Assembly: GCA_964016885.1 (NCBI GenBank)
Contig: OZ024742.1
Span: 304,978,001-305,042,000, forward strand
DNA from: Eledone cirrhosa
Lineage: Eukaryota
Direction of reading: 5' to 3'
Length of the DNA: 64,000 nucleotides
Of this stretch, positions 1-64,000 are shown in pieces. A program made the translations under genes and the position numbers. Under the pieces are notes generated by a model that saw nothing but the letters and a program-made list of their open reading frames with translations, did not search any database and was not told the origin of the DNA. Every line of letters begins with the position of its first letter. The stretch's first letter is position 1.

Positions 1-2039
1 ACCATTACTGTCACGTCATCAGCGTAGGCCGATACGGCTTTCCGCAACCGAGGTTCCAAGGGGATGCCCTGCACCAACTCTAACTTCCACAGCAGTGGCT
101 CGAGAGCCAGCACATACAGAAGGGAGGAGAGAGGGCACCCCTCTCGAATGGACCGCGCGATTTGGAACGGCTCCGAGAGGTAGCCGTTCTCCTTGACCCT
201 CGAGCAGATGCGGCTGCTGTGCATGGCAGTAATCCAGCCCCTGAAAACGGGTTCGAAACCTGCCGACGCTAGCACCGCATCCAGGTAACCATGGTCGACC
301 ATATCGAACACGTTAGATTGATCCAAGTTGATCAGGGCCCCACCAAAGCCGGGTTCATTCGTTACCCCCACTATGATGTATCTCATGAGGTGGATGTTGT
401 CGTGAATGGACATGGACGGGATAGCGCATGTCTGCGCATCTCCCACCAGGTTACCCACGACAAGCGCCAACCTCTTTGCTAACACCTTGGCCAAAATCTT
501 TAACTCCGCATTTAGCAGAGTTATGGGCCTGAAATTACTTATTTCATCCCCCTTGTTCTCGTCCTTCCACACTAGCGAGACTACGCCCTTGGTCACAGAA
601 CAGGGAATTCTCCCGTTCTGTTACCAGTTGCAGTAGACCGCCTCGAGGAGATCGGGGAAAAAGTCCGACATCGCTACATAAAGTTCGTATGGAAGACCAT
701 CGAGACCCGGGGATTTGCGTTTGCCTATCGCAGGACATTGCCTCCTCGTTCGAAAAACGCGGTAGGCCGTCGAGGTATGGACCGAAATCCACATCCCCAT
801 CCGGCCCCCGCCCCTCCCGAACAGTCGTGCAAAGTGCCTTTGAAAGCCCTCACACATCTGTCCAAGTTCAAGGATCACCCGTCCATCCTGGACCTTCAAA
901 GACCTGATAGTGGATTTAATCCCACTTTTGGCTTCTGTCACGCGGACCCAGCTAACAGTTTTGGCCCCCTCGTTTCCTAGAGCACGTATTTCACTTCTGA
1001 CAACGCAGCCTTCGTGCTTCGCGTCGAAAAACTGGTCTAAGGCCGTTCTCGACGCTAGCACTCTGGCTACGTTGCCGCTTCTAATCATCGCCTCTTCTAC
1101 TCTATCTACAACTCCCTTTCCTTCCTATTCCTATGTGAGGCTAATTCCTTACTAAAACCTATCGAGACTACTCTAATCTCTCTCTCTTGAGAGAGCCCCA
1201 CCACCTGCTGTTGACGATAGCACCCGTCAACCGTTCCTTAAATAAAGCACTAATCCGATCCCTGTAAGCTTTACTTACCGGTAAGAACAAGTTCAGCTTC
1301 CAGTAACCGGGTCCCTGTCTATGCGTTCTATGAAGGTTGACTAAGCAGGTCACTAATTTGTGATCTGAATAGCCAACGATGCGCATCTCTGGACAACTTA
1401 CTAGGTCCCTATCCTTATTTCTAACTAGGACCCTATCTACGTACGACCTAGATGATCCGCTAAGGTTAGTCCAAGTCCAGGTTGGCGCAGTCGGAAAATC
1501 TAGTCGATATCTATCGGCCAGGTCAAATCGGCCGATTAACCGTTTGAGGCTCTTACACCCCCCTCTATCGGGACATGCCCCTACATAGTCCCAACGTGCA
1601 TCTAGGATACCATTCCAGTCCCCCACTAAAAGCAAGGAGCGGGACGTCCCTAGAAAAGTCTCCAGACGTTAGAAGAAGTCCGGCCTCGCTGCCCCAAAAG
1701 GGGCATAGGCGGCGACCAGCCTAAAGGCCCCACCTTCACCACTGCCAACGTCTAGTACCACCAGTCGACCCTCCGGGCCCAAGTGCACCGTCTGCGTTGC
1801 GAGACCCAGGTGTTTTTGAAGCAGAACGACAACCCCACCCCACCTCCTGGCTGATAGAGAGATGCATAGATCTCAAAGTCGTTAAAGGTGAGGGCTAGCT
1901 GGCGTTCGTTGCTGACCCTGGACTCGCAAATAGCCATGACATTTATACTGAGCGACCTGAGGTCATTTAGAAGTTTTGCCTGCTTCCAAGGTGAGCTCAG
2001 GCCACGCGCATTCAAACATCCTACTCTCAATACAGCTAT
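1..2039 (-). pseudogene. LINE ORF2: apurinic endonuclease + reverse transcriptase (frameshifted)
   Basis: APE motifs RVGCLNARGL, ICES, LVGDWN, SYVDRVL, SDHKLV, GPGYWKLN. RT motifs KSPGLDGLPYELY, FRPITLLNAELKILAK, GCPLS..LYVLALEPLL and SAYADDVTV (YADD at 26-15). The likely start codon is mutated to ATA (2039-2037), and there are several frameshifts. Confidence 0.92.
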
Positions 2040-3984
2040 GTTGGCGGCGAAGGGGAAGAAAAAGAAAAAGCACCTACACCCTTACGTCCCGGGGACCGGG
2101 CTGCACAACTTCCATGGGGGTGAGGGAGGGGTTGTTGGGTGGGTGGTGGTTTGTGGACATCAGAGTGTGGTGGGGTTGGCGTGTTTGGTGTGGTGTGGGT
2201 GTCTGGGGTGGGGTGGGGAAATATTTCAAGAGGATGCGGTTCATTGGTTTTATACAGGGGGGGGGGGGGGGGCACGTCCTCAGGGAAATTATCTTTTAGT
2301 TCTATATAAATGTCTATCGGAGTTTTAATCATTTTTAAAGAGGGGTTCTCTGTGTCCCTCGTGAAATTTGGCCCTTCGGTTTGCCCCGAGGGGTTTTGTT
2401 CAATTTTGTTTACAAGTTTTATATTTTTTGTGTTGAAGTATGTGTATAGCTGTGTCTGTGTAATGTTTGTTGGTTTTTGTTCTTGTTTTTGGTATGGGTT
2501 ATTTTTCTTTGTGTGTTTTCTTTTTTTTGCGCTTTATTTTTTGGAAGGGTTCCCCCTCGTCTTCTGACGTTAAGGGATCCTTTTCCATGCGGGAGGGGAG
2601 GGGTATATTTGGGGGTTTTGCTATGTATGTTGTTGGAGTTGATTTAGGTGGGGAGGAGTTGGGTGGGACCGTGTTCAGTTTTTTGTTGACATGTTGTGTT
2701 TGTTGTTTTTGAGGTGGTGGTGGTGGTGGTGGTGATTGTGTTTTTGTTTGTGGAGTTGTTTGGGGTGTGGAGGGGTTGGGTGGGTCCATGTACAGTTTTT
2801 TGTTGACTTGTTGTGTTTGTTGTTGGTGTGGTAGTGGTGGTGGTGGTGTTGTTGTTTTTGGAGGTGTTGGCAGTAAAGGTATTTTAGTTTGTTGAGGAGA
2901 GGCAGCCCTCAGGTGACCTCTGCCTCCACAGAAGTAGCAAGCGGGCCGCCTACCCGCAGCTGCAATGTTCATAAATTGGGAGCCTTCCAGGGACACACTT
3001 TGGGGTATCTTTGCGATACGTTCTGGTTTAATTCGAACCAGAACCTGTATGCCTATACCGCCGAAGTGGCCCCTGGTGGCTTTGCCTATATCAAGGAGTT
3101 AATCTTCGTCGTCCAGTGTCCCTCCTAGTATCCACCACATATTTGTATTTGGGTGTATACCGGAGATTGTTATTTTTTTAGTTTTCTTCCCCATGTAGGT
3201 GGGGAAGAAAGTGTACTGTTTGGACACAATTGGCGACACCGAGTATTTTTGGGCCACCAATTGGTCCTTCATCAAAATTGTGAGACTCTCATATAACTTC
3301 CCTCTCTCAATAAAAACGTGTCCTTCAACGCGTCTTTTAACACCAGCTCAATTTCGCTATGCGATAATTGAGGTGGTTTTTTCGACGCATTTGATATAGT
3401 TCTAAAATTAATTATCCTTAGGACCGTGTCTCTTTTAATATCCTTAGAGGAGATTATGGTGAATTCACCGTTTTCACCAAAGCTCACCCGTTTTCTCCCC
3501 TCTTTTAGCAATTCCGCTGCATTACTGGGGTGAAAGTTTCGGTCTCCTTAACGACCTGGGCAAAGGATATTCGTGTAGTGGGGTCTTTTTTGTGTGTGTT
3601 TCGTTGCTGTTGTTCTTCTTTTCTTGGGTATTTGCGTTTTGGTCGTTGTTGTTTGCGGTACAGTTTTTTGGGTTTTCACCCATTTTTTCGTGTTTTGAGT
3701 TCACATTTATATTGTTATCTTTGTCATTGTTGCTGCTGTTTGTGTTATTTTCTTTGTTATTTGTGTTGGTGTTGTTGGTGTCAGTGTAATTTATACATTC
3801 TTTATTTACTGTTTCCATTGTTTGGGTTATTACCCAAGTTTTTACAATTGTTCGCCAAATCCACTTCCATACTCGCATGCGAAAGCGAGAGAAGGGAAGC
3901 TTCAGTAGGTTGAGTTACTTGTTCCTCTTTATCACTTTCCCTGGGGGGGGGCGTGACAGTGATGTTTTCATGTATGGTGTCCAT
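2036..3984 (-). pseudogene. LINE ORF1 (gag-like, zinc knuckle, Pro/Thr/Asn-rich), frameshifted
   Basis: ATG at 3984-3982 (MDTIHENIT...), followed by a chain of minus-strand ORF pieces. Includes CYFCGGRGHLRAA (CCHC knuckle with the last Cys lost) and a basic KIKRKKKK tract, directly upstream of ORF2. Confidence 0.75.
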
Positions 3985-3998
3985 TATTGTAAGTTGGT

Positions 3999-4182
3999 GG
4001 ATTGGCAGTATCGGTAGAGAGTCGGACACCATGCTTTGAAGCATAGAGTTACGTCCCTTTACGGTCTGAGTTCAAATACCGCCAAGCTTAACTTTGCATT
4101 TCATCCTTACGGGGTCGATAAAATAAAGTACCAGTAATACACTGGGAATTTGCTGGCCTTGTGCCAAAAGTAGAAACAATTA
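3999..4182 (+). mobile_element. tRNA-derived SINE (octopus OK-like, Meta-type central domain), inserted in the LINE 5' UTR
   Basis: A box TGGCAGTATCGG, B box GAGTTCAAATAC, core CATCCTTACGGGGTCGATAAAATAAAGTACCAG. 16-bp TSD ATTATTGTAAGTTGGT at 3983-3998 and 4179-4194. Confidence 0.9.
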
Positions 4183-4672
4183 TTGTAAGTTGGTATACAA
4201 ATTTTTCAAAGTAGTTTTTACCCTAAAAAAGGGGTAAACATAAAATAACAACCCGTCTGCACGTCCAGGCGGGGGGTTAGGTCACACAAATAAAACAAAT
4301 GAAACACAAACTCACAGTAAAAAACGTAATACAAATCCCAAAAGGCTGCAGCCGAAGTAACACTGTCTACTATCAACGATAGATAGATAGATGTATAGTG
4401 GCGGACTGGGTGTAAAAATATTGGTTGCCAGGAGATGAAAGGGGCCCACCAACATATAGAATGCTATCATTTAATTTTTATAATGAATAAATAACACTTC
4501 CGAAAAATACATAAGTAGAAAGAAAATATTGCAATCAAATTTTTGCGGAAAAATATCTTACCTTCTCCAATAAAAAATAAGTATTTTGCGAAATCCAGAG
4601 AGTTTAAGTTATAACCGGAAGTCGACCCTAAATATTAGTAATAGCTCTAGGAAAGCCATCTTTTTAACTCTG

Positions 4673-4986
4673 ATTTTGAAAGTATGTTTATAATTATCAA
4701 TTTTCATCAGACTTTTGTAGCTGTCTCGGTAGCCTAGCTGGAGGAATCATAGACGGTGGTGATCCTGCTCTGAAGTTCGATCCTGGTCGGGCGCAGGGTT
4801 CCGTTAAACCATTTCTGTTTTTTTCTATTGGTTGTTAAATAAAAACTGAAAAAGGGTACATGTACCTCTTGATCAGGATTGAACACAAAGCCAGGATCTC
4901 CACCGTCTCTAGTACCTACCGCTAGACTACAGAGACAACTACGAACATCTTGTGAAAATTCCTACTTATAAACCTACTTTCAAAAT
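4673..4986. repeat. Imperfect ~315-bp palindrome whose arms contain convergent tRNA-like sequences (probably inside a DNA-transposon remnant starting ~4396)
   Basis: TTTTGAAAGTATGTTTATAA...GTAGCTGTCTCGGTAGCCTAGC...GTTCGATCC is mirrored by GGATTGAAC...GCTAGACTACAGAGACAACTAC...TTATAAACCTACTTTCAAAA. Confidence 0.7.
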
Positions 4987-5094
4987 TTTCAAAACAAAGT
5001 GTTGTGGTGTCGTTCATGTCTTTCTTAATGTTATTGCTCCTACTTACGGTCATCTTTCAATAACGACCTATGGTCTTTCACACTCACTTAGTAG

Positions 5095-5145
<51 letters not shown>

Positions 5146-7342
5146 AAAAAAGAAATTTTGTTCACATGCCAACACATATATATATGTATACACATAGAAA
5201 CAGTGAGAGTGATAGAGACGTAAATGGATATATGTGTTATATATTCCCATTTCTACGATATAGTTAATGCATTGTATTTCAATACTAGCTTACTTTAAAT
5301 TTTACGTGGTCTCGGATTAATTCTAAAACGTATTTCTTACGTAATTGAAGCTGGTTCCCATACGTAATGTATAGAGAGATAATATAATGAATGCTATATT
5401 ATTAACTGCTAAATGTAGATGATCATTTTCGAGAAGGAGAAAAAATATTTTAAATCTTTAAACAATGCTCAATTTGCGGAAGAAACCGTAAACAAACTAA
5501 TGCATTGCCAGCAGGTTTCTTTACTGTAAGACCATTTTTAAAAGTGCCGTAAGCTTATGCTAGACTTTTTTCGTCGCTGTTATTTCGGCAGTTTTCTGTA
5601 TATCATTAGTTCATTGATCTTTTACTTGTTTGCTAACTACAAATAAAATTGAAAGGGATTTATAATGCTTTCTCTCTAAATCTTACTCGATTACAGCTTG
5701 GTTCCAGTGTTTAAATCTAATGCAACGCTTGTTTACAAGATACAAGGAATGCGAGAATACTATAACTGATTTGTATTCAGCGTTGCGAGAGACTGTTGGT
5801 CTCTCCAAGACTCGCTAGAAACTTGTCCAATTCTTTCTATCATTACACTCTACCAACTATCACATGCATTCGAACCAGGTCTTCCCTCTGAATATAACTT
5901 GCTCCTGTCTTCTCATTACATTTTGGGTGCTCCGAAAGAGGACTGAGAAACTTTCTCTCCACCTTTTATTAAAAGCCTTGTCAAAAGAAAAGGGACAAGA
6001 GAACACATAGGTCAATAATTATAATATATAAAACAAGTGGATCATAACCAGAATGACATTCCACATACCTCTGCTAGATCAGGGATGACCTTGGGCTAAA
6101 CAACAGCGGAATAGTGAGACTAATGTCTCTTTACAGATAGAGAACGAAGGTTTTGCTGATGGGATCAGAAATATTAACTAGTTGGACGAGAAGCTGACAC
6201 CTTTGTGATTCAGCCAACATCGTACTCGACGCTTTATCAAGTTAGCGTTATCCTTTACAATATTCATTCTCTGAGGAAACATCACACAGAAATACACTAT
6301 ATTTGATGACCAGTGTTATCCAGCTTGTTGCCTCCTGTTTCTACGTTCAATCACCACTGGGATTTCTCTATATTTAATAAAATAAATACTAGAAAATTAC
6401 CTGGCCAATTATTTCATCTATAAGACAAACTCATCTTGTACTTAGACAATGAGAAATATAATTATCAAGCGTTATTAAACGTTGTTTTTGGCGCAGAAAC
6501 TGCCCAGGGTTCTTCTTCACTATTCTATGTTCAACTCTCGCGAGTAAAAGCTGTCATCTCATTAAGCTTAAAACATACGGTCTGGGGTTGAATCCATTAA
6601 CTGTAGCTATATTCATTCTATTATAATTATACATTTTAAAATTTTGAACCACATTTTCATCCCTACATTTTCATAACTTTATTATATATTCTCTTAATCG
6701 GATCTCAAGTCACATCTAAATTAACACTTCTAGACGTTATTTAGTTTTTGCTCGCGGATATAGATTATATACGTTGTGTATCACGAGAGGTTACTTTCGT
6801 GTTATCTATAGCATACAAATAACCAAGTACCATCTGTGCAAAGATAACTTTACACAATTATCTATATATCCTCATGTTACAGTTTATTATCGACTATCAC
6901 CTATGTAGAAAATGTTTGCAATTAGGTATCACACATATAGTTTCTTATGCTTCTGTTGTTCTATACACAATAGTTTATTCTATGAACTCTTCTATAAGAT
7001 CGGCCATTACTAATTCTATATTTCAAATATTACTCTCAATAACTGTACACCATCACAGTACAGTACAGACAAAGCTCTATAAAATCAATATAATTATAAA
7101 TCGAACATAATTAATTCCATACACTTCCTGTTCAGCTAACGCCATACGTTATACATTATAACGTTTCATATATCATTAGTTTAAGAAGTCAGCCAATTCT
7201 CGCCATTGCTACATATGTCAACTAACATAACTTGCAGCTCATTATACAAAACACGGTCTGTTTTTCCGCACTTCCTCTCCAATACATATACATGCATTCA
7301 TACATACATACACACGCATACATATTTGCATACATATATATG

Positions 7343-7414
<72 letters not shown>

Positions 7415-8100
7415 TGTGTATATATATACGACTGTCATATCAGTCCTGTTACTTAGGAATTTGTGTATCAGATATATATATATGTGTGTGTGCGTGTGTG
7501 TGTGTGTGTGTGTGTGCCTGTGTTTGTGTCTTTGTATGTGTGTGTCTGCATTTTTTTCATAAATCCCTTCAACCTTGGGAGGAGTGGAAAGCTGTGTGTC
7601 TAGGCCTTATGCCAGAAATCTTTACTTTGTGAATTAAACTGTGACTCACCAGCTCAACGGGATATAGAAATAAACATATTTCTAGAAAAAGAGAACTATA
7701 TTTCACCAACACATTTACCGATAAACTTAGATTTTGTAGTCTGCAATGTATAACAATAAGCCATGGTGAGAATGAAAGACGATATTGAATCTTTCGATTC
7801 AAAATTCTCATAGCTTACCATCTTCCTATCAGATTAAGCTAAACATTCTTGTTGTTATTACGTTGCCAATATTTTTTTATATTTTTATAGATTTTATTTC
7901 ACCAGTGTCGACCTCTGTCGGCCAGTCATGAATCTTCGATGATACACGACCAATTAATCTGGTAACACTATTTATGGCTCCAAAAGCGCAAAATAATTGG
8001 CTAAAATCTTTTACAAATTATAAGTTTCCCTTGTGGTTGGCTGATGAATTCACAGGATTTCATGATTTATTGATATCATTATTGCTATTATTATTATCAT

Positions 8101-8210
8101 TCTTACGGGGTCGATAAAATAAAGCACCAGTAATGCACTGAAGTCTATTTAATCGACTTTCTCCCTCCCCAAAAATTGCTTGCCCTGTGCCTATGTAAGA
8201 AACAATTATT
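8101..8210 (+). mobile_element. 5'-truncated SINE (same family)
   Basis: GGGGTCGATAAAATAAAGCACCAG core and TGTGCCTATGTAAGAAACAATT tail. Confidence 0.8.
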
Positions 8211-8323
8211 AGTAGTATTAGTAAAAGTGCTATTAAGTTCATCGTCCTAACGACTATCATCACCACAGTCACTACCATCATTATTATCACCTGTTCTAGT
8301 TGCAAGAGTTAAAGTCCAATAAG

Positions 8324-8543
8324 TAATGGTTTCTTATATAGGCACAAGGCCAGCAATTTATGGGAGGGGAAAGTCGATTAAATCGACACCAGTACGTGAC
8401 TGGTACTTTATTGTATCGAACCCGGAAAGGATGAAAGGCAATGTTAACCTCGGTTGGTTTTGAACTCAGATCATAAAGAGCCGTAACTCTATGCTGCAAA
8501 GCATTGCGTCCGACCCTCTACCTATACTACCAATCCACCACCC
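8324..8543 (-). mobile_element. Full-length SINE (same family)
   Basis: Reverse complement of the family sequence. ~21-bp imperfect TSD GTTA(A/G)AGTCCAA(T/G)AAGTAATG at 8308-8328 and 8546-8566. Confidence 0.88.
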
Positions 8544-8884
8544 TCGTTAGAGTCCAAGAAGTAATGAGAGAGGAAAAAACTACAGCAATATGGCAGTCAC
8601 GGGAGAGAGATTATCACGCTTCTTATTATTTTGTGTTTCTTACTTCGTATATGATTGTATTTTTTTGTACTTATTCTTTTATCTCTTAAATAAAAACTAT
8701 TAAACTGAGTAAACCTTCCCTGTTTGCTGTTACATCAGCATCATGATACTAGTGATAATTACAGCCAATACCAATAACACCACCATAATCATCATCATCA
8801 TCAATACCATCCTTTATTTCATCCCGCACCAGCGTTTCATCTTAGTCTCCATCTTCATCCTAATAAATGTTAACGTTAGCAGAC

Positions 8885-8919
8885 TACTACCACTGCTGCT
8901 GCTGCTGCTGCTACTACTA

Positions 8920-8951
<32 letters not shown>

Positions 8952-8961
8952 CCTGCTGCTG

Positions 8962-9050
<89 letters not shown>

Positions 9051-9385
9051 GCTGCTGCTGAAGATGAAGATGATGATTATGATGATGATGATAATGATTT
9101 CTACTATAGGCCACCAATTTTGGAGGATAGAGGAAAGTCGATTAATTTTTAAACTACTATTGAGGATGATGATGATGAGGATGATGATGAGTATGATAAT
9201 AAGTGTTTCTACTTTTGGCACAAGGCCAGCAATTATCCCAGTGCATTACTGGTACCTTATTTTATCGACCCTGTAAGGATGAAAGGCAAAGTTAACCTCG
9301 GCGGGCTTTGAACTCAGACCATAAAGGGCCGTAATTCTTTGCTGCAAAGCATGGCGTCCGACGCTCTACCGAATCTGCCAATCCG

Positions 9386-9435
<50 letters not shown>

Positions 9436-9989
9436 ATGGTGATGATGATAATAACAATGATAATTTTCATCATCATCATCGTCCTAACTCTTGTCGTATT
9501 CGATTGTAAATAATAATATTATCATTATTATTTATTTATTCATTTATACATTTAGATATTTAGTTATTACGTTATTTATATATTTTGTTTGTTTCCAAGA
9601 ACGATTAGTGGATAGACGACGTGTGAGAAAGATAATTGGTTTTGTTATCGTTGTTCTTGTTTCGGTTGGTGTTCTTCCTAATTTTATTATTGTATATTAT
9701 TGTTTCTTTACTTTGAAAACCTCCCCAGGCACAACAACATATTTCACCGTGCACTGAAGACAGAAAGGATTATTTATTTATTTATATGTATATTTATTTA
9801 TATATTTATGCTATTTCCAAATCTTGTTTTTGTTGCTGTCTTTTTCTTGTGGCTGTCTTGGGGATTGGTCACAGTGGCAGACTTCATGACCACTTTATTA
9901 TTATTATTAGTAGTAGTAGTGGTAGTAGTTTATATGTTAGTTATTATTTTAATATTACATTTGTATCCTCCTCTTCCTCCTCCTCCAAA

Positions 9990-10055
<66 letters not shown>

Positions 10056-10700
10056 CACCACCACCACCACCACCACCACCACTACCACCACCACCACCAA
10101 CACACACCACTACTACTACTGTTGTTGTTTGTATTGAAAAAAGTAGAAAGATTTAGAATATTTTCTTGGAATAAATAAATTTAATATTTTTTGTCGGAGA
10201 AGCCATTTTGTTTTTTATTTATCTTTAATAAATGTTATTGTTTGTTGTCCTATTTTGGTTTTCTTTGTTTTCGTATTTATTTATAATTCGCTCTTTGCCC
10301 CCATCTACACCTCTTTTTTTTTATTTAATTCCTTTCTGCAATTCTTTGAGGTACGTCTGTTGCTAAATCTTGTAATTAATCAGCTGTGGAAATAATTCAA
10401 AGTCAACTTAAGGTTATACGGTTTAAGATTACACATTCTTTGGAATGATTCTTTGGCTCAACTTTAGTGTCAGTCTTTCCATTTATAAGCGGCATTTTGC
10501 AGCAGCAAATACAGCAAAAGTAAAAACAGCAACAACAACAACTACTACTACTACTATTACTACTACTACTATTACTACTACTACTACTACTGCTGCTGCT
10601 ACTGCTACTACTACTACTACTACTGCTGCTGCTACTACTACTACTACTGCCACTACTACTACTACTACTGCTGCTACTGCTGCTACTGCTGCTGCTGCTG

Positions 10701-10750
<50 letters not shown>
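8885..10750. repeat. Cluster of trinucleotide microsatellites (CTA)n/(CTG)n/(GAT)n/(ACC)n
   Basis: Tracts at ~8885-9095, 9386-9435, 9990-10100 and 10530-10750. Confidence 0.9.
9204..9385 (-). mobile_element. SINE (short-tail variant)
   Basis: GGATGAAAGGCAAAGTTAACCTCGGCGGGCTTTGAACTCAG...GCCAATCC matches the family in reverse. Confidence 0.88.
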
Positions 10751-11322
10751 GCAAAAAAAATGTCAAAGGTTAACTATTTTATAAGGAAGAAAAAAAGAGC
10801 AAATTCAATGACAACATAACTAATAAAGTCAATGGCATGAATTAAAAACGTAAGTTCTACAACAATAGCCGCAGTAGCAGCACCAGCAGTAACAACAACA
10901 AAGCAATAACAAACTGACATAGTTATAGTAATAAAAATAGCAACAAATATATGACATATAACAGTTTCGATAAAAACAACATTATCAACAATTTCACTAA
11001 CAACTGCTAGAACTGCAGTAACAATGACTAAGATGTCAACATCAACTGCAAGAAAAGGCAAACCATCACAATTGTTCTGTTTGTTAAAAGTATTGTACCA
11101 TATCTACCATAAATCATAGCTTAATATTTTGAAATATGATGAGACAAAAAGGATAATATATTCATAAATATCACCAAAAAAGCAGGATAGTCCTGGTAGG
11201 AACGCGATTTACCGTAGGTCCAATTATTCACGGCTCATCCAGGGTTTTAACAATAACAACAAACGATTTTACAGCGTTATTAAAACTAGACGATAATATT
11301 GACAAACGCACGGGAAGATATT

Positions 11323-11510
11323 AATAATGATTTCTAATTTAGGCCCAAGGCCAGCAAATTATGGGGGAAGAAAGTTGATTACCATTATACCTATCTCAAA
11401 TCTTTACTGATGCTTTATTTTATCGACTCTAGAAGGATGAAAGGCAGATTGACCTCGGTGAGATTTGAACTCAAAATGGAGACAGTCCTAACGAAATATT
11501 ACTATGCATT
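11323..11510 (-). mobile_element. Older diverged SINE copy
   Basis: TTTATTTTATCGAC...GGATGAAAGGCAGATTGACCTCGGTGAGATTTGAACTCA. Confidence 0.7.
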
Positions 11511-11896
11511 GCATCCCATAAACAGACAATAACTGGAAAACTCATCGTAGAAACAGAAGTGGATCCATTCAAATTCCATAGTAACCATTTACTAAAAACA
11601 TGATGTTCGCCACTCTGATTAGCCCAGTTGCTATACAACATACTCTACAAATGCACTGATCTACACAATGTCACATAAAGCTCTATCACGTAGCATATAC
11701 AAATCACAAACACTATCACATTTCGCATACTCTGAAGAATGATCCTCTGTCAATTTCGACAATTACAAGGAAATACTTCTTAATATAATTTGTGAAAGGT
11801 TACGTGTCCCACAGAAACGTGAACACAATAACATAAATGACAGCTAAACCAACACGACTAAGGGCTGGAAATTTGAATTATATTTTCAATCCATCT

Positions 11897-12040
11897 GACA
11901 GTCTTTGCATAGTTTCCATCTATCCAATTTAACCTTCAGGCTACTGTCGTCATGATGCTAGTATAAAAGCTATTTGCTCAAGTTGCCACATACTGAGATC
12001 GAACTCGAAACCTTATGATTACAAAGTGATTCTCTTAAAG
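11897..12040 (-). mobile_element. Degenerate SINE of a second (CORE-type, OR-like) family
   Basis: AGTTTCCATCTATCCAATTT...TTTGCTCAAGTTGCCACATACTGAGATCGAACTCGAAACC resembles a reversed CORE domain plus B box. Recognised from memory of the family. Confidence 0.5.
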
Positions 12041-13830
12041 TCGCAGACATTCCTTTTGCACATATGCCCAACAAAACCACTAAAATAGTGCCGAATCTAC
12101 TAAACCATTCCCACAACATAGCAAAACAGTTGTACTATACAAATGCAATTTTATATTTTCAAAAGACAATGTTGTACCCACCTTAGATACAAGGAAGTTC
12201 AGTTTATGATATGTATTATTATATATATACACAAGTACAATAACTTCTGCTTTTGACACAAGGGCATACATCTTAAGTGATTGTACTTGAATTAATCAAC
12301 TCAAATATTAGATAGTTATTTTTCTATTGACCTGGGAAAAATTAAAATGTAAAGGTGTCCTGGGCATAATGTGAACCTAGAACATAAGGAGAGTTGGTTC
12401 GTGGTAACAATACTCTTAAGCTAATGAAAATCTCCGAATATTAATTATTGTTTTTATATTTTCTTTCTCTGTGAGGAATTTGGGATTGGATTTTAGCCAT
12501 TTTTCAATAACCCGTGTCACATCTCATTTCTTCAGAACTTTAGTATCTCACATATTTCTACGGCAGCTCACCAATCGAAGAAAATCTTTTCAGATCGGGC
12601 ATACTTTTCTAATATCAGTTAAGTCTGATGGTGTTGACATATTATGACATCAGCTTTCTGGAAATTCTTGGATAGAATTCCGATTGAATCGATCTCTTAG
12701 CCTCAGGGTTATTAACCTCGATCTGTACACAATGAATAAACCTCAAGATTGAAAATGGATTCGCCTTTTTTATGTTCAGTTCTTCAAAAGAACTAAATAT
12801 AGATTTCACATTACTCAAAGACGTTCTATTATCTCAGAAGATGCAACGTTTACATTTTCTCCTTCGGCTACATTAAGTTTCAATGAAAGTTCAAGACACG
12901 TGAGATATTTCCCGAGTAATATTCCTTGTAAGAAGAATTCTTTTAATGTTCACAACTTCGTTTTGAAACAGTCTGCTGCTAGAAAGTATGGAAGACTCGT
13001 TAAAGTTTATATTATCTCTGCGTTAAAGGGGGTTCTGCAATTGAATTATTCGGTTCAAACCATAGCCGCTGTTTAGAATTTTACATGAGTAATATGAACT
13101 AAAATAACTTATATCCACTCCAAATAGTTATGCAAAGAATTTATATCCTAAGTGTAGCAAATAAGATTGAACAATAATAGACTATGAGAGTGAGCAGGGG
13201 AGGGGGAATTGGTGTGGAGAGTGAGTGTATGTGTGTACATAAGAAACATAAATGAAATGAGAAAGGGTTAAAGACAGTAGAAATAGAGAAAATACGATTT
13301 ATCATAGAATATCAGGGATTAGATTATATATCGTCAATAACATAAACTAAAAATCAAACGACAGGACTAAGATGTATTGTGAAACCAGATATTTATATAT
13401 ACATAATATCGATATCCAGTTGCAGGTATAACTATTTTACATCAATTTCAGATTTAAACATTGAAGGAAAACTTCTAACCGTATACAAATCAACACACTT
13501 AGTAGACAGTTAGTAGGAAAAATGTGTTTTTAAAGCCAGCTTTATTTCCTCTTTTGCCATTTTGGCTTCCAGTTAAACCCAACAAAATATTGAGTAGTAT
13601 TCCCCAGAAACGAAGAAATACTTATTGAAAATTGTTTTAGAAGTAGTTATTAATGTTGAATCCCTTGACATAATATATTTTATGGGTGCGCAAAATATAG
13701 CATAAAGGTATCCATAAGTGGGTGATTAAAATAATTGCACGTAAGAGATGTAGCAATACGGAGATATATGTTAAGGAAATTAGTTTGCTTGGGATAATGC
13801 AAAACTCATAGAAACAGGTCGACAAATAGA

Positions 13831-13868
<38 letters not shown>

Positions 13869-13948
13869 GACCTGTTATTTTTATCTAAATACATTTTTTT
13901 CTAATTCCAACCCGCCCGTTCCTTCAATCTATCCCATTTCTCATTCTT

Positions 13949-13984
13949 TCTTCTGATGAAGGACTAACGTCCGAAACGTCAAGA
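13949..13984 (+). ncRNA. Minimal type I hammerhead ribozyme (PLE-type)
   Basis: TCTT-CTGATGA-A-GGAC-TAAC-GTCC-GAAA-C-GTC-AAGA: stem I TCTT/AAGA, 4-bp stem II, palindromic ACGT stem III, GUC cleavage triplet. Confidence 0.85.
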
Positions 13985-14065
13985 CCCTATTCTTGCTATT
14001 TCAAGCGTTAACCTAATATATTCCTTCCATATACTGTACCGAATGTGTTGTTATTTCTGTTTAAC

Positions 14066-14162
<97 letters not shown>

Positions 14163-14199
14163 CATACATACATACATATATACATACATATATACTCAG

Positions 14200-14243
<44 letters not shown>

Positions 14244-14249
14244 CTCAAA

Positions 14250-14293
14250 CCTTGAGCTGATCTATCGCGATTCACGAGTAACACCTGAATAAA
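14250..14293 (+). other. Degenerate 3' fragment of the long-stem-II HHR family
   Basis: CTTGAGCTGATCTATCGCGATTCACGAGTAACACCTGAATAAA aligns with CTTGAGCTGATCAATCGCGAAACGCGTCTCACACATGAATAAA (minus strand, ~58.7 kb). Confidence 0.55.
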
Positions 14294-14343
14294 CTTAATG
14301 AAAATTTGACACCTCGTCCATACTTATTATTAATATTACAACT

Positions 14344-14531
14344 GCGGTGGATTGGCAGATCGGTAGAGAGTCGGACGCCATGCTTTCCAGCATAGAGTTA
14401 CGTCCCTTTGCGGACTGAGTTCAAATCCCGCCGAGTTTAACTTTGCCTTTCACCCTTACGGAGGTCGATAAAATAAAGGACCAGTAATATACTGAGTAAT
14501 TGCTGGCCTTGCGCCAAAAGCAGAAACAATT
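14344..14531 (+). mobile_element. SINE (short-tail variant)
   Basis: Family head, core and tail; flanked by a TAATATTACA direct repeat. Confidence 0.88.
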
Positions 14532-14703
14532 TGTAATATTACACTCTGCTTAGTACAACCTCAAATTACATACTGGAGACAACTTGTCAAGTGCTCACTT
14601 AGGTAAAACAACAGGGACTTAACGTTAGAATCCCTAAACTATATATATATATATATATAATATAAAACGAAAAATCAGTGATACATCTGGACTCAGTTTA
14701 TTG

Positions 14704-14793
14704 TGTGATACAATTGTTTCGCCGGCAGATAGCTCGAGACACGATCATTGTATGGATCTGTCTGATTCTAAATCTGCAGGTTCGTGGGACACA
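14704..14793 (-). ncRNA. Degenerate type I HHR with 61-nt extended stem II
   Basis: Minus strand: TGTGT-CCCACGA (core, 2 changes from CTGACGA)-ACCTGCAGAT...ATCTGCCGGC-GAAAC-AATT-GTA-TCACA, then AATAAA. Confidence 0.6.
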
Positions 14794-15037
14794 GGTAATA
14801 CTTTCGGATCAAATATTCTCACTCTGAGACCTCTTCAGTGACTGGGAATTCTTCTCTTTGTTTTGTGCCTCCTCTTTGTTCTGTCCTACGCCATCTTGTT
14901 TTGTGTGTGTTGTGTGCTTGGTTTGCGCATGTGTTACATCCGGGTGTCTGTGTGTGTTTTTATTTGTTTATTCATTTCTTTATTTATATGTTACTGGTTG
15001 GTTGTTTGTTCTATGTGTGTTTGTTTTCATTTTGTCC

Positions 15038-15719
15038 TTAATTGTAAGTTGTGATGCTGCTATTCCATTCATGTTTTCTATTTAATTTTGGTTGGAGTTC
15101 ATTTATGTTTATTGCCTCTGTGATTTGTCTAAACATTGCGTCTTTTCTGTGTGTAGATTTTATTTTTATTTCTATGTTCTCTAATTTGCCCTTATGTTCT
15201 ATTTTAGCATGTTGGTGGAGTACTGATGAATCTTTTCTATCTCGAAGCTCTCGCCAGTGTTCATTTAATCGTTCTCCTATACTACGAGCTGTCTTACCTA
15301 TGTACACTATATTCGTATCTTTACATTGTCCTTCAGTACATCTTATGCTATATACTATGTTTCTAGTTTTACAGTTATTATGGGGGCTTAGTTTACAGAT
15401 TATGCATTTCTTATCTATAGAGGGAGGTCTTTGAAAATGGTATGTATTACTAATAAGTGTTTTTATGGAGGTACCTGGTCTTTCTCTACTATCTTAATAT
15501 TCTCTACTATCTTAATATTTGTAAGCTAATTCACCTCTAGATTGATGAACATTACACTCTGGTATTTATTGCTATCATACTTTATTCCTAGTTCTTTCTA
15601 TTCTATTCCAAAATGTGCTCCTATACAAGGGGCAGGTCCCATTTGTATAATTATTTACCATTGTTTCCCATTTGGTTCTGACTCCTCTATATACTCTGAT
15701 TTTATCTCTCTGATTGTAA
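15038..15719 (-). pseudogene. Inverted copy of the PLE ORF 3' end (Cys linker + GIY-YIG endonuclease)
   Basis: YIGKTARSIGERLNEH...LHQH...RQITEAINI...PKLN, nearly identical to the plus-strand copy, with small deletions. Confidence 0.88.
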
Positions 15720-15721
15720 TC

Positions 15722-16626
15722 CTCCATTCCCATTATGTCAAACCCATGACTTCCAAATATCTGATCCACCGAAACTTAGCTGTTTCGGATCACACCAAAA
15801 TCAACATACTGATTGCGGATTTAGTACGGGTTATGAGAAACGTGTCCCGCATGTTCAACCCCAAAGAACTAGAGAGACACATACAACACTTCATCCACCG
15901 TATGCAGTTCTCTGGTTACAATCAGAGAGATAAAATCAGAGTATATAGAGGAGCCAGAACCAAATAGGAAAAAATGTTAAATAATTATACAAATGGGACC
16001 TGCCCCTTGTATAGGAGCAAATTTTGGAATAGAATAGAAAGAACTAGGAATAAGATTAATAGAATAAACTCATGGTATGATAGCAATAAATACCAGAGTG
16101 TAATGTTCATCAATACAACCCCTAGAGGTGAATTAGCTTACAAATTTAGAAGGGCCATAGATAAACTTAAACTAAATATTAAGATAGTAGAAAGACCAGG
16201 TACCTCCATAAAAACACTTATTAGTAATACATACCCTTTTCAAAGACCTCCCTGAAATGCATAATCTGTAAACGAAGTCCCCATAATAACAGTAAAACTA
16301 GAAACATAGTATGTAGCATAAGATGTACTGAAGGACAATGTAAAGATAAGAACATAGTGTACATAGGTGAGACAGCTCGTAGTATAGAAGAACGATTAAA
16401 TGAACACTGGCGAGAGCTACAAGATAGAAAAGATTCATCAGTACTCCATCAACATGCTAAAATAGAACATAAGGGCAAATTAGAGAACATAGAAATAAAA
16501 ATAAAATCTACACACAGAAAAGACGCAATGTTTAGACAAATCACGGAGGCAATAAACATAAATGAACTCCAACCAAAATTAAATAGAAAACATAAATGGA
16601 ATAGCAACATCACAACTTACAATTAA
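15722..16626 (+). pseudogene. PLE ORF C-terminal part: RT thumb, Cys-rich linker, GIY-YIG endonuclease (in-frame stops)
   Basis: HYVKPMTSKYLIH..K..L...RVMRNVS...RMQFSGY; FINTTPRGEL; KIVERPG; CxxC...VCSIRC...C; YIGETARSIEERLNEH; EAINI...PKLN. Stops at ~15967 and ~16255. Confidence 0.9.
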
Positions 16627-16822
16627 GGACAAAATGAAAAGACACACACATAGAACAAACAACCAACAAGTAACATGTAAATAAAGAAATAAATAAACAA
16701 ATAAAAACACACACAGACACCCGGATGTAACACATGCGCAAATTAAGCACACAACACACACAAAAACAAGATGGCGTAGGACATTACAAAGGAGAGGCAC
16801 AAAACAAAGAGAAGAATCCCCA

Positions 16823-16865
16823 GTCATTGAAGAGGTCGCAGAAGGTGTGACGAAAGAACTTTGAC
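16823..16865 (+). ncRNA. Type I HHR in the PLE 3' UTR/pLTR
   Basis: GTCA-TTGAAGA-G-GTCGCA-GAAGG-TGTGAC-GAAAG-AA-CTT-TGAC. The inverted copy has the canonical CTGAAGA at 14838-14832. Confidence 0.72.
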
Positions 16866-17069
16866 AATATATGAAAAACCGTCCGGTTGTGGAACCAACC
16901 AACCGGAAATTTAAAATTCTTAAATTTATAAATTTAATTTATAATAAATTGGAGTGAAACAACTGGTGCGTGTGTTTCGTATTGGCAACATGACCCTCCC
17001 AAAGTATAACAATATCGGTTTCAACACACGTTTTCAGATAAAGAATCTTGCTAAACAAATTCAGAAACG

Positions 17070-17100
<31 letters not shown>

Positions 17101-17127
17101 GACACATATATGTAGAAAAATATATGC

Positions 17128-17195
<68 letters not shown>

Positions 17196-17267
17196 GTACC
17201 CAGCACGTGCCAGTATGAACGTATAGAATCATGCATGTATCTCTCTCAGTATAAATATAAGTTTATT

Positions 17268-17310
<43 letters not shown>

Positions 17311-17311
<1 letters not shown>

Positions 17312-17505
17312 CGTTATTCCTGGTTGAATCGGAGGTAACCACAGTAAGTAAGGTACTCAATACATAGCAGAGTATAACAGTTTTAATATAGATGAGATTC
17401 TACAGGACTAGAACTGTTTCATTCATTAGAAATCATCAGGAATCTCCTGATGATTTCTAATGAATGAAACAGTTCTAGTCCTGTAGAATCTCATCTATAT
17501 TAAAA

Positions 17506-17507
<2 letters not shown>
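17311..17507. mobile_element. Short snap-back PLE-derived insert in (TA)n with perfect 63-bp inverted arms
   Basis: Arms 17379-17441 and 17445-17507 with a 3-nt spacer; extra ~68-nt tail at 17311-17378; contains an HHR. Confidence 0.85.
17394..17446 (-). ncRNA. Complete type I HHR
   Basis: Minus strand: GAGATTC-CTGATGA-T-TTC-TAAT-GAA-T-GAA-ACAG-TTCTAGTC-CTGT-A-GAATCTC, giving a 7-bp stem I, 4-bp stem III and GUA site. Confidence 0.82.
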
Positions 17508-19631
<2,124 letters not shown>

Positions 19632-21364
19632 TAGAAACATACACTCGTACATGTGCAGTAGTTAAACTTTCAGATAAGCAAGCAAAAGTGTGTTACCAAA
19701 TATGTATATGTTTAAGTCCGCTCTGTGTGTGTGTCTATGAATGCTAATACGTGTTTGTACAGAATTCTTCATACACAAATTCACATGATATATACATTTA
19801 TTTAATGGATGCATATCCCATTAAGAGCTGTTTATATCGTTTCTATCCAATAACCGTGTTTTCATGTTTTTTTCCCTTCATTTCCTTTGTATTTGAATTT
19901 CCTGTTTGTTTGAATATTTGTAGTTGTTGGAGTTGTTGTTGTCGTCGTCGTAGTTGTTGTGTCTGCTGTTGTTTTTTAAATCTAATATTTGACCAATATC
20001 AAATATGTTTTGCTATTATTAGAAGGGAAGTGTAGCGTGCTAGAGTGATGAATCGGATGAGCTTCAGACGAAATGCCATGCTTTAGTAATGTTTGTAGGT
20101 GTTTTGAGTTAAAATTTCGTTGTTGTTTCATGTTGAAATTCTTCCTGTCTTTACCATAGAAAAGCGATAGCAGTCAAGTACTGGGATCAATTGTATAGAC
20201 TAAGGCCTTTCTTTAAATTTCTGGTATTGTACCTATATTAGAAACAAGAATTATAGGTTAATGGTTTAGCAGAGTTCTCAGAGAAGCAAGCAAAATGATT
20301 GGTAATATTTATTCCTCTCTTTTATTTCTGAGTTCAAATGAAAAGCAAGACTGATAGAAATTTCATTATCGTCACACACTACCAAGCATTACTCTAACTT
20401 TTTTGTCCACTTTGACATTTCTATCACTCTCGCAATCCATATAGTCTACCATCTACGCTTCTGGTTTAAGAACCTCACTCACCTATTTTCGCACCCTTCT
20501 ATTTTTTCACGCATTCTGCCCTAGATGTAATACGTATTTCCCTACCGAGTCATCACGGCCAGTATCTTGCCTAGAATGTTCTTTTCTCTGTGCATTGTCT
20601 GTTTTAATGACCAAATTTGCTTCGATTTATTGATCGTATTTCAGTCCCAAAGTATGTGTTTTTATTTCTTGTTTCTTTTTGTTATTTTTCTCCTCCTGTC
20701 GTGTGTAATCTAACAATCATACATCATTTATTACATGTACAATTTCTTTCGGCCTTTCTATTGTCTCTTATTTTTCTGGCAGTTACCAATCTATTTTTCC
20801 TAGTCTCTGACATCTCTTCATGCCTGTTATTTTCACTAGTCTATTCTTCGAATGCTCACATCGCCAGATTTCTGGTTTTCATGTCAGCTACCATCCTTAC
20901 TGCTGAAAATCGATGCACAATAGATGGCTACAGATCGAATTTATGTGTTTGTTTTTTAGCATTTATGTATTTACTCCGTCCAATTTTCACTCGTATAAGT
21001 GCCTGAAGAAAGGTCACTAATTTGATGTCTCTTGTATTCGGGAGATGTAGTCAAATTTAGACTTTCAAACCTTGGGTAGCGTCTTTGTTCTGTGTATGAA
21101 CATAAATAAATAATATAATATTTCTGATCTCTTCTCTCTTCCCGATTGAGCACTATTTTCCTTTTTCCCATTTACACCATATAACATGGTCGTTTTTAAG
21201 TAGCACCAGAACTCCGCTATTTTAGGGGATATCAGGATGTGTTAACATGCCCAGGAGTTAAATAACCTACGTATTAAATTTGAACAAAATTGGATGAAAA
21301 CTGTGGATATGCATCGCCTGCATACACAGACATTTTCGATATATATATATATATATATATATAT

Positions 21365-21848
21365 TTCGTTTCTGAATTTGTTTAGCAAGATTCTTTATCT
21401 GAAAACGTGTGTTGAAACCGATATTGTTATACTTTGGGAGGGTCATGTTGCCAACAAGAAACACACGCACCAGTTGCTTTCACTTCAATTTATTATAATA
21501 AATTTATAAATTTATGAATTTATAAATTAAATTTCTGGTTGGTTGGTTGGTTCCACAACCAGATAGTTGTTTATATATTGTCAAAGTTCTTTCGTCACAC
21601 ATTCTGTGACCTCTTCAATGACTGGGGATTCTTTTCTTTGTTTTTGTGCCTCTCCTTTGTTCTGTCCTACGCCATTTTGTTTCTGTGTGTTGTGTGCTCA
21701 GTCTGCGCATGCGCCACATCTGGGTGTCTGTGTGTGTTTATATTCGTTTATTTATTTGTTTATTTACATGTTACTGGTTGGTTGTTTGTTCTATGTGCGT
21801 GTGTGTTTTCATTTTGTCCTTAATTGTAAGTTGTGATGTTGTTGTTGT
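21365..21848 (-). mobile_element. Solo 3'-terminal (pLTR) copy of the same PLE family, in (TA)n
   Basis: Colinear reverse complement of ~16607-17068, with (TA)n on both sides. Confidence 0.9.
21580..21622 (-). ncRNA. Type I HHR in the solo pLTR
   Basis: Minus strand: GTCA-TTGAAGA-G-GTCACA-GAATG-TGTGAC-GAAAG-AA-CTT-TGAC. Confidence 0.72.
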
Positions 21849-21952
21849 TATATATGTATATATATATATATATATATATACATTATGAAGAGAGAAGAAA
21901 CATTTAGATATAATTAGTAATAAAATGTATCATACCTAAACTGCTTCTAGAT

Positions 21953-22042
21953 TCCTCGACTACGTAGTTTCGTGGCATAAACAAAAACAATATATCATAA
22001 AGACATAGAGTCCTCGCGAGGTCTGCCGACTTATCAAGAGGA
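21953..22042 (-). ncRNA. Type I HHR with U3-A8 core variant and 59-nt stem II region
   Basis: Minus strand: TCCTC-TTGATAA-GTCGGCA...TGCCAC-GAA-ACTACGTAGT-C-GAGGA, with a perfect 5-bp stem I, palindromic stem III and GUC site. Confidence 0.75.
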
Positions 22043-22094
22043 TACCTCATTTTACTAGTCTCAAGAACGCGTCTACACGACGTGAGAAAGAATC

Positions 22095-23917
<1,823 letters not shown>

Positions 23918-26900
23918 GAATATTTTAAAAGTTCATAATTATTTTCCTCATTCTTGGCAACTGCCTTATATTTAGTGCTTGCATCCAAAATAAACACTGC
24001 AATCTCCATCGAGCAAGAATGAAAACGTAGTCTCAATTTAATTACCTATTATTTGTTTTCACTATGATATTCCTATTATTGTTGATAGTGCTTAGTAGAT
24101 TGTAACGTCTACATTTTCATTTTTACATTTTAATATTCTGTCTTATATGTGATATTTATTTTCACAAACATTGATAAGTTTACCATGATAACCTTTTCAG
24201 TTGTCTTAAGGCATAATTTCTATTCCCATGGCTGCCATCTTTGTCTTTCTATTTCTTTCTAAACACTCTTGTGAAAGATTTCTCATACATACCAAAGATT
24301 TGTCTCTCTCTTGCTCCACTCATAGAAATATCAATTTCCGAGCATCTTTTGATCTGAGAGAGAGATAATAATATTTTCTATACAGGTACATGTACAGCCC
24401 CAGAAATTTGTCTCAGAATGGGGAGAGTTCTCACCGTCCAAATGAAATATAGCAGACTTTCATAAAAAGCATTCCAGCCGTAAACATTCCGTAGTCTGTT
24501 TTTAATGCACAGTGCATCTAAAACTAAGTTGCGGAAGTGCCTTTCACATATTCTGTTAAGATTGCTTGGAGTGAATGATAACAATGAATACAATTTATTT
24601 TCTCTAGCAAATTGCACAACCTTTTTCGTCAACTATAATTATTACCATTACTTCTCTTCCTTGGCCGATATTATAAAGTACCATGCAACTATCGGTATAT
24701 CTAATTGATTATCATCTCACCCAAATTTCCGGCGTGCTGCTTTTGTTAGAAACCAGTGATAGAAAATTGTGTCCACATGTTTCCAAGCAAGTACTTTATG
24801 AGTCGGATTTGTTTTGTTTTTTAATACAAGACATATTAAAATATTGAAAATGGTATTAACACAATTCGCACACAGTCTCTGTTGCGAACGACAATCGCCT
24901 ATTTGTCAACCTCTAGATATTTCAAATACGTCGACACTAACTTAATTCTAACTTTAAACTAAAGAGATGTATATATTTTACATAAATCTTTTACATCAGT
25001 GTTCTACTATATAGTTTGATTTTTGATTTCTTAAAGAGACTGATTAATACAAGTGAAGGTCACGCCTTTCTCAAAGACATTGATAATTGAACGTAAATTG
25101 AAACCACATTTAGTTTTCTCACAAAGATATTAATTATTGATTTACAACACACATTCAAGTTATTTAGCTTAAATAATTCAAATATATGCTACATCTTCAA
25201 CGGGGATGGGGGACATAGTAGAGTTCATTTCTTCAGGTATTAGTGACACCAGAGAAGTAGAATGGCTCCGGCCCATATTTGAAAGCAATCCGTGGTCTCA
25301 GCTTGCCAAAAGCTTTCATTGTGCTCCACAGTATTCTCCTACGTTTGTTTCTCTTTTCACATTCACTCTAATTAACAAATACATAATTATTTTAAAAGAA
25401 ACAGTTAGCCATGACTTTCTATTTGTCTTATTTCCGTAACTTTACTTTACTGTTACCATTTTTCAAAATTTTATCTCTGTTCATATATTAAAATCACAGA
25501 CAAAATATTTCTGTTGTATTTATTTTCTGTTTTCTCATTATCCTGTTTCTCAAACTCTATATTTCTGTACACTTAACTCTGTTATTGTACTTGCCTTCGT
25601 TGTCTCAATTATTTTATAAAACAATTTCCTTGTCCAGATTTTTTATATTCCTCAATACATGTTTTGTTATTCTTTTCTCTATCTTCAATTTCTTAATGTA
25701 TCTGCATTCTTCCTAAACCCGTTTCTTATCGTTGAGGCGAGTCTTCCCATTATTTCTTGATTCACATATTTACCCTTAGGTTATATTTTCTAGTTGGCTA
25801 AATCGATAGCGGGTCGGACTGGCAGCAAAAATATTGTATATTTCATATTGGAAAAATATTATTTTGTTAGAAACCTCGTTTATCTATATCTCCGTCTCCA
25901 CAAGGTTAGGTATAATTTATTTTATCAACATCGAATCCTTTATGTAGGTTATGCTTCTAATTTCAGATCTCTTCACTACATCCCTTATGGATTCTGCCAT
26001 GTGCAAACATTGAATATCCTCATAATTTCTCTGTGATTCACGATAAGATGTTAAATATAAAATATGACATTTTCTGAGCGTGTTAATTAATCTCTTGATA
26101 AATCTCAGTTATCTTTAGTTTCCTCAGATCAACTACTATCCAGAGACTCGAAAGAGGTAGCTTCAAACAAAGTCGTTTGACCTGTTAGGAATAGCAACAA
26201 CGTCTCTTTCAAATCCCACCATACCGGCTTCAATAAAAAAAGGATACATTAGATAATGTGGCTCACTATCTGAATTAAAACAAAAACATAATGTGGCGAA
26301 GACTGTAATTCTTTTGATCATTGTTCAACATTATCAGAGCTAACCTGGTGTTGAATAACAGCAACAATAACTTCCTAAAAGAAGTATCGAATTAATTATA
26401 TAAATTACCTGGTAACTGATTTGATTTACAGTTTGCATGGATTTAAAAGAAATCGCAAATAAATCCACTGACTTGTTGAGTATTTAGGAACACCTGATAT
26501 ATATAATGCAACGCATGATTTCCCTTAGCGGCCATAAATATGTACAAGAGATCGTACTAGATTATGATTTTATTGTCGGAAATAACTACACCAGATCATG
26601 ATTGCATCGTCCAAATCATCTAGACATTTATCAAGGTGCGAATTAGTAGAGTCATTGATTGTATTTATTCCGGATCGTTGAACTCTTAAATTCCTCAAAG
26701 TTCAACTGTGTCTTTCATCGTTTCAAATTCGATATAGTAACAATGCCTGATTGGTGCGAATATTAGAGCGTCGGCGAAGTGATTATGTTATTATTTGCGG
26801 CTCCGTGTTTTCTGAGTTCAAATCCTGCCTACTGTCACTAGAAAATCGTAGCATGATAAGACTAGAGCATCTATGTTTAAATTACCATGGAACCTATATT

Positions 26901-27334
26901 ATCAAACTTCATAAGAAACCAGTTAAACTCACACAAATATTGCAAATAAGTAGATCTAAGACACAGCGTTTTTTCGCACATAATCACGGTGGTACTATGG
27001 GTCTCGTCTTAGACGTTAAGAATAAAACAAACTAAGAAAGCTAAAGATCATATTGTAGAGGTTATTATGACCAGTAATAGGTTTAGTATTAAATTTGAAT
27101 TACTTATAAGATTATAACCGTGGTTTCATATGGAAACAGTTCAATATAAATAAAGTTTAGTAATGAAATATAGTGCAGTAACCAGTTGATGATATATGAA
27201 TATGTTGAAGAAGTTTAGGTGGCTGCATCGTTAAAACTGTTGTTTTAGAAAACCAGAGGTGGTTCTTATGACAGTATAATGAAACTAAACCTTACCATCC
27301 CACAACACTATACTGATATTTCATACAATGCAAG

Positions 27335-27588
27335 GTTGTCTGAATAGAATACATTGTAAACTACAGCATAGGGTCACATGTTACCTAATGTTAATGTTTG
27401 TGGTCCTGTTGTTGATAATATCGTTGTTGATGGTTATTATACTGATTCAAATTACTCAACGTTGACTAATTTGAATCAGTATAATAACACCATCAACAAC
27501 GATATTATCAACAACAGTACCACAAACATTAACATTAGGTAACATGTGACCCTATGCTGTAGTTTACAATGTATTCAATTGAGACAAC
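27335..27588. repeat. Near-perfect spacerless palindrome, ~125-bp arms
   Basis: GAATACATTGTAAACTACAGCATAGGGTCACATG...TCAAC|GTTGA...CATGTGACCCTATGCTGTAGTTTACAATGTATTC; centre at 27460/27461. Confidence 0.92.
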
Positions 27589-28812
27589 AAAAGACATTAT
27601 TTATTGGGGAAAGAAAGATCTTTTCGCGTACTGATATTTTAGTATGATACCTGTGGATTTATGTATTAGCTCTTTCGTTTCCCGGTTCCCGGGAGAAAGA
27701 GAATTGGGAAAATATAAATATTGGGATTGTGAAAAAATATGAAAATATTTAGGGTGAGATAGAAAAGAATATTGCTAAGACGAAGGAAATATACACAGGA
27801 GGTAAGTAAATAAAGATACGGAAAGAGATGAATGAAGGGACTGAGAAGGAAGGTGAGAGATATATTAGAAGAATGAAGAGGAGAGGGGGGAGCAAATGCA
27901 TGAGTGTGAGTGTGTGTACGCGTATTGAAGAATGAGGAAACGTTATTTTATGAAGGCCGCATATTCACATAGATGATCATAATCGAACAATCAATACTGT
28001 GAAATTCCTTGTTGTACATCAGAATTGATTACGAGAAAGAGAAAGTGTTCGTTAATGTAGATAGCAATATCTCGTGTGCAATAATAGGTGGTGAAAGAAT
28101 TTCCCGGAAGAAAATATCCATTATATGTTAAGGTGGGTGAACACTAAAGAATAGTATAATAGAGTGATCTCCCAGTAATCCGAGTTCTCGACCCACATTC
28201 GATTATCTGTTGTACTCATTTTATTTTCCAAAACATTACCCTTAAGATAGGCATCTAAGTGATTTCGGTTTCTGTAAATATTAAGCTTCGTGAATATATA
28301 ACCAATTACATACCATGCACATAGATATGAGTGAGTAGGATTTTATATAAAGAGGAGCACTGAGAATAATTGTAAGGCTGTGATACTTTGAAATAACTTT
28401 TTTTTTTTTTGTTGCTAACTGGTAAGAACCTAACAACTGTTACATATAAGTGGATTATCTGAAACTCTTTTCCATTGCGCTGATGATTAAAATTATAAAT
28501 ATTACTTAGATTAAATGTGTCATTTACACCAAATATAAATATGTATATACGGATAAAATAGTTGGTTTTCTGTAATTTGTACAGGTTCCTTTCACGGATC
28601 TCCTTCAAAATTCTGCCCGACCTATGAAACATTTATAAATTTAGCAATTAACATATCATATATTTAAATATAAAATATCCAACATAGATTTAGAAAAGAT
28701 TGGTCTTTATAAAGCGCCTACAAAATTCATCAACAGCTCACTGGTTATGGAAAGAAAGTCAATTTAAACGTGTTTTGTTTTTCATTAACTAAGTACTGGC
28801 ATTTAGCACACA

Positions 28813-28894
<82 letters not shown>

Positions 28895-28969
28895 ATATAT
28901 ATATATGGCATATAATATAGTAAGAAGCTTAGCATACAACACAACCTTATTGTAAGAAACTGAATAAAT

Positions 28970-29020
<51 letters not shown>

Positions 29021-29035
29021 TTATATACATACATA

Positions 29036-29075
<40 letters not shown>

Positions 29076-29536
29076 ATGGGGTAGTCATGCCAACAAGTTC
29101 CTAGATTTGTGCCTCCCTCAATCTATTTGCTGAGAAATACACACCACACACGCAATCAGGTATGCATGGATATGTGAACAGAAAATGTGTGTTTCTGTGT
29201 GCTTGTATGTGCATGAGTGTATGTTTACCTGTGTTATCATCAAAGTTATGCGATTATAGCATATTGTAACAATGCATTTATGATTATATTAAAAACTACA
29301 GTAAAAGAAGTAGATATGATTCATAGTTTTATCGACTGGAAATTTACATTGAGTTGATATGCAGTCCCTATCATGAATTTCTGCCCCCCAGAGATAGATT
29401 CGTATGACACTGCTTTCCTTTGATCCATTTGTCAGTTCTTCTCATCATATTACTCATATTTTTCTTTATCGACCTCACTCTACGAAAGACTGAGTTGACC
29501 CTGACCCAACTCACATCAGGTAAGTTTTATCCCTAC

Positions 29537-29644
<108 letters not shown>

Positions 29645-30519
29645 ACACACATATACATATATATATATATATATATACATCTGTACACATTTATATATAC
29701 ATATATATATACACATAAATACACATTTATATATTCAAACGTACGCATATAAATATACGCATGCACATACAGTACATACTTCATCAACTCTCATGTATAG
29801 GAGAATAAATCTTCAAATGGTTTGAAACGTTTGTGAGATAATTGAAATCAGTTTGTGGTGGAGTTTGTTCTTTTCACATATGCTTATCTAAATCATGTGA
29901 TGGTAAATGATGTAAAAATAGGATTGAAAAGCTTTCTCGTGTTTGGTAGGCCAAGGATATGCCTTTTTGGGTTGGTGTTCGCCACGGTGTATGGGAACGT
30001 ACCAAAGAAAGCACTTCTAGCTTGTATGTTGAGTAAGCCTTCGTGTTATGAAGGAACGGACTAGTTAGATAATGTGGAATTGGGTTCCGTGTATTTAAGA
30101 TAGAATGGAATGAATAAGCACCAATAAGGTTTTGGTGATAGCGCGTGAGTGTTGTAATAATAGAACGTCAACTTACTGACTACCTTGAAGGAAATAAATC
30201 TGTAAATCATATGAAACCTGTTTATGAATATATGGTTATGAACATAGTTCGATGAAAATTTAAATTCAGACAAGTGAGATTATTCTTATAACACCATTTG
30301 ATCTTTGCTTAATGATGTTTTAGTAATATCATATTGAAGAAATGATATTAGATACCAAAACTGAAAATGGTAGTTATAAACATGGATATATTGTCTTTAT
30401 TACATATGTCAATGTTACCTCAATAACGAAGACACTAGATATTTTGTAAGTTGATGTTTCTAGAACAATCAGCAGCTGATTACGGTAGCGTTCGTGCCTG
30501 CATGCAAATATTAGTTGAC

Positions 30520-30664
30520 GCATAGAGTTACGGCCCTTGGCATTCTGGGTTCAAATCCCGCTGAGGTTAACTTTGCCTTTCATCCTTACGGGGTCGATAA
30601 AATAAAGTACCTGTAATGCACTGGGATAATTGCTGTCCTTGTGCCAAAAGTAGAAACAATTATT
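30520..30664 (+). mobile_element. 5'-truncated SINE
   Basis: B box GGGTTCAAATCCC, family core and tail. Confidence 0.85.
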
Positions 30665-31460
30665 TTCTATTCTAAACAACTTTATATGGTTGGATCCTAT
30701 TGAATATCATATGCGGACGTGCATATTATACATATTAGGTGGTCGCACTGGTACCACGATGAACAAGCACCCAGTCCACACTGTAAAATATTTGGCGTTA
30801 GAATGGGCATCTCTCAAACAAGAAAAAAACAAACCAAACAGATCCGTATGAATGAAGTAGTCACCTGACCGGACAGTCCATCTCACCCACGCAAGCGTAG
30901 GAAACGTTGCTATATATACATCACGATATTTTAATCATGAAAATGAAGTTGTGTTATCCTGTATCATAATATATTTCTGTAATTGTTTAGAATTTCGATT
31001 TGTAATCAATAGATCCCGCGTTCCATTCATCTGTGTGACCTCTTGAGTACATTTCAACTACCATAAACTCTGACTGACCCATGCAATGTGAGTGAAATCA
31101 CATAAACGGACACTGTATGGAAGCCCGTTTGAAGGATTGTACCAGTAATTCAAAGAGTCAGTCTTATATGCCATTGTCACGCTGAATCTCACTAAGAATT
31201 ACGCGTCTACATATCGGCGGAATGCTCGGCCACCAATCTTTTGAAGACAGTTCCGTTGATCGACAAACTGGAAAACACCTCATCGAAGCTGACGGACTTC
31301 AATTCTTTAATTTCTACGTATGTTTCTATACAAGTGATAATGCTGCATGCATACATAAACAATAAGTTACTCAGAAACAGTTAATTAGCATTTATTTACA
31401 TATGACATAATGTATATAACATATGCATATCATCAGGAATTATAAAAAGGGTTATAGCAA

Positions 31461-31501
<41 letters not shown>

Positions 31502-31512
31502 GTGTGTGTATA

Positions 31513-31789
31513 TAGGAAAAGTGTCAGGACCCCGACGGCTGAGCTCCGGCCGTTTCGACTGATAGATCCGAAACTAGTATTGAGTACTCTGGTGCGTTAT
31601 TGTCCAACTGGTATCTTACCACACCCTCTTTGTTCTTTGTTAAATATATATATAGGAAAAGGTATGACCCCGACGGCAGAACTCTGCCGTCGGGGTCATA
31701 CCTTTTCCTATTTCCCACTCTACTACCCTAAGTATTGAGTACTCTGGTGCGTTATGGTCCATCTGGTTCCTTACCACAATTCCTTCGTT
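31513..31789. mobile_element. Two adjacent copies of a short (TA)n-inserted family carrying the 3' half of an HHR
   Basis: GACCCCGACGGC(T/A)GA...GTATTGAGTACTCTGGTGCGTT...CTTACCACA at 31513-31640 and 31652-31789. The second copy contains a 60-bp palindrome (31652-31711). Confidence 0.8.
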
Positions 31790-32648
31790 ATATATATATA
31801 TATATAGTTCTAAATAATAGAAAACTAAAAACAGATAAACGCAGGAATATATGTTACATGCTAGTATTAGTTTCACGCTTGGTGAGAGTGGGAGGGTGTG
31901 TGTGGGGGGTGGGGGTGATTACCATAGATATCTATAAGTGTCTCTGGCAAAGGTCGTACATGTGTGTGTGTTCTTATACATTTGTACGTATGTATGTATG
32001 TCTGTGATTACATATCTACCTTTAAGTGTTTTCGTGTGACTATTTGTAGGACAACTACAGTACGAATGTATTAGTTTCCATATTAAAATTTCATACTCTG
32101 TTCAAAGAATTTCAAAACGTTAAATATTCTGTGTATAACTTCCACACGATTTCCTCAAATAGTTTATTTTTAAAAACTTTCTTTGACCTCTTTTATTTAT
32201 ATGTTTATGACTAAATGTGTTCTTAATATTTAAGTCTCTGTAAATGTTATGATTTTCTTCTTACGATATTTACGGCCTTATTAATGTATGAATGAGCTAA
32301 AAATCTTCAAATAGTATGTATATACAATAAATATGAGTTCAGCGTGAATATTAACGGTAGCTAGCGCTTAGTGGGAAACGAACTCAAGTATCCCTTGTTA
32401 ATGCCCGGGTAGAATCTTGTTTATCATAGTGCTCTGTGTACGTGTGTGTGTACATTATTGAGGATGGTAACACATGGACTATTTTGCTATTACAATTTGT
32501 CTCTATCATGTTTAATTTTATCTCCATTTTTCTATCTGCAGTTGTGTGTTGCAGCTGCTTTTGGTGTTTGAAAAGTTAAAAACTCCCATCTTCTAAATAT
32601 TTTCTTAAATGATATTATACGCATTTAATAACATTATTATTATAATCA

Positions 32649-33077
32649 GGGCGGTGGATTGGCAGTATCGGTAGAGGGTCGGATGCCATGCTTTGTAGCA
32701 GAGTTACGTCCCTTTACGGACTGAGTTCAAATCCCGCCGAGGTTAACTTTGCCTTTCATCCTTACGGGGTCGATAAAATAAAGCACCAGTAATGCACTGG
32801 GGTCGATTTATTCGACTTTTCCTTCCCCTTAAAAAAATTGCTGGCCTTGTGCCTAAATTAGAAACAATTATTATTATAATCAGGGCGGTAGATTGGCAGT
32901 ATCGGTGGAGGGTCGGACGCCATGCTTTCCAGCATAGTTACGTCCCTTTACGATCTGAGTTCAAATCCCGCCGAGGTTGACTTTGCCTTTCATCCTTGCG
33001 GGGTCGATAAAATAAAGTACCAGTAATGCACTGGGTAATTGCTGGCCTTGTGCCTAAAGTAGAAACAATTATTATTA
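32649..33077 (+). mobile_element. Head-to-tail SINE dimer (32649-32875, 32883-33077)
   Basis: Two full family copies, each preceded by ATTATTATTATAATCAGGGCGG (TSD-like). Confidence 0.9.
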
Positions 33078-33701
33078 CAATAATTAATTTTGCCCTGTCA
33101 TGTTTCATATCGATACACGATATCTTAGAAAACCTCTTATGTAATTATTTTCTTTAATATAACTATTTGTTAATTGACCTTTCTTTTACTGAGTAGTCGG
33201 GGTTCAAAATAACATACCCATGCACCTTTTCTTGTGTGAAAGTATCGTTAATTGGCAGACCTTCTCCGATTACTTGCAACAAAATAGTTTCCGTGAAATA
33301 ACTCCTAGAGTCGGCTGGATGTGTTAAAAAAGGCAACTGTTTATATCTGTCTAAAGGAGGTCAAATTGCAATTTGAATCAGAAAGCAAAGAGCAAGAACA
33401 AATAAGGTAAATAATTTCTTCCTACGTTCTTACGACTCTGCCATTTCATCCTGCGAATACTCGGCCAATCTAATGATACTTCATTTGATCGATACCGAAA
33501 GGATGAAAAATAGCATTGACCCATATATATATTTCAACGCTATATACTAAACCCTACTACTAATTACATCGGAAGGAAGAAATGGGCCACCATCATTTTT
33601 TATGACGAGTTAGTTCAATCAGGAATATACTGATCGTGAAGTTAATATGAGAAGTAGAGCACTGAAACAGGCACATGTACTCTTAAGGTAATTCTCTAGA
33701 A

Positions 33702-33868
33702 CTGGGTTGCTCAAAATTTTTCAAACGCGGGACTCTTTTTAGTTCAGAAACCTTTGAGGGAACCCCAAAGTCTAATACTGTTATATAGTTGTAATATAAA
33801 TATACTCCTCTACCTTTTTTCATGGAACCCCAAACACTCATTTTCGGAACCCACTTTGGGAACCGCTG
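33702..33868. mobile_element. hAT-Charlie-type MITE
   Basis: Termini CTGGGTTGCTCAAA / TTTGGGAACCGCTG (CAGNGGTTCCCAAA-like). Imperfect 8-bp TSD CTCTAGAA/CGATAGAA matches the NTCTAGAN target preference. Confidence 0.65.
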
Positions 33869-34147
33869 CGATAGAAGATTTAGCATGAGACTGTGTGTAA
33901 TAAGGCTAGTTATTTGAATTGCAGGTACTGTTCATCTGATAGACTTCCAAATAGTGATCATTTATCCAACTTCACCCACAAACCATGAATCGACCAGAGA
34001 TAATTGTAAATGGCATTTACTCATGATACCACGCAATGGAACTGTACCCGAGATGTAATGATTGCAAAACGAACGCAACCGCGTTTCTAATTATTTCCTC
34101 TATTCACTTTTTTTCCCTTTCTTCTCCCTCTCTTGAATACACACACA

Positions 34148-34334
<187 letters not shown>

Positions 34335-34434
34335 GTAGTGTGTAAAGGGTGTTAGCAAGACTTTAGAAAATTCAACGTTATAAACAGAATTTTAAATTTC
34401 TAAGCTAACGACTCATACATATATGTATGTGTAG

Positions 34435-34478
<44 letters not shown>

Positions 34479-35031
34479 AAGTGTGTCCTTCATCAGTGGC
34501 CTTCCAACCGTCGTAGGCATTTCATCGCTTTAAAGGCCATATACCTCGGGTTGGTGCGAGCAACGGCTAAAAAAAGTCGCTGGGACACATAAATAAAGGG
34601 GACGCTAGGGTAAACAAACATAAATGGTTTAAGCAACAGAAAGTGATGAAGAAGGAAACAAGTCCCAGATTTCTATGAATATAAATTCGGTGAAATCGTG
34701 AACGAGAGAATAAAGACCATATATATATATTTATATATATAAATATTTACATATATACATATATTATTTATATGTGTGTGTTGGTGTGTGAGTGTGTGTT
34801 TGTGTGCGTGCGTGTGAGCGTGTGTGTATTTAGATGTATTAAAATTAATATTCTGTATAAACATACGCATAAAATATGACCAGGTTACACGTACTTTTGT
34901 ATGTATGCAGATTTTGTTGCAATTTCAAACAAACACCTTTGCACTGACATATCTCGCATTAACAGAACGGGCTGCACAAATCAAAGTACACAGCGTCATG
35001 TGTGTGTGAATATAATTCGTATATGTATATT

Positions 35032-35100
<69 letters not shown>

Positions 35101-35409
35101 GTACGTCAATACTCATCTTTTTCCATTTCTCCGAGGGTTCTTAACCCCACTATCAGGCTAAATAATTTCTTTAATTTCTTTAGTCAAAATACGGCGATAT
35201 CTTACATTTCTAGTAATTTCAAACCCACTCGCTGTTTCGAAAATATTCTTACATATATATATATATATATATATACATATATATATGTGTATATATATAT
35301 GTGTATATATATGTGTATATATATATATACATATATATACATATATATATATATATGCATATATGTATATATATATATGCATATATAAATATATATATGT
35401 GTATATATA

Positions 35410-35535
<126 letters not shown>

Positions 35536-35550
35536 GTGTGTGTGTGTGTG

Positions 35551-35845
35551 TCGACAATGCTAAGGTTGTAACCACATCTTGTAACGGATAAAAAATTTGT
35601 CCGGGAAAGACTGCCCTAACACCGACCAGTGTTACCTCCCTTGACCTACTGCAAAATCAAAACACGGTTTTTTTACGAAGAATGAATTATGACGTGACTT
35701 AACCCCCAAAACACATTCCGAGCAATGTAAGGAACACTTTTGGTTATTTATGCCCTTGACAAGCCCAACTGAGCGAAACGTACGTAGGTGCTGTTTTAAA
35801 TAAACATGTATTAACGGTCTGTTCTCTGATTTCTTACTTTTCCAC

Positions 35846-35847
<2 letters not shown>
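35551..35847 (+). mobile_element. PLE 3'-end remnant between (TG)n and (TA)n
   Basis: Begins with a GIY-YIG C-terminus-like peptide (DNAKVV...NTDQCYLP, frameshifted), followed by an HHR and AATAAA (35799-35804). Confidence 0.6.
35752..35791 (+). ncRNA. Type I HHR with U3-A8 core variant
   Basis: GCCC-TTGACAA-GC-CCAACTGA-GC-GAA-ACGTACGT-A-GGTGC: palindromic stem III, GUA site, 4-bp stem I with a bulge. Confidence 0.68.
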
Positions 35848-35881
<34 letters not shown>

Positions 35882-36193
35882 GAAAGGTATAGAAAACATT
35901 GTAGCAAAAAGCCAACAGTATTCCATAATATTCCATACTTATTCCATAAGTATACATACTTATATATATATATATATATATAAATATATAAGTATGTATA
36001 CGTACATACATATATGTATACAGACGTACAGTAGTATGTATATATATACATACATGCACACAAATATATATGTACGTATGGATTTACCGAACATTTATTA
36101 TAATGCTCGGTTTGTTTGTAAACAAACATCCCGAATTAAGCCGTACAGTGTTTAGCAACCATCGTTGCTCTTTTGTTCAACACTGACAAAGGA

Positions 36194-36236
36194 ACGATGT
36201 ACTAGCTTCAAGCTTATTAGCTATCGTCAGCACTGT
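36194..36236 (-). ncRNA. Type I HHR (U.U-closed stem II, A15.1->G change)
   Basis: Minus strand: ACAGTG-CTGACGA-T-AGCT-AATA-AGCT-T-GAAG-CTAG-TA-CATCGT. Confidence 0.65.
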
Positions 36237-36476
36237 ATACCTTCCTGCAGATGATTGAACGTCTGAAAGTATATATATACATACATACATATACATTCAC
36301 ATATATATATATATATATATACATCTACGAAATATATTCACACACACATGAGGCTGTGTACTTTGATTTGCTGCAGCCGTTCTGTTATTGCGAGAGTGTT
36401 CTGTTAGAGCGTTCTTTTAGTGCAAAGGTGTTTGTTTGAAATTGCAACAAAATCTGCATACATACAAAAGTACGGG

Positions 36477-36525
<49 letters not shown>

Positions 36526-37765
36526 TTTATAAGCTAACACACTTTCGTTGTCTCTCTATCTCTCTCTCTCTAACATACACATAATATATCGAATGTGATG
36601 GGAAACACACTATAGACTTCTGCATAACATCAAATGTATCGCCATCACATGATATCAGTAAAAGCAATGTGAACCCATAATAAAATTAGTTGTGAAAAAC
36701 ACGCATTAATACCCAAATATCTACCCCAAGTAGAGTGAGTCTCATTACTTTTCGTTCTTGCAGAAACCCTTTCATTCATATAATATTCAGTCGTCATATA
36801 TACCAAATTGATCGATATTTCCTATGTTACCTCTTGAAAGAAGCCATAGATTTTGTGGGTGTATGTATGTTTGAATATATCAATGTATATGTATGTATGT
36901 TGAGTGTCTATGTGTGTGTGTCTGTGTGTTCGTTTTCTCGTTCTAAACATTGATACTTATAGTGGTTGATTTCAGCAGTGCTGCATCTAAATATACCTAT
37001 TCCTCTATGTATTTTATAGGTATCCCCCACTTTATAGCTATTTTATAGTCATCTATCCACATAGAAAAAAATCACACACACATCCATACACACACAAATA
37101 CACACCCACATATATATATATTGTATACATCCAGCGCGTGTTTAACTGAGATGGTGTATACATACATGGAAATGCTTAGTGCATTTTTTAAAACTGTAAC
37201 TATCAAAGGTGAACCCGACATCAAACCGTTTATTCTTGCATGTAAGTACTGTCAGGTGAATCTATATGAGATATATAGAGGGCAACGAAACCATCCTGCA
37301 CCTCACTCATCCAGTGTCAGTGCATTGCAGTCTTTAGGTGTTTTGTGGAACACCTATTGTCACTTGAAAGAACGGTCCGGCTTTTAGCCGAGCCCATGGT
37401 AAAGATATCACCGTCGCCGTCTTTTGGATAAGAAAGGCAATCAGCTCTCCTCTGTCTGATAGCAATGACGAAAGTGTTTTGTGGTGGACGAGCCTGAAAG
37501 ATAGATGCATTCCTTATGGAATTTTTCAAGTTCCATTAAGAAATAAATGTGAGGAGAGATTATATTTGTTAAAAGATGAATGAATGCAGCGTGGATGACT
37601 CGGGTGAATGGGCTTACTTTTAGGTTGTAGAGTTCAGTGAAGGGACGGCAACTTTCCTATGATACTCTTAGTGATTGCGAGGAATTTTGATCTATAGCCA
37701 TCATAATTTAAACCTGAATGACGCAACCGCTGATGGGGAATTCTGTTGTTTTCAATGTTTTAACC

Positions 37766-37841
<76 letters not shown>

Positions 37842-37889
37842 ATATGTATATATATATATATATCTATATATCTATATATATATATATAT

Positions 37890-38057
37890 AGGAACAAGTA
37901 TGACCCCGACGGCAGAGCTCAAGCCGTTTCGACGACTAATTCTGGACTGAGTCCAGAATTAGCCGTCGAAACTCTAGCCGTCGAAACTCTACTACCCTAA
38001 ATATTGAGTACTTTGGTGTGTTATGGTCCATATGGTTCCTTACCACATTTCCTTCGT

Positions 38058-38059
<2 letters not shown>
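37890..38059. mobile_element. Copy of the half-HHR snap-back family in (TA)n
   Basis: GACCCCGACGGCAGAGCTCAAGCCGTTTC, palindrome 37926-37972, shared tail ATTGAGTACT..GGTG.GTTATGGTCCAT. Confidence 0.8.
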
Positions 38060-38092
<33 letters not shown>

Positions 38093-38446
38093 ATGTGTGT
38101 GTGTGTATGTGTGTGTGTGTGTGTGTATGTGTGTGTGTGTAAATCCACACTATTATTGTCCTTTGTCTTTTCTTGAATGTTTTTAGCCCTAGCCAACGAT
38201 AATAATAACAGTTGTCATATTTATTATCGTTCTTGTATACATAAGTACATATACACATATGAATGAAAGAAATTTGTATTAATTGTAAGTAATGACCCTT
38301 TACTTCCAGGTTTCGCCAATATTCCTCTCTCAAAACATTGTTTACTGCAATATTGTGGCTCTACAATCAGTAATTACTCAGTTTTTCAGAGACTTTTTGG
38401 TTCATCTAAGTACATAAACATGTAGATGTGTGTGTATGTGTGTGTA

Positions 38447-38502
<56 letters not shown>

Positions 38503-38590
38503 TCTCTCTCTCTCTCTCTCTCTCGCTCGCTCTTTCTCTCTCTCTCTCTTTATATATATATATATATATATGCATATACATATACATATA

Positions 38591-38632
<42 letters not shown>

Positions 38633-38648
38633 TATACATATACATATA

Positions 38649-38699
<51 letters not shown>

Positions 38700-39810
38700 T
38701 TATGTGTATCTTAGATAGGAGAATTCCTTAATAAGTATATTTGTGTGTGAAATAATAGATTATTGAATTCCAGAAAACTATGCACCATTATAAACACGTA
38801 TTTTATCACACTTTCTTATTAATCACTTAATTACGCAGTATTATTTTATTATTATTCACACTGACGTTATATCGTAATCTCTCACTCTTTCCCTTCGCTC
38901 TACCTTACTTTCACACCGTATATTTACTTGTCCCCCTACCTCTCTCTCTGTACATGAGCATACGTTCTGTCAATCTTTTTTTCGTATATTCTCACTAATT
39001 CAATATTTTCCTGTACACTTTAAAACTTTCTCTTATTACATTGTTTTTTAAAAATTGTATCACGTATTCGTATCTATATTTGATTTATTTATTGTTGTTT
39101 TAAAGGTTTTTTGTCCTATAGGATATTGACACTCTGTGACATTTCACATTTATTCCTAGCCGATCTTGCGTTAGACACAAGGAAACATACCCATAGCAGA
39201 TGTCTTTACCCAGCATTACACGTCGTATTTGTGTTCAGTTTCACCTTATTCTTAATGTTGTAAACACTGTATCAAGAACATTTCCCATTCTTTTAAAAAG
39301 AATCTTATACATTTCATGATAGGATTTAAAGTACACCGTATATATTAGACAGCTTTTTATGCTTTGGTATACAGGTTATATATTTTCTGTAGTATGATTC
39401 CTTTAAGAATGACACCATTCTGTTACAATCGTTCCCTTCTGTTTGACAATGTAAGCTTACCGAATGGAATATTCGAGATGAAATTTTTTTCTAATGTACT
39501 ATATAGCCATACTTTCAGATTTGCATGAATGTTTTCCTCAACTCTCTCTTTCTGATATGTGTGTATGTATGCATGTATGAAAGCATGCATCCAAAATGTA
39601 GGCTGGTAGGTATGTATGAATGTTTTTCTTTTTGTTAGTTAAAGACTATATTTTGAGCTGCCACCTCGGTAGTAAGGTTATAAAGAAAACATTTTAGCCG
39701 TCCTCCCTTACACGGATTTTATATTTCCAGATATCATGAATCATGAACATCTGTAGGTGATTAATTACCCAATCTAATTACTGGTCCAGTCATGCTGGCA
39801 TATAATATAT

Positions 39811-39982
39811 ATATGAAAAGATTAAGGACCCAAACGACTGAGCTCCTGCCGTTTCGACAGCTACATCCGAACGTTCGTATCTAGTTGTCGAAACGGCCGA
39901 AGCTCAGCCGTCAGGGTCCTGAATCTTTTCATATTACCCACTCTACTTCCCCAAGTATCGAGTACTCTGGTGCGTTTTGGTC

Positions 39983-39988
<6 letters not shown>
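39811..39988. mobile_element. Copy of the half-HHR snap-back family
   Basis: Imperfect 124-bp palindrome 39811-39934 centred on GAACGTTC, followed by the shared tail. Confidence 0.82.
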
Positions 39989-40013
<25 letters not shown>

Positions 40014-40567
40014 CTTCCTATTCGATTCGCAACTTATTCAACATTGGTATAGAGATAACCTCCTTTTATATCTGTTACCACACTGAACTCAAAATATCGC
40101 ATGCATGTACGTATGTAGCTGTGCATGTATATAATATTTGTACACAAGTATTTTATTTCGTTATTCTCTCAGTCTGTTTGTATAGTTATGATTGTTATTG
40201 TCAAAACAAAATTGCAATCAGGTCTTTTAACACCCAGTAACTGATTCACGTGCAGTTAGTAGCAGATTATGCTTTAGGTAGATAACAATGAAAAAAAACC
40301 CTCCAGAAAGCATTACTTAATATGGCCGCAGTCGGATTGGAGAAACCTGTATCTAAGGAATACTGTAAGAATGTGAAAATAAAAACAAAATAAAAAAAAT
40401 GGTATCAATACGATTATTTTTTGTTTAGAAATATATATTCAATGCATGCAAACGCCAACAAACAAACACACACACACACACACTCACGCACACACACACG
40501 CCCACATAGACACACACATATATATATGAATTGAGATGTCCCCAAAATATATCATATTCATATGAAT

Positions 40568-40630
<63 letters not shown>

Positions 40631-43600
40631 TACACACACATACATACACGCTACATACACACATACATAAGCATTTACGTTCATGGGTTTATATGTAGAA
40701 GTATATTGATATATATATATATATATATATATACATACATACACGGGTTGATAAATAGATTGATAAATGTCCCAATATGGTAGTGTGCCAAGCATTGCTC
40801 TGTCGCTAAATGTAGATGTGTAGTATTGTGCCTATGCAGTTCTCTGAATAAATTTATATCATTATCTTCATCAAGATATATATATATATATATGTGTGTG
40901 TGGGTGTGTGTGTGTGTGTTTGTGCGTGTGAGTGTGTATGTGTGTGTGTATTTGCATGTCTGTATACATGTGTATATATGTATATATATATATATATATT
41001 TGTGTGTACATGAGCTTTACTGTAAGTATGTGAGTGTGTTTTAGCGTATATTTCTATATACTCAAGCTTACATGCGCATGCCTAGAGCAAATATTTGAAA
41101 GAAGCAAACGAAGAGTCGTTTGAAAATCTTTGGCAAAGGTTCGGCATCATAGCGAGAGAAACAAGATACCGCATGCTATGTATGGTAGTCCTGTTCAAAG
41201 ATTCCTACGACTTTGCTTTTATTTGCCTCCAATCAAAGGTTCTAACTCAGACACACCAATCCCGGGGGATTCCGGTATTTTCTCTGATTGGAACGTATAT
41301 TGAAAGACGGACAGGCAACTGTGAAAACAAAGAGACTACAAATTCAAAATCCCTCTATGTAGTTCCTCACTCTAGCTCTGGCTTGTGTATCTCTACCACT
41401 TCCTTTCAACCTCTCTCTGCTCACCTTTTCTCTTTCTGTCTCTCCTCTTTCTCTTTCTCAGTCTCTTCATCTTTGTCACAGTCTTTATATTTTTAATGAA
41501 CATTTTCTCTTGTTTGAAGTTCACTAAATACCTTTATTTCAACATCGCTGCCTATCAATTGATCTTTCTATCTATCATTTACTGTGTATCGTCATACACT
41601 TACTATTCCTCACATATCCGTATCTCTCACACACATATTGATGTATGATACGATTGTGTGTGTCTATATAGTTATTTGTCTATTTACTTCTCTTTACAAA
41701 TCTTTTCTTGTCTATCAATTTTCTGTATACATTTCGAATGTCTTGTTTCTTCTCAGTAGCCTATTGAGCTAAAGTAATAAGTAAACAGAGAAATTATAAT
41801 AGATTTACTAAGGAAATAATATTTAATTAAATGAAATTTCATTTTTAACCATAAGAAAATGTTCAGCTAAAAGACTAATTTTGATAAAAAAGAAAAAAAA
41901 ATCAAGAAGGCAACCTCAACATTTTATTAGAATTTGTTAAATATGAAATGAAGTAGGAGGCGCTATGATATTTGCATGGTGACAGCTCCGGACATGTTTC
42001 GTATATGTAACCCCTTTTTAGTAAAGCAGAATCTAGCTATTACCTCTGATCTCATATAAATATAAATGAATATAGTTCCCACACTTTTGACAAATATCAG
42101 ACACAATTGCCCTGTATATTCTTTTTTTCGTTTTACTAATGTTATTTAATTTCTATTCTGGGAATTCCCTTTCCCTATTTCTTGTTTCTATGAATGGTTC
42201 GACATAATAAGGATGTAATTATAATTAATCAAAATTTCTTGGCTCACTATATAGAGTAATTTAAATTAATTATACTCGTAGTTTTTCACGCAGAGGATGT
42301 CCCTAAGTATTCCCTCTCCCAGTGGTTTTATTTTTGATATTGTTTATCCCACGTACACACTTTGTCTCTCTATCTATGTGTCTATCAATACGTTGTTCTA
42401 TATTTGTACCACCAAACAGCGACACAAAAACGCGCACAGAGACACACAAGGCATTCTCATTGTTAGTGATGTTGTTGTTGGTGTTGTTGATGTTGCTGCT
42501 TTTATCACAATTCGGGAACAGGAATTTAATGATAATAAAAGGTAAAAAAATTAATAGTAAAAAGAAAGCGCTATTGGAAAGGAAACGAAAGAAGATAAAA
42601 GAATATAAAACACAGGAAGAAGCCAATTGTAAGGTTTCAATCCTAACAGCAAGCCATTAGGTTTTATTTTGTATTGACACTATTGTCTTTATTTTGTGAT
42701 CAAGATCCTAAACTGGGCATCGTTCCTCTAACTCATAACATAACGGAACTAGAATCCTTATAGTACTGTTCCTTTTCTCATTCTATCACACACATACACA
42801 CACATAAGTACGAGCACGTACGCACACACACACACACACTGGCACTGACACACACAGCCGTAGACACTGTCAGACATGAAAAGACACACATGTAGACATG
42901 CACCACACGCACCCACGTGTAGACACGCACACACATACACGTAGACATGGTTAGGTACTCACATGCTTAGACGTGTTCACGCATAGAGAAGCATATACAG
43001 TATATATTCCCGCATAGACACACATATATCGATACACACACACGCACGCACACACACAGACGGACATACAAGTGTCCATAAAGTGAAGTATAAACATGCA
43101 TCCGAACAAAATTATAGCTTCGAACAAACATAAACATAAAAAATATTTCAAATAATCACATCACACACACGAACACAAGCGTTGGCTCACATACACACAG
43201 TTAGATGCATATTTTCCTCAGATTTATATATACACATATACATAGCAGCAGCATCATACACACACATACTACTGCGCACAGAAAATATCCTAATGCACAT
43301 ATAAAGGAGCTCATCACACAAACAAAACACATGGAACTAATTTAAATACATGGAGCTGTTCACAAACATACATAAACATTCAGACCCCGAAGCACAATAA
43401 ACTAACGCAGACACACACACATACACACGCACGCACACACACACACACCCACACACATACACACGCATACGCACACATACATACACCAACACACCCACAC
43501 ACAAATATTAACTACTTCGCGCGAACATAACTTTATTGACCCAACCACATACATAAACATATAAACATAAAAAAATGGATCTCCATCTGTTTTAGCGATG

Positions 43601-43894
43601 ATTATTTGTTATTCGATTATCTGAACAACCAACTGTTATAATGAAAGTGACTGAGTATTCCACTAACACATTTCAAGGAAGAATCAGCGTGACAGGTTGT
43701 ATTATAAAAGCTGGACGTTTCAACCATGTTTTCCAATGTTTATCCCAAGACTTAGGTCAACCCGGAGCAATCATAAAGAAAACAAGTGACTCAGATACCA
43801 TGCATTACAATCTACCCTACGGCCTCATGAATGCAAGCAGACTTCCCAACCACCCAGTCATGCAAGCGTGCTACAAGAACATAATAAATCGTGC

Positions 43895-44086
43895 AATAAT
43901 GGTTTCTTATATAGGCACAAGGCCAGCAATTTTGGGGGAAGGGAAAGTCGATTTAATCGAACACAGTGCCCACTGGTACTTTATTTTATTGACCCCGTAA
44001 GGATGAAAGGCAAAGTTAACCTCGGCGGGATTTGAACTCAGATCATAAAGGGCCGTAACTCTATGCTGCAAAGCATGGCGTCCGAC
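43895..44086 (-). mobile_element. SINE
   Basis: Reverse complement of the family sequence, with the extreme 5' end missing. Confidence 0.88.
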
Positions 44087-45272
44087 TTTATAGTTTAGCC
44101 ATTTGCGGTTGCACCACCACATCGTTGTACCCGAATCTAAACAGCTTCTCTTATGCCCATACCAAGAATTGAAATACAAAGGCAACGATCATATTCTCTA
44201 CCATCTCCTTTTCTATACAGCCCATTTCGACCAATATTAGGTGCATATGTGTGTATGAATACGCAGCGATTCGTATACATTTGAAGCAAAGAAAAAAATC
44301 TTAAGATTTAAAAATGAAAAACCTTTTATATATTTACTTCCCTTAATTATCTAAATTGGGATGAGTTAGTGCTAATTGCTAAATTGTATTCGTCTGACGT
44401 TATCCTTTCTAGACATCTGTTTAGACGGCACTTCAAAATAGAAGATTGTCATTGAGAATTTGAAATCAGATGTAGTAACTAACGAAATGCTATCAACTTT
44501 GATAAGTCCTGTATTCTCCAAATCATTTATTAGTAAGTGCTGAGAACATTTGAATGATACAACTAATTCCTATGAACATAATTGGTTAAACACAAAAACG
44601 CATTCTAAATACTTGTCATTTTAGGTCAGTTTCCCTGTGTGGGTCGGTAGAGTCTAGCTCAATACTCAATAAATTATCAGGTAGAAGGACCAGCTCTCAC
44701 TGTTGAGTTACAGTTTGGGAACGATTCTATGACTGGACCCCTTATTAAACATAGTATTGTGATCAGTAAATTTTCCGTTTGTTGAATCTGAAACGAAGCT
44801 CGATACAATTTCTCTGCATTTAATAATATTAAATAATCGTGATATATTCCTGTGGTAGTCTGGAGTAAGAAGAGCCCGACAACAAGAAGAATTTTCACAG
44901 TACATTAAGTGTTACGTGAGGTTTGTAATTTCGTAATATTTCAAGCGGAATGCTGGCATGAGTATGGTATCAGCATCATGTCTTAGAGGTGTTGTCTTGA
45001 TAAGAAACCTTTGTTGTTACATATCACATTTGGTTTTTATTCTACTTGTCTGCTTACGATCGATTTTTTTTCTTTTGACAAAATGATAATTGTTTTAAAT
45101 TACTTCCATCGTGAATTAAAGTTGAATACATTGTCCAACGGGCTGGATCTTATGCTACAAAGAATTAGTAAACATCAGATCACAAGTACACATAGAGATT
45201 CTACGATGATTCTTGAGTGGGACATGAGTAGTTTTATAGGAATTGCTTCGATGACTTATTCTCTCTCTCTCC

Positions 45273-45371
<99 letters not shown>

Positions 45372-45621
45372 CCTCACTTTTGATAGATGTTGGCAAATAT
45401 GTGTGTATGTTTGTATTGAGTACGTGTAGGAATGGGAGGTAAATGCACTGGAACTACAAGTTTAAATCTGGTGAAGGTGTTTACATGCCACAATCATATA
45501 TTATAGTATGCTAATCAGAGTGCATCCCGATTTGTGCATTGCTTTATCGAGCGGTTAAGAAGCTGAATCAATTTCGAAAAGGAATATTTACACTCTGTAC
45601 CGCAATTTCGGGGCATATATA

Positions 45622-45699
<78 letters not shown>

Positions 45700-46232
45700 T
45701 GTTATATATACCATTGTTCTTTTTTATATTCAAATGGGTGTTATCTCTGTACAGATATATATAATCTGACAAGAGGCCAGGTGTAGATGTACATCGTGGC
45801 TAAATCACACAATAATTCTATTGAATTTCAGTGCCCTCAAAACATTTAAGAATAGATTTATATATATTTATGAAGAATTAAATCATATGTTCTCTGACAT
45901 ATTACCTACATGGTCTCAAGTATTTTATGTTCAAAATTACGCAACCAGATGACTTCCTCGGAAAACCGATTAATATATAAACTGAATACCGGGTTTGTGG
46001 AATTTTCCTCTAATGCATTTATATTTTTCTGTTGTATTACATAATTTTTGTCATACACTTCATTTGCTATGCTTCAATACTCTAGGTGTATGAAGCAAGC
46101 GTTTAATATTGGGATATCGACTGCAATGATATGATGTATTCGCAGGGGGTTGATTTATGCATTATGCTATTAATACTCCTCTATCCAGAATTATTAATCT
46201 ATGTGATTTGTGAAAATATTTATCGTTAAAAT

Positions 46233-46410
46233 ATTGGCAGTATCGGTAGAGCGACGAACATCATGCTTCGCTGCATAGAGTTGCGTCCCTTAACGCTGTG
46301 AGTTCAAATTACACTGTGGTTAGCTTTGCCTTTCGTAATTACGGGATCGATAAAATAAAGAACCAGTAAGTACTAGAGTCGATTTAATCCACTTTCCCCT
46401 GCCCCCAAAC
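46233..46410 (+). mobile_element. Diverged SINE
   Basis: TTGGCAGTATCGGTAGAGCG...GAGTTCAAAT...GATCGATAAAATAAAGAACCAG. Confidence 0.8.
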
Positions 46411-46482
46411 TAATTCATTTCTTCTATGTCCTGTGCTGTTTGTTTTGTTATTTTTTTACCTTTTACACACACACATTCACAT

Positions 46483-46539
<57 letters not shown>

Positions 46540-46573
46540 GAATAAAGGAACAAAGAATCAGTGTTGCATCATA

Positions 46574-46667
46574 ACATGTTACATATGTGTTTCACTATCG
46601 ATCAGCTAGAGGAACGATCTGATAGTGATCGAACCTGACGCTGGAATCGAAAGATCCTCAGATATGC
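46574..46667 (-). ncRNA. Type I HHR with ~60-nt extended stem II (left arm)
   Basis: Minus strand: GCATAT-CTGAGGA-TCTTTCGAT...ATCGATAGT-GAAAC-ACATAT-GTA-ACATGT. Confidence 0.68.
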
Positions 46668-46849
46668 TTCAATATACAAGCTCGTCTCTGATGCTGCATG
46701 AATACCACCCAATTCCTTCTTATGTTTACCACATTCCCTCAACGTGGTATTCAGCGGTATTCGCTCATACCTCGTTGATGTAATGTGGTAAACATAAGAA
46801 GGAATTGGGTGGTATTCATACACCATCAGAGAGGAGCTTGCATATTGAA

Positions 46850-46940
46850 GCATATCTGAGGATCTTTCGATTCCAGAGTCAGGTTCGATCACTATTAGAT
46901 CGTCCTCGAGCTGATCGACAGTGAAACACATGTAATATGT
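46850..46940 (+). ncRNA. Type I HHR with 60-nt extended stem II (right arm)
   Basis: GCATAT-CTGAGGA-TCTTTCGAT...ATCGACAGT-GAAAC-ACAT-GTA-ATATGT, with an intact core and 6-bp stem I. Confidence 0.75.
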
Positions 46941-47166
46941 TATTAAATATGTTATGATGCAACACTGATTCTTTGTTCCTTTATTCTAATACTATCATAC
47001 TCGGCTCTGCGAGAGCATCGAGTGCTCACCCGGCATACCGCCTACGATTCACTTATCTTGCACCTCTACCCCTATATATATATATATATATATATATATT
47101 TAAATGAGGAAAATGAAAAGTTCCAACAATTATTATATATATATATATATATATCAACACACGACA

Positions 47167-47294
<128 letters not shown>

Positions 47295-47680
47295 GTTATA
47301 TATAATTTCAATATGGTTTCATGTTATATCAATATTGCTGTTAAAGGATGCGTGAAGAAATGAGATATCAATAAAAAGGGGCCGTGTAGAACGAAAGATT
47401 TTATGTTAATCCCTATATAAAATTGGCCAAACACTATGGGTCACTTCGTATGGAGATTGAGAGAATACTAAATTTCAGTTGATTGATGAATATTGAGATT
47501 CTCTTAAATATATTTCATCTTCTTTTTTATTTATATTTTTATATCATTTTCCATAAAAACTTTCACCCATCTCGCAATCTCTCTTTTTTTCTCTCTCTCT
47601 CCAATAAATCTTACTCTGATATTTATTGCTAATACTACTAACTCCACTACTTTTGATGCTGATGCTGCTCTTACTAATTA

Positions 47681-48147
47681 TTATTGATAGTATCGGTAGA
47701 GCGTCGGACACCATGCTTTGCAGCATAGAGTTATGGCCCTTTACATACTGAGTTCAAATCCCGCCAAGGTCTACTTTGCCTTTCATCATTTCGACATCGA
47801 TAAAATAAAGTACCAGTCACGTACTGAGTCAATTTATTCGACTTTCCCCTCCCTCAAAATTATTGGCCTTGTGCCAAAAGTAGAAACAATTATTGTGGAG
47901 GCAATGGATTGCCAGTATCGGTAGAGCGTCGGACAACATGCTTCGTGGGATAGAGTTACGCACCTTTACTACGTTCTGAGTTCAAATCCCGCCGAGGTTA
48001 ACTTTGCCTTTCGTCCTTACGGGGTCTATAAAATAAAGCACCAGTAACGCACTGAGGTTGATTTAATCGACCTTACCGTCCCCCTGCAAAAAAAAAAAAA
48101 AAAAAAAAAAAAAATTGCTGGCCTTGTGCCTATATAAGAAGCCATTA
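47681..48147 (+). mobile_element. Head-to-tail SINE dimer (47681-47895, 47897-48147)
   Basis: Two family copies; the second has an internal poly(A) expansion at ~48088-48114. Confidence 0.88.
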
Positions 48148-49046
48148 GTGTGAATATTGAGTGGATAGGACATTACCATAGACTGCCACCAACTCCACCA
48201 GGTGCCTCCAACACTGCTACAGTTTCTAGCGCCAATGTCATCCCTATCACCACCATTACAAACTCAGGTTGCAGCATCATTTCCCTCAACAGTAATGCCG
48301 CTACTATCATTACTAACACTACAATACTACTGCTATCTGTAGCACCTAGCAACATCGATAGAACACATTCTTTCCAACATTAGTTACCATTAGTGTCCTT
48401 ACTGTACTGACATCACTAACATAACCTGATACCCCCTCATACTATCACCTCATAGTATTAGCAGTCGTTCCACACACACTGTCACCATCATCCCTGTTAT
48501 TCCATCACCAATATCTACCAACATAAAATCGTTTTGAACTAAAGTCAAAAGCATCACCATCATCAGCACCAACTATAAAATCACCATCTTCACCACCTGC
48601 TCCATAAATATCATCTACCACAATCACCATTACTGCAAACATTACAACCAACACCCCCACCACCATCACCATCATCATTAACATCAACAAACGTAACAAC
48701 AGCACCACTACCACCATTTACCATTAAAGTGTCAGCCATGAAACTTCCGTTAGAAGCAGCTATACTGTAGCCATCATCTAATCTAAAAGTTCAATATTGC
48801 TAGAGGCCCAGATCAAAGAGTAGTCATCGATCACAAAGTAACGACACTTTGGTCCAGCATCGATCGGCGGAACCACTATTGCAGGGAACCGTTCTTGGAG
48901 CCAAACCAAAACGTTTTTAGATACTTTCGCTAATTTATCCTTTGCCGGTCGTGCTCTTGACGTCAATTAGGTATTGTAGCTGGGACATTAGTTTTAATGC
49001 GTATACATATGTAGACACATTTGTAAGTCTACATACACACACACGT

Positions 49047-49148
<102 letters not shown>

Positions 49149-49163
49149 ACACACACACGCACG

Positions 49164-49219
<56 letters not shown>

Positions 49220-49392
49220 AATAAATGTATATTCGTGTCAATAAACATATATGTGTGTGTGTATATATACGTAATTGTGTGTGCATGGTTGTGTGTGTAA
49301 AATGTATGCTTATAAAGGTATTGAATTGCCGCAAAAAACATACTTCTGTGAGTCGCTGTGCATATGTCCATATGTATATCTGTATATTTATA

Positions 49393-49506
<114 letters not shown>

Positions 49507-49657
49507 GAGAGAGAGAGAGAAAGAGAGAGAGAGGAAGAGAGAGAGAGATAGAGAGACAGTATTCAGATATCTACATATGCATGCTTATAGTTGTTTCTAT
49601 ATTTACGTACATACACACATATGCGTGTCTATATATATATATATATATATATAGACA

Positions 49658-49700
<43 letters not shown>

Positions 49701-50601
49701 GCATATATATATATATATATATATATGGATGGGTGTTTGCAGACATTGCACCATAGACCAAGGTATACCATATAAAAACTGGGATACACTTCATCAGTGG
49801 TCGCGTATGAGGGTCAAAATGCTTTCGGTTTATTTAAATAGAACCGCACACCTTGCGTTGACAATTGCCATCTAAATAGCCACCGGGTAGAGGCAGGAAA
49901 CGCAAGCAAGATCTGTTAGAAGAACAAGGAAAATATATATATAGAAGAGAGGTATTTCAACTGAAATAAACGATAGCACGGAATATTTTCTATGTATGTA
50001 TATACGCATGTATGATTGTACATGTATACATGTATTGTTTGAGTGCATGTGTATGTAGTCGAGGGCATCTATTGTTTTCATCAATGTGTGTGATAATGCG
50101 CTCTGGGTTTTAAATACACTACGCCTGGACACATTTTATATTTTTCTACCACTTGCAGCCTACTCACTCATGCAAACTTTATAATGCATTCCCTCAATAT
50201 CACTCTATTTCTAAACTGTCTACTGTATCTGTTTCTCTCTCTTTCTTCTCGTGAAAGACTTGCATTTCATTTGCAGAAATTGCCAGAATAATGATGCTCT
50301 GTCGAAAACTGAAGTGCTCCAACAGGACACTAGTTACACACATAAAAACCCTTATTACAGTCCTCTGCTTTGCTGCAACTTCAATTCTGAGATCTCCCAA
50401 TAAACCTATTGACAGTTTGGAGAGTTAGGTTACAATGACACCGAGAGGATATCAGATTTCATGTTCGTAACCTTGGAATCATTTTGTTTCTCCCACTACT
50501 AATACTCCTACTACTACCACCACCTAATTTTTCACTTTCTTTTCAGCCAATTTCAACTTTGTTTTAGTATTTCCATCTCTTTCCTCGCCTACATACACAC
50601 G

Positions 50602-51310
<709 letters not shown>

Positions 51311-52909
51311 CACACACACAATCTCTCTATATGTATATACACATGGAGAGAGAAAGATTGAGAGAGAGAGTAAGTTTTAATGTATGGTTATCTCTTCCCT
51401 AATGATTCCGTTATAACAGATATGCCCAAGATACTTGCAACTCATCCGAATGCGTAGTATTTAGTATCAGGCCTTACCAAATTTTATTCGCGCGTTTGTA
51501 TAATATTTGCTTACGAAATCCTATTGGTCTTTTGATGTTATTAATACTTGATCCTCCGTTCAGTTTGTTTAAAATAAAAAGTTCATAGTTGTTTGTAGAT
51601 TTAGGCTCTATAAATACTATGTTCTATGAATAGTTAATGATTTTATTTCATAACTAATCTACTCCGAGATGTAAAGAGCGGCAATAGTTCTTCATAAGGT
51701 ATTGAATTGTAGCTTCTAGACCCTGTAATGCTTTGATAATTCACCTATGTGTTTAGTCAAGTCTCACTACATCCAACCTAACGCAGTTCTATAGTTTCTT
51801 ATTACCTTCTTTTCTACATGAGTATTAATTTTATACACACAATTTCTTTATTACCTCAACTTACTCTTGTGTTGTATTGCTGGCGATACAATTATCCTGT
51901 ACAAATAGATTAAAGGAACATGATGTTCTGGCAAGCGATTGGGCGGTAAATTTTAACTTGGCTACTTTCTAGAAAGAAAAGCAAATGACAGTCTATAGTC
52001 ATCTAAGAACTTGTAACGTACCCCTGGGGCTCTTTCCATTCTGTGAAATCAAATCTTGACAATACAATCTGATTATTCTTGAACCAATGTTCTCTCACAG
52101 AGACGCCGCATGATATAGTTATTTGGGTGTTCGGCTAACATTCTTAATGTTGTGAGTTCAATTTACAATGGACCGATTTTTCCTTGGACAATATATTTTA
52201 TTTCACGTTACTCCAGTCCAATCAGTTGTCAACAGTGTGTTGTATGTGTAATCCAATTCATCAACATTGTCATTCACTATCTCCTTCAATTTACCTGAGA
52301 ATTACGTTCAGGGTACATATCTCTATGGGAACCTCAGTCACCTGCAAGTTCATTTTACGATTATGTTGATCCTTGTGCTAACAACTTCAATACTTTGGTC
52401 CAACACATTATGTAGCAATATCTGCACCAAGGGATGTCTCTAACTATAGATCTCTTACTAATATTATGCCATTGATTCCATATTAATAGGCAATTAACAC
52501 AATTCTAGCCTTATATCACTGGTACCCATAGTTATCGTTTTTTTTTAATATTAAATAAGCTTTCGATAATCAAAAGTACTGCAGGAATGGCCATAGTGAC
52601 GTTTCAGACACAGTTACGTCAGACTATATTACGGTAGAACTTATCCAAATGTTCTCATAAAAGATGCTTCAGTGTAATATCATATAGTTTTGAAATTATT
52701 TTTAAGTTGTCGAACGACCATGTAGAGTTCTTCAGGGGGTCAGTGATTTTGTTTTCTTTACTTTGGTTGTATGAAAAACAATGTTCTCAAATGATTTAAA
52801 GAAAAAAAAAAAAAGGAAAAAACGCAGATAACTGGACACCACGTAATGTATTGTTAAACATCTCCACTAAAACCACCGGCGCCAATTCCGATTACACTAG
52901 AGGTTTGTT

Positions 52910-52971
<62 letters not shown>

Positions 52972-54664
52972 TAATAGAATTTTGACACAAAAATAGTAGT
53001 GGTTGCATTCAATCGCTGTCCCATAATGGACAAAACGACTTAAGTGACTTTCTTAGACGAAGACGCGCTTTGCTGTGATGATGTTAAATGAGACCCAAAG
53101 AGACATCCTTTCCCACCAAAAAGGGAATTACACTGTGACAGCAGATTAGTTAGGAAAGCAGTCGCTAGAGACTTTGCGAATCAATCGCACTATTACTTCT
53201 ACTGTCGCTGTCAGCAAAGTTCTCATTAGAGAAGGATTTCTGATGAATCTCTCGTAAAACAGTACGCCTGCTTGTGTGCGTAAAAGACAACGGGGAAGAG
53301 AGTTATTTCATAACATGGAAATCCCAGCGTCATGGGCTTTATTTATGGATGACACATGTAGACGAAATAATGACTCACTAGTAGAACACACAATAATGGA
53401 TCTAACAATTTGTTTCTGAATTTGGTTGAGTGAGCCTCATATCATTAAAATGTTTATAGACTACTGAATTTGAAGCAGATGTTTCCCCAATAGATGCTGT
53501 AGACCAGAGGTTCCCAAGCATATCTCGTGCGTGAATGTGTACGTACATGCATAAGGTCTTCTTATTTTAGTTTCTTCCTTATAATGGAATACAATCTAAA
53601 CCGACACAGATTATTTCTCAACCTGTTCAAATGCTCAATTGCAATAGGTTAGAATATCACACTGCAATCAAAATCCACTTTACATGCCTTCTATGAGCTT
53701 CTATCGCTATAGAGCTGGACGTTCAGTATTATAGTGTAAATGGGGGGGGGGGGGTCTTTTTTTTACTTTTTGCAATTGTTGAATACAATATTTAGTTCTC
53801 CTTTCAGTATTTTTTAGCATATCTAACCCCACCAAAATAGCATGGACTTCACTTTGTAATATCTTAATTTTGGGGATCTTAAACGCTAGATATCTTAAAA
53901 TTCTATCCGACATATATTTTTCCTTTCACATCTCTAGCGTAGATTAATAAAAGCGCAATATTATACTTTATTGAGAATAACATAATTTCCTTATCTTAAA
54001 AACAATCGAAGTTTCATAATATTTAGCCGAGGAGGGAAGAACAATGGCCATGGCACGATTTATTGTTTCCGATTCTCGGGCAAAGGATGAAGTGGTATCC
54101 TGAAACCAATGAGCTATCCTGAATGCTTGTAACAGAGATCACTCCGCTATGGCATGAGGCCGTGTTATACTGCGTGACGTATTAAATCTAAGACGCAAGC
54201 AGGCCACTGTAGGATTTGAACTCAGAATGAAAAAAAAAGGACACAATAACAACGTTTTCTTCACGCTCTAATTATCACTTCATTCCTGTGTTTAATCTAA
54301 CGGAATCAATATAATACTTTGAACCAGTCGAATATAAGGGATTTATACAACCATAACAAACAATATTCCTCAGGGGTTGCGTACGTTTGTATCAAATAAG
54401 TAATTAAAAGAGTGGTAGGCATTACAGAGTAATCAAACATTTCCACTCCCGATCTCATGTAGGCAACACTAACAAAAATAAGTGTTAGTAACAAGCTCTC
54501 TTCCAGGATTTAAACTATATTCTATTTGTTAGTTCGGAACAGACTTTCAGCAGCTTACTGACAAGGTATATTTTGTTATGGTTTAATCACGTGTGTATTG
54601 AAATTGGATTGTACTTTTAACTATAGAGAAAGTAGCCAGGGAGAGAAAGAGGGTGATATTATAT

Positions 54665-54878
54665 TTGACAGTACCGGTAAAGCGTTGGACAACATGTTTT
54701 GTAGCCTTGAGTTAAGTCCCTTTACGTTCTCTGTTCAAATCACGCTGAGGTTAGCTTTGCCTTTCATCCTTATGTGGTCGATAAAATAAAGTAGCAGTCA
54801 CGCACTGGAGTCGATTTAATCGACTTTCCTCTCCCCCAAAATTGCTAGGCCTTGTTACCTATAGTAGAAATCATTATA
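54665..54878 (+). mobile_element. Diverged SINE
   Basis: GTTCAAATCACGCTGAGGTTAGCTTTGCCTTTCATCC...GTCGATAAAATAAAG. Confidence 0.82.
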
Positions 54879-56401
54879 TTACTTTCTTCTTTTGTTTTTA
54901 TTTCTACTTCCATATTTTTGTCATGATATTGTATGATGCTTTAGGGGAACACACAACTATGTTCTTTACAATGGATTATTTTTCTTAATGTGTCTTTATC
55001 TGAAATGATATAGTAGTCGTTGCCAATCAAGTTATAATTGAGATGGAGAATCACTATCAATGGGATATATATAATAAATATTTAAAACATGTATAGTGTT
55101 TTTCAATATATATTGACACAATTTCTTCTCTTGTAATTCATGGAATCTTGAAATTGCAGAAACACTCGAGGCTCGTATGTTATTTAGTTAAATAACTATA
55201 TGTTCCAACTTTAAATCATGCAGGATTTCACATTTCAAGAACAGAAAAGTATATCTATCAGCAAAAAACATAGGATTGATACACTCGTATATATCTCATC
55301 TTAAAATATGACTTTCTGTTAATATACCAAATCATTATTCAGATTTGTTAAGGGCAAATAATTGGTAACGGTACTTAAATTTATCTTAGTGTTTTAACTT
55401 TAATCCTGCTAAATTCGAAAACAACATTTATTTCTCAAACAGATGGTGAGTTGGTATAAAGTTTAGAGAATTGATATATCAGGCTGATCGTTTGTCCACA
55501 GAATCGGATGTTCTACGGTAAAATTTCCACTTTTGATTGATTGACGTTATTCACTGGTTCCTTTGTCAAAACCTTGCCAATGGCTGACTTTAATTCTCTC
55601 TGTTATAACACTAAGAGCAACCATTCTTCAATCTAAGAATGCAATCCTCCTTCCCTGCCACCAATCCCGCAAATCATAAAAAGATCATTGGTAAGGCTCT
55701 CATTTTGTATTAAACAATATATAAAACTATCATCGTCTCTGGTCCTGTTTTTACAAAAACTGAAAGTATTATATCCTGTAGATTAAACTCTGCGACCTTA
55801 TGCCGGTATAGGAAATCCTAATACACTATCCTTTAGAAATTACTTCTTTTTATGTCAGTATATATGGGTGTAATGCCATGTGTACTTTTATTCACTCGGT
55901 CCCTTCACCACACACAAATGTATGCTTTGATTACTATATATTAAAACTTTATTTCTCTCACCGCTTCCTTGACGGGCTTGTCTATATTCATAAGCATTAG
56001 ATATGTTCGCAAACACAAGCCAACTCACAATTCAACTCACACATATATCAAGACACTTGAACACAAAACCTATACTGCACGGTTAAGAGTTCTCTATAAC
56101 TTACCACTATGTTCCGATCAACGCTTCATTAAGTCCAGGAACATGAATAATTTCTTGAAAGACAACATATATTGCTTGTATGTGTTTGTACATAGACTGG
56201 CGTATGTTTAACTGTGTGGTGTGTGTGTATGTGTGTGACAATCTGTATCATTTTTGTTGACGTGATTGAAAGACATCTGTTATAGAATGAATAAACATAT
56301 ACATCAATGTTGAGGATTTGTGTGAATTTCTGATTAGGTGTAGGCGTGAACGTCTCTGTATTCTGTACATGTTTAAATGTGTCTCTCGGATATTTTTTGT
56401 A

Positions 56402-57450
<1,049 letters not shown>

Positions 57451-57574
57451 AAGAGAAACATAGAATATTCGAAAATATTCTGTATGTTTATAATAAACAT
57501 TTTGAAGACCTAATCGCTATAGGATAGAATACGTCACGTATTACAATTTGAGATTCTCGACAAAAGCAAGGGAA

Positions 57575-57617
57575 GTAACCTACGCGTTTCATTCTTATTA
57601 GAAATCTTCAGGATTAC
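57575..57617 (-). ncRNA. Type I HHR, unit 1
   Basis: Minus strand: GTAATC-CTGAAGA-T-TTCT-AATA-AGAA-T-GAA-ACGCGT-A-GGTTAC. Confidence 0.85.
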
Positions 57618-57886
57618 ATATCCAATGCTTTTATCGAGAATGACACAGCTAGAGACTTATAGAATACTTAGCTGTGTACAGGAACTGGTTTGAAAGAGCG
57701 GTTGCCGGTCCGGCAGAAATTAGAATTTGGATTTAATGCTCTGAAATAGCGATATATATGTGAAGAGAAACATAGAATATTCGAAAATATTCTGTATGTT
57801 TATAATAAACATTTTGAAGACCTAATCGCTATAGGATAGAATACGTCACGTATTACAATTTGAGATTCTCGACAAAAGCAAGGGAA

Positions 57887-57929
57887 GTAACCTACGCGTT
57901 TCATTCTTATTAGAAATCTTCAGGATTAC
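57887..57929 (-). ncRNA. Type I HHR, unit 2
   Basis: Identical to unit 1. Confidence 0.85.
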
Positions 57930-58198
57930 ATATCCAATGCTTTTATCGAGAATGACACAGCTAGAGACTTATAGAATACTTAGCTGTGTACAGGAACTGG
58001 TTTGAAAGAGCGGTTGCCGGTCCGGCAGAAATTAGAATTTGGATTTAATGCTCTGAAATAGCGATATATATGTGAAGAGAAACATAGAATATTCGAAAAT
58101 ATTCTGTATGTTTATAATAAACATTTTGAAGACCTAATCGCTATAGGATAGAATACGTCACGTATTACAATTTGAGATTCTCGACAAAAGCAAGGGAA

Positions 58199-58241
58199 GT
58201 AACCTACGCGTTTTATTCTTATTAGAAATCTTCAGGATTAC
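58199..58241 (-). ncRNA. Type I HHR, unit 3 (G12->A, predicted inactive)
   Basis: GAAA is changed to AAAA by the substitution at 58214. Confidence 0.75.
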
Positions 58242-58696
58242 ATATCCAATGCTTTTATCGAGAATGACACAGCTAGAGACTTATAGAATACTTAGCTGTG
58301 TACAGGAACTGGTTTGAAAGAGCGGTTGCCGGTCCGGCAGAAATTAGAATTTGGATTTAATGCTCTGAAATAGCGATATATATGTGAAGAGAAAAAAAAA
58401 ATTGTGCAAGTGACAGCTGTAGAGTACTCAGACATCCAAGAAAGGAAGGTGACCTTCATAGAACATATTTCTCTGGTGGAAACCGCGAACAAATAAGTTC
58501 AAAACATCATCATTGTTCTCAACAGCTGACCTTTGGACAATTCTCTTTGGAATGTTATAATGGAAATTAAGGAAATCTATCAACGGTCACAATAGCAGAA
58601 AAATTTGTTAAATGTATGTTTGTGTGTGTGTGTGTGTATAAAATATTAATAAGTAAGAACAAGGTTTCAAAGTATTATAATTAATTTTATTCATGT

Positions 58697-58780
58697 GTGA
58701 GACGCGTTTCGCGATTGATCAGCTCAAGATACGATCCGTATCTATCGGGCCCGACTCTGGAATCAAAGCTTATCATATTC
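58697..58780 (-). ncRNA. Degenerate type I HHR with 59-nt extended stem II
   Basis: Minus strand: ATGATAA-GC-TTTGAT-TC-CAGAGTCGGG...TCTTGAGCTG-ATCAATC-GC-GAAACGCGTC, then AATAAA. Stem I is not preserved. Confidence 0.58.
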
Positions 58781-59211
58781 GGGGATTCCTTAATGACGGC
58801 AGATATCCGCGTTCAGCTTTAAATTACTATTTCTCATCACTCGAGTTGATCCGCTGTTCTTTGTTATGATTGGTTGGTTGGATGGAGGAAGAATAGAGTT
58901 TGAAAATAGAAGAAAAGAAGTAGAAAGGAAAAGACACAAGATGAATAGAGAAAGAAAGGAAAGAGCAGTGACGGAGGGAGGAAAGGAAGAAATAGACTAA
59001 GGATAAGATGGGTGGGAGGGGAATTATTGAGCATGTTTAGCAGTGGACAGAGTAGATAAGTGTCAAGGGGTGCGGAATAGAGGGTTAGGTGTAAGGGGTG
59101 AATATCTGGGAGACAAGAGAAAGGGAAGACATGAAAAGAAAAAGAAGAAAAGAGAGAAGGGAAAAGGGAGAGAAGGTGAGAGGTAACAGGTAGGAGGAGG
59201 GAGATGATGCC

Positions 59212-59426
59212 AATAATGGTTTCTTATATAGGCACGAGGCCAGCAATTTTTTTTTGGGGGGGGAAATCAATTAAACCGACCCCAGTGCGTGACTTGTACT
59301 TTATTTTATCGACCCTGTAAGGATGAAAGGCAAAGTTAACCTCGGCGGGATTTGAACTCAGATCATAAAGGGCCGTAACCATATACTGCAAAGCAGGGTG
59401 TCTCACACTCAGACGATACTGCCAAT
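59212..59426 (-). mobile_element. SINE
   Basis: Reverse complement of the family sequence. Confidence 0.88.
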
Positions 59427-59620
59427 AAATAATAATATAAAATGAAATAAGCTAAAATGGTGAGATAAAGGAGCCAGAAATTAAGTAAGAAAATGAAAAT
59501 AAAATGGTTAAGTACAAGAGTTATAATAAATGTAAATATAAGATAAACATTTCACGAATAAATAGTAGAAAGTGAAAATGGAATAAATGCTAAATAATGA
59601 TAAAATATAAAAGAGATAAA

Positions 59621-59838
59621 TTATGATTTCTAGTATAGGCACAAGGCCAGTAATTGGGGGGTGGGAGTCGATTATATCGACCCAGTGTGTTACTGGTACT
59701 TTATTTTATCGACCCCCCGTAAAGTTGAAAGGCAAAGTTAACCACGGTGGGATTTGAACTCAGATCATAAAGGTTTGTAATTCAATGCTCCAAAGCATGG
59801 CGTCCGAGCCTCCACAGATGCTGCCAATCCACCGCCCC
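59621..59838 (-). mobile_element. SINE
   Basis: Reverse complement of the family sequence, ending GCCAATCCACCGCCC. Confidence 0.88.
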
Positions 59839-60254
59839 AATAAAAGAAATAGATAATAAAATAAAAAATAATTATAACATTTTATAATTTAGAAAGTAAA
59901 ATGATAAAATAGTAAAAATGAGAATAAAGTATAGGTATACTACTGACATGGCTTAAAGAGGTTGTTTGTATATTGCAAACGAATCGAATATTATTATTAA
60001 TATTCGAAAAACTCAGATTACATTTATTGTATTCAGCCATGTAGAGCGTATGTATATATATATATATATATATATATACATACATACATATATACATACA
60101 TATATACATATGTAAATATATAGTTACTATTGGTTCACCAATTATAAGGTTAAATGTACACACTCGATGTATAAGTGGGTCAGTTTTACTATAGTATGTG
60201 GTGTTGTACATTTGGTGTTATACTAAGTCGGTCTCTTATAAACAGTGTTATTAA

Positions 60255-60393
60255 TAATAATAATTGTTTCTACTTTAGGGACAAGGCCCGCATGTTTATG
60301 GGGGGGGGGTAAATTGACCCCACTGCGTTACTGGTGCTTCATTTATCGATCCTGTCAGGATGAAATGCATTGCTAACCTCAGTGGGATTTCAA
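60255..60393 (-). mobile_element. Truncated diverged SINE
   Basis: AATTGTTTCTACTTTAGG...TTTATCGATCC...GGATGAAA...GGGATTTCAA. Confidence 0.7.
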
Positions 60394-61050
60394 GACACGA
60401 TGGTTTGTCCCGAATGTCAAAGCGGAAGAATTATGTCGCTACACTTTTTACGATTATCTCAGACTTCGAGTAAATGGCGTTGGATTTCGATTTAATGATC
60501 TCCGCTGATTCAGCCAGACATAAACTGCAGTGGCTTTTTCCGAAATAATGGGGAACCATGCATCTACGTACGGACCACTTGATCTGGTACATCGTTTTGA
60601 GGCTCCAGATCAAGTCGGCCAGTCATGTGTAGTAGCGCTTGTTTCAGTTATTGAAGGAAGGTCTTTAGTTGCATAGCCGATCCATATACGTTGTTGAGGT
60701 TGTTCCGATAAACGTGTATTTTTTGGTGTTCGTCACCATATCTCACTGGTATACAAAAAGGCACCCATATCCCAGTGGGCACTCAGCTCTGAGTATGCAC
60801 TTACATATTTCATACCCCTATGTGTACCTACATACATGTATGAGTACCTATATGTGCGTGTGCATACGGTGTGTTCATAAGACCTTTGTCCTGCACACCT
60901 AAAAGATAAGGAATGGGGGAAAAAAGACATGTTTATGGTCAACTGAATGACCAGGGGCAGAAAACACACCAAGCGAAACCTGCCTCTTCAAAGAGATTAC
61001 CAACCCATACGACGCCCTAGAGGTGTTCTTTTTTATGTTTTATTTTCATT

Positions 61051-61143
61051 ACTTTGCCTTCATCCTTACGGGGTCGATAAAATAAAGTACCAGTAATACA
61101 CTAGGATAATTGCTGGCCTTGTGCCAAAAGTAGAAACAATTAA
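61051..61143 (+). mobile_element. SINE 3' fragment
   Basis: CATCCTTACGGGGTCGATAAAATAAAGTACCAG...GTGCCAAAAGTAGAAACAATT. Confidence 0.85.
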
Positions 61144-61405
61144 TATTACTGTCATAACTGTCATACTGTCATTCTGTGAGAATAAAGTATAGGTATAAGA
61201 CAGTAATATAAAGTGCTATGTTAATGAACATAAAACATAAAAATTAACTGTTTATAAGAGATCGACTTAATATAACACCAAATGTACAACACCACATACT
61301 ATAGTAAAACTGACCCACTTATACATCGAGTGTGTACATTTACGTTATAATTGGTGAACCAATAGAGACTATATGTTTACATATGTATATATGTATGTGT
61401 GTATG

Positions 61406-61474
<69 letters not shown>

Positions 61475-61657
61475 CTAAGAAATAGTTTATCGTTTTACAT
61501 GGCTGAATACAATAAATGTAATCTGAGTTTTTCAAATATTGCTAATAATATTCGATTCGTTTTCAATTATGCAAACAACCTCTTTAAGCCATGTCAGTAG
61601 AATGACACCGTCATTCTAGCTCTTGTATTGGTATAAAATATATATATATACAGAGAG

Positions 61658-61722
<65 letters not shown>

Positions 61723-61839
61723 AAGAAATATATATATATATATATACACGTATGTATATGTGTATGTATATTTGCACATATATATTGATGTGTGTGAGAG
61801 TGTGTATCTAATTCAATGCTTCCCTGTTCATATATGAAT

Positions 61840-61893
<54 letters not shown>

Positions 61894-61912
61894 ATCTATC
61901 TATCTATCTATA

Positions 61913-61987
61913 TAATAAAGATTCAGGACCCCGACGGCTGAGCTCCGGCCGAACTCGTATCTGATATCTTACCAGACCCTCTCTGAT

Positions 61988-61990
<3 letters not shown>
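61913..61990. mobile_element. Internally deleted copy of the half-HHR family
   Basis: AAAGATTCAGGACCCCGACGGCTGAGCTCCGGCCG...TATCTTACCAGACCCTCT between microsatellites. Confidence 0.72.
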
Positions 61991-62057
<67 letters not shown>

Positions 62058-64000
62058 GTGAGTCCGTGTGCGGGTATATTTGAGTGTTTTTATTTAATAT
62101 TATATGAGAATTGAAATAAAGACAAAACGGTGATAGGGTATATATATATGAGCAGGTAGTATAATGTTTGTAAGTCTGCATCTCTGGCTCTATATTACAT
62201 TGTCTATCTGTCTCTTTTTAGTTATGTATGTATGCATATATGGATGTATAAATGTATGCAATAGCTGTATACACGGATGGCTGGCTTCTCATATTGATAT
62301 ATTGAATAAATCGATAGACGGTGAGACTTGTGTGTGGCAAAGTTTTTATTTTTTGTGCGTAAATATATTTATGTATGTATATGTGCGTATATATATATGT
62401 CTGTGGTGTATGTGTGCATATACATATATATTTATGTATGGTTGTGTATATATATATATAATATAAAGAGAGAGAGAGGGAGAGAGAGATAAATAGATAG
62501 ATAGATGGATAGATAGATATATAGCGAGAGACGTTGAGAGAAAGAGAAAGAGAAAAAGCATGTTTGCTCTTGTGTTTTATCTATTTTTATATGCCTATAT
62601 ATTTATTTGTCTGAAGGTATGTAGTTATGTATGTCATGCGTGTATAACTACATATAGTTATACGTATTTATATCAATGTAAGAATAGATGGATAGAATCT
62701 GACTGCTTGGATGGCTGGCTCACTGGCTGGCTGTATGCATGGGTGAATGACGGAATGGGTTGGTGTGTATGAAGTTGAAGAATGTTATTTAATATGTTCA
62801 GCTCCTGTGATGTTGTCTTTGAGAATCTTCATAAGTGGCGGTTACTAACATTTGGAAAAACTTAAGCGGAACGAAAATTTCGACGCAAAAATCTCGAAAT
62901 CACTAGGAAAATGCAAATAAATAGAATGAAAATAAAAGGATTATAAAAAAAAACAAAAATAAAACAGATTAAGAATGAGTGAGGGGAGGAAAAAGAATGG
63001 ATATTAACGTTGGCACTCTTTAATAAGACATTTCCAAAAGTCTTCATCTTTTATATGCATATCAGAGCAAATGTATGCCTATATTTCACTTTTATTTTAT
63101 ACGAAATTTTTAGAATGTTATCTTTTATTTATTGTTATTTTTATATATTTAATTGTTTGTTTTAACTTTTTAAAATATATATATTTTTTTTGCCACTAAG
63201 CATATCCGACTATATGAACGTTCTGTCTTTCTAGCGCAGTTTGACACACTCTCGCATACACATATACATACATATACACACACTAATATATGTATATAAT
63301 CGCATGCACTCATCTGCACACACGCATATGTCATATAGGGCACGGGAGGAGGAAGTGGCCTGGCCAAACAAAGAAATTGAACGAAGAATAAAGCAAATGG
63401 TGGGGAAGGAAGAGATATCAAAGGAAACAAAGGAGGACAGAAAGGAAAAGTGTTAGAAGAGATAGAAAGAGAAAAAAGGGAGAGTGGGGGCGGAACAGAC
63501 GTAAGGAATAGAGCTGAGATAGTGTGGGAGGGAGAAATCTAGGCGCGGGATGAATGACAAATGAGAAAGTGGAGAAGAGACTGTATTCAATGAATGAGAA
63601 TTTGATATATAAAGAGAAACATAAAAAATAAATTCGAAGGGGAAAATATTCAATTATTTCTTCTTCTTCTTCTTCTTCTTCTTCTTCTTCTTCTTCTTCT
63701 TCTTCTTCTTCTCCTTCTAATTATTATTATTAGGCAAAAAAAAAAAAAAAATCCAAAGTCAGTGAATTAAGTGAGAGCTGAGAATGCAATATCGATGATA
63801 GATAAAGGTCTGAGCGAGAGAGCGTTTATTAATTATGTCTGGAAAGCGGAGACAAGAAATATGGAAGTGACAGACGATAAGGCTTGATACCGGCGGGAAA
63901 CAGATGTCGGAGATTAACTGTGGGAGATTAGAAGAGACTAAAAAGAGAAGATTTTTGGAAACAAAAATTTTCGAGAATATTTGTTTGGGAGAGAGGAGAG

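What the first reader, a model, noticed from the sequence alone, without database searches (positions are those of the whole stretch)
57447..58394. Candidate octopus non-LTR retrozyme: 3 x 312-bp tandem array with a hammerhead in each unit
Seen: an exact 312-bp period, and each unit has a minus-strand type I HHR (6-bp stem I, CUGAAGA, GAAA, palindromic ACGCGU stem III, GUA site, cut between 57581/57580 and 57893/57892). Stem I is prolonged by a distal helix (ATTCTCGACAAAAGCA / TGCTTTTATCGAGAAT). The rest of the unit is a chain of hairpins (AAACATAGAATATT..AATATTCTGTATGTTT, AATACGT.ACGTATT, ACACAGCTA..TAGCTGTGT, TGCCGG.CCGGCA) with no ORF. The single difference I saw between units hits catalytic G12 in unit 3. 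Known: metazoan tandem repeats of a few hundred bp with minimal type I HHRs (newt satellite 2, schistosome SM-alpha, non-LTR retrozymes) self-cleave as dimers, give monomeric and circular RNAs, and are thought to be mobilised by PLE enzymes. Inference: a read-through transcript would release one 312-nt monomer between units 2 and 1, and the array is a rolling-circle cDNA inserted at a (TA)n tract. Alternatives: local tandem duplication of a PLE tail (the junction holds a short TATATAT), or an assembly artefact.
Basis: partly seen in the sequence, partly recalled or inferred. Interest (0 to 1): 0.9.

Follow-up and report, generated by a model that had tools for sequence, protein, structure and literature searches.

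The report
Jumping ribozyme repeat that captured snoRNA
This 3 x 312-bp hammerhead repeat is one of thousands of dispersed copies whose insertion ends match those of Penelope-like retrotransposons, so it is likely copied by a Penelope-type enzyme from a predicted small circular RNA, and this copy is fused to a piece of a U14-like snoRNA intron that it likely picked up in the same event.

Summary
The array (57447-58394, 312-bp period, one mismatch at catalytic G12 of unit 3) and its minus-strand type I hammerhead are real. It is a young copy of a dispersed non-LTR retrozyme family: 1,855 exact core copies, and 27,371 copies of a motif shared with sister families whose stems covary. The new information lies in the other loci. 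Of 67 mapped, 51 are head-to-head two-armed arrays in (TA)n. In 48 of these 51, one arm ends at a short site (monomer 132-141) and the other about 30 nt further on (158-174); none has two like ends. This is the Penelope-like (PLE) 'tail plus inverted copy' signature, and a co-resident RT+GIY-YIG PLE family shows the same rule. Both arms carry one haplotype (43 of 49) and read through the cleavage site, which fits a circular template. The window copy is an exception: one short-ended arm fused to a 222-bp piece (221/222 identical) of a U14-like snoRNA intron from another chromosome, in the same sense, probably by template switch. Not shown: cleavage, expression, circles, the autonomous partner, the species. 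Known class; the insertion mechanism is newly readable from these loci.

The parts
56402..57443 (.). (TA)n target tract into which the array's RNA 3' end runs
   Evidence: 113 of 117 family outer ends run into TA vs 22% of random positions in the same loci
57447..58394 (-). Single-armed retrozyme array, 3.04 units; RNA 3' end at monomer position 134 (short, S, site), 5' end at position ~122
57581..57892 (-). One complete 312-nt monomer between the two intact cut sites (predicted linear or circular RNA)
   Evidence: z -5.35; circular fold
57575..57617 (-). Type I hammerhead, unit 1: stem I GUAAUC/GGUUAC, CUGAAGA, stem II with U.U base, GAAA, self-complementary stem III ACGCGU, cut 57581/57580
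57887..57929 (-). Type I hammerhead, unit 2, cut 57893/57892
58199..58241 (-). Hammerhead, unit 3, carrying G12>A at 58214 (predicted inactive)
   Evidence: 1 of 221 units carries this change
57553..57641 (-). Distal helix (57553-57568 with 57626-57641) extending stem I, repeated in each unit
   Evidence: 8 of 13 pairs with changes on both sides across 10 sister monomers
57725..57761 (-). Two fixed insertion-end sites of the family: S in the AU tract (monomer 132-141) and T (mode 168), with the ~27-36-nt PLE-type 'tail' between them
58394..58615 (-). Captured piece of a U14-like snoRNA host intron, 221/222 identical to G000:C5:33004085-33004306; same sense as the hammerhead strand; joined at an A/U run
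58424..58518 (-). SNORD14/U14-like box C/D snoRNA copy inside the captured piece; its one change lies in the terminal stem
   Evidence: Rfam RF00016 45.7 bits, E 4.5e-8, below gathering 64; source copy 49.9 bits

Best explanation
This is a young copy of a dispersed hammerhead repeat family (a non-LTR retrozyme) that is likely inserted by a Penelope-like RT/GIY-YIG enzyme, which would nick (TA)n DNA on both strands and prime reverse transcription at two fixed sites of a predicted self-cleaved, circularised 312-nt RNA; in this copy the cDNA likely switched template onto a U14-like snoRNA precursor instead of meeting a second arm. Shown: the array, dispersal, TA targeting, two-armed head-to-head layout, one short and one tailed end, one haplotype per locus, read-through of the cut site, and the U14-like piece with its source. 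Inferred: transcription, dimeric self-cleavage through the palindromic stem III, ligation to a circle, and priming at S by pairing of the TA end with the RNA's AU tract. Also inferred: priming at T with about 2 nt of homology, joining of the two cDNA ends by microhomology, and the template switch. Odds by step: PLE enzyme about 0.85, circular rather than uncleaved linear template about 0.6, U14 capture in the same event about 0.65.
For: Dispersal: 175 matches from 40 of 746 candidates scored, full-length units 97-100% identical; 1,855 exact core copies, control 0; 27,371 tail-motif copies, control 1. Layout: 51 of 67 loci are head-to-head; 48 of 51 are S+T, 0 S+S, 0 T+T, 3 T+other; in the position-ordered set 25 of 27 are S+T. 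TA: 113 of 117 outer ends. PLE signature in print: inverted 5'-truncated copy, 30-40-bp tail often at one end only, (TA)n targets (PMC8557442 passages); two internal RT start sites bounding the tail, both strands nicked and extended, predicted dimer (PMC11167929 main text). In-genome control: an RT+GIY-YIG family has 11 head-to-head pairs in held loci, 9 clean short/tail, 2 approximate, none with like ends. Template: both arms share a haplotype in 43 of 49 loci vs permutation mean 7.4, max 16. Inner ends are not enriched at the cut site, 10 of 118 vs 8.7 expected; 59 of 102 arms pass at least two cut sites. RNA-level selection: 18 of 38 pairs change on both sides, 0 of 500 shuffles reach this; core 3-8 pair C-G in 4 and U-A in 6 of 10; stem III stays wholly or largely self-complementary in 7 of 10. 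U14 piece: 221/222, co-directional, starts at a U-run, as young as the array.
Against: No autonomous partner was found. Two co-resident PLE families show no BLAST similarity to the monomer, and no PLE ORF adjoins an arm. PAc in vitro inserts mainly uncleaved RNA and needs no HHR activity (PMC11167929), so a linear multimer can explain read-through. Eight of nine Xenopus dimers did not cleave in vitro (bioRxiv 10.64898/2026.07.22.740005). Variants confined to one arm or to neighbouring units (L019, L030, L035, L044, L047, L064, L076, L083) are not expected from a single circle alone. L082 pairs one arm with a different 465-bp HHR repeat. The 10 aligned monomers fall in about 4 related groups, and the structure was partly derived from that alignment. 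Rfam does not recognise the HHR. The U14 junction is seen in this assembly only.
Confidence: 0.72

Rival explanations
1. PLE enzymes mobilise the family, but from uncleaved linear multimer transcripts of existing arrays; the hammerhead is a pLTR relic or acts at another stage, and array length is kept up by local tandem duplication.
For: PAc uses unprocessed RNA in vitro and no reads ended at its cut site (PMC11167929). Neighbouring units share private variants. The 2026 preprint proposes local amplification of pLTR-derived units.
Against: Core and stems are conserved with covariation across families 72-95% alike. Inversion junctions are not inherited: 2 repeats among 51, one pair with identical flanks (L084/L085) and one with swapped arms. 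Units within an arm differ by only 0.25% (158 of 63,621 nt).
Confidence: 0.2
2. The U14-like piece is independent of the retrozyme insertion: DNA-repair filler, a separate retrocopy, or an assembly chimera. The window array is then an ordinary one-armed insertion.
For: The piece is contiguous genomic intron sequence, so DNA could have been the template. No laid contig spans the junction. The junction is an A-run with only 1-3 nt of overlap.
Against: It abuts the array's random inner end exactly where the second arm normally joins, has the same sense as the HHR strand, comes from an abundant-RNA locus on another chromosome, and is as young as the array (1/222 vs 1 mismatch in the array).
Confidence: 0.3
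3. The arrays spread by a DNA route (extrachromosomal circles or fold-back repair at TA microsatellites) or by a LINE enzyme, with no PLE involved.
For: TA tracts are fragile, the genome holds many LINEs, and L073 and L079 join an arm to LINE sequence.
Against: DNA routes give no reason for two fixed RNA-sense 3' ends or for the one-S-one-T rule. There is no poly(A) or 3'-terminal priming. The same rule holds for the resident RT+GIY-YIG family.
Confidence: 0.08

Closest known systems
Metazoan non-LTR retrozymes (coral, mussel, axolotl; PMC7229834; review PMC7761336)
   Same: Tandem ~300-bp low-GC units, one type I HHR per unit, weak palindromic stem III, U.U at the base of stem II (as in axolotl HHR_Amex2), no ORF, thousands of dispersed copies, highly paired monomer.
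   Different: The parts of those papers I read describe no inverted two-armed insertions, fixed ends or tail. The review says the repeats show no motif pointing to the mobilising element. Expression and cleavage are shown there, not here.
EN+ Penelope-like elements: Penelope/Poseidon, Neptune, Naiad (PMC8557442, PMC3846280, PMC11167929)
   Same: Head-to-head inverted 5'-truncated copy, ~30-nt tail at one end only, (TA)n target, HHR upstream of two internal start sites, capture of intron-containing host DNA.
   Different: No ORF; both arms are concatemers of one 312-nt unit; no autonomous element with this pLTR was found.
Retrozymes as pLTR derivatives (bioRxiv 10.64898/2026.07.22.740005)
   Same: Proposes PLE origin and PLE mobilisation.
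   Different: Its evidence is co-occurrence and pLTR homology, mainly in vertebrates; 'tail', 'head-to-head' and 'target site' do not occur in its text. Here the evidence is insertion geometry, and pLTR homology was not found.
L1 twin-priming inversions and L1 chimeric or snoRNA retrocopies (recalled; PMC2837659 and PMC1687206 seen as search listings only)
   Same: Outward-facing 3' ends in one insertion; a host small RNA copied into the insertion, likely by template switch.
   Different: Both arms here start at fixed sites and overlap in sequence; no poly(A); the enzyme is likely PLE-type, not L1.

Membership tests
Non-LTR retrozyme | Tandem monomers of 150-450 bp, GC below 50% | tested here: met
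   312 bp, 34.6% GC
Non-LTR retrozyme | Type I hammerhead in at least two consecutive units | tested here: met
   Motif in units 1 and 2, with covarying stems and 3-8 pair; Rfam score is weak
Non-LTR retrozyme | No protein-coding capacity | tested here: met
   Longest stop-free stretch 43 and 56 aa
Non-LTR retrozyme | Dispersed multi-copy family | tested here: met
   1,855 exact cores; 67 loci mapped
Non-LTR retrozyme | Self-cleavage of the RNA | not testable with these tools
   Needs in vitro transcription
Non-LTR retrozyme | Expressed as linear and circular monomer RNA | not testable with these tools
   No usable RNA run; genomic read-through of the cut site is indirect only
Non-LTR retrozyme | Target site duplication | tested here: inconclusive
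   Both flanks are TA microsatellite, so a TSD cannot be read
PLE-mobilised insertion | Inverted 5'-truncated copy, head-to-head | tested here: met
   51 of 67 family loci; the window copy itself lacks it
PLE-mobilised insertion | 30-40-bp tail at one end only | tested here: met
   48 of 51 loci, tail ~27-36 nt
PLE-mobilised insertion | Microsatellite or AT-rich target | tested here: met
   113 of 117 outer ends
PLE-mobilised insertion | Homology to the pLTR of an autonomous PLE | tested here: inconclusive
   None with the two PLE families examined; other PLE families were not surveyed
Autonomous PLE | RT + GIY-YIG ORF | tested here: not met
   No ORF in the unit or contiguous with any arm
SNORD14 / U14 | Rfam RF00016 at gathering score | tested here: not met
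   45.7 bits vs 64, though E 4.5e-8 over the full model; hence 'U14-like'
SNORD14 / U14 | Boxes C and D plus both conserved guide blocks | tested here: met
   Alignment; four scored copies in L032, five by motif at the source locus

The most novel reading that the evidence does not exclude
Animal retrozyme circles are inserted by a Penelope-type dimer that primes from both DNA ends at two obligatorily different sites, one short and one tailed, and rolls both ways round the same RNA haplotype. The strict one-S-one-T rule would show functional asymmetry in PLE integration. The same reaction can jump onto host snoRNA precursors and retrotranspose them.
Probability: 0.4. Interest if true: 0.8.

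Novelty: new variant of a known kind. Interest (0 to 1): 0.62.

Why it matters
Which enzyme moves animal retrozymes, and how PLEs make their tandem/inverted/tail structures, are both stated as open in the papers read (PMC7761336, PMC8557442, bioRxiv 10.64898/2026.07.22.740005). This family offers thousands of very young, ORF-free insertions with two nucleotide-level start sites, a coupling rule between the ends and haplotype-marked templates. That gives a 312-nt substrate and exact predictions for an in vitro PLE reaction. The window copy adds a candidate route for snoRNA retrocopies in an invertebrate. The class itself is known, including in a mollusc.

Tried and rejected
Autonomous partner: not found. 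The GIY-YIG family of window 15041-15493 (38,181 candidates, 150 scored) and the HHR family of window 13868-14069 (3,283 candidates, 40 scored) have no similarity to the monomer. Tail-motif loci were all retrozymes or fragments (13 representative loci of 30 inspected). The L079 neighbour proved to be a LINE fragment, not a PLE. Expression: no RNA holder listed, which is no evidence either way. Laid contigs: summed depth on the unit was 1.6-4.2e5 in X1 vs about 9-13 on the flanks of the U14 piece, but run types are not on record and depth is not copy number. X3 gave one 342-nt contig closing on itself, which a collapsed DNA repeat also gives. X23 had no reads laid. No listed piece spans the U14 junction, which proves nothing. 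Rfam scan of 7 of the 16 one-armed loci found no further captured RNA beyond HH9-like hits in L082. Test for linear monomers as template (inner ends at the cut site): negative; inner ends are mildly non-uniform (KS p 0.024). Arm lengths are uncorrelated (rho 0.14, p 0.32). Unconstrained co-folding did not form the dimeric hammerhead, so dimer cleavage rests on the palindrome and on the literature. Earlier scan notes: three look-ups, nothing returned. Literature searches; none listed a cephalopod retrozyme or retrozyme insertion geometry. The supplement of PMC7229834 could not be read and the preprint's supplements are closed; either may bear on novelty. Most subscription papers are outside the library.

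Full report
Observation. The array is real: period 312 from 57447 to 58394, with one mismatch between units, 57902 vs 58214. On the minus strand each unit reads stem I GUAAUC, CUGAAGA, stem II, GAAA, ACGCGU, A17, then GGUUAC. The mismatch is G12>A in unit 3, found in 1 of 221 aligned units. The monomer folds at z -5.35, has 34.6% GC and no stop-free stretch above 56 aa. Rfam gives no gathering hit in the window and only 16.9 bits for HH9. The species label was not tested; the genome is 3.0 Gb in 1,796 contigs.

Family. The monomer search scored 40 of 746 candidates and gave 175 matches; full-length units are 97-100% identical. An exact 21-nt core pattern occurs 1,855 times. A degenerate tail motif shared with sister families occurs 27,371 times, control 1. 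Ten monomers from about four related groups (79% mean column identity) keep the structure: 18 of 38 pairs change on both sides, 0 of 500 shuffles reach this, and slid controls give 1-2. The core 3-8 pair is C-G in 4 and U-A in 6. Stem III changes sequence yet stays wholly or largely self-complementary in 7 of 10, as expected for a dimeric hammerhead. The structure was partly taken from the same alignment and the rows are related, so this is strong support but not a probability.

Insertion geometry. I mapped 67 other loci: 35 best-scoring ones and all 40 loci among the first 100 listed core matches on contig C1, with 8 in both sets. Two extra neighbouring arms (in L037 and L067) were set aside. 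Numbering starts at the cut site. Of the 67, 51 are two-armed and head-to-head, with RNA 3' ends facing outward. In 48 of 51 one arm ends at S (132-141, in an AU tract) and the other at T (158-174, mode 168). None is S+S or T+T, and 3 are T plus a shorter end. The position-ordered set gives 25 of 27. L084 and L085 share junction and flanks, so the independent count is about 47 of 50. Of 16 one-armed loci, 11 end at S, 4 at T and 1 elsewhere; a few have a second arm below my 28-nt cut-off. Outer ends run into TA in 113 of 117 cases vs 22% of random positions. Inner junctions mostly overlap by 0-5 nt.

This is the PLE signature. PMC8557442 (passages) describes inverted 5'-truncated copies, a 30-40-bp tail often at one end only, and (TA)n targets. 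PMC3846280 (passages) describes head-to-head inverted pLTRs and capture of intron-containing host DNA. PMC11167929 (main text, parts 1-2 of 4) shows a PLE protein nicking and extending both strands from two internal start sites that bound the tail. As an in-genome control, an RT+GIY-YIG family shows two fixed ends 56 nt apart, both in TA. Of 11 head-to-head pairs in held loci, 9 are clean short/tail and 2 approximate, with no like-ended pair (only the 3' 951 nt was used as query, so contiguity between arms was not checked in five). That family is not similar to the monomer, so it is a control, not the partner. The partner was not found.

Template. Both arms carry the same haplotype in 43 of 49 informative loci, against a permutation mean of 7.4 and maximum of 16; the other six differ at one column. 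Inner ends are not enriched at the cut site (10 of 118 vs 8.7), arms reach 1,649 nt, and 59 of 102 arms pass two or more cut sites. Linear self-cleaved monomers are therefore not the template. A circle fits best. An uncleaved multimer is not excluded: PAc prefers unprocessed RNA in vitro, and some variants are confined to one arm or to neighbouring units, which points to local duplication or to two templates. L082 joins an arm head-to-head to a different 465-bp hammerhead repeat, so the two ends can apparently use different RNAs.

The window copy. It has one arm, ending at S (position 134) in the 1-kb TA tract. Its inner end, position ~122, is joined through ten A's to 58394-58615, which is 221/222 identical to G000:C5:33004085-33004306. 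That piece holds a SNORD14-like snoRNA (45.7 bits, E 4.5e-8, gathering 64). Its source locus carries five such copies and no long ORF. The snoRNA has the same sense as the hammerhead strand, and the piece begins at a U-run about 30 nt past box D. The simplest reading is that the cDNA primed at the TA tract ran three times through the unit, jumped with its AAA end onto an unprocessed U14-like intron RNA, and was joined to the right flank. DNA filler or an assembly chimera remain possible; the junction is known from this assembly only.

Comparison and verdict. The class is known. PMC7229834 (results and discussion, parts 2-4 of 6) shows cleavage and circles in coral, mussel and axolotl and names PLEs as candidates. 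PMC7761336 (passages) says the repeats give no motif pointing to the mobiliser. bioRxiv 10.64898/2026.07.22.740005 (parts 1-3 of 5, plus term search) argues PLE origin from co-occurrence and homology, leaves the mechanism open, and saw cleavage in 1 of 9 dimers. Eight searches listed no report of inverted two-armed retrozyme insertions or of cephalopod retrozymes; unread supplements and closed journals may hold one. Hammerhead numbering, the U3-A8 variant and the L1 comparisons are recalled. I file this as a non-LTR retrozyme on all sequence tests, with cleavage and expression untested. It is a new variant in that its insertions expose PLE chemistry. Interest 0.62; confidence in the overall mechanism 0.72.

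Noticed in passing
window 17313-17510: A fixed 198-bp element in TA with two inverted hammerhead cores related to this family's core. It has 697 candidates, and all 40 scored are 96-100% identical over nearly the whole length, inversion point included. Unlike the retrozyme arms, its junction is constant, so it moves as a unit or both arms stop at a fixed RNA end.
   Followed up: partly
window 15038-15493, 16134-17071, 21366-21841: Pieces of a very abundant RT+GIY-YIG PLE family (38,181 candidates) with a CxxC-like motif before the nuclease; fixed short and tailed ends 56 nt apart in TA.
   Followed up: yes
window 13868-14069: 3' end of another PLE-like family with a minimal hammerhead (3,283 candidates, 92-94% alike); it carries a GCTATTTCA word like the retrozyme tail.
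   Followed up: partly
L082 3545-4694: Head-to-head join between a retrozyme arm and a different 465-bp repeat with an HH9-like hammerhead (37 bits), bounded by TA on both sides.
   Followed up: partly
L079 4392-5070; L073 2400-4622: Arms joined at their inner end to LINE sequence: a ~310-nt same-sense internal fragment in L079 and an opposite-sense element in L073. These are possible further chimeras or later insertions.
   Followed up: partly
G000:C5:33003600-33006300 (L032, L087, L088): Apparently non-coding host locus with five U14-like snoRNA copies on the minus strand.
   Followed up: partly
L004, L037, L075, L076, L080: Sister retrozyme families (~316-318 bp) with a UUGAUAA core (U3-A8 instead of C3-G8) and similar two-ended insertions in TA.
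   Followed up: partly
G000 genome-wide: Strand imbalance of the exact core pattern (736 forward, 1,119 reverse), not seen for the tail motif (14,054 vs 13,317); it may mark a long one-way array somewhere.
   Followed up: no
window 621-3914: Fragmented LINE-like ORFs (endonuclease and RT pieces) on the minus strand.
   Followed up: no
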